DNA of 27,544 nt from a virus. Lineage: Duplodnaviria; Caudoviricetes. Shown here in pieces: positions 1-27,544 of this stretch; positions within the stretch are counted from its first letter, which is position 1, and each line of letters begins with the position of its first letter. A program made the translations under genes and the position numbers. The notes below the pieces were generated by a model. It worked only from the letters and a program-made list of their open reading frames with translations. It made no database searches and was not told the DNA's origin. Location of the stretch: IMG/VR virus record IMGVR_UViG_3300020042_005156, positions 1-27,544 of that record. One strand, given 5' to 3'.

Positions 1-1419
1 GAAGGCCGCAACGAGCTCAACAAATTGTTGGTTGGTGTAGAAAACGGCAGCGTCACATCAGAGCAGGTCGGTGCCAAGATTAAAGCCATGTCAGACGGCT
101 TCTTTCCTAAAGCGCTGGCAAGCAGTGACCCGGAAGCCTCAATTAAGTTTCGCGCCACTATGGCCACGCACGGCAACACCGTGCTCAACGCCGCCTACAA
201 GGCCGAGCTAGAAAGAGCCAAGAATCAGCGCATTGCCAAGTTTGACGCTGACTTTGACAACAGTATCAGATTGCTGGAGGCAACGGTATCGCAAGGCAGT
301 TTTACAGACTCAACCGGCCAAGTGCGATCTATTGATGAGCTCGCAGATGTGTTCCGCAAGAATGTGCTGACTCAATCCCTGCTGCTTGGCGACAAGGCTT
401 TGCAGACCGGCTACAGCACTAAGTTTGAGGTGGCACTGCGCACGGCAAAGGTCAACGCTGTAACCAAGGCGCTGATGTCTGATGCCAACATGGCTGACCC
501 AGAGAAGACGCTGGCCAAGCTAAAGGCTGGCGACCTAGGCAACATGAGCCCGGTGCTGCAATCCATAATCACCAATGACTTTGAGTCGGTGGCCAAGGTG
601 ACTGCCAACTTTATGGTGGCCGTCAACAACCGCAAGTCGATCAAGGATGCCAAGATAGCAGATGAGAAGCGGGTTACCGAGGGCCAGGCAATCAACCTGC
701 TTGAGCAGATCTTCCCGCTGCCGGAGAACAGCCCCAAGCGCAAAGCGCTGATTAGCGAGCTGATTGCTTTGCCACCGGGCTCGGTGCCTATTGGCATCCT
801 CAAAGATGTGCTAGAGCCAAAGCCAGCCAAAGAAGCTGAGTCCAACCAGGGCATCCTTTTCAATTTGATTGATGGCATCTACAACAACACCATTACCGAC
901 TCATCTCAGATCAAGGCATTGGTTGGCAAAGGCATCACCGGCAAAGATGCTGTATCGGCTCTTAAGCTGCTACAAAGCGACAACAAGAGCGACAGCTCTC
1001 AGCTTGAGCGCGGCATCTCCCAGCTTGCTGGCATCCCAGTAATCTCTGGCAGCGTGGTGGTGCTCGACCCCAAGGGCGATGAGTTTAAGCGCCGCAAAGA
1101 ACTGCAAGCCGAGGCATTTCAGATTCAGTCAGAGGCTGCACTTAAAGGCACAACCCTGTCGCCGCGCCAGATCTTGACCCAGCTTGAAGACAACATTGCC
1201 AAACGCCGGAGCAGTGCAGATGCCCAGGCCGCACAGAAGGCGCTGGCTGAGTTTGCCAAAGGCCCAGACGGCAAGTACAAGTCAGGCCGTGATTGGATCA
1301 CAGGGCCGGTGACTGAAGAAAATTTACCCGCCCTGCGTCAAAAGGCTGGCAATGATGCTGCCAAGATGCGACAAATTATTCAGCTTGAAGAGCTGCTCAA
1401 GAGAGCGCGAGGAAACTAA
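1..1419 (+). CDS. Putative internal virion (ejected/core) protein, 5'-truncated
   Basis: Frame is open from base 1 to TAA at 1417-1419. Long helical Ala/Lys/Leu-rich protein, first of three large genes before the tail fibre, the usual position of podovirus ejection proteins. Confidence 0.6.
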   Translation, partial: EGRNELNKLLVGVENGSVTSEQVGAKIKAMSDGFFPKALASSDPEASIKFRATMATHGNTVLNAAYKAELERAKNQRIAKFDADFDNSIRLLEATVSQGSFTDSTGQVRSIDELADVFRKNVLTQSLLLGDKALQTGYSTKFEVALRTAKVNAVTKALMSDANMADPEKTLAKLKAGDLGNMSPVLQSIITNDFESVAKVTANFMVAVNNRKSIKDAKIADEKRVTEGQAINLLEQIFPLPENSPKRKALISELIALPPGSVPIGILKDVLEPKPAKEAESNQGILFNLIDGIYNNTITDSSQIKALVGKGITGKDAVSALKLLQSDNKSDSSQLERGISQLAGIPVISGSVVVLDPKGDEFKRRKELQAEAFQIQSEAALKGTTLSPRQILTQLEDNIAKRRSSADAQAAQKALAEFAKGPDGKYKSGRDWITGPVTEENLPALRQKAGNDAAKMRQIIQLEELLKRARGN

Positions 1420-1421
1420 GC

Positions 1422-4277
1422 ATGGCCTACAGCCCTATTGAAGACAAGTACCTGTCGGCACTGACTGCCATGCAATTCCCGGATGAGCCGGTTGAGGTGG
1501 CCATGCCTGAGCAAACAGCCCCAGGCAGGCAACCTGGTGATGTGCTGCTGGCCGCTGGGCCCAGCACAACCATGACAGACGCAGGGCCGGGCGTGCGTAC
1601 TGGGCGCGGCGGCGTTCAATTACGGTCACCAAGCATGCGTGATATTACCGAGCCAGCCATGGGCATGGCCGATATGTTGGCGGCTACCGGCAAGGGTCTG
1701 GTTCAAGGCTTTGTTGGGTTGCCTGGCGAGGTTGAGGCAATTAGCTATGGCGTCAAGGAAATATTTAATCGCGGGGCTGGTGAGGGCATGCTAGATGCAT
1801 TCTTGCGCGGCTTTCAAGGCGGCACAATATTGCCGAAGACTGAAGAAGTCAAGAAGTGGCTGGATCAAAATGTCGGTACGGTTGGCGGTGGCAAGGTGCC
1901 GTATGAGTCTATTGGTGAAGTAGTTGCACCTGGTGGCCAAATCAAAGCTGTAAAAGCTGGTGCTGCTGGCGTAAAGGCTCTGGTCAGAGAAACAGGCTCT
2001 CAGCTTGACCGCGCCATGATGGAGGGCACCGGGCCTCTGTCGGGTCTGGTGCCGCCGGGTGCTCGGCCAATGTTCGCTGTTGATCCTGGGTCTGTGCAAT
2101 TAAACCGCCAAGAAAAAGCCGTGATCAGTGCTGGCGCTGGCCGCAAAAAACAAGTGCGAGAAGAAGCCACCAAACTTGCTACAGACATGAAGGCCAACTA
2201 TGCAGAAGCAGATGGTTGGGCACCAATTGAAATTAACAAGGTTGAGCAAAAACTTGACAAAGCAGGCAAGTTTGTAAAAGTTGAAATTGAGCCCAAGGCT
2301 ATATCGTATGACTTCCATACGCCGCCAGCAGATGTGCCGGTTGAGGCGTGGCAGGCCACAATGTCCTCGCGTGTTTTAGATGAGGTGCAGACCGTTGTTG
2401 ACAGAGCTGCTGCCGGTGATCAAGCCGCTCTAGATATCTTGGCAGAAGCCAGTTGGTATCGAACCATGCGCGACAGACTGCGCACAGAGTTTGGTGGCAT
2501 TGGTGATGTGTTTGCTGATGTCTTAGGTACAACCTCTGCGCAAACAGATGTGCGTCAAAACTTCAAGAACGCAGTGGCAGTTCTTACAAAGTTCAGCCGT
2601 GGCGATTACGACAAAACGCTGGCGGCTTACGAGTCAAGGGTCGCCAAGGGTCAGCCTGTTGACGCAAAAACACTGGGCGAATTAGATGCCGCTGGAACCT
2701 TTGATTTGATCAAAAGTGATGCTGGCAAGTTGTTCAACACAAACAGCCCGGCGACCATGGGCGCATTGCTGGACATGTTCCGCGCCATAAAGGCAGGTGA
2801 CTCTCCAAAGACGCCAAACTTCACAGGCAATTTGATTGGCCTGACCAATGAAGCAACCATCGATGTGTGGGCTGCTAGGATGCTGCGCCGATTGGCTGAC
2901 TTGCCAAGAATACCGCCACCGGCAGAAAAAGGTGTCGGCGGCGCACACACCAAAGGCTCAACATTATTTGAGCCACAAGTCAGTGGTGAGTTTGGGTTTG
3001 GCCAGGATGTGTTTAGAGAAGCGGCTGACGAAATCAACAAAAGCGGCATCATTAAAAACATTGCGCCAGACATTGGCGATCTTGGCCCAGATGACCTTCA
3101 AGCTGTTGCATGGTTCATTGAAAAAGAAAAGTGGACAAACAGCGGCTGGACAACAAAAGCCGGTGAAGGCGGCTCGCTTGATTACGAGATGTCTTTGGCG
3201 GGTGCGGCTGATCCAGGTCGCATCAGTGAGTTGCGCAAGGGGATCAACAAGTCATTCCAAGCTCCGGCACGGCGCAAGGGCGAATTGGAAATGGGCGAGC
3301 AGGCTTACGCATATCGGATGCAACCTTTGCGGAAGCAAGACCTTGAAAACAAAGAGGCCATGCGGCAAGAGCTTTTGCAGTCCAAAGCCAGCGTTGATCG
3401 GTACACGCTTGGCGTTTCTGGCGAGCGCCCAGACAAGCCAATGAGCAACTATGGCCAGGCCGAGCTGGCTGCTGAGTTTGATGATGTTGTTCGCAATGAC
3501 CCGAGTGTCGTTACCTACAATTTGTCAAACACTTATGGATCATTTATGGGCGGCACTGAACGAGCCCTTAACGCTGAGTTCATTACCAAACAGAACTTTG
3601 TGCCCACTGCGCTTGAGCGCCGCATGGTTGAGCAAGGCAAAGCCTACGACCAAGACGCTGTGTTTATTTCAAAAGTGGTCAAAGACAGCGCAGCACCAAA
3701 CGCTCGGCCAGGTGTGGAAATTTACTTTAAGGAAAAAATCACCCCTGAGAAAATGGCGGCTGTTACGGCAAAGCTGCGCGAATACGGTGTTGATGGGTTT
3801 ACCTATGTGACCGACATGCGCTTCAGTGACCGCATCAATGTGCAAGCCCGAGCTGGTGGCGCTGAGACTGCTGGCCTTAATGGCTTGCGTTTTCAGTACA
3901 TCCCAGAATTTGATGACGGATTTAATCAGGCCAATCGATCAGCAATAATGGCTGAAAAACAACGCTTGTTTGATAAAGTGGTTGAGGATATGATTGGCGA
4001 GGGAAATGTGTCTGATGCCCGTACCGTTTTCTATGACACAAAAGTCTATTTTAGGAGTGATTACGATGCTTACCTTGGAAGAACTACTCAAGGAGCGAGT
4101 GCAACGCCTGGGTCAAGATCATCCAGCGGTGCAGATGTTGCGCAACCAGATAACAGCGGAGAAGTCGGGAAAGACTTTTCAAGAGCTGTATCTGACCGGC
4201 TCCGTAAAAAAGCAGCCAGCAGCAAACCCGCAGCAGTAAACAGGGGCGGCACCGCTCCGCAATCTGGAGCTAAGTGA
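1422..4277 (+). CDS. Large multidomain internal virion protein (951 aa) with HhH-GPD glycosylase-like and SAM-lyase-like cargo domains
   Basis: ATG at 1422 after GAGGA. Gly/Ala-rich amphipathic N-terminus, then motifs TTSAQTDV, KTPNF...TIDVWAAR, LQAVAW (EndoIII-like) and YTLGVSGER...GSFMGGTE...YDQDAVF (SAMase-like). Lies between two other large virion genes. Confidence 0.7.
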   Translation: MAYSPIEDKYLSALTAMQFPDEPVEVAMPEQTAPGRQPGDVLLAAGPSTTMTDAGPGVRTGRGGVQLRSPSMRDITEPAMGMADMLAATGKGLVQGFVGLPGEVEAISYGVKEIFNRGAGEGMLDAFLRGFQGGTILPKTEEVKKWLDQNVGTVGGGKVPYESIGEVVAPGGQIKAVKAGAAGVKALVRETGSQLDRAMMEGTGPLSGLVPPGARPMFAVDPGSVQLNRQEKAVISAGAGRKKQVREEATKLATDMKANYAEADGWAPIEINKVEQKLDKAGKFVKVEIEPKAISYDFHTPPADVPVEAWQATMSSRVLDEVQTVVDRAAAGDQAALDILAEASWYRTMRDRLRTEFGGIGDVFADVLGTTSAQTDVRQNFKNAVAVLTKFSRGDYDKTLAAYESRVAKGQPVDAKTLGELDAAGTFDLIKSDAGKLFNTNSPATMGALLDMFRAIKAGDSPKTPNFTGNLIGLTNEATIDVWAARMLRRLADLPRIPPPAEKGVGGAHTKGSTLFEPQVSGEFGFGQDVFREAADEINKSGIIKNIAPDIGDLGPDDLQAVAWFIEKEKWTNSGWTTKAGEGGSLDYEMSLAGAADPGRISELRKGINKSFQAPARRKGELEMGEQAYAYRMQPLRKQDLENKEAMRQELLQSKASVDRYTLGVSGERPDKPMSNYGQAELAAEFDDVVRNDPSVVTYNLSNTYGSFMGGTERALNAEFITKQNFVPTALERRMVEQGKAYDQDAVFISKVVKDSAAPNARPGVEIYFKEKITPEKMAAVTAKLREYGVDGFTYVTDMRFSDRINVQARAGGAETAGLNGLRFQYIPEFDDGFNQANRSAIMAEKQRLFDKVVEDMIGEGNVSDARTVFYDTKVYFRSDYDAYLGRTTQGASATPGSRSSSGADVAQPDNSGEVGKDFSRAVSDRLRKKAASSKPAAVNRGGTAPQSGAK
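4066..4239 (+). CDS. Small overprinted protein (57 aa) nested out of frame in the 3' end of the 951-aa gene
   Basis: AGGAG at 4053-4057, ATG at 4066. Product MLTLEELLKERVQRLGQDHPAVQMLRNQITAEKSGKTFQELYLTG... looks helical and globular, while the host frame becomes low-complexity Ser/Gly/Ala over the same span. Confidence 0.55.
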   Translation: MLTLEELLKERVQRLGQDHPAVQMLRNQITAEKSGKTFQELYLTGSVKKQPAANPQQ

Positions 4278-7156
4278 TGGCCATTGAACAGAAGTCCCTT
4301 GATCAACGGCTTGGCCAGATCCTGCCCGGTGCCGCGCCCAGCACGCCTGCCGAAGACATCCCGCTGGAGCCCATGCCTGCGGCTGGCCCAGCCGACACAA
4401 CTGAGATGCCCGAGGTCGCTGAGATCGGCACCCCTTCCATGGAGGAGGGTGTCCAGGTCGCAGGCCCAATAGATGCCGCCCTGCGCAAGCTGATCACCCG
4501 GCAGGCCACCAAGGCCGAGCGCAACCTGGTGCCAGACGCTGCCCGAGCTCTGCCGGGCGAGCTGCCCGATGCTGCCAAGGCTGGCCGCTTTAAGCTGATC
4601 CCCGAGGCTGACCAAATCCTGACTGATGAGGTTGGCCGTGCGGTCAGTCGCAGGCAGACCTTTGGCATCACCGAGGGTAAACCCGGTGGTACACCTGACG
4701 AGCCGTTTAACCTGTCCCGCTACCAGACCGAGGATGCCGCTGCCATTGTGGGCGGCGTGGCTGATGCGCTGAACATTCGCACCAAGGCGGTCACCTTTCA
4801 AGAGATCAAGGACAAGGCCGCTGAGTCGGGCATTGGCGAGGCTTTCCTGTCCCGCCTGATTGGCACCGATGGCAAGATGATGGCCAACGCTGTCGAGACC
4901 TACAAAGCGCTGGAGGTGCTGGAGTCCAGCGCCAACGAGCTGGATCGCCTGTTTAAGATGGTCAACAGTGGAACAGCCACCGATGTGGACAAGCTGGTGC
5001 TGCGCCAGCAGATCGCCTTCCACGGCCTGATCCAGCGCGGTGTCAAGGGCATCCAGACCGAGACCGCCAGGTCGCTGGCTGTGTTTCGCATTCCCCGTGA
5101 TGGCAACGCTGCCATTGTGCGGCAAGTGATCGACGAATACGGTGGTGACAAAAGCCTGTCTGATCTGGCCAAGTCCTACCTGACATTGGAGTCTCGAGCT
5201 GAACAGAACAAGCTGGTTGAGAAGTCAATGATGTCGAGCGTGAAAGATGTGTGGTTTAGCACCTTCATCAACGGGCTGCTGTCGTCACCAAAAACACATG
5301 TTCTTAATATTGCATCAAACAGCAGTTTTGGTTTGTATCAAATACCAGAGCGTGCGGTTGCCTCTCTGTATTCAAAATATTTACCAGCAAGTGTGCGCGA
5401 GGGACGCATGCCCAATGTCATCACAAAATGGGGTGATCTTTTACCTGGTAGCGCTGACGAAAAAATTGCACTTGACGAAGCGTTGACCATGATCCAGTCG
5501 CTTCGCAATGGATTCTTTGAAGGATTGCAGTTGGCAAGCACTGCGTTTAGAAAGAATCAGCCCAGCGATCTGATGAGCAAGATTGAGGCACAGCGCGGCA
5601 ATACTGTCCCAGCGATCAGTTCCGCAGGTTTTGGCATTGAGCAGGACAAGTGGTTTGGCAAGGCCATCGACTACTATGGCGCGGCTGTCACCCTGCCGGG
5701 TCGGATGCTGTTAACTGAGGATGAGTTTTTTAAGGGCGTGCTCTATCGCATGGAGTTCAACACCTTGGTTACCCGGCGCAGCAAAAAGGTCTACCGCGAT
5801 TCGCTGGACGCTGGCATGCCAGAAGCAGATGCCTTGGCCAAGGCCGAGGCAGAGACCATCAGCCTATTTGAAAACCCGCCAAGAGATCTTGACGAAGCTG
5901 CATCCCTGTTTGCACAGAAGGGCACTTTTACTGCCGAGCTGCCGCCAGTGCTTAGATCATTGCAGAAAGCGTTTAGTAATCCTGTGCTGAAAATAATGCA
6001 GCCGTTTTTCAAAACACCCGCCAACATTGGTTTACAGGTTGTTGAGCGCAGTCCCTTTGCGCCGCTGTCAAGCCAGTGGCGTGAAGAGATCGCCAAGGGT
6101 GGCGTGTACCGCGACATGGCCTTAGCCAAGGTAACGCTGGGCAGCACCATCATGGCCACCTTTGCGCTGCTGGCTGCCGAGGGAAAAATTACCGGCAGCG
6201 GCCCGGCCAAAAAAGAAGATCGAGACGCGCTTGAGCGTACCGGATGGAAACCGTATTCATTCAAGCCAGGCGACACCTACTACAGCTATAGCGGTATGGA
6301 GCCCATCTCTGCAATGATTGGTATTGCCTCAGATTACAACGAGTACGCCCAGCGCGAAACGGACGACAGCAAGATTGAAGAAGTGTTTCTTGGTTCTGTC
6401 TTTGGCATGTATGAATACCTAGCAGAGCAGCCTTACTTGCAAGGCATTGCTGACATGGCTGCATTGCTTGGGTTTGGAAAAAAAGGTCAAGAGCTTGATA
6501 TTAAGAAAACAATTGACAATGCATTTAAGCAATTGGGCGGCTTTGTAATTGGCGGTTCACCGGCTGGTGTTTACAGCTCTTTGTTTGCTGCTACTGAGCG
6601 GATGGTCGATCCAACAAATCGTGACCCTCGCGCCAACCCAGAGTTGCCCATGGGTGTTCGCGGCTTTATGGAATCTTTTAATAGGTACAAATCACGCCTG
6701 CCTTATTTCAATGCAGACTTGCCAGAAGAATTAAATCTCTGGGGTGATCCAATGAAGTCGGGCACGGGTGCAGTTTATGAAATGTTTTTGCCAACCAAGG
6801 TTTCACCAGAGCAGTTTTCTGAAGTCGATGATTTACTTGTACGCATAATTTCACCAATAGGAAAACCAGATCGCAAGATCGATGGTGTTGAATTAAACGC
6901 AGTGCAATACAACCGATTGATCACGATCTACGGAAAAGAGCTGCCATCCAAAGATCAAATTCTTGCCACCATGCAGACACCTGGCTTTGACAGACTGTTG
7001 CGTAAAGACCAACAAAAGTATGTGCAAGGCGTGCATAGCAAATACATGGACATGGCAAGAAAACAACTACTTACAGAATATCCAGAGATACAAGTAAAAA
7101 TTGACGAGCGTGAAGAGTTAAAAAATGATCGCGTGAACTTTTACAAACCCGATTAA
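4277..7156 (+). CDS. Large internal virion protein (T7 gp16-like ejection protein), about 959 aa
   Basis: ATG overlaps the upstream stop (TGATG) after GGAG. Contains the GWKPYSF...YYSYSGMEP segment typical of the last podovirus internal virion protein; immediately precedes the tail fibre. Confidence 0.7.
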   Translation: MAIEQKSLDQRLGQILPGAAPSTPAEDIPLEPMPAAGPADTTEMPEVAEIGTPSMEEGVQVAGPIDAALRKLITRQATKAERNLVPDAARALPGELPDAAKAGRFKLIPEADQILTDEVGRAVSRRQTFGITEGKPGGTPDEPFNLSRYQTEDAAAIVGGVADALNIRTKAVTFQEIKDKAAESGIGEAFLSRLIGTDGKMMANAVETYKALEVLESSANELDRLFKMVNSGTATDVDKLVLRQQIAFHGLIQRGVKGIQTETARSLAVFRIPRDGNAAIVRQVIDEYGGDKSLSDLAKSYLTLESRAEQNKLVEKSMMSSVKDVWFSTFINGLLSSPKTHVLNIASNSSFGLYQIPERAVASLYSKYLPASVREGRMPNVITKWGDLLPGSADEKIALDEALTMIQSLRNGFFEGLQLASTAFRKNQPSDLMSKIEAQRGNTVPAISSAGFGIEQDKWFGKAIDYYGAAVTLPGRMLLTEDEFFKGVLYRMEFNTLVTRRSKKVYRDSLDAGMPEADALAKAEAETISLFENPPRDLDEAASLFAQKGTFTAELPPVLRSLQKAFSNPVLKIMQPFFKTPANIGLQVVERSPFAPLSSQWREEIAKGGVYRDMALAKVTLGSTIMATFALLAAEGKITGSGPAKKEDRDALERTGWKPYSFKPGDTYYSYSGMEPISAMIGIASDYNEYAQRETDDSKIEEVFLGSVFGMYEYLAEQPYLQGIADMAALLGFGKKGQELDIKKTIDNAFKQLGGFVIGGSPAGVYSSLFAATERMVDPTNRDPRANPELPMGVRGFMESFNRYKSRLPYFNADLPEELNLWGDPMKSGTGAVYEMFLPTKVSPEQFSEVDDLLVRIISPIGKPDRKIDGVELNAVQYNRLITIYGKELPSKDQILATMQTPGFDRLLRKDQQKYVQGVHSKYMDMARKQLLTEYPEIQVKIDEREELKNDRVNFYKPD

Positions 7157-7167
7157 ACCCGTACAAT
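7140..7167 (+). promoter_or_regulatory. Putative sigma70-type promoter for the tail fibre/lysis genes
   Basis: TTTACA (7140-7145), 16 bp spacer, TACAAT (7162-7167), upstream of an AAGGA RBS and ATG 7190. Confidence 0.45.
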
Positions 7168-7189
7168 TTCCATAAGCAAGGATTGAATC

Positions 7190-9469
7190 ATGGCCATCCC
7201 AATCAGCAATGTCACCCGCCGAACAGTCTACGCACCCAGCGGCGCTGGTGGCGCTGGCCCCTATGCGTTTACTTTTGAGATCCTGGCCAACACTGACATT
7301 GCCGTTTTCAAAGATGACACGCTGCTGACGCTGACCACCCACTACACGGTGAGCATTGCAGCCAACGGCACGGGCTCGGTGACCATCACGGCAGCAGGCT
7401 TGGCGCTGGCTCCTGTGTCTCCAACCCAGTACGCAATTGTCGGCAACCGCGCTATCAGCCGGTCTACTGACTTCACAACCGGTGGTGACTTCTTTGCCAA
7501 CACGCTCAATGATGAGCTCGATCAGCAGACCATCTTTGCCCAGCAGAATGCCGAGGGTGTTACCCGTGCATTGCAGGCACCACAGACCGACCCGACCACG
7601 GTGGACATGACCCTGCCCCGAGCATCTGTCCGGGCCAACAAGACGCTGGCCTTTGATGCCAACGGCGACCCCACCACGGGCGAGGTGATCGGTGACAACC
7701 GTGGCAACTGGGCGGCTGGTGTTGCGTACAACAAGCGCGACATTGTCAAGGACACAAGCAACGGCAATGTCTACTATGCGAACACCAGCCACACATCCTC
7801 TGGCTCACAGCCAATCAGCACCAACGCTGACAGCGCCAAGTGGGATCTGATTGTTGACAACGCATCAGCAACAACCTCGGCCACCAACGCTGCTGCATCA
7901 GCCTCTGCTGCGTCTACCAGCGCAAGCAATGCATCGACATCAGCCACCAACGCAGCCAGCTCTGCCAGCACGGCCAGCACCCAAGCCAGCAATGCGAGCA
8001 CCTCGGCTACCAATGCGGCATCCAGCGCAAGCGCAGCATCCAGCTCGGCCAGCACCGCAAGCACCGCTGCGACCAACGCTGGCACCTCGGCCACCGCAGC
8101 CTCAACCAGCGCAACGAGTGCCAGCAGCAGCGCCACATCAGCGAGCGGGTCTGCCAGCACTGCAACGACACAGGCCAGCAACGCCAGCACATCAGCGACC
8201 GCTGCTGCGGCATCAGCGAGCACGGCCACTACGCAGGCCACCAACGCAGCAACCTCTGCCTCGGGTGCCAGCACCTCGGCATCAAATGCAAGCACCTCGG
8301 CCAGCAACGCATCAGCCAGTGAAACGGCTGCTGCCGCATCTGCTGCATCTGCTGCTGCCAGCTTTGATGCGTTTGATGACATCTACCTGGGTGCCAAGGC
8401 AAGCGATCCCACTGTTGACAATGACGGCAACGCGCTGACCACTGGCGACCAGTACTTCAACACCACAGCCAATGAGCTGCGCGTGTACAACGGCAGCACT
8501 TGGCAGGCAGCATCCACTGTTGGCGGCACTGTGACCAACCTCACGGTCACCAACGGCGCAACCATCCAAGGCCTCACAGTAGGCCGTGGCGCGGGTGCTG
8601 TGTCTACGAATACGGCGGTGGGTGCGAGTGCTTTGGTGGCGAATACAACGGGTGACGAGAACGTGGGGGTTGGTCATACCGCTCTTACAGTTACTACTAC
8701 CGGCTCTGGGAACACTGCCGTTGGCTCGCGCACAATGCGATTAAATACGACTGGCAACTTTAACTCCTCCCTTGGTTACGCCACACTTATTGCAAATACA
8801 ACAGGTGCTAACAATGTTGCAGTAGGAGCATCGGCTCTTCAGTTCAACACCACAGCCTCAAACAACACCGCTGTGGGTTATCAGGCGGGGTATAGCAATA
8901 CAACCGGAACATACAACCTGTTCATGGGTTATATAACGGGGCAATCAAACACCACTGGGTCGCAGAACACTTTTGTTGGTGGCCTTGGTGCTGGCAATGC
9001 CGTTACAACTGGCGGCAAACACACAATCATCGGCAACTACTCAGGCAACAACGGTGGCCTCGACATCCGCACTGCCAACAACTACATCGTCTTGAGCGAT
9101 GGGGATGGGAATCCACGGGGGTATTTTGACAACAACGGAAGACTAACTCTTGCAGGTACCGTTGCAATTTCGGTTGCTCCTGGAACGTACACACTTGATA
9201 CTTCTGCAACTGGAACTTCTATTGCCAATGGCGGCACAGTTAATTACTCAAACTCATCTGGTTTTTTAATTGTAAATAATTGGAGTCAAGGCTCTGTTGG
9301 TATATGGCTGATGGGTGGGGGTCAAACTGCGCTTGTTTCCAATGTTGGAGGCGTTGGGCTAGGAGCCATTGCATACAACGCTGGTATTAATGGCTACACA
9401 TGGACAAACACTTACGGCGCAACTGGTATATTTGATTTTGTCTTTATCCGCACTCGTACTGGCGCGTAA
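7190..9469 (+). CDS. Tail fibre / receptor-binding protein (759 aa)
   Basis: T7 gp17-like N-terminal anchor (GPYAFTFEIL...TLTTHYTV...LNDELDQ), RGNWAAGVAYNKRDIV module, long Ser/Ala/Thr repeat stalk, YLGAKASDPTVDNDG...YFNT module, NTAVG/NTTG beta-helix repeats, divergent C-terminal tip. Confidence 0.9.
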   Translation: MAIPISNVTRRTVYAPSGAGGAGPYAFTFEILANTDIAVFKDDTLLTLTTHYTVSIAANGTGSVTITAAGLALAPVSPTQYAIVGNRAISRSTDFTTGGDFFANTLNDELDQQTIFAQQNAEGVTRALQAPQTDPTTVDMTLPRASVRANKTLAFDANGDPTTGEVIGDNRGNWAAGVAYNKRDIVKDTSNGNVYYANTSHTSSGSQPISTNADSAKWDLIVDNASATTSATNAAASASAASTSASNASTSATNAASSASTASTQASNASTSATNAASSASAASSSASTASTAATNAGTSATAASTSATSASSSATSASGSASTATTQASNASTSATAAAASASTATTQATNAATSASGASTSASNASTSASNASASETAAAASAASAAASFDAFDDIYLGAKASDPTVDNDGNALTTGDQYFNTTANELRVYNGSTWQAASTVGGTVTNLTVTNGATIQGLTVGRGAGAVSTNTAVGASALVANTTGDENVGVGHTALTVTTTGSGNTAVGSRTMRLNTTGNFNSSLGYATLIANTTGANNVAVGASALQFNTTASNNTAVGYQAGYSNTTGTYNLFMGYITGQSNTTGSQNTFVGGLGAGNAVTTGGKHTIIGNYSGNNGGLDIRTANNYIVLSDGDGNPRGYFDNNGRLTLAGTVAISVAPGTYTLDTSATGTSIANGGTVNYSNSSGFLIVNNWSQGSVGIWLMGGGQTALVSNVGGVGLGAIAYNAGINGYTWTNTYGATGIFDFVFIRTRTGA
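7860..8362 (+). repeat. Degenerate Ser/Ala/Thr heptad-like coding repeats (e.g. ASTSATNAASS) forming the tail fibre stalk
   Basis: Recurring gccagcac/gccaccaacgc units, in frame with the fibre gene; resembles lambda Stf-type stalks. Confidence 0.8.
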
Positions 9470-9485
9470 TTAAAAGGAAAATAAA

Positions 9486-9764
9486 ATGATTGCAAATTAC
9501 ACCGCGGTATTGGTTGATACTAAAAAGTATGAAGTAACTGCGAACTTGAGTGAAGGCAACCCCGTAACATTCTTTTGCGTTGTGAGCGAAAACGAAACAG
9601 AACTTGATGCCCTTGTCGCTTTTCACTTGGAGTATCTGGCAAATCCAACGAAAGTGTATGAAGCGGCTCCTGCACCACCGGACTTGAATTCTGTAATCCA
9701 AGAGCAGCAAGCCATCATCATCCAACTCCAAGCTGATGTGGCAGCACTGAAAGCAGCAGCATGA
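9486..9764 (+). CDS. Tail-fibre-associated protein / putative chaperone (92 aa)
   Basis: AAGGA RBS; directly after the fibre; ends in the coiled coil IQEQQAIIIQLQADVAALK typical of fibre chaperone C-termini. Confidence 0.65.
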   Translation: MIANYTAVLVDTKKYEVTANLSEGNPVTFFCVVSENETELDALVAFHLEYLANPTKVYEAAPAPPDLNSVIQEQQAIIIQLQADVAALKAAA

Positions 9765-9970
9765 ACGACATCACCCCCGAACAAATTGCCCAGCACTACT
9801 CTGCCGCCCTCGACAGCGTAGCCCTCATCAACGCAGGGCAGCCTGAAGGCATGAGCAACGAGGACTGGGCCGACTGCCTCCAGCGTAACCGTAACCATCT
9901 AGTCATCATGCTGACAAAAGACTTCTGGACTACGGAAGATTTGACACCACTGCAAGGGGCGATAGTGTGA
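9761..9970 (+). CDS. Hypothetical phage protein (69 aa), tail-fibre associated
   Basis: ATGA overlap with the upstream gene; plausible acidic helical protein. Confidence 0.7.
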   Translation: MNDITPEQIAQHYSAALDSVALINAGQPEGMSNEDWADCLQRNRNHLVIMLTKDFWTTEDLTPLQGAIV

Positions 9971-10197
9971 GCGACCACGATGTAACCCACCGAGAAATCT
10001 ACGACAGGCTGGTGGCTGTTGAGACTAAGGTCGATGGGCTGACAGAAAGCACCAAGGATGTGACGGCGGCCTTTGTCGCTGCACAGGGTGCGTTCCAAGT
10101 GCTGGAGACCCTGAGCAAGCTGGCCAAGCCACTGCTGTGGATCGGCGGGCTGGTCACGGCTGCCGTGGCGTTCTGGGATCACTTCAAGGTGCGCTGA
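9967..10197 (+). CDS. Small membrane protein, putative holin-like (76 aa)
   Basis: GTGA overlap; N-terminal coiled coil (IYDRLVAVETKVDGL) and one C-terminal TM segment (LLWIGGLVTAAVAFW); start of the lysis region. Confidence 0.6.
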   Translation: MSDHDVTHREIYDRLVAVETKVDGLTESTKDVTAAFVAAQGAFQVLETLSKLAKPLLWIGGLVTAAVAFWDHFKVR

Positions 10198-10325
10198 TGG
10201 ACGCGCTGCCACCACAGCCACCGGCAGCGCAAGCACCGGCCCCGGTCTTTGAGTGCGTCAGGTGGTCATGGTCGTCTGACAGGCTGCTGGTCTGGTGCCT
10301 TCAGTGGCGGGAGCGCAAGAAGTGA
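10197..10325 (+). CDS. Small hypothetical protein (42 aa, Pro-rich N-terminus, Trp/Cys-rich C-terminus)
   Basis: TGATG coupling to the upstream gene and GTGA coupling downstream; exactly fills the gap. Confidence 0.55.
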   Translation: MDALPPQPPAAQAPAPVFECVRWSWSSDRLLVWCLQWRERKK

Positions 10326-10813
10326 TCGATCCCCTCACCGCCCTGGCAGGCATACAGGCCGCAGTCGCCTTAGTGAAGAAGGTTTCCAAGACCGTTGATG
10401 ATGTGTCTTCGCTCGGGCCCGTACTTGGGAAGTATTTTGAGGCCAAAGCCGTAGCAAAACAAGCGGTGGTTCACGCTAAAAAATCAAAATCGTCAATGGC
10501 TGTGGCGACAGAAATCGAGCTTCAGCTGGATTCCGCCAAACAGTTTGAATCCGAAATGCTTTTGATTTTTATGGCTGTCGGGAAGATCGATGTGTTCAAC
10601 AAGATCAAGTCCAGAGCAGCGGCAATGGATGTCGAGGCGGCGCATGAAGCCCGCAGAGAAAAAGAGGCTGCTGCCCGTCACAAGAAAGAGATGGACGAGG
10701 TCATCAACATTGTGCTGTTCATCCTGGTGATCGGCTCGGTGCTCGGTGCCACCGGCTGGTTTGTGTATGAGGCCATTGCGCAATGCAGCCCCAATTGCGG
10801 TTTTCAAAAGTAA
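10322..10813 (+). CDS. Hypothetical membrane protein (163 aa) in the lysis module
   Basis: GTG start (MIDPLTALAGIQAAV...), coiled-coil middle, C-terminal TM helix (IVLFILVIGSVLGATGWFVY). Confidence 0.7.
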   Translation: MIDPLTALAGIQAAVALVKKVSKTVDDVSSLGPVLGKYFEAKAVAKQAVVHAKKSKSSMAVATEIELQLDSAKQFESEMLLIFMAVGKIDVFNKIKSRAAAMDVEAAHEARREKEAAARHKKEMDEVINIVLFILVIGSVLGATGWFVYEAIAQCSPNCGFQK

Positions 10814-10821
10814 GGACAAAC

Positions 10822-11316
10822 ATGGACACACTACTCAACCTCCTCAAAGGCGCAGCCCCAATGCTGGCCACGGTTGTTGCTGGCCCACTTGGCGGCAAAG
10901 CCGTTTCAATGCTGGCAGAAAAGTTCGGCGTTGAGGACACGGTGGCGGCGGTGGCCGAGGCCATTGCCGGTGACCCACAGGCCGCGCAAAAGCTGGCCGA
11001 TGTTGAGCTTGAGTTTGCCAAGCTGGATGCCGCCGACCGCGACAGCGCCCGCACCCGTGAGTTTGAAATGGCCAAGGCTGGCGCCACACCGCTGGCCCAG
11101 CTGGTGGTGCCTATCCTTGCGCTCGGCACGGTGGCCACCACCTTCCTGTTCATTGCCGCCCTGCTGTTCCTTGAGATCAAGACCGAGCAGCAGCAGCTCA
11201 TCATCTTTGCGCTGGGCTACGCCACGGCAGCTGCGCAGCAGGTGCTGTCCTACTACTTCGGCTCCAGTAAGTCCAGCCAGGACAAGACGGCGGCCATGTC
11301 CAAGGGTACAAAATGA
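10822..11316 (+). CDS. Holin-like membrane protein (164 aa)
   Basis: AAGGA RBS; APMLATVVAGPLGG N-terminus, two C-terminal TM segments and a YYFGSS motif; directly upstream of the endolysin. Confidence 0.65.
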   Translation: MDTLLNLLKGAAPMLATVVAGPLGGKAVSMLAEKFGVEDTVAAVAEAIAGDPQAAQKLADVELEFAKLDAADRDSARTREFEMAKAGATPLAQLVVPILALGTVATTFLFIAALLFLEIKTEQQQLIIFALGYATAAAQQVLSYYFGSSKSSQDKTAAMSKGTK

Positions 11317-11837
11317 AAGAGAACTTCGACTCCGCATTGGCTGCTGTCCTACACCATGAAGGGGGTTATGTGAACCATCCGAAAGACCCGGGCGGCATGA
11401 CCAACCTGGGCGTGACCAAGCGGGTCTGGGAGGAATGGCTTGGCCACCAGGTAGACGAGCAGGCCATGCGCGGGTTGACCCCGGCAATCGTCGGGCCCAT
11501 GTACAAGGCCAAGTACTGGGACAAGATCAAAGGCGACGAGCTGCCAGCTGGTGTGGACTATGTGGTCTTCGATGCTGCCATCAACAGCGGCCCAGGCCGG
11601 GCGTCCAAGTGGCTGCAAGAGGTGGTGGGCGTGACGGCTGACGGCGCCATCGGCCCCGGCACCATGAAGGCTGTGCTGGCCGAAGATCCCGCCGAGCTGG
11701 TGTCTGCGTACTCATTCAAGCGGATGAATTTTTTGCAAGGGTTACCGACCTGGCCAACCTTTGGCAAGGGCTGGGGCAGGCGGGTGACCGAGGTGGCAAG
11801 CGCTGCTGGCACCATGACCAGCAGCACCCAAGCCTGA
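11313..11837 (+). CDS. Endolysin, glycoside hydrolase family 108 lysozyme with peptidoglycan-binding domain
   Basis: HEGGYVNHPKDPGGMTNLGVT, FDAAINSGPGRA, DGAIGPGT and FGKGWGRR motifs. Confidence 0.93.
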   Translation: MKENFDSALAAVLHHEGGYVNHPKDPGGMTNLGVTKRVWEEWLGHQVDEQAMRGLTPAIVGPMYKAKYWDKIKGDELPAGVDYVVFDAAINSGPGRASKWLQEVVGVTADGAIGPGTMKAVLAEDPAELVSAYSFKRMNFLQGLPTWPTFGKGWGRRVTEVASAAGTMTSSTQA

Positions 11838-12848
11838 TTACTGAGCGGCCCCCAGCGCTCCGAGGCGCTTGCTGTACGCAGCTGTGTGCCTGATTCGCTT
11901 GAGCATCTCTACCTTGGCCAGCGTGGGCTCATTGGCTTCGCGCAGCTCCTTGAGCTTGGTCATGCGATCCCGGGGCAGCACCTTGCCAGCTCGCGCTGTC
12001 TTGTCTGCGACATCCTCGTAAGCGTCTTGCCATTCCTCAATGGTCGCATGCGTTGACAGCGGCTTGTCCTTGCCCGGCAGCAACACGGCAAACCCTTCGG
12101 TGGCCACTGTGGCTGGTGCCTCAACAACCTCGGGGATGTCAACCACCTCCATGGCCTCGGCCATAGCCTGAGCGACCAGCTCGTTGACAGCGTCCACCTC
12201 CTGATCCTTGGCAAACACTTCCTCGATTACCGCCGGGTTGCTGGTCTGCTCGATCATGGGGGTTGGCGCCACCATGTCCAGTGGGTTGGCTGGCCTGGCC
12301 ATCTGGCGGGGCTTGGCTTCCTCCGGGTAGTCCTGTGCCTCCTCGGCGGTGATCATGCCCTTGAGCACATCAGGGAAGGCATCACGCAGCGCAAAGCCGC
12401 GAGCTCGCATCTGCATCATGCGCTTGGGGTAGGATGACCATGGCCCCTGCTTGCCCCACAGTCCAGCACGCTTGGCATCCTCAACCGAGAACCGAGCGGT
12501 CACCGGCTTGCGGCCCTTGCGCTTGGCCACGCAGACTGCCACCGGGTTGGGCGTACCTTCGCCCTCAAAGAACTCCTCGACATCCTCACAGACGGGGCTG
12601 GCCTGCACCAGGGCCATGGCTGCGTCACCGTAGACCGAGGGCTTGCCGTTGATGACAGCGATGTTCTGGAGCGCTTGCATGGGTGCCAGCCCCATCTCCA
12701 TGCCCCATTGAACACAGACCAGGATGTCCTGGGGCTTGCCCTGGTAGGCCTTGGGCACCATGCTGGAGTTGGCCAGCATGTCTGAGAAGGTCATGGCCTC
12801 GGTGAGGGTGGTCGGAGCGAAGCCCCGATTAGTGGTGGTCAGTTGCAT
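11838..12848 (-). CDS. recT: RecT/Redbeta-like single-strand annealing protein
   Basis: VPKAYQGKPQD, GMEMGLAPMQALQNIAVINGKP, AKRAGLW, YPKRMMQMRARGFALRDAFPDVLKG; adjacent to a YqaJ-like exonuclease. Confidence 0.85.
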   Translation of the reverse strand: MQLTTTNRGFAPTTLTEAMTFSDMLANSSMVPKAYQGKPQDILVCVQWGMEMGLAPMQALQNIAVINGKPSVYGDAAMALVQASPVCEDVEEFFEGEGTPNPVAVCVAKRKGRKPVTARFSVEDAKRAGLWGKQGPWSSYPKRMMQMRARGFALRDAFPDVLKGMITAEEAQDYPEEAKPRQMARPANPLDMVAPTPMIEQTSNPAVIEEVFAKDQEVDAVNELVAQAMAEAMEVVDIPEVVEAPATVATEGFAVLLPGKDKPLSTHATIEEWQDAYEDVADKTARAGKVLPRDRMTKLKELREANEPTLAKVEMLKRIRHTAAYSKRLGALGAAQ

Positions 12849-13008
12849 TTGTTTCTTTCAGATAGGTTTGCATGGTGATGAAAATCAACTCGGTCATGGA
12901 TTCAACAAACTCCTCGGCCTCGTCCTCGGTGCAGTCGGTGGCATTCAGCATGGCCACAACAGCCTGCTCATAGGCATGCCGGATGGCAGGGTGATCGGGT
13001 AGGTTCAT
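12829..13008 (-). CDS. Hypothetical acidic protein (59 aa)
   Basis: ATGA overlap with the exonuclease stop and an AAGGA RBS; alternative start at 13017. Confidence 0.65.
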   Translation of the reverse strand: MNLPDHPAIRHAYEQAVVAMLNATDCTEDEAEEFVESMTELIFITMQTYLKETNATDHH

Positions 13009-13964
13009 GTTTGCCATTCCTTGATCGACAGCGTGGACTGGCGAATGCTGTAGGCTGCCTTGGCGGGCACCAAACGCTCGGCAGCGGGCTTGTAGTTACG
13101 CATGGGCCAGCTGATCACATATTGCCCGGCACGGCCCCGCTCGGCTTGGCCCAGCTGCTCCTTGATCAGCTTCTCGGCATCCTCAATGCTGGCCTCTGCT
13201 GCCCGGATCGCGGCTTTGCTTTCCAGGATGCCCTTGGCCAGATCGCCTACGCTGGGAGGCAGCTGGAGTTCCTCACGGTCGGCGGCCATGGGGTAGATCC
13301 GGTCAAGCTCTTTGGAGCTGGCCGGCGGATACCAGTCGATGGCCCCGGTGGTCTGGTAGGTTTTGAGCTTGTGCGCAAAGGCGAGCACCTCCTTGATGAT
13401 GGCCTTTTGGGTCTCATGGTGGGTGGCGAACAGGAACACGCGCAGCTCGATGCCCTGATAGAGCACGCAGACAGCGCCCCACTTGTTGCCGGTCACCAGC
13501 ATCTGGCCTTGCAGTTGGATCGGGCCACGGGCCAGGTGCGGGGTGTCCTCCGGCATGGTCTTGGTCAGCTTGGCCTCGAGCACGCCGGGCCCGTCGAGCA
13601 CGATGGAATCCTGGCCGACCACATAGATGCCCCGGTCAGGGTCTGGGAAGATCTCCTGCCCGGTGCCATAGGCAACGCCATCCAGGCTGCAAGACAGTGG
13701 CACCGACTCATGGGTGTACGCCTGGCCGATCTGGGTGTCATAGTCGGTGATGCTCAGGCGCATGGCGGCCTGCTGCAAGATCACCGGCTCAAGGGTATTG
13801 CCCCAGCCCATGGCCTCGTTGCCAATGTCCGGGCGCTCTTTGCCATCGATGGCGTTGATGCTGAATTGCAGCTCGTCATTGGGTGTGCTGTACCGCGAGA
13901 AGCCCATCAGACCCGGAAGTCGGGATGCGCTCATTGCTTTGTCATCAGTTAATTTGCCTGCCAT
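13005..13964 (-). CDS. YqaJ-like viral recombinase exonuclease (RecE/Redalpha analogue)
   Basis: SAS...G..RYSTP, MGWGNTLEP, SCSLDG, LEAK and QLQGQMLVTG (PD-(D/E)xK) motifs; paired with RecT. Confidence 0.88.
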   Translation of the reverse strand: MAGKLTDDKAMSASRLPGLMGFSRYSTPNDELQFSINAIDGKERPDIGNEAMGWGNTLEPVILQQAAMRLSITDYDTQIGQAYTHESVPLSCSLDGVAYGTGQEIFPDPDRGIYVVGQDSIVLDGPGVLEAKLTKTMPEDTPHLARGPIQLQGQMLVTGNKWGAVCVLYQGIELRVFLFATHHETQKAIIKEVLAFAHKLKTYQTTGAIDWYPPASSKELDRIYPMAADREELQLPPSVGDLAKGILESKAAIRAAEASIEDAEKLIKEQLGQAERGRAGQYVISWPMRNYKPAAERLVPAKAAYSIRQSTLSIKEWQT

Positions 13965-13967
13965 TTT

Positions 13968-14267
13968 TCACTCCTTGATTTTGTAAACGCGCACCACTCT
14001 GGCATGCGCTTGTGGATGTACGGCCTCGGTGTACCCGATCCGTGTGAACCGCTTGTCGCGGAAGACCGCGCCCAAGACAGATGGATGGACACCGGGCGGC
14101 ACCTCGATGATGGCCCGGATGTCATTGATGGATGCCTGGCCACGCTGTTGGCAGACCAGCACCGCCAGAGCCCGGCAACGCTCCAAGAACTGGTGGTCTT
14201 GCTGCTCAAAGATGTCCAGCTGGCGCTCGCGCATGGCCCGGCCGGCGGCGAGGTCAGCTGTTGCCAT
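13968..14267 (-). CDS. Hypothetical protein (99 aa), possible winged-helix DNA-binding
   Basis: AAGGAG RBS before ATG 14267; SINDIRAII...LGAVF...HARVVRVY pattern. Confidence 0.65.
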   Translation of the reverse strand: MATADLAAGRAMRERQLDIFEQQDHQFLERCRALAVLVCQQRGQASINDIRAIIEVPPGVHPSVLGAVFRDKRFTRIGYTEAVHPQAHARVVRVYKIKE

Positions 14268-14445
14268 TGACCTGCTCCTTGTGCCGGGCACGCTTGACAG
14301 TGGCCTGGGCCTTTAGCTCGGCATCCCGCTCTGCCTTGGGCAGCCAGCCCAGCTTGCGCCAGCCGATCGTGATGTCGGTCTTGGCCGCCGGGGTGTACTC
14401 GCAGCCTTGCAGCAGCGACCGGGTGGGGTGTGTGATCTTGCTCAT
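14254..14445 (-). CDS. Hypothetical protein (63 aa)
   Basis: ATGA-coupled start; YTPAAKTDI..GWRKLGW motif; fits the operon tiling. Confidence 0.65.
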   Translation of the reverse strand: MSKITHPTRSLLQGCEYTPAAKTDITIGWRKLGWLPKAERDAELKAQATVKRARHKEQVNGNS

Positions 14446-14525
14446 ACAGGCATCCAGATCAGCAGGACAACGCAAGCCACGAACAGCGCGGCTACGGTGA
14501 TTTTTTCGAACAGGGTTTCATGCAT
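14442..14525 (-). CDS. Single-TM micropeptide (27 aa, MHETLFEKITVAALFVACVVLLIWMPV)
   Basis: GGAG RBS; overlaps the recombinase stop and the next ATG; absent from the ORF track because of its size. Confidence 0.55.
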   Translation of the reverse strand: MHETLFEKITVAALFVACVVLLIWMPV

Positions 14526-15192
14526 TGTTGTACTCCAGGTTGAGGCGTTTCAGAAGGTTGGAGGCCTGAGTTGGCCCCCAGGTCACATTGCCACGGGGTG
14601 TGGCCACGCCGCGAGCCTCGAGCGCTGCGGCAATGTCTCTTAGGGTGCTGGCACCAGACCGGGCGATGATGTCGCGCACGATTGGGCCAACACGGTCAGC
14701 GTACTTGTCGGCCTTGACCATGATGGCCTTGACACCGATGACCGAGCCGATCAGTGGTGTTGGGCAGCCCAGGGTGCGGCCTTGGGCTTTGACCTGGGCC
14801 AGCGCGGCCTTGGTGCGGTCGGAGATCTTGCGGGCCTCCCACTCAGCGAACACGGCCATCATCTGCAAGAAGGTGCGGTCAGCCTCGGGCATGTCAGCGC
14901 AGACAAAGGGCACGCCGGACTCCAGCAGGCCGGAGATGAAATGGACATTGCGGGCCAAGCGGTCGAGCTTGGCGATCACCAGCATGGCCTTGGCCTTCTT
15001 GGCGGTGGCCAGGGCGGCGGCCAGCTGCTCACGGTCATTCTTGCGGCCGGACTCGATCTCAGTGAACTCAGCGACCAGCTCGGCAGCGCCGATGTGCTTG
15101 GCCACGGCGGCACGCTGGGCATCCAGGCCAAGGCCAGACTGGCCCTGGCGGTCAGTGGAGACCCGGTAGTAGGCAACGAATTTGGTGGTCAT
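14518..15192 (-). CDS. Small serine recombinase (resolvase/invertase family) with C-terminal DNA-binding domain
   Basis: YYRVSTDRQ with catalytic Ser, ESGR, AKLDRLARN, FAEWEARKISDRTKAALA, GRTLG, then TLRDIAAALEARG. Confidence 0.93.
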   Translation of the reverse strand: MTTKFVAYYRVSTDRQGQSGLGLDAQRAAVAKHIGAAELVAEFTEIESGRKNDREQLAAALATAKKAKAMLVIAKLDRLARNVHFISGLLESGVPFVCADMPEADRTFLQMMAVFAEWEARKISDRTKAALAQVKAQGRTLGCPTPLIGSVIGVKAIMVKADKYADRVGPIVRDIIARSGASTLRDIAAALEARGVATPRGNVTWGPTQASNLLKRLNLEYNNA

Positions 15193-15193
15193 C

Positions 15194-15409
15194 TTAAGCA
15201 CCTTTACCAGCAAAAGCTAAACGCTCAAGGTAAGCATCCTTGCCAGCCAAAAAGGTTCTCTGTGCCCATGCATAAGCCAGACCAAATTGATTGAACTCTC
15301 CGACAATGCGGCCATCAATCCAAACCATGTAGTGGTTTTTGCCGAAGTGCTCGACCTTGACGGCAAAGCCGGTGGCCTTGCTATGCAGTAGGGTAGTTTT
15401 GTTTGCCAT
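15194..15409 (-). CDS. Hypothetical early protein (71 aa)
   Basis: AGGAG RBS before ATG 15409; first gene of the leftward operon; more AT-rich than its neighbours. Confidence 0.7.
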   Translation of the reverse strand: MANKTTLLHSKATGFAVKVEHFGKNHYMVWIDGRIVGEFNQFGLAYAWAQRTFLAGKDAYLERLAFAGKGA

Positions 15410-15582
15410 GTTGAACTCCTGTTGGCTTTATCTGCCTGTTGAACATGGTGTCAGTGTATCACGGTTTGTATATCGCTTGACCAGCCCCTAAACCGGCAGA
15501 TTCGTAGGTGCTTACCCTTAAATCGCAAATAATTTGCAGCCTGGTCATCCCGCCCAATATAGGGGTGATATACACTTGTCGC
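15410..15582. promoter_or_regulatory. Divergent promoter/operator region
   Basis: AT-richer gap between divergent operons. Leftward extended -10 TGATACACT (15453-15461, minus strand); rightward TACACT (15571-15576) just before ATG 15583; inverted GATATACA and CTGGTCA motifs. Confidence 0.65.
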
Positions 15583-15780
15583 ATGACTACACCCAAACTC
15601 AAGCCCTTCTTGATGCGCTTGCACCCGGCTACCAGGCAACTGCTGGACACTGCCGCTGCCGACCAGCACCGCAGCGTGTCATCCCTGATTGACCAGTGCG
15701 TGCGCGACCAGCTCATGCCCAAGTACGGCGAGCTCCAGCCCCGGCTCCAGCGCTTCCTGTCGGGAGTGCGCCAGCCATGA
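15583..15780 (+). CDS. Arc/ribbon-helix-helix-like transcriptional regulator (65 aa)
   Basis: KPFLMRLHPATRQLLDTAAADQHRSVSSLI matches the RHH strand-helix-helix pattern; first gene of the rightward operon, no RBS, probably leaderless. Confidence 0.75.
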   Translation: MTTPKLKPFLMRLHPATRQLLDTAAADQHRSVSSLIDQCVRDQLMPKYGELQPRLQRFLSGVRQP

Positions 15781-15953
15781 CCTACCAAGACGCCAACAGA
15801 CTGCTCGACCAGGTCAAGGATGGCCGCCAATACCCGGAGCCGGTGGTGGCTGAGGCTTTGGCCATGACAGGCGATCAGGATCACCGCACCGAGCTGCCCT
15901 GCCCGGAGATCGATGACTTTGTGCAAGCTCTCAAGCAGTCGGGGGCGTTATGA
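15777..15953 (+). CDS. Hypothetical protein (58 aa)
   Basis: GGGAG RBS and ATGA overlaps at both ends. Confidence 0.65.
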   Translation: MTYQDANRLLDQVKDGRQYPEPVVAEALAMTGDQDHRTELPCPEIDDFVQALKQSGAL

Positions 15954-16414
15954 GTGAAACAATCCTGGCCCTTGACCTGGGCACCACTACCGGCTGGGCA
16001 TGCCGGCAGATGAATGGCCCTGTGGTGCATGGTTGGTCGAGCTTCAAGCCGGGCCGTTACGAGGGTGGCGGCATGCGCTACCTGCGCTTCAAGCAGTGGC
16101 TGACAGAGCTCAAGGGCACGCTGGGTGGCGAGATCCACACGGTCTACTTCGAGGAGGTGCGCAGGCATGCAAGCACAGACTCTGCGCATGTGTATGGCGG
16201 CTTGATGGCCACGCTGACAGCCTGGTGCGAGCACCACAAGATTCCTTACCAGGGAGTTCCGGTGGGCACAATCAAGAAGCACGCCACCGGCAAGGGCAAC
16301 GCAGGCAAGGAAGACATGATCAAGGCCATGCAGGCGCTTGGCCACCCAGTAACGAATGACAACGAGGCAGACGCACTGGCGCTGCTGCATTGGAGCTTGG
16401 AGCAACACGCATGA
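15950..16414 (+). CDS. RuvC-like Holliday junction resolvase
   Basis: ILALDLGTTTGW, YFEEV, IKKHATGKGNAGKEDM and NEADALA RNase H-fold motifs. Confidence 0.85.
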   Translation: MSETILALDLGTTTGWACRQMNGPVVHGWSSFKPGRYEGGGMRYLRFKQWLTELKGTLGGEIHTVYFEEVRRHASTDSAHVYGGLMATLTAWCEHHKIPYQGVPVGTIKKHATGKGNAGKEDMIKAMQALGHPVTNDNEADALALLHWSLEQHA

Positions 16415-16566
16415 AGAAGCAAGAGACCAACGAGTCAAGCCAGAGGGCGCACGCGCTGCGCCACTGCGACAAGTGCAAGACAGAGCGCCCGCCAGAGGGT
16501 GGCATTGAGATGCGGCCGGGCCGGTGGCTGTGCGCCAGCTGCTGGCTCAAGCGCTACAGGTACTGA
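16411..16566 (+). CDS. Small zinc-finger protein (51 aa)
   Basis: GGAG RBS, ATGA overlap; CDKC...CASC. Confidence 0.65.
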   Translation: MKKQETNESSQRAHALRHCDKCKTERPPEGGIEMRPGRWLCASCWLKRYRY

Positions 16567-16568
16567 TC

Positions 16569-17003
16569 ATGGGCACAGCGAACGGAAGGGGCTCGAGCTT
16601 CTACGGCCAGTTGATGACCGCAAGCCTGCCCAGCGAGGTCAAGAAGATCTGGTACAGCCGGGATGAAGAGCTGCCCGAGCTGCCGCGCCAGGGTTGGTCT
16701 TGGCAGCACGAAGACAACCTAGATCAGCTCGAGTGCCGGGAGTTGTTGGCCAAGATCCTGACAGACGCGCCATTGTCAGACCGGCAAGAGCTGGTGATCA
16801 GGCTTATGGTTGTTGAGGAGCTGACCCTTGTTGAGGTTGGCCAGCAGTTGTCTGTCAGCGGCCAGAGGGTGCGGCAGATCTACGCACAGGCCATGCGCAG
16901 GCTGCGCAAGCACCAGCAAGCCATCACAGGCATCCCGGTTTACGAGCTGGACTGCGAGGTGATGACTTGGAATCATTGGAGATGGAGCAGGCAATGCATG
17001 TGA
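16569..17003 (+). CDS. Sigma70 region-4-like HTH protein
   Basis: LSDRQELVIRL...ELTLVEVGQQLSVSGQRVRQIYAQAMRRLR closely follows sigma70 region 4; no region 2 visible. Confidence 0.8.
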   Translation: MGTANGRGSSFYGQLMTASLPSEVKKIWYSRDEELPELPRQGWSWQHEDNLDQLECRELLAKILTDAPLSDRQELVIRLMVVEELTLVEVGQQLSVSGQRVRQIYAQAMRRLRKHQQAITGIPVYELDCEVMTWNHWRWSRQCM

Positions 17004-17215
17004 GTTACATCAAGGTTTACCGGGACAGCAACGGCCTGGTGCATGACGAGCAGTCAGCCAATGGAGAGTTCCGCAACCTGCACCACCAGGTATCTCTGCT
17101 CAAGAACGCGCTGGAGATCGAGATGCAGGCGGTCGCCGACCTGCGTGAGCTGTTGGACTCGGCCAGGCGCATGGCGCTCGAGCTCAACGAGCAACTGACC
17201 AAGGGCAATGACTGA
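16994..17215 (+). CDS. Hypothetical coiled-coil protein (73 aa)
   Basis: GGAG RBS before ATG 16994; heptad pattern in the C-terminal half. Confidence 0.6.
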   Translation: MHVSYIKVYRDSNGLVHDEQSANGEFRNLHHQVSLLKNALEIEMQAVADLRELLDSARRMALELNEQLTKGND

Positions 17216-17216
17216 G

Positions 17217-17378
17217 ATGAAATGCCCCGTATGCAAGGCCTGGACAGAGGTCATGGAAACCCGCCAGCGTTTGGACAACTCGGTCTACCGCCGCATGGAG
17301 TGCGCCAACGGCCATCGGTTCGTCACCGAGGAGCGGGTCACCAGGGTGATCAAGGCCAAGGTGGCCAAGCCCCAATGA
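17217..17378 (+). CDS. NrdR-N/Ogr-like zinc-ribbon protein (53 aa)
   Basis: MKCPVCKAWTEVMETR...YRRMECANGHRFVTEE; translated by hand, absent from the ORF track; alternative start at 17208. Confidence 0.75.
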   Translation: MKCPVCKAWTEVMETRQRLDNSVYRRMECANGHRFVTEERVTRVIKAKVAKPQ

Positions 17379-17617
17379 AGATTGTCAAGAGGGAGTTCAA
17401 GGTATGGTATCCAAGGTTCAAAGGCCCAATCGAGCCGGACATGACTGTCCTGCTGATGGCCTGCGCACGCGAGCTGCTGACCACCTGGGAGGTGCTCAAG
17501 GACAAGGAGCTGATCACCCGGCACCTGGCCAGCATGGACAAGCGCTACGGGCCCGGCTCGGAGCAGAGGGTGCGCGACTACATGCACCAAGTGGCCAAGG
17601 ATGAGCGCTGTGCTTGA
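17375..17617 (+). CDS. Hypothetical protein (80 aa)
   Basis: ATGA overlap with the Zn-ribbon gene; codon style matches neighbours. Confidence 0.6.
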   Translation: MKIVKREFKVWYPRFKGPIEPDMTVLLMACARELLTTWEVLKDKELITRHLASMDKRYGPGSEQRVRDYMHQVAKDERCA

Positions 17618-18521
17618 CAACATCGTCCCGTTTGCCATCCCCAAGCAGCCTCGCATCAAGCAGCAGGAGCCGCTGCCTGACCAGCGCAAGGTGGTGATCA
17701 TCCCGTTCAAGGCGATCTTTGACAAGGAGCTGACCCATGGCGCGTTGACAGCGCTCGCAGCTTTGTGCGCGTACTGCAACCGGGCAGGCATCACCTGGGT
17801 GAGCCAAGCCAGGCTGTCAGCAGAGCTCGGGATCAGCCAGCAGGCTCTGTCCAAGCAGTTCAAGCAGCTGCGTGAAAGGGGCTACTTGATGACGATCAGG
17901 AAGGGTTACATGCGGGAGAGAACAGACACGCTGCGTGTGATTTACGACCCGGCTGTGGACACAGAGACAGCCATTGCGATCACCAGCAGGTTTGAGGACA
18001 CAAGGCCACCAGTAATGAAAATGGATCAACAGGAGGAGGAAGACAGGCAAGACCCAGAGGGCCAGAGAAGGCTCGCAGAGATGATCAAGAACGCATTCAT
18101 AGACCAACCGAAAAGGAGCGAACCGATGACAAAAGAGACAGACACAAGGGCAGTCAAAGAGGTCAAGGAGGCCATGCGAAAGGCACAGACAAGGAAGTCA
18201 AGAGCTGTTGATAAGGCTGTTGATAAGTCTATACATGCAGAACCTCTTATACAACCGGTGGGTTGTGAGCCTCACAACTCTGGGGTTGTGCTGAACCCGT
18301 CTTTAACTAATAAGAAGAGTATTAATATAAGTTCTTTATACAAGTTTAATACAGTTCTGAACAACCTTGAATTCAAACAACTTGTTGACGAGGGTATAAC
18401 GCACGAGCAGATCGCGCAAAGCCTTGAGACCTTGCTGCCGCTGTACCAGGCTGAGGGCATCGAGCCGGCCAGCACTGCCCTGATGGCAGGGATCAGGCAG
18501 CTACAGGCAGATGCCCGATGA
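17601..18521 (+). CDS. Replication initiator protein with N-terminal winged HTH (lambda O analogue)
   Basis: ALCAYCNRAGITWVSQARLSAELGISQQALSKQFKQLRERGYL wHTH; internal repeats and AT-rich tract typical of ori-containing initiator genes. Confidence 0.75.
   Translation: MSAVLDNIVPFAIPKQPRIKQQEPLPDQRKVVIIPFKAIFDKELTHGALTALAALCAYCNRAGITWVSQARLSAELGISQQALSKQFKQLRERGYLMTIRKGYMRERTDTLRVIYDPAVDTETAIAITSRFEDTRPPVMKMDQQEEEDRQDPEGQRRLAEMIKNAFIDQPKRSEPMTKETDTRAVKEVKEAMRKAQTRKSRAVDKAVDKSIHAEPLIQPVGCEPHNSGVVLNPSLTNKKSINISSLYKFNTVLNNLEFKQLVDEGITHEQIAQSLETLLPLYQAEGIEPASTALMAGIRQLQADAR
18204..18360. promoter_or_regulatory. Putative replication origin (DnaA-box-like tandem repeat, two palindromic iterons, AT-rich unwinding element)
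   Basis: GCTGTTGATAAG twice (18204-18227); ACAAC-N6-GTTGTG twice (18251-18267, 18274-18290); AT-rich tract at about 18302-18352. Confidence 0.65.
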
Positions 18522-18799
18522 CAACATGCCCCGCCAAGCCACAGGAACCAGCCTTGCAGCCACGATCTGGGTGCGGCTGGTACATGGGTAGCCGACCAGC
18601 AGCTCAAGCGCTTGTAGGCCTTGTAATCCATGGCGATCAACCACCAAACGAACGTATGGATTTTGTACAGGCCTGGCAGAATGGGGTGTCTAGCGCCCAG
18701 CAGCCAGCGGCCTACCTATACGCGCCAGCATGCGCTCAGGCGACACCCGTTCGACAGCGTGCGCGGTACGCGACCCTTGCCCCCCACCCCCTACGGTAG
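18518..18799 (+). CDS. Possible hypothetical protein (93 aa); may be non-coding
   Basis: ATGA overlap with the initiator, but atypical composition and a competing ORF at 18630-18872. Confidence 0.25.
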   Translation: MTTCPAKPQEPALQPRSGCGWYMGSRPAAQALVGLVIHGDQPPNERMDFVQAWQNGVSSAQQPAAYLYAPACAQATPVRQRARYATLAPHPLR

Positions 18800-18872
18800 C
18801 GTAGTGGGGGTCTCCCTGAAATTTTCCCCAGTTTTTCAACGTAACGGGCAACAAGCCCAAGGAGTACTTTAG

Positions 18873-19148
18873 ATGGCATACGAAATGAGACCCGGTCAAG
18901 GCAGCTTGTTCAAGAACGAGCAGAAGACAGGCGACAAGCACCCGAACTTGAAAGGCAAGATCATGCTGCCCAACGGCGAGGTGCGGTGGGTGAGCGCCTG
19001 GACGAAGACCACCACGGCGGGTGAGAAGTGGATCAGCCTGTCTGTTGGCGACCTGTGCCAGCAGCAGCAGCCGGGTGGTGGTGGGCAGGCGGCTTATGTG
19101 GCCCCGGCTGTTCGGGCGGTTGAGCTTGATGACGATATCCCGTTCTGA
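18873..19148 (+). CDS. Single-stranded DNA-binding-like protein (91 aa)
   Basis: AGGAG RBS; GSLFKNEQK..DKHPNLKGKI...VSAW beta-rich core, Gly/Gln linker and the SSB C-terminal tail DDDIPF. Confidence 0.75.
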   Translation: MAYEMRPGQGSLFKNEQKTGDKHPNLKGKIMLPNGEVRWVSAWTKTTTAGEKWISLSVGDLCQQQQPGGGGQAAYVAPAVRAVELDDDIPF

Positions 19149-19564
19149 TGGCCACCAAGGCTAAGTCGAGTGTGATCCCTCCCCTGGCTAACTGGGGAGG
19201 GGTTCGGTCTGTGCAGCGCAGGCTGGATCGGAGTACGACACTGGTGGCCAACAAGGAGGCTGTGGCGTTTGCGCTGCTTTCTATGGCCAACACCAAACTC
19301 ACTGACATCATGTCGTGGGATGAGCACGGCAATGTGAAGGTCAAGGCCAGCCACCTGATCCCGGAGCATGCGCTGCATGCGATCAAGTCAATCAAGGTGA
19401 GGACGGAGAAGGACGGGGCCAGCACTTTGGATATTGAGCTGTACGACAAGGTGGGGGTGCTCAGGCTGCTGGCCAAGGCCAGTGGGTTGCTGGACAGCCC
19501 TGATGACAACGACAAGCCATCTGTGATTGACATCAATGTGGTGGCGCCAAGGGAGCAGACATGA
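19148..19564 (+). CDS. terS: Terminase small subunit
   Basis: LTDIMSWD...AIKSIKV...IELYDKVGVLRLLAKASGLL resembles the TerS C-terminal oligomerisation region; upstream of TerL. Confidence 0.7.
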   Translation: MATKAKSSVIPPLANWGGVRSVQRRLDRSTTLVANKEAVAFALLSMANTKLTDIMSWDEHGNVKVKASHLIPEHALHAIKSIKVRTEKDGASTLDIELYDKVGVLRLLAKASGLLDSPDDNDKPSVIDINVVAPREQT

Positions 19565-19824
19565 GCACCAGGAGACATTGCGACACGGGGCGGGTGGACT
19601 GCCCGCACCTGCCCGAGTGTGTGTGGGAGTGCCACTATGACACCGCTGTGATGGAAAGGCGCAGGGTCAAGCCCTACCCGGCAGTGCCAGAAGACATCGA
19701 GCCTGTGCCGGAAAAGTGGCACACGGTTGGCACGGTGATGCTGACCGGCATCATGGCGGTGCTGGCTGTGATCTGCTTGGCGCTGTTCTTCACTGGCGTT
19801 TGGATTTGGAGCTTGCTGATATGA
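19561..19824 (+). CDS. Hypothetical membrane protein (87 aa) with Cys-rich N-terminus
   Basis: GGGAG RBS; CDTG..DCPHLPECVWEC, then a long hydrophobic C-terminus. Confidence 0.65.
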   Translation: MSTRRHCDTGRVDCPHLPECVWECHYDTAVMERRRVKPYPAVPEDIEPVPEKWHTVGTVMLTGIMAVLAVICLALFFTGVWIWSLLI

Positions 19825-20120
19825 CACAAGAAAACCCAATAAAACAAAGCATTGCGTGGCTTGTTGAATGCGGCTGGAGCAAAGAGCAGGCAACCAACTT
19901 GGCTGGTGCAATCAAGGCCGATACCCCCGAGCAATTGTGGGAGGTTGCGCCCTTGTGGCTAGAACACTGCGGGGACAGCATGAGGTATGTCAACAACATG
20001 CTGGGCAGTGTGGCGATGGGCTTGATTGAGGTCACTCAAGGTGAGGATGGCGAGTGGCTGTTCAAGCTAAATGACAAGGGCATGGGTGTTGGAAAACAAT
20101 TAAACGAGGAAAAATCATGA
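19821..20120 (+). CDS. Hypothetical protein (99 aa)
   Basis: GGAG RBS, ATGA overlaps. Confidence 0.65.
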   Translation: MTQENPIKQSIAWLVECGWSKEQATNLAGAIKADTPEQLWEVAPLWLEHCGDSMRYVNNMLGSVAMGLIEVTQGEDGEWLFKLNDKGMGVGKQLNEEKS

Positions 20121-20626
20121 CTGAGCACCAAGCAATGGCGGCAACGCCACACGCAGAACTACTTGCCCAGTTGATGAACCCAAACAACTTAAAGAACGAG
20201 CGTGAACACGCCGCTGTGCGGGAGATTGAACGACTGCGTGAAGCCTTGGCGCAGCCAGAGCAGAGGCCTGTGGCTTGGATGTACACAAGCAAATGGAAGG
20301 GTAACGAGCGATTCATTACACACTTTCAAACTGACTTGTCCACATATAAGGCAGATGAGGTGTGGCCCCTTTTCACATCACCACCCCAGCGCCAGTTGGA
20401 ATCAACGACAGACATGATGATGGAGTTGGCTGACCGCTTGGGCGAGTTGCCTGATGACATAGACCCCCGCGCTTGGGAGCATTTGTTGGTGTATGCATCA
20501 AAGCGCCAGCCGATGACGGATGAAGATTTGGATTTGATGTGTGAGAAAGCGTTATTTTGTCGGATCAGTTTTCAGCAGTTTGCTCGCAGCATTGAAGCCG
20601 CCCACGACATAGGAGATAAGACATGA
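20117..20626 (+). CDS. Hypothetical mosaic accessory protein (169 aa)
   Basis: GAGGA RBS; modules ALAQPEQRPVAWM, PLFTSPPQR, PMTDED and FARSIEAAH common in phage accessory regions. Confidence 0.7.
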   Translation: MTEHQAMAATPHAELLAQLMNPNNLKNEREHAAVREIERLREALAQPEQRPVAWMYTSKWKGNERFITHFQTDLSTYKADEVWPLFTSPPQRQLESTTDMMMELADRLGELPDDIDPRAWEHLLVYASKRQPMTDEDLDLMCEKALFCRISFQQFARSIEAAHDIGDKT

Positions 20627-20823
20627 CAACACGCATAGTGACAGACGCTAACGGACGCAAGCACATTACAAACGAGCCGTTACTTCATCCACCAAGCAAG
20701 AAATGGGTAGGGTTGACAGGGTGGGAGCGCGAGGCTATTGCGCTTGAGTGCGGGGCCATGTCTGCTGACTGGCTGGTGTTCGTGGAGGCTGTGGAACGGG
20801 CTTTGAAGGAGAAGAACACATGA
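20623..20823 (+). CDS. Hypothetical protein (66 aa)
   Basis: AGGAG RBS; WVGLT...ALKEKNT module. Confidence 0.7.
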   Translation: MTTRIVTDANGRKHITNEPLLHPPSKKWVGLTGWEREAIALECGAMSADWLVFVEAVERALKEKNT

Positions 20824-21071
20824 AAACAATCATTGAGATGGCGCGTGAGGCTGGAGCCGCTGTAGGAAACCCCGTGGTGGGTGGTCCAGAAATTATTTTT
20901 CCTCAGTGCTTGGATGTTCAACGCTTTGCCGAACTTGTCCGTGCTGATGAGCGCCGCCGCATCACCAACCTGATGCTGTACATGCACAACAAAGCCTCGC
21001 CATACCACAACTACTACAAGCACGCCGCTGTAGAAATCAACCGCAAAGCCGGAGAAGGAGAGAAGATATGA
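20820..21071 (+). CDS. Hypothetical protein (83 aa)
   Basis: AGGAG RBS; IIEMAREAG...RFAELVRADER module. Confidence 0.7.
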   Translation: MKTIIEMAREAGAAVGNPVVGGPEIIFPQCLDVQRFAELVRADERRRITNLMLYMHNKASPYHNYYKHAAVEINRKAGEGEKI

Positions 21072-21286
21072 ACAACATGACTGTTATCGCGCTGCCAGCC
21101 AGCGTCAACTACACAGCCGAGCAAGCGCTGAACTCAGCCCTAATGAAGGAGCTTACCGATGTGCTGGTGCTGGGCTACGACTCAGCGGGCGTGCTCATTG
21201 TCAGGTCGTCAAAGATGACCCGCGCCGAGGGCTTGTTCATGACCAAGAAAGCCGAGCAGTGGGTTATGGAAGGAGGCTTGGAATGA
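21068..21286 (+). CDS. Hypothetical protein (72 aa)
   Basis: AGGAG RBS, ATGA overlaps. Confidence 0.7.
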   Translation: MNNMTVIALPASVNYTAEQALNSALMKELTDVLVLGYDSAGVLIVRSSKMTRAEGLFMTKKAEQWVMEGGLE

Positions 21287-21420
21287 ACAAGAAACTGCAC
21301 CTGATAACTGAGTTCTGGCCCCGCAAGTGGCCGTGCTTTGCCGTGGGGTTCATAGCCAGTGGCAATGAGTTTGTGTTGCACCTTTGGCTAGTGTGTTTCC
21401 GTGTTCGGTGGGGGTATTGA
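21283..21420 (+). CDS. Hypothetical hydrophobic/aromatic protein (45 aa)
   Basis: AGGAGG RBS, ATGA overlap; translated by hand as MNKKLHLITEFWPRKWPCFAVGF...RWGY. Confidence 0.6.
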   Translation: MNKKLHLITEFWPRKWPCFAVGFIASGNEFVLHLWLVCFRVRWGY

Positions 21421-21421
21421 T

Positions 21422-21649
21422 ATGACTAAAGACGAAGCACTGAAGCTGGCGCTTGAGGCGCTGGAGTCAATCGAATGGCACGGGGCCGGGTCTTGCTGGG
21501 TGCTGGACGACGAGAAAGTGGAGAGCGCCGAAGCCGCCCTGCGCGAAGCTGTGGCACAGCCAGACGAGCGCAACTTCTGCCCCCGCTGCGGCAAGCGCAC
21601 TGCTGATCTGATTACGATTCATACTTGCACGCCACCGACTGGGGTATGA
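21422..21649 (+). CDS. Hypothetical protein (75 aa) with C-terminal Zn-ribbon
   Basis: MTKDEALKLALEALE...ERNFCPRCGKR....IHTCTPP. Confidence 0.7.
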   Translation: MTKDEALKLALEALESIEWHGAGSCWVLDDEKVESAEAALREAVAQPDERNFCPRCGKRTADLITIHTCTPPTGV

Positions 21650-21775
21650 CAATGAAGATTGCAGCCAGAGCGGAGGGTTTTTACGGATTACTTCTTGCGC
21701 TGGTAAGTTCGTCCAAAGTCGGCGGCAATGACTTGACTGCTGGAGAGACAGCACCAAACATCAATAAAGGCAAGA

Positions 21776-23329
21776 ATGTCTAGGACAAAAGAAACATCAG
21801 TGAAATCAGTCCCTGTCGGCGGGCTTAACCTGGACTTCAGCGAGTCCCCGGTGATCTACGACTTTATCCAGTCCAAGAACTTTGTCCAAGGCATCATGGG
21901 CCCAGTGGGCTCCGGCAAGAGCTATGGCTGCGCGGCCAAGATCTTCATCAAGGCCGTGCAACAAAAGCCCTCGGCCATTGACAACATCCGGTATTCGCGC
22001 TGGGCCATTGTGCGAAACAGCTACCCCATGTTGAAGACCACCACCATTAAGACTTGGTTGGATCTGTTTCCAGAGGCCACCTTCGGCCAGATGCTGTGGA
22101 CACCGCCCATTACCCACCACATCCGGCTGCCGGCCCGGGGTGATGCGGCCGGCATTGACTGCGAGGTCATCTTCCTGGCCCTTGACCAGCCCAAGGATGT
22201 GCGCAAACTGCTGTCCCTTGAGCTCACCGGTGCCTGGGTGAACGAGGCCCGGGAGCTGCCCAAGGCGGTGATCGACGGTCTGACCCACCGGGTTGGCCGA
22301 TACCCGACCAAGCGGGACGGCGGGGCCACATGGCACGGGATCTGGATGGATACCAACCCGATGGACGATGACCACTGGTGGCACCGCATGGCAGAAAAGG
22401 AGAAGATGACCGGCCAGTATGCGTGGAAGTTCTTCAAGCAGCCCGGCGGCGTGGTGCCCGTGGATGTTGAAGATTTGCCCGACATGCCGGAGGCCAACGA
22501 TCACATCTTTGCGTCCGGCAAGTGGTGGAAGGTCAACCCCAAAGCTGAGAACATCAACAACTTGCCGGCCGGCTACTACCAGCAGATGCTGCTCGGCAAG
22601 AACCTGGACTGGATTCGCTGCTACGCCGGGGGCGAGTACACCTATGTGCAGGAAGGCAGGCCTGTCTGGCCCGAGTATGAGGACTCGACCATGTCCGGCG
22701 ACACTGAAATTGACCCCAATGTGCCCATCCAGGTGGGGCTTGACTTCGGTTTGACCCCGGCGGCCACCATTGGACAGCGGTTGCCCAATGGCCGGTGGCT
22801 GATTCACCAGGAAATCGTCACCTTTGACATGGGCCTGGAGCGCTTTGGCACCCAATTGCTGGCCGAGCTCAATCAGCGCTACCCGAACCACCAGGTTATG
22901 GTCTGGGGCGACCCTGCCGGCATGGCCCGAGACACCATATATGAGGTCACCGCCTTTGATTACCTCAAAACACTGGGGCTACGGGCCCAGCCCACGGCCA
23001 GCAATGACTTCAAGGTGCGCCGCGAGGCCTCGGCAGCGCCCATGCAGCGACTGATCACCGGCAAGCCTGGGCTCATCATCAACCGCGACTGCAAACTGCT
23101 GCGCAAAGCGCTGGCCGGTGGCTATCACTTCAAGCGGATCGCTGTCGGGGCTGGCCAAGAGCGCTTTCGGGACGCACCAAACAAGAACGAGCACTCGCAC
23201 ATTGGCGACTCATTCGGCTATTTGATGCTGGGCGGCGGCGAGTACAACCGGATGACCCGCACCCACCAGCTCGGCGGCAGACCCATGGGCCAAGCCAGCG
23301 CTGGGACTGACTTTGATGTGTTTGCCTGA
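21776..23329 (+). CDS. terL: Terminase large subunit
   Basis: Walker A GPVGSGKS, Walker B WVNEARE, DTNP coupling motif, nuclease motifs GLDFG and HIGDSFGY. Confidence 0.95.
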   Translation: MSRTKETSVKSVPVGGLNLDFSESPVIYDFIQSKNFVQGIMGPVGSGKSYGCAAKIFIKAVQQKPSAIDNIRYSRWAIVRNSYPMLKTTTIKTWLDLFPEATFGQMLWTPPITHHIRLPARGDAAGIDCEVIFLALDQPKDVRKLLSLELTGAWVNEARELPKAVIDGLTHRVGRYPTKRDGGATWHGIWMDTNPMDDDHWWHRMAEKEKMTGQYAWKFFKQPGGVVPVDVEDLPDMPEANDHIFASGKWWKVNPKAENINNLPAGYYQQMLLGKNLDWIRCYAGGEYTYVQEGRPVWPEYEDSTMSGDTEIDPNVPIQVGLDFGLTPAATIGQRLPNGRWLIHQEIVTFDMGLERFGTQLLAELNQRYPNHQVMVWGDPAGMARDTIYEVTAFDYLKTLGLRAQPTASNDFKVRREASAAPMQRLITGKPGLIINRDCKLLRKALAGGYHFKRIAVGAGQERFRDAPNKNEHSHIGDSFGYLMLGGGEYNRMTRTHQLGGRPMGQASAGTDFDVFA

Positions 23330-23355
23330 GTAAATATCGGGTAGATATACAGCTC

Positions 23356-23383
23356 TTGCGGGTTGTACAAATCCCAATAGAAT
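23356..23383 (+). promoter_or_regulatory. Putative sigma70-type promoter for the head gene operon
   Basis: TTGCGG (23356-23361), 16 bp, TAGAAT (23378-23383), 10 bp before ATG 23393; GATATACA motif at 23344-23351. Confidence 0.45.
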
Positions 23384-23392
23384 CGTTTGCAT

Positions 23393-23704
23393 ATGGTTGA
23401 AATTGATCTTGGTGTCATCCACCATTTTTCGGCGGGAGTGTACGCAAAGCAGATGCTGTTGCCAGCAAAACACTTTGCGGTAAGCCACTCGCACGCCTAT
23501 GACCACTTGAGCATTTTGGCAAAGGGCAGCGTGACGGTTGAGGTGCAAGGAGTCGAGAAGGATTACATGGCCCCGGCCTGTATCACCATCCTGGCTGGCC
23601 AGCATCACACCATCACAGCACACGAAGACAGTGTTTGGTTTTGTATTCACGCAACTGACGAAACAGATCCAGCCAATGTGGACGAAGTTTTAATAAGGGG
23701 ATAA
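23393..23704 (+). CDS. Cupin-fold protein (103 aa)
   Basis: HHFSAGVYAKQM, HSHAYDHLSILAKG, GQHH and WFCIH His-rich cupin metal motifs. Confidence 0.8.
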   Translation: MVEIDLGVIHHFSAGVYAKQMLLPAKHFAVSHSHAYDHLSILAKGSVTVEVQGVEKDYMAPACITILAGQHHTITAHEDSVWFCIHATDETDPANVDEVLIRG

Positions 23705-23706
23705 AC

Positions 23707-24156
23707 ATGCCTTTTTATATTGCAGCGGCCATCATTGGCAGCACCGCATACACCGCCAACCAAGCTCGCAAGTCACGCCAGCAGGCTGAGAACGATCAGC
23801 GCACCATGCTGGCGCAGCAGCAATCTGACCAGGCTGCCATGCGGCTTGAGCTGGGCAAGCAAACCGCCGAGTACGCCAAGCAGGGTGCCTCACTTGAGCA
23901 GCAGGCCCAGACCGCTCGGCAGCAGTTTGAGCAGTCTCAATTGCAATACAAGGCCAACAAGCTGGAAATGGAGCAGAAGTCGAAGGAAGTGCAAGCAGCC
24001 GCTGATGAAGAGCGCCGCAAAGCTGCTGCCGCCGAGGCCTCTGCCCTCAGAGCTCGCACCCGTGGTGGTCGCCGGTCGCTGCTGTCGGGTGAGCGCATGG
24101 ATGCCGAGCTCGGCGTTATGGCTGACCTCAACAGTCCTGGCATGAGGTTGCAGTAA
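23707..24156 (+). CDS. Hypothetical coiled-coil virion-associated protein (149 aa)
   Basis: Hydrophobic N-terminus, Gln/Ala coiled coil, GRRSLLS motif seen in podovirus pre-portal proteins. Confidence 0.7.
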   Translation: MPFYIAAAIIGSTAYTANQARKSRQQAENDQRTMLAQQQSDQAAMRLELGKQTAEYAKQGASLEQQAQTARQQFEQSQLQYKANKLEMEQKSKEVQAAADEERRKAAAAEASALRARTRGGRRSLLSGERMDAELGVMADLNSPGMRLQ

Positions 24157-24893
24157 TGGCTACGCTACCCCAGTTCAAGCAGCGCCAGATCGCCCGGCGC
24201 AGCACATCCGACATTGAGCGGCTGGCCCAGCAGTACCAAAGCAATGTTAATGCGATTGCCGGTGAATATCAGACCGCATTTACCGGCTACCAAGCCGCCG
24301 CTGCTGCAAAGATGAAGCCGTTTGAAGAGGCCTCTTTAAAGTACGGGCAAGACTTGGCCGACTACACCGCCAATGTGGCGGCACCATACAAGTCGGCGCT
24401 TGAGGAGTACCAAAAGAACAGCGAAAAATACCTGACTGAAATGGGTGAAATTTCTTCTGGGGCAAGAGACAAGGAAGCAAAACTTCAGCAGTACACCTAC
24501 AAGAAAGGTGGCCAAACAATTCAAGGCTACAGATTCACCGACCCATTTACTGGGTCTGCTATTGAATACAGCCAAGACTTGTTAAAAAATCCTAAGAAAT
24601 ACGGCTTTTCATCTGTTCTGACTCCAGTGGAAAGCGGCAAGCGTGGGACAAACATATACACATTCAGGCCGCTGCCGACATCCGCAGAACCGGTTACCCC
24701 GGACAAGCCTGCTGATTTTGCTGGTGTGCAGCCAGAAGCGCCAGACATTGGCGAATTTGACGAAGGCGAGTTTGGCACCAAGCGTGCCGCAGCCGAAACC
24801 ACATTTAAACGAGAAGTAGGTGAGCGCCGTGCCGCCAAGCTGGGGGCCGTATCTCGCAAGATGACCCGACCAATGTTAAGAGGAGCTGAATGA
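24156..24893 (+). CDS. Hypothetical protein (245 aa), probably virion-associated
   Basis: TAATG coupling; long ORF in the head operon. Confidence 0.7.
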   Translation: MATLPQFKQRQIARRSTSDIERLAQQYQSNVNAIAGEYQTAFTGYQAAAAAKMKPFEEASLKYGQDLADYTANVAAPYKSALEEYQKNSEKYLTEMGEISSGARDKEAKLQQYTYKKGGQTIQGYRFTDPFTGSAIEYSQDLLKNPKKYGFSSVLTPVESGKRGTNIYTFRPLPTSAEPVTPDKPADFAGVQPEAPDIGEFDEGEFGTKRAAAETTFKREVGERRAAKLGAVSRKMTRPMLRGAE

Positions 24894-25054
24894 TGCCTGG
24901 ACACTATGACGATAAATCAAGCAAGATGAAAAACAAGGTCGCCAAGACCATGCGTGAGTACAAGGCTGGCAAGCTCAAGAGCTCCAGCGGCGACAAGGTC
25001 ACCAACCCCAAGCAGGCAGTGGCCATTGCCATGTCGAAAGCTGAAAAGAAATGA
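24893..25054 (+). CDS. Small Lys-rich protein (53 aa), DUF6496-like
   Basis: AGGAG RBS; KVAKTMREYKAGKLKSSSGDKVTNPKQAVAIAMS; translated by hand. Confidence 0.75.
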   Translation: MPGHYDDKSSKMKNKVAKTMREYKAGKLKSSSGDKVTNPKQAVAIAMSKAEKK

Positions 25055-25209
25055 AAGAAGTCTGGGACAAGCCCCGGCCAAAGGATCTTGGCAAGCCAAA
25101 AGAGATGTCTTCCGCTGAGAAGCGAATGGCCATGCGCCGCGCTGCCAAGGCAGGCCGACCCTACCCCAACCTGATCGACAACATGGCCGCATCGAAAGAC
25201 AAAAAATGA
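25051..25209 (+). CDS. Small basic protein (52 aa)
   Basis: ATGA overlaps; MKEVWDKPRPK...AAKAGRPYPNLIDNM. Confidence 0.7.
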   Translation: MKEVWDKPRPKDLGKPKEMSSAEKRMAMRRAAKAGRPYPNLIDNMAASKDKK

Positions 25210-25385
25210 AAGTCGAAATTGAAATTGAAAGCGAGATGGAGGACAAGGTGGAGCTGTCCAAGCTGCCGCCTGCCCTGCGCAAGAAAATTGAAAAATACAT
25301 GTCGGCCAAGAAGCCAGAAAAGCCAATGAAGGGCATCAAGCAAATGATGCAGGAGGCCAAGCTGGAAGAGGACGAGGACGATTAA
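25206..25385 (+). CDS. Small highly charged protein (59 aa)
   Basis: ATGA and TAATG coupling; MKVEIEIESE...LEEDEDD. Confidence 0.65.
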   Translation: MKVEIEIESEMEDKVELSKLPPALRKKIEKYMSAKKPEKPMKGIKQMMQEAKLEEDEDD

Positions 25386-25708
25386 TGGCTGGGCTGCGCG
25401 ACCCAAAGGGTGGTCTTACCGAAGAGGGCAGACGCAAGTTTGAAGCCTCTGGCGAGAGCAAGAACTTGCAGCCTGGGGTCAAGGAAAAGAACCCCACCGG
25501 CCAGGCGCTGCGCCGCAAGGGATCTTTCTTGACACGGTTTTACACCAACCCGAGTGGGCCCATGGTGGGCGAGAACGGCAAGCCGACCCGGCTGGCGCTG
25601 GCGGCAAATGCATGGGGCGAGCCCGTGCCCCGCACCGCAGCATCCGCAGCGAGGCTGGCCGCGAAGGGTCGCAACTTGCTTGAGAAGTACGAATTGCAAA
25701 AGGATTGA
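25385..25708 (+). CDS. Basic hypothetical protein (107 aa), DUF6321-like
   Basis: DPKGGLTEEGRRKF...NLQPGV...RRKGSFLTRF...PTRLALA..AW. Confidence 0.75.
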   Translation: MAGLRDPKGGLTEEGRRKFEASGESKNLQPGVKEKNPTGQALRRKGSFLTRFYTNPSGPMVGENGKPTRLALAANAWGEPVPRTAASAARLAAKGRNLLEKYELQKD

Positions 25709-25709
25709 T

Positions 25710-27323
25710 ATGGACTACGACAAGAGCGCTCCGGGCGGCATGCGCCTGACACCTGACCAGATTCTGAAGCGACAGGCTACGGCCCAAGCCAAGAAGGATG
25801 AGTTCCAGCAGCTCTATCAGGACGCATACGAGTTTGCCCTGCCCCAGCGCCAGCTCTATGGCGTGTGGGAGGGCGGCGCTACCGGCTCCAAGAAGATGCA
25901 GCGCGTGTTCGACTCGACTGCTATCAACTCTACCCAGCGCTTTGCCAACCGCTTGCAGTCTGTGGTGTTCCCGCCCCAGCGCAAATGGGCCAAGCTGGAG
26001 GCTGGCTCAGACATCCCGCCAGAGCGCAGGCAGCAGGCCCAGGCCGTGCTTGAGGTCTATCAGGAAAAGATGTTCACCATGCTGAACCAATCCAACTTTG
26101 ACATCGCCATGGGTGAGTTCTTGCTGGATCTGGCCGTGGGCACCGCCTGCATGATGGTGCAGCCTGGTGATGATGTGTCCCCGCTCAACTTCATTCCCGT
26201 GCCGCTGTTTTTGGTGAGCTACGAGGAGGGTGCCAATGGCCAGGTGGACAATGTCTACCGCCGCATGCGCATGAAGGGTGAGTCTATTCAGCGCCAGTGG
26301 CCAGATGCCAAGATCCAAGATGACTTGGCCCGGCGTATTGAGCAAAAGCCAACCGATGACATCGAGTTGCTTGAGGCCACCATCTATGACTACAAGCGTG
26401 GCGACTATTGCTACCATGTGATCGACAAGGCCTCAAAGCAGGAGCTGGTCTACCGCCGCCGCAAGATGAGCCCGTGGGTGATCAGCCGGTACATGAAGGT
26501 GGCCGGTGAGATCTATGGCCGTGGGCCGCTGATGACTGCCCTGCCAGACATCAAGACGCTGAACAAGGTCAAGGAGCTGCTGCTCAAGAACGCATCATTG
26601 GCCGTGGCCGGTGTATATACAGCAGCGGATGACGGAGTGCTCAACCCCAATACGGTCAAGATCGTGCCGGGTGCCATCATTCCGGTGGCCAGGAATGGCG
26701 GCACGCAAGGCCCAGCCCTGCTCGCCCTGCCCCGCTCTGGCGACTTCAACATCAGCCAGTTGGTGATCAACGATCTGTCGGGAAGCATCAAGCGCATCCT
26801 GCTGGATGAGTCGCTGCCGCCCGACAACATGAGCGCCCGGTCGGCCACCGAGATCGTGGAGCGCATGAAAGAGCTGGCCCAGAACCTTGGCTCTGCCTTT
26901 GGCCGACTGATCAACGAGACCATGATTCCGGTCACCGCCAAGATCTTGGAGGTTATGGATGAGCGCGGCCTGATCGACATGCCCCTGCGCGTCAACGGGC
27001 TGGAGGTCAAGGTCACGCCTGTCGCCCCGCTGGCCATGGCCCAGAACATGGAAGAGGTCAATTCGATCATGCAGTACATGCAGATCGCCCAGAGCTTGGG
27101 TACCGATGGCCAGCTTGTGATCAAGACCGATGTGTTGGTGGACTACCTGGCCGACAAGCTGGGCGTGCCTGCCTCTGTTCGCAACACCGCCGCCGAGCGT
27201 GCCGTGCTCATGGAAGAGATGCGCAACCAGCAGCAGCAGCAAGCCATTGGCCAAGCCATGGCCATGCAAGCCCAGGCCGGTGGCGGCATGCAAGCTCTGC
27301 CAGCCCCTGAAGGGGCAATGTAA
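25710..27323 (+). CDS. Portal (head-to-tail connector) protein, T7 gp8/BPP-1-like
   Basis: AAGGA RBS before ATG 25710; FDSTA, DLAVGTA, GEIYGRGP, ALPDIKTLN and RSATEIVER..E...LG..FGRL..E motifs. Confidence 0.93.
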   Translation: MDYDKSAPGGMRLTPDQILKRQATAQAKKDEFQQLYQDAYEFALPQRQLYGVWEGGATGSKKMQRVFDSTAINSTQRFANRLQSVVFPPQRKWAKLEAGSDIPPERRQQAQAVLEVYQEKMFTMLNQSNFDIAMGEFLLDLAVGTACMMVQPGDDVSPLNFIPVPLFLVSYEEGANGQVDNVYRRMRMKGESIQRQWPDAKIQDDLARRIEQKPTDDIELLEATIYDYKRGDYCYHVIDKASKQELVYRRRKMSPWVISRYMKVAGEIYGRGPLMTALPDIKTLNKVKELLLKNASLAVAGVYTAADDGVLNPNTVKIVPGAIIPVARNGGTQGPALLALPRSGDFNISQLVINDLSGSIKRILLDESLPPDNMSARSATEIVERMKELAQNLGSAFGRLINETMIPVTAKILEVMDERGLIDMPLRVNGLEVKVTPVAPLAMAQNMEEVNSIMQYMQIAQSLGTDGQLVIKTDVLVDYLADKLGVPASVRNTAAERAVLMEEMRNQQQQQAIGQAMAMQAQAGGGMQALPAPEGAM

Positions 27324-27544
27324 TGTCTTGGGATGAGTTGGATGCCATTGGCCAGCCCAGCGACATACGCGAGGTTGACCAAAAGCGCGAGGATCTGGTC
27401 AAGCTGACTCTGCGGGTGTTCGCGTCAGAGGATGGCCAGAAGCTGCTTGAGTGGCTCAAAGACATGTATGTGAATGTGCCCATCGCCGTACCGGGCACAG
27501 ATTCCTCGCACGCCTACTTTGCCGAAGGGCAGAGGTCGGTGGTG
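27323..27544 (+). CDS. Bbp19-like protein following the portal, 3'-truncated
   Basis: TAATG coupling; RVFASEDGQKLLEWL...AYFAEGQRSVV pattern; runs off the window end. Confidence 0.7.
   Translation, partial: MSWDELDAIGQPSDIREVDQKREDLVKLTLRVFASEDGQKLLEWLKDMYVNVPIAVPGTDSSHAYFAEGQRSVV

Follow-up and report, generated by a model that had tools for sequence, protein, structure and literature searches.

A predicted 8-oxoguanine-glycosylase-like domain linked to a possible SAM-lyase-like domain in a phage virion-module protein

What would a DNA glycosylase-like domain be doing inside a protein encoded among the virion genes of a phage? The question is raised by a 951-aa protein encoded in a 27,544-nucleotide stretch of a Caudoviricetes genome (IMG/VR record IMGVR_UViG_3300020042_005156, 83% complete; hereafter, the window), in which the initial annotation had seen an endonuclease III/HhH-GPD-like domain. 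The gene order around this open reading frame (ORF) is also seen in relatives, and in one of them (locus L013) a capsid gene lies upstream. Judging by gene position, the product is probably an internal virion or ejection protein, and it is likely packaged and injected together with the phage genome. Its neighbors and features are listed in Table 1; family searches with the upstream ORF returned nothing noteworthy.

Table 1 Features of the locus, with coordinates in the window and conservation among 150 diverse homologues.
Feature	Coordinates	Strand	Remarks
Upstream large ORF, 5' open	1..1419	+	Presumed first ejection protein
ORF carrying the module, 951 aa	1422..4277	+	Middle member of a trio of large genes flanked by the tail-tube region and the tail fibre
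N-terminal extension of the glycosylase-like domain, aa 240-334	2139..2423	+	Model: helix, beta-hairpin, long helix
Predicted HhH-GPD-fold, DUF7178-group domain, aa 335-590	2424..3191	+	Model and conservation; helical insertion at ~aa 395-440
S372-x-Q374 motif	2535..2543	+	S in 148/150; Q or N in 141/150
K463, predicted Schiff-base nucleophile	2808..2810	+	150/150; starts model helix 463-472
F467 (Lys+4), predicted base-stacking residue	2820..2822	+	148/150; cf. AGOG F146
D481, predicted catalytic aspartate	2862..2864	+	149/150; caps model helix 482-491
Q560-x3-W564, predicted guanine-reading and stacking pair	3099..3113	+	Each 146/150, remaining 4 gaps
Second domain, aa 655-888	3384..4085	+	Predicted tandem ferredoxin-like folds; first possibly SAM-lyase-like
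Downstream ORF, 960 aa	4274..7156	+	Internal virion protein family match, phrog_6651, E 7e-36

The four motifs on which the initial annotation relied were all found where it had placed them in this ORF (S372/Q374, K463, D481, and the helix at residues 559-564), and the E. coli Nth residues that it had used for comparison (S39, Q41, K120, and D138) match NC_000913.3. The lack of Fe-S cysteines that it pointed out extends to the whole protein, which contains no cysteine at all, and the 4Fe-4S motif occurs in 0/150 homologues. K463 and D481 are conserved, as anticipated, and position 374 is more variable (N in 87 and Q in 54 of the 150). The exact 18-residue spacing of this Lys-Asp pair had been offered as a hallmark; because the protein holds six such K-x17-D pairs, the spacing alone is at chance level, and we rejected it as stand-alone evidence. 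What stands is its conservation: among the five pairs within the aligned region, 463/481 is kept in 149/150 homologues and the others in 1, 3, 32, and 32. The conserved unit is also larger than had been proposed, beginning at ~aa 260 (W266, Y296, F298, and R328 are conserved in the N-terminal extension) and followed by a second conserved domain.

The AF2 model of residues ~335-590 reached a best pLDDT of 93.4 (92.5-93.4 across five models) and a pTM of 0.89. When this model was compared by VIA-align with 48,161 solved chains, ranks 1-22 were all HhH-GPD-fold proteins, as judged by entry titles (Z 8.3 to 4.3, with 148-215 residues aligned), and the first unrelated chain had a Z of 4.2. The top chain was 3N0U, the OGG2 enzyme Tm1821 (rmsd 4.5, 184 residues aligned), at a Z of 8.3, a modest value of the kind that the tool rates as ambiguous for helical proteins; endonuclease III (2ABK) came at rank 12 (Z 5.8). 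The structural comparison proposed by the initial annotation pointed to an HhH-GPD fold by VIA-align and fell short of significance by Foldseek, which found nothing in the PDB at E<=0.001 for this domain (3N0U ranked fourth, E 1.1). PDB sequence searches with the domain and its profiles retrieved no glycosylase, and neither Pfam Ogg-HhH nor NCBIfam gave a match that would assign it to OGG2. Overall, the model supports the two-lobed, all-helical fold of the HhH-GPD superfamily and places the domain nearest to the 8-oxoguanine-glycosylase branch (OGG2/AGOG/OGG1) rather than among Nth-like enzymes.

By sequence, the domain is assigned to the DUF7178 group (PF23802). It scores 24.8 bits against a Pfam threshold of 27 (Atlas 0.96), a threshold that 17 of the 32 large homologues scanned do reach, and clustering at 50% identity divides the family into at least 807 clusters. 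Aligned directly by hhalign, the fused domain matched OGG2 without significance (E 0.057, with K463 off by one position), and no significant alignment with Nth was obtained. A two-step profile bridge gave a clearer register: the domain matched six stand-alone members of DUF7178 (E 1.2e-11, probability 97.4), and these in turn matched 30 archaeal OGG2 sequences (E 2.9e-5, probability 73.8; reversed control 0.24). In the latter alignment the two Lys coincide, as do the two Asp, and Gln-x3-Trp falls on the Asp-x3-Trp of the OGG2 C-terminal helix. The OGG2 reference was anchored to 3FHF, 3KNT, and 3N0U, and the aligned lysine is the residue replaced by Gln in 3KNT. Through these stand-alone relatives, K463 and D481 are predicted to correspond to the catalytic Lys and Asp of both OGG2 and Nth, the ungapped Nth register being weak (E 0.015). 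K463 opens its helix in the model, in line with the Lys that bifunctional glycosylase/AP lyases carry where the second HhH helix starts. The stand-alone genes (DUF7178/phrog_3842) share the WY, Lys, Asp, and Gln-x3-Trp motifs, but are single-domain proteins of ~190-230 aa encoded near genome ends, whereas the domain studied here is larger and fused to domain 2. It is very probable that the glycosylase-like domain is catalytically active.

The OGG2 enzymes (Tm1821 3N0U, the best structural match; MjOgg 3FHF/3KNT; SsoOgg 3FHG) have their Lys and Asp 18 residues apart in the same register and, like the phage domain, combine a C-terminal helix bearing a polar residue four positions before Trp with the absence of an Fe-S cluster. 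The phage domain differs from them in lacking the GxG hairpin, in having Trp instead of His at Asp+2, and in adding the helical insertion and the N-terminal beta-hairpin extension within a virion-module protein; identity is 11%. AGOG (Pab/Pae) likewise shares the Phe at Lys+4 and the Trp preceded at four by a polar residue, and the published account describes its base as sandwiched by F146 and W212 and read by D208 (PMC9638937). A guanine-type pocket formed by F467, Q560, and W564 is predicted to be retained in the phage domain, and the target base is probably of the guanine type. AGOG differs, however, in its lower structural scores (Z 6.2, 4.3) and a Lys-Asp spacing of 32 (K142/D174), and we identified no counterpart of its Q24. 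With Nth, the domain shares the Ser-x-Gln motif. The endonuclease III likeness drawn by the initial annotation therefore holds for the fold and the Lys/Asp register, while the nearest kind is the OGG branch; endonuclease III identity itself was rejected, given the missing Fe-S motif, the lower structural rank, and a pocket that appears purine-type rather than pyrimidine-type.

One reading is that of an injected 8-oxoguanine glycosylase mending oxidized packaged DNA, with no role against defence: an OGG2 heads the structural list, the pocket resembles that of OGG enzymes in its residues, and DNA in free virions may plausibly become oxidized. OGG2, however, is described as discriminating 8-oxoG from G through its extreme C-terminal residue (PMC9638937, PMC13490550). 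Here, the chain runs ~380 aa beyond W564, leaving no comparable free C-terminus, so that sensing of the OGG2 type would be impossible unless the protein is cleaved. Furthermore, bacterial hosts usually carry MutM, and repair leaves unexplained both the near-constant fusion to domain 2 and the company of ART, Acb1, and InPase domains described below. We therefore regard ordinary repair as unlikely.

Two features weaken the case for DNA as the substrate: the GxG hairpin with which the HhH motif canonically grips DNA is found in 1/150 homologues (the helix-loop-helix geometry is retained in the model), and the domain core is net acidic (29 K+R vs 36 D+E). Both would suit an N-glycosidase acting on a free nucleotide, a tRNA base, or a signaling molecule, whether in the manner of queuine salvage or on a product that domain 2 makes from SAM. 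Queuine-salvage enzymes, whose substrate is a free nucleotide, indeed stand at VIA-align ranks 2 (Z 7.0) and 15, signal-degrading domains such as Acb1 occur in the same giant proteins, and a two-step pathway would account for the fusion. Such an activity nevertheless seems improbable, as the Schiff-base Lys, Ser-x-Gln/Asn, and R486 are retained as in DNA-acting members, and a reduced Gly-x-Lys hairpin persists in the stand-alone forms (one Gly two residues before Lys in 5/6). DNA remains the likely substrate. Further down the same list, the phage transferase PaMx11 gp46/PUGT (rank 33, Z 3.8) indicates that phages do repurpose the HhH-GPD fold, which could have become a base-modifying transferase (phage aGPT-Pplase-like) or a non-catalytic, DNA-protecting domain. 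This is decidedly improbable: the Z of PUGT is well under those of the glycosylases, the scanned window ORFs and five near-complete relatives yielded no base-modification genes (QueC 0/5, N6/N4 methylase 0/5 in the relatives), and the invariant Lys and Asp argue for catalysis.

The second domain, which the initial annotation had missed, is present in 142/150 representatives, always downstream of the glycosylase-like domain and within 152 aa of it, and the two are linked in 79/80 close viral loci. Locus L093 apparently lacks it. Three of its residues are nearly or fully invariant (E713 in 130/135 sequences, E719 and Q744 in 135/135). Domain 2 may resemble phage SAM lyases (Svi3-3 6ZM9, T3 SAMase), whose active sites sit at the interfaces of a trimer: it is predicted to have a ferredoxin-like fold, with one Glu almost and one Gln fully invariant. 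It differs from them in being a tandem repeat behind a glycosylase-like domain, and it scores below the Pfam cut-off (S-AdoMet_lyase, PF23780, best E 0.13-0.18). Three weak signals hint at the activity. The Atlas score as a SAM lyase is 0.85 (176 shared features), 6ZM9 ranks fourth by structure amid many generic ferredoxin folds (Z 7.0, 111/129 aligned), and two lyase-like genes that stand alone aligned with it by profile at an E of 0.04-0.08; weak as it is, this alignment places E713 on a Glu of theirs. The catalytic Glu of SAM lyases is E69 in Svi3-3 and E68 in T3 (PMC7877911). On the other hand, 6ZM9 was not among the Foldseek matches listed for domain 2, PDB sequence searches with the domain retrieved no SAM lyase, and the PF23780 profile found no match in the phage's own genome. 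Monooxygenase and dismutase matches from Foldseek were rejected as topology-only hits to the tandem ferredoxin-like arrangement (rmsd 11-19 A). Overall, the chances that domain 2 has SAM-lyase activity appear evenly balanced.

Two enzyme-like domains thus lie within a single virion-module protein, and similar company is found in its relatives. Among the 32 large homologues scanned, 22 contain domains typical of polyvalent proteins or of anti-defence (LPD22/37/38/39, ART-PolyVal, InPase, MuF_C, Zeta, RadC, and Acb1), and hosts of the module include polyvalent proteins of 2-4 kaa. No link to radical-SAM domains was seen in these 32. They share LPD, ART-PolyVal, InPase, and MuF_C domains, as well as a location among virion genes, with the polyvalent proteins of Iyer et al. 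2017, whose main text does not contain the terms 'glycosylase', 'endonuclease III', or 'base excision' (PMC5512222).

The same paper suggests that polyvalent domains could be directed at other parasites (PMC5512222), and the domain could be a weapon that fragments modified-guanine DNA, either of a co-infecting 7-deazaguanine phage or of the host. A precedent is Dag1, an HhH-fold bifunctional enzyme that, according to the preprint text, degrades 7-deazaguanine DNA and requires K118, D184, and W188 in an Asp-x3-Trp arrangement (bioRxiv 10.1101/2025.10.29.685425). Dag1 and Dag2 would share with the phage domain the HhH fold, the Lys and Asp-x3-Trp elements (residue spacing as given in the preprint's text), and modified-guanine targets, but are described there as bacterial defence genes, mostly in integrons, rather than phage-encoded. 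The five near-complete relatives would not be self-targets, since all of them lack QueC. We consider a weapon rather unlikely, and attack on the host chromosome looks the least likely form of it for this phage: it encodes an O-like initiator along with a serine recombinase, and the scanned ORFs of the window, an 83% complete record, yielded no DNA polymerase, so it likely depends on a working host.

The reading that we favor, though tentatively, is that of an injected OGG-type glycosylase/AP lyase for modified guanine, coupled to a SAM-lyase-like domain and serving in early counter-defence. The 951-aa protein would enter the host together with the phage genome, and its target would most likely be a hypothetical modified guanine, either a mark or a lesion, in the DNA that the phage itself brings in. 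The base would flip into the pocket between F467 and W564 and be read by Q560; D481 would activate the sugar, and K463 would form a Schiff base and nick the strand, leaving a gap for host repair to close. The SAM-lyase-like domain may meanwhile drain SAM from SAM-dependent defences. During the opening minutes of infection, the pair would protect the phage DNA from host defences. A more specific version, in which the two form a cassette, the first removing a guanine mark that the host has installed, possibly with SAM, and the second preventing further marking, is speculative and improbable; if true, it would mean that bacteria possess a guanine-tagging defence against phages that has yet to be described, and that the phage side of the conflict also uses base excision.

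DNA glycosylases have only recently been recognized as bacterial antiphage weapons (Brig1, Dag), and a phage-delivered member as widespread as this family would be their phage-side counterpart. It would also supply a testable function for DUF7178, and its substrate would point to a host mark or lesion that phages remove or attack on entry. An enzyme specific for modified guanine could, moreover, serve as a reagent.

The fold call is partly known already, since some small relatives are labeled glycosylases in GenBank, labels that the initial annotation had likewise missed: mycobacteriophage MK4 gp76 is a 'glycosylase', Shagrat gp113 a 'DNA glycosylase', and Kumao gp115 an 'N-glycosylase'. These labels are predictions for which we found no supporting experiment, and our literature search, by family name and by polyvalent, phage, and glycosylase, found no study of the DUF7178 glycosylase-like family. 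A tblastn search of 50,697 phage records with the window domain gave nothing at E 0.01, and a distant homologue gave matches only at E 0.2-0.6, in genes annotated 'glycosylase'. Mycobacteriophages, cyanophages, and roseophages in culture carry small versions, which should bring the substrate within reach of standard assays. In all six cultured phages that we opened, the stand-alone gene lies within ~2.5 kb of a genome end, and in two of the five with scanned neighbors, a SAM-lyase-like gene is found next door or three genes away.

The glycosylase-like module of the 951-aa protein encoded by ORF 1422–4277 is real. Reading the translation, we found the motif positions and numbering of the initial annotation to be correct; the protein contains no cysteine at all, in line with the reported lack of Fe-S cysteines, and the E. 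coli Nth (endonuclease III) residues S39, Q41, K120 and D138 are present in the genome-derived sequence. The emphasis on the 18-residue spacing of K463 and D481 fared less well: by itself it is uninformative, because the protein holds six K-x17-D pairs. What stood was the conservation on which that reading had been made to depend, as both residues are kept in 149 of 150 homologues (these are the top scorers among the 807 clusters at 50% identity that a 38-sequence profile retrieved, and thus the nearer fifth of the family). This is the sole conserved pair, compared with 1 to 32 of 150 for four others in the aligned region. Among these homologues, 114 are at least 1000 aa long and 49 at least 2000 aa. 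That the domain is a transferase or an inactive fold we consider very improbable.

Sixty-nine sequences gave a confident model of this domain (domain 1; aa 240–595; pLDDT 93.4, pTM 0.89). K463 starts helix 463–472, D481 caps helix 482–491, and Q560 and W564 lie one turn apart on helix 556–574. When the model was compared with 48,161 chains using VIA-align, HhH-GPD-fold proteins filled ranks 1–22, headed by the OGG2 glycosylase Tm1821 (Z 8.3, rmsd 4.5, 184 aligned). Z was 6.8 for MagIII and EndoIII-1, 6.7 for human OGG1, 6.5 for ROS1, 6.2 for AGOG and 5.8 for E. coli Nth, and the first unrelated chain scored 4.2. Each Z is modest, and the strength of this model-based support lies in the unbroken HhH-GPD block. 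A queuine-salvage enzyme scored 7.0; an N-glycosidase acting on a free nucleotide is quite unlikely in our estimate. In the proposed Foldseek check no match reached E ≤ 0.001, and Tm1821 appeared again, at rank 4. PDB sequence searches with domain 1 were blank. Among viral models, Foldseek located it both in numerous large phage proteins and in stand-alone ones of ~200 aa.

The sequence link to known glycosylases runs through these stand-alone forms. Domain 1 matches DUF7178/phrog_3842 weakly (24.8 bits versus a cut-off of 27; Atlas score with the DUF7178 group, 0.96), with 17 of the 32 large homologues scanned attaining that threshold. DUF7178 is encoded as a stand-alone gene in 162 phage records, some of these genes carrying the annotation “glycosylase”, “DNA glycosylase” or “N-glycosylase”. 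In profile comparisons, domain 1 aligned with six stand-alone proteins (probability 97.4, E 1.2e-11), and those six with 30 archaeal OGG2 proteins (probability 73.8, E 2.9e-5; reversed control 0.24), pairing the lysines with each other and likewise the aspartates. An identical register, ungapped but weak (E 0.015), was obtained with Nth. Direct comparison of fused domain 1 with OGG2, whose reference set is tied to solved structures, was not significant, the lysine being off by one. A literature search for “DUF7178” and the domain 1 family, with subscription-only papers mostly outside its coverage, returned no study. Calling this family a glycosylase is not new, since some small relatives are already so labelled in GenBank; what is added here is structural support across the superfamily, a residue register reached via stand-alone proteins, a guanine-type pocket and a count of the two-domain linkage.

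In AGOG, 8-oxoG is stacked between W212 and F146, the latter at catalytic Lys+4, and is read by residues that include D208 (PMC9638937); OGG2 stacks the base with a Trp at the position of human OGG1 F319 (PMC13490550, where a cited title names Q315 and F319 as pocket residues); and the antiphage glycosylase Dag1 requires K118, D184 and W188 (bioRxiv 10.1101/2025.10.29.685425). F467 is present in 148 of 150 homologues, and Q560 and W564, which align with the OGG2 Asp and Trp, each in 146 (the remainder gaps). By analogy, the pocket would suit a guanine-type base. Domain 1 has Trp at Asp+2, where OGG2 has His, and lacks the free C-terminus that OGG2 uses for 8-oxoG sensing; its core is net acidic, an Fe-S motif is absent, and a GxG hairpin occurs in only 1 of 150 homologues. 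Given this pocket and these differences, domain 1 likely works like an OGG yet is no member of OGG2 or Nth. Plain 8-oxoG repair seems unlikely.

Of 80 close viral loci, 79 have domain 2 after domain 1, and the other one stops at a contig edge. Domain 2 is also present in 142 of the 150 representatives, never upstream of domain 1 and never more than 152 aa from it; the remaining eight end 0–190 aa past domain 1, mostly too early to hold it. Among 20 loci from genome contigs (not counting another locus whose match spans just 33 residues), 18 carry it and two, L093 (8951–11509) and L106, do not; L102 and L108 match its second half only. At another relative, L051 (2465–3013), it is ~50 aa shorter. 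The model is a tandem of ferredoxin-like folds (pLDDT 88.8), and three weak signals suggest that it is possibly a SAM lyase: Atlas proximity to PF23780 (0.85), 6ZM9 at rank 4 (Z 7.0, 111/129 aligned), and conserved E713, E719 and Q744, a Glu being needed by the Svi3-3 SAM lyase (PMC7877911). Pfam, Foldseek and hhalign did not confirm this identity.

Lyase-like genes near stand-alone DUF7178 support the pairing independently: among five cultured phages scanned, S-CBP2 has one directly upstream (E 0.003) and Panino one three genes downstream (E 4.6e-6). Panino CDS17 (L144:2841–3191) is annotated “SAM-dependent methyltransferase” but matches S-AdoMet_lyase (27 bits versus a cut-off of 28), and is likely misannotated. 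In each of the six cultured phages examined, the stand-alone gene is located ~2.5 kb or less from one end of the record; ends of phage genomes are the usual place of early genes.

The window, an entire virus record of 27.5 kb, is ~83% complete, with family matches to a T7-type portal, terminase, RecT/YqaJ, O-like initiator, endolysin and serine recombinase. The recombinase next to RecT/YqaJ raises the possibility of a temperate or plasmid-like phage. Close relatives share the order capsid, ~660–730-aa gene (presumed tail tube), ~580-aa gene, module gene, ~950-aa gene and tail fibre, and the gene downstream of the 951-aa ORF matches phrog_6651, a family of internal virion proteins (E 7e-36). 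From gene position, we infer that the 951-aa protein is packaged and injected.

Features of the window beside domain 1
Feature	Position	Strand	Remarks
Domain 2 (aa 655–888)	3384–4085		second conserved block; tandem ferredoxin-like, possibly SAM lyase
Tail fibre	7190–9469	+	weak CBM_5_12 match; long Ala/Ser/Thr-rich repeat region
Serine recombinase, 231 aa	14518–15213	-	phrog_125 invertase E 3e-33, phrog_95 integrase E 2e-26; beside RecT/YqaJ
149-aa ORF	23707–24156	+	matches Terminase_6C weakly (E 0.001); lies downstream of full terminase gene 21776–23329

Among 32 large homologues picked for length from the 150, LPD22/37/38/39, ART-PolyVal, InPase, MuF_C, Zeta, RadC or Acb1 domains occur in 13 of 13 in one scan and 9 of 19 in another; one close viral locus additionally has a GNAT domain. 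Homologues with these domains are polyvalent proteins as described by Iyer et al. 2017 (PMC5512222), whose main text names no glycosylase and whose supplements may list domain 1. QueC and N6/N4 methylases are both absent from five near-complete relatives, whose DNA therefore probably lacks these two kinds of modification. Tentatively, we favor a protein that would enter the host by injection, with domain 1 acting as a glycosylase/lyase that would counter host defences by excising a modified guanine from the entering phage DNA while domain 2 would drain SAM. Attack on the modified DNA of a rival, or on host DNA, is unlikely; host-chromosome destruction is disfavoured because the ORFs scanned in this incomplete record included no polymerase and the phage seems reliant on host replication.

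At the homologous locus L017 (4861–7611), the gene is apparently split into 380-aa and 531-aa ORFs with both domains in the second, which suggests that the N-terminal region is separable from the module. In phage CRP-1 (L143:2783–3190), a Phage_L5_gp82 family gene lies three genes from stand-alone DUF7178, and the family is weakly matched inside two large module proteins (L064 and L068), making it a possible third partner. At loci L058–L080 (e.g. L070–L078), a module >70% identical lies within 1000–2100-aa proteins of different phage architecture, some with ART-PolyVal or GNAT domains, and at L076 the module protein immediately follows the terminase; the cassette may have moved recently from one virion protein to another.

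Follow-up and report, generated by a model that had tools for sequence, protein, structure and literature searches.

A window of 27,544 nucleotides of viral DNA, which is the whole stretch analysed here, carries a small second gene within the tail of a gene predicted to encode an ejected virion protein. Comparison of related loci indicates that this 57-codon ORF (4066..4239; like all features given below, on the plus strand) is a genuine conserved protein-coding gene with its own start. Its product, peptide A, comprises 57 amino acids read in the +1 frame of the host gene (1422..4277) and is predicted to form a helical hairpin, and we consider it likely that it acts as a cognate inhibitor binding the enzyme cargo that the host gene encodes immediately before it. 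A wider scenario, which we put forward tentatively and at slightly less than even chances, is that freshwater podophage-like viruses hide cargo-specific antidotes behind injected enzymes, and that hosts steal these antidotes, re-promote them, update them to circulating alleles and fuse them, so that they serve as an anti-phage defence.

The start signal proposed in an earlier note on this DNA can be read directly: a Shine-Dalgarno-like AGGAG (4053..4057), formed by host codons for Arg-Ser, is followed after an 8-nt spacer by the ATG at 4066 that opens the 57-aa ORF in the +1 frame. The same note called this ribosome-binding site strong, which holds in one respect only. By our own estimate its pairing amounts to -7.4 kcal/mol, more than at any of the six annotated-gene starts scored, but it ranks no higher than third among the 36 out-of-frame ATGs of the host gene. 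The Shine-Dalgarno match by itself is nothing special, and it is conservation that lifts the nested ORF above chance. The nested frame of the window is already open from 3994 and holds further ATGs at 4006 and 4015, not retained by every relative. As for the peptide, hydrophobic moments of 0.37 (residues 2-15) and 0.31 (residues 20-33) fit two moderately amphipathic helices, in agreement with the amphipathic helical peptide suggested before. It is not acidic and is therefore not an obvious DNA mimic. No family for it was found in Pfam, PHROG or PADLOC, and its ESM neighbours were unnamed clusters only; kinesin light chain TPR repeats, the outcome of a PDB sequence search (best E 5e-4), were rejected, the score being a sum of repeat matches with no single stretch passing. 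Contigs from RNA libraries span the region in all four runs examined, of 23 listed; they carry no strand or translation signal, and their depth cannot rank genes.

The main evidence for a gene comes from relatives. In 26 loci chosen on the cargo domain alone, and not on the peptide, the ATG is kept in register in every case, and the frame is open in all 25 that are not cut there (L043 and other cut loci were left out of the frame counts; L353 and L354 were dropped as unrelated). For 37 distinct sequences, of which 22 had been picked by cargo, dN/dS across the overlap lies at 0.22-0.25 when the nested frame is read and at 1.6-1.7 for the host frame, and over the 38 codons upstream of the overlap the host frame of the same sequences gives 0.16-0.17; 3 of 57 positions were dropped from this comparison as too short. 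The most variable host-codon position shifts from 3 to 1 at the nested ATG, and stops occur in the +2 frame of all 37 sequences and in the +1 frame of none. The suspicion that selection acts on the nested frame while the main frame degrades is thus substantiated by the frame-specific comparison that had been suggested as a check, with purifying selection confined, over the overlap, to the nested frame. The start signal is conserved as well: the host codon for Tyr that helps to build the start is TAC in 37 of 37 sequences (background 55%) and that for Asp is GAT in 37 of 37 (background 62%), the Asp two codons before being GAT in 17 and GAC in 19, while the Arg codon that builds the AGGAG is AGG or AGA in all 34 sequences with Arg there (background 24%), the remaining 3 of the 37 having Lys AAA. 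The association holds more widely. Of 80 picked by the first cargo domain, D1, 75 have a complete host ORF, and all 75 contain both the second domain, D2, and peptide A; in relatives whose D1 identity falls to as little as 34%, 15 of 17 loci match the peptide A profile, one does so weakly, and one has a similar ORF in place. That the +1 ORF is a mere by-product of constraints shaping the host tail or the RNA structure is hardly credible. The unexceptional Shine-Dalgarno match would suit such an origin, but dN/dS values of 0.22 and 1.7, obtained from 49 aligned codons without gaps and with synonymous sites near saturation (dS ~1) in sequences that are nonetheless related, speak against it, as do homologues that exist as separate genes.

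Over the nested gene, the host frame (4083..4277) shows no amino-acid constraint and yet contains no stop. Under synonymous recoding of the peptide, it would remain open by chance with a mean frequency of 0.034 and a maximum of 0.097 (27 nested cases), and the comparison indicates that it is a passive linker held stop-free. The earlier idea that the peptide was overprinted as a new gene within the cargo gene does not fare well: because the host frame is unconstrained there, and because homologues occur that adjoin the cargo gene or only partly overlap it, de novo overprinting is not supported, although the most distant loci are in the nested state in a cargo tree rooted at midpoint only. A different possibility is that programmed frameshifting into the +1 frame provides the cargo with an alternative C-terminus and no separate protein. 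The small gene does lie in the +1 frame in every overlapping case, starting right at the end of D2, and in the window that frame is open well before the ATG; nevertheless, we regard this as very improbable, given that the ATG and the codons forming the Shine-Dalgarno sequence are fixed, that in two loci (L088 and L332) the gene lies beyond the host stop in a different frame, and that copies without cargo start at the same Met. Among 54 longer matches, none of more than 262 aa contains peptide A, which is weak evidence in the same direction.

The 951-aa product of the host gene consists of a leader, the cargo and the read-through tail. The N-terminal leader (1422..2290), likely involved in packaging or ejection, also occurs in genes whose slot holds another cargo, B or C; tblastn detected it in 7 of the 28 cargo-B loci and in cargo-C loci as well. 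Upstream lies a gene cut at its 5' end (1..1419), likely coding for another core or ejection protein, with homologues upstream in 10 of the 28 B loci. The downstream flank of the slot is an internal virion protein gene (4277..7156; phrog_6651, E 6.9e-36), and among loci with the other cargos, 21 of 28 for B and 17 of 19 for C have such a homologue following the peptide. At the junction (4266..4279), a GGAG precedes a TGATG in which the host stop overlaps the next start, an arrangement that likely allows translational coupling, and most short-tailed relatives have a TGATG or TAATG there. The host gene has several features of the polyvalent type, being multidomain, with variable cargo, and located among genes for internal virion proteins, and its cargo recurs inside multidomain proteins of 1,400-2,400 aa in relatives. 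We therefore predict that it encodes a polyvalent protein ejected from the virion. Neither cultured phage records nor plasmids yielded a match.

Fold comparisons predict that the cargo combines an HhH-glycosylase-like domain with a SAM-lyase-like double ferredoxin fold. D1 (2352..3200) resembles Pfam DUF7178, with an E of 1.9e-5 that remains under the cut-off, and its model aligns in VIA with the 8-oxoG glycosylase 3n0u at a middling level (Z 6.6, rmsd 4.0, 179/209 aligned); its invariant K463 and D481 may correspond to the catalytic Lys and Asp of HhH glycosylases. D2 (3390..4082) appears to consist of two ferredoxin-like repeats with invariant E713, Q744 and D745, and its model matches the SAM lyase 6zm9 at Z 6.0-7.3 in VIA (at 7.3, rmsd 3.6 and 116/129 aligned, again middling) and 7ock_L at Z 5.5. 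The values of 6.6 for D1 and 7.3 for D2 fall in a range that VIA calls common, and it is on these middling scores that the cargo activity assumed for an inhibitor leans. RND pump porter domains, the top VIA rows for D2, were set aside as a common arrangement. The ESM lead for D2 was PF23780 (0.89), whose HMM gave no match; profile comparison with the T3 SAMase gave 0.4%, and only the Q-D motif aligns by sequence with T3 gp0.3. A PDB sequence search with D2 gave no useful match, and Foldseek against the PDB returned only tandem ferredoxin folds, poorly superposed, while look-alikes in BFVD sit in multidomain polyvalent-type proteins. D1 and D2 occur together in 75 of 75 complete D1-picked loci and in 19 of 19 distant loci; as they never separate in these loci, either domain could be the target of the peptide. 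A literature search for DUF7178, with subscription journals mostly outside its scope, found nothing. The SAM lyase Svi3-3, which has a related fold, is reported to be highly toxic when expressed (PMC7877911).

In sister phages, two alternative cargos occupy the slot of cargo A, and each is accompanied by an unrelated nested peptide of its own, B or C. Peptide B repeats the frame pattern, with a pN/pS of 0.27 vs 2.49 in 17 distinct sequences, and the third module, which first came to light fused to A and to B, was nested, as predicted, behind a third cargo in 19 of 21 matches. The cargos themselves are related weakly at best (hhalign gives 9% for A vs B and 1% for A vs C), with colinear motifs. 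In 80 viral loci, we found A with cargo A 46 times, A at a contig start once and B with cargo B 33 times, and no crossed or double case. The expectation that nesting would keep the gene linked to its cargo through module swaps accords well with this pairing. A small gene that comes right after a variable C-terminal cargo and is swapped together with it resembles an effector-immunity layout. Orphan partner genes without cargo, a further trait of such systems, also occur, in assemblies that may be incomplete.

These separately encoded homologues, another item on the earlier list of checks, include copies in four bacterial genomes whose assemblies, possibly incomplete, lack D2. An exact-pattern scan of 185,579 genomes recovered six loci, namely three A-type and one B-type cellular copies and two phage-like contigs, and a further 400 genomes of the family contained no cellular copies. 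Copies without cargo begin precisely at the ATG of the peptide, with new DNA upstream; in one case (L229), placed after a tRNA cluster, this includes a promoter-like TGGACA-17-TATACT. Of these copies, 3 of the 7 A-type and 5 of the 6 B-type have stops in the old host frame, and the peptide frame is open. Some bacterial copies have phage-like alleles, and in-frame A-B fusions, among them 103-aa ones, are recurrent, with at least two junction types, uniting partners of two cargos not found together in any one phage. The cargo-specific pairing and the cargo-less bacterial copies strengthen the case for a putative inhibitor role, and the genes were probably captured by hosts as a defence. It is unlikely that the peptide is instead a folding chaperone or a packaging or ejection adaptor of its cognate cargo, with the bacterial copies as neutral remnants or decoys. 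Cargo-specific pairing and fixed position are equally compatible with such a role, and 4 of the 7 A copies without cargo retain an open host frame, as recent debris would; against it, however, stand the new upstream DNA with its promoter-like site, the stops in the old host frame alongside an open peptide frame, and the recurrent fusions, and there is no clear benefit in such a protein to a cell without the cargo.

Somewhat less probable still is that the peptide inhibits mainly the cargo of superinfecting sister phages, the cellular copies belonging to satellites or to integrated elements and serving their own protection, not that of the host. In favour of it, one phage-like contig (L193) bears a non-cognate module in the form of a C-B fusion nested after cargo C, an A-B fusion (L169) lies beside primase-like and AAA_25 genes, and the L229 copy follows tRNA genes. 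Nevertheless, the position within a virion-structure operon, with no promoter-like site found within 3500-4400 of the window, suggests late expression, each phage strictly pairs the peptide with the cargo that it carries itself, and two copies (L227 and L228) are surrounded by cellular genes. Cellular copies are rare, an observation that counts against the reading preferred here.

Under the preferred reading of a cognate inhibitor, the nested gene would be translated from the late structural-operon mRNA, while the cargo would be loaded into virions and delivered by injection to the next host. In the producing cell, the peptide would silence the HhH-glycosylase-like domain, the SAM-lyase-like domain or both; having no leader, it would stay behind, and the cargo would be active once injected. 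The host frame would cross the small gene as a stop-free linker, so that coupling to the next virion gene is kept or more domains can be appended, and cargo and peptide would move as a single cassette. Hosts, presumably Burkholderiales, would likely acquire peptide genes to disarm incoming cargo. If this is true, it would explain how a phage can produce an enzyme destined for injection and yet spare the producing cell and its own DNA, and partner genes could go unannotated where phage polyvalent proteins have low-complexity tails or linkers. Scans of +1 frames would then yield a cognate inhibitor for each cargo domain, with which toxic domains that are uncharacterised, DUF7178 for example, could be cloned and tested. 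Bacterial copies without cargo would constitute a class of defence missed by current libraries (PADLOC gave no match), in which hosts turn inhibitors taken from the phage against the counter-defence enzymes that it injects.

Several known systems share part of this organisation. In lambda Rz/Rz1, a small gene lies wholly within another in the +1 frame and encodes a functional partner, as proposed here, but both of those frames encode spanin parts, whereas here the overlapped part of the host frame is a linker without constraint. Orphan immunity genes of interbacterial toxins are cargo-less partners located in variable chromosomal regions, with several specificities side by side or fused, and the cargo-less A and B copies and fusions resemble them; the source here, however, is a phage, and the predicted target is a virion-injected enzyme. 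The literature found on orphan immunity genes covers T6SS and enterococcal contexts only, and no paper on the present nested genes was found in a search that left most subscription journals and supplements outside its scope. Like the Svi3-3 and T3 gp0.3 SAM lyases (PMC7877911, PMC12255297), D2 is predicted to be ferredoxin-like, with invariant Glu and Gln-Asp at comparable places, and 6zm9 is its best single-domain match (Z 7.3); unlike them, it has its fold repeated in tandem and joined to an HhH-like domain, and sequence profiles give no match. Phage polyvalent proteins, as described by Iyer et al. 2017 (PMC5512222), are large, have several domains and are predicted to enter the host along with the phage DNA, and relatives of the host gene, at 1,400-2,400 aa with extra domains, are similar to them. 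Nested partner genes set the present case apart, as in the main text of that work, "overlap" and "glycosylase" occur 0 times and "nested" twice, for a hairpin. With MuF polymorphic toxins (PMC12226406), it shares a virion-associated carrier whose C-terminal enzyme varies, together with a cognate immunity protein, putative here; it differs in that neither Pfam nor PHROG gave a match for the MuF carrier domain on the host protein, the carrier lies in an internal-virion/ejection cluster, the toxicity of the cargo is only predicted, and the partner is nested in another frame, sometimes mid-gene. Finally, as in the Rpn genes-within-genes (10.1101/2023.05.02.539157), a small inhibitor, again putative here, is made from inside the gene of its target. 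Rpn-S is its target's own C-terminal domain and comes from a host defence gene, whereas the small protein described here is read in the +1 frame, is unrelated in sequence to its host protein and is encoded by the phage.

In the window, we find all the elements that the earlier note described: an AGGAG at 4053-4057 on the plus strand, an 8-nt spacer, the ATG at 4066 and a 57-codon ORF in the +1 frame of the cargo (host) gene, ending at 4239. The ribosome-binding site had been called strong; the Shine-Dalgarno (SD) match is there, but it ranks third among the 36 out-of-frame ATGs of the host gene and is thus weak proof by itself. It is the comparative data that settle that the nested ORF is a genuine, conserved and separate gene at the sequence level. 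The start and open frame are kept in cargo-bearing relatives: among 26 loci retrieved by the cargo domain alone, blind to the peptide, the ATG is in register in all, and the frame is open in the 25 that are not truncated at the ATG region. Host-frame dN/dS is 0.17 upstream of the ATG and 1.6 past it, against 0.23-0.25 in the nested frame (37 distinct sequences), and the corresponding post-ATG values for the 22 sequences that were picked by cargo are 1.7 and 0.22, so the proposal that selection acts on the nested frame holds. Furthermore, the host codons that form the start are fixed despite background usage, while a nearby Asp codon varies freely. That the +1 ORF is a frameshift extension of the host product is very improbable, being at odds with the fixed ATG and with the existence of adjacent gene forms. 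Two other long +1-frame ORFs within the cargo region (2848-3444 and 3451-3810) are interpreted as shadows cast by the host frame.

Past the ATG, the host frame shows no amino acid constraint, yet it is free of stops, which under synonymous recoding of the peptide would happen by chance in a mean of 3.4% (27 nested cases among 34 representatives). Judged by these patterns, it acts as a stop-free read-through linker. In short-tailed relatives, the host stop mostly overlaps the following start (TGATG or TAATG). A separate set has early host stops, 4, 32, 50, 101 and 143 nt past the ATG (loci L088, L168, L163, L166 and L160, respectively). In other relatives (L158 and L159), the frame continues for at most some 900 codons and takes in added domains, placing the peptide gene in the middle of a gene for a polyvalent protein. 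The N-terminal part of the 2,400-aa relative in L158 carries a pretoxin HINT domain (L158:948-1270, Pfam above cut-off). On the midpoint-rooted cargo tree, the nested, adjacent and partial states switch several times; the deepest branches are adjacent or partial. The most distant loci (L328-L331), which came from a further search, are fully nested. Whichever state came first, it is the small gene that is constrained; the earlier note called it overprinted, but a de novo origin by overprinting is not supported, given the unconstrained host frame over the overlap and the adjacent and partly overlapping forms.

In the 597-residue model of cargo A (pLDDT 88), a helical linker lies between the helical domain D1 and D2, a tandem ferredoxin-like domain. 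D1 has a fold match in the 8-oxoguanine glycosylase 3n0u (Z 6.6, 179/209 aligned), and the best single-domain match of D2 is the phage SAM lyase 6zm9 (Z 7.3, 116/129 aligned), both scores lying within the range that the tool labels common. K463 and D481 are invariant in D1, at positions that we take to be catalytic in HhH enzymes; in D2, E713 and Q744-D745 are invariant. The ESM Atlas points D2 to PF23780 (0.89); profile comparison of D2 with PF23780 and T3 gp0.3 gave no match. At best, cargo A is predicted to be glycosylase-like and SAM-lyase-like, a likeness and not a family assignment. One relative (L132:2459-3013) has lost about 50 residues of D2 in-frame (profile positions 80-129) with the nested gene intact, possibly an assembly artefact.

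Each cargo has its own peptide. Selection by D1 gave 80 loci, and the 75 that are complete all carry D2 together with peptide A, which is fully nested in 69; the link reaches down to 34% D1 identity (profile match in 15 of 17 loci, a weak one in another and a similar ORF in the last). A search that used a 103-aa fusion protein as query uncovered peptide B. It is nested in the +1 frame after another cargo (a DUF7178 match, E 2e-27; D1 matches this family below cut-off) in the same slot, with a flanking-gene homologue in 23 of 28 loci; its overlap gives pN/pS of 0.27 for the nested and 2.49 for the host frame. It also occurs as an ordinary downstream gene (L203, L230 and L232). Module C, which first turned up fused to A and to B, was predicted to be nested behind a third cargo, which was borne out in 19 of 21 matches, 16 of them with the host stop 35-50 nt past the nested stop, as in the window. 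The three cargos weakly share colinear HhH-like motifs, and the peptides have no evident sequence in common. Among the best 80 of 216 viral loci, A accompanies cargo A in 46 and B cargo B in 33, one contig starts at the peptide, and none is crossed or fused; the nested gene therefore does stay linked to its cargo through module swaps, as had been suggested. For cargo C itself (L334-L352, about 800 aa), Pfam gives no match and the HhH-like motifs are weak; its C-terminus resembles, by eye, the second repeat of D2.

The window, a 27.5-kb virus record, encodes a terminase, head-tail connector, tail fibre, endolysin and RecT/RecE-like proteins, and the 951-aa host gene (1422-4277) lies immediately 5′ of an internal virion protein gene (phrog_6651, E 6.9e-36), in what looks like a podophage core/ejection cluster. 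The RecT and RecE-like (YqaJ) pair (11838-13964, minus strand) is a plausible engine of cassette exchange in the cargo slot. The initial 160-220 residues of the tail fibre (7190-9469; weak CBM_5_12 match) are kept in cargo-A and cargo-B phages. RNA runs containing the region, chiefly from lake and river samples, attest only its presence in RNA libraries. Since no promoter-like site was found within 3500-4400, the peptide would be translated from the late structural-operon mRNA; it would then bind and silence the cargo inside the producing cell and, having no leader, be kept out of the capsid, so that active cargo is freed upon injection. We regard this silencing role as fairly likely. One phage-like contig (L193:359-640) carries cargo C with a nested C-B fusion, its host frame terminating in a remnant of the cargo-B tail, and by its sequence is a phage with a non-cognate module; it adds to the case for superinfection exclusion as the main role, which we nonetheless consider quite unlikely.

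The search for stand-alone homologues that had been proposed did return cargo-less copies of A and B in cellular genomes. When 185,579 genomes were scanned for an exact pattern, six loci emerged: in three, A sits in a cellular gene context (a Betaproteobacteria MAG, an Oxalobacteraceae isolate and a Polaromonas MAG), another holds two B copies, and two are phage-like contigs. The four cellular genomes with copies, which may be incomplete, showed no D2, and none of 400 further family genomes has a copy, so such copies are rare. Metagenome copies adjoin HNH nuclease, methyltransferase or transposase-like genes. The former host frame is interrupted by stops in three of the seven A copies and in five of the six B copies. 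The copy in L229 lies 3′ of three tRNAs and a terminator-like site, with TGGACA-17-TATACT 7 nt before the ATG; L187, L221, L218 and L227 are nearly identical over 45 nt upstream, where TATACT lies 9 nt from the ATG, yet hold three distinct A alleles, each of a type that also occurs in phages; these records are possibly not independent. With TATACT 7-9 nt from the ATG and no SD (L229:4965-5003; also L187, L188, L221, L218 and L227), leaderless translation is predicted. Of 50 retrieved A-B fusions of the 103-aa type, some from the same clusters, 26 match a phage allele over the A half with an identity of 90% or more; a second junction type is present, and only L169 offers genomic context, near primase-like and AAA_25 genes. 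Cargo-less copies (L229:5001-5789, L221:4001-4783 and proteins P0161 and P0162) also join peptide A to an unannotated domain of about 200 aa that has no Pfam or PADLOC match, and another short module, shared by L228:5223-5384 and the C-terminus of P0136, follows peptide A there, possibly a fourth nested-gene family. A chaperone would account for the cargo-peptide pairing and would leave these promoter-bearing orphans and fusions unexplained; we consider it unlikely, and favour silencing. That bacteria captured the nested partners is a tentative reading, to which we give slightly less than an even chance.

In the literature available to us, which was incomplete, we found no account of ejection proteins whose genes hold cargo-specific partners nested in the +1 frame, nor of bacteria capturing such partners. 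Orphan immunity genes are a precedent for cargo-less partner genes. The other parts of the system are likewise known separately: polyvalent proteins (PMC5512222), MuF toxin-immunity pairs (PMC12226406), the Rpn genes-within-genes (10.1101/2023.05.02.539157) and SAM lyases (PMC7877911, PMC12255297) each provide a precedent for one of them.
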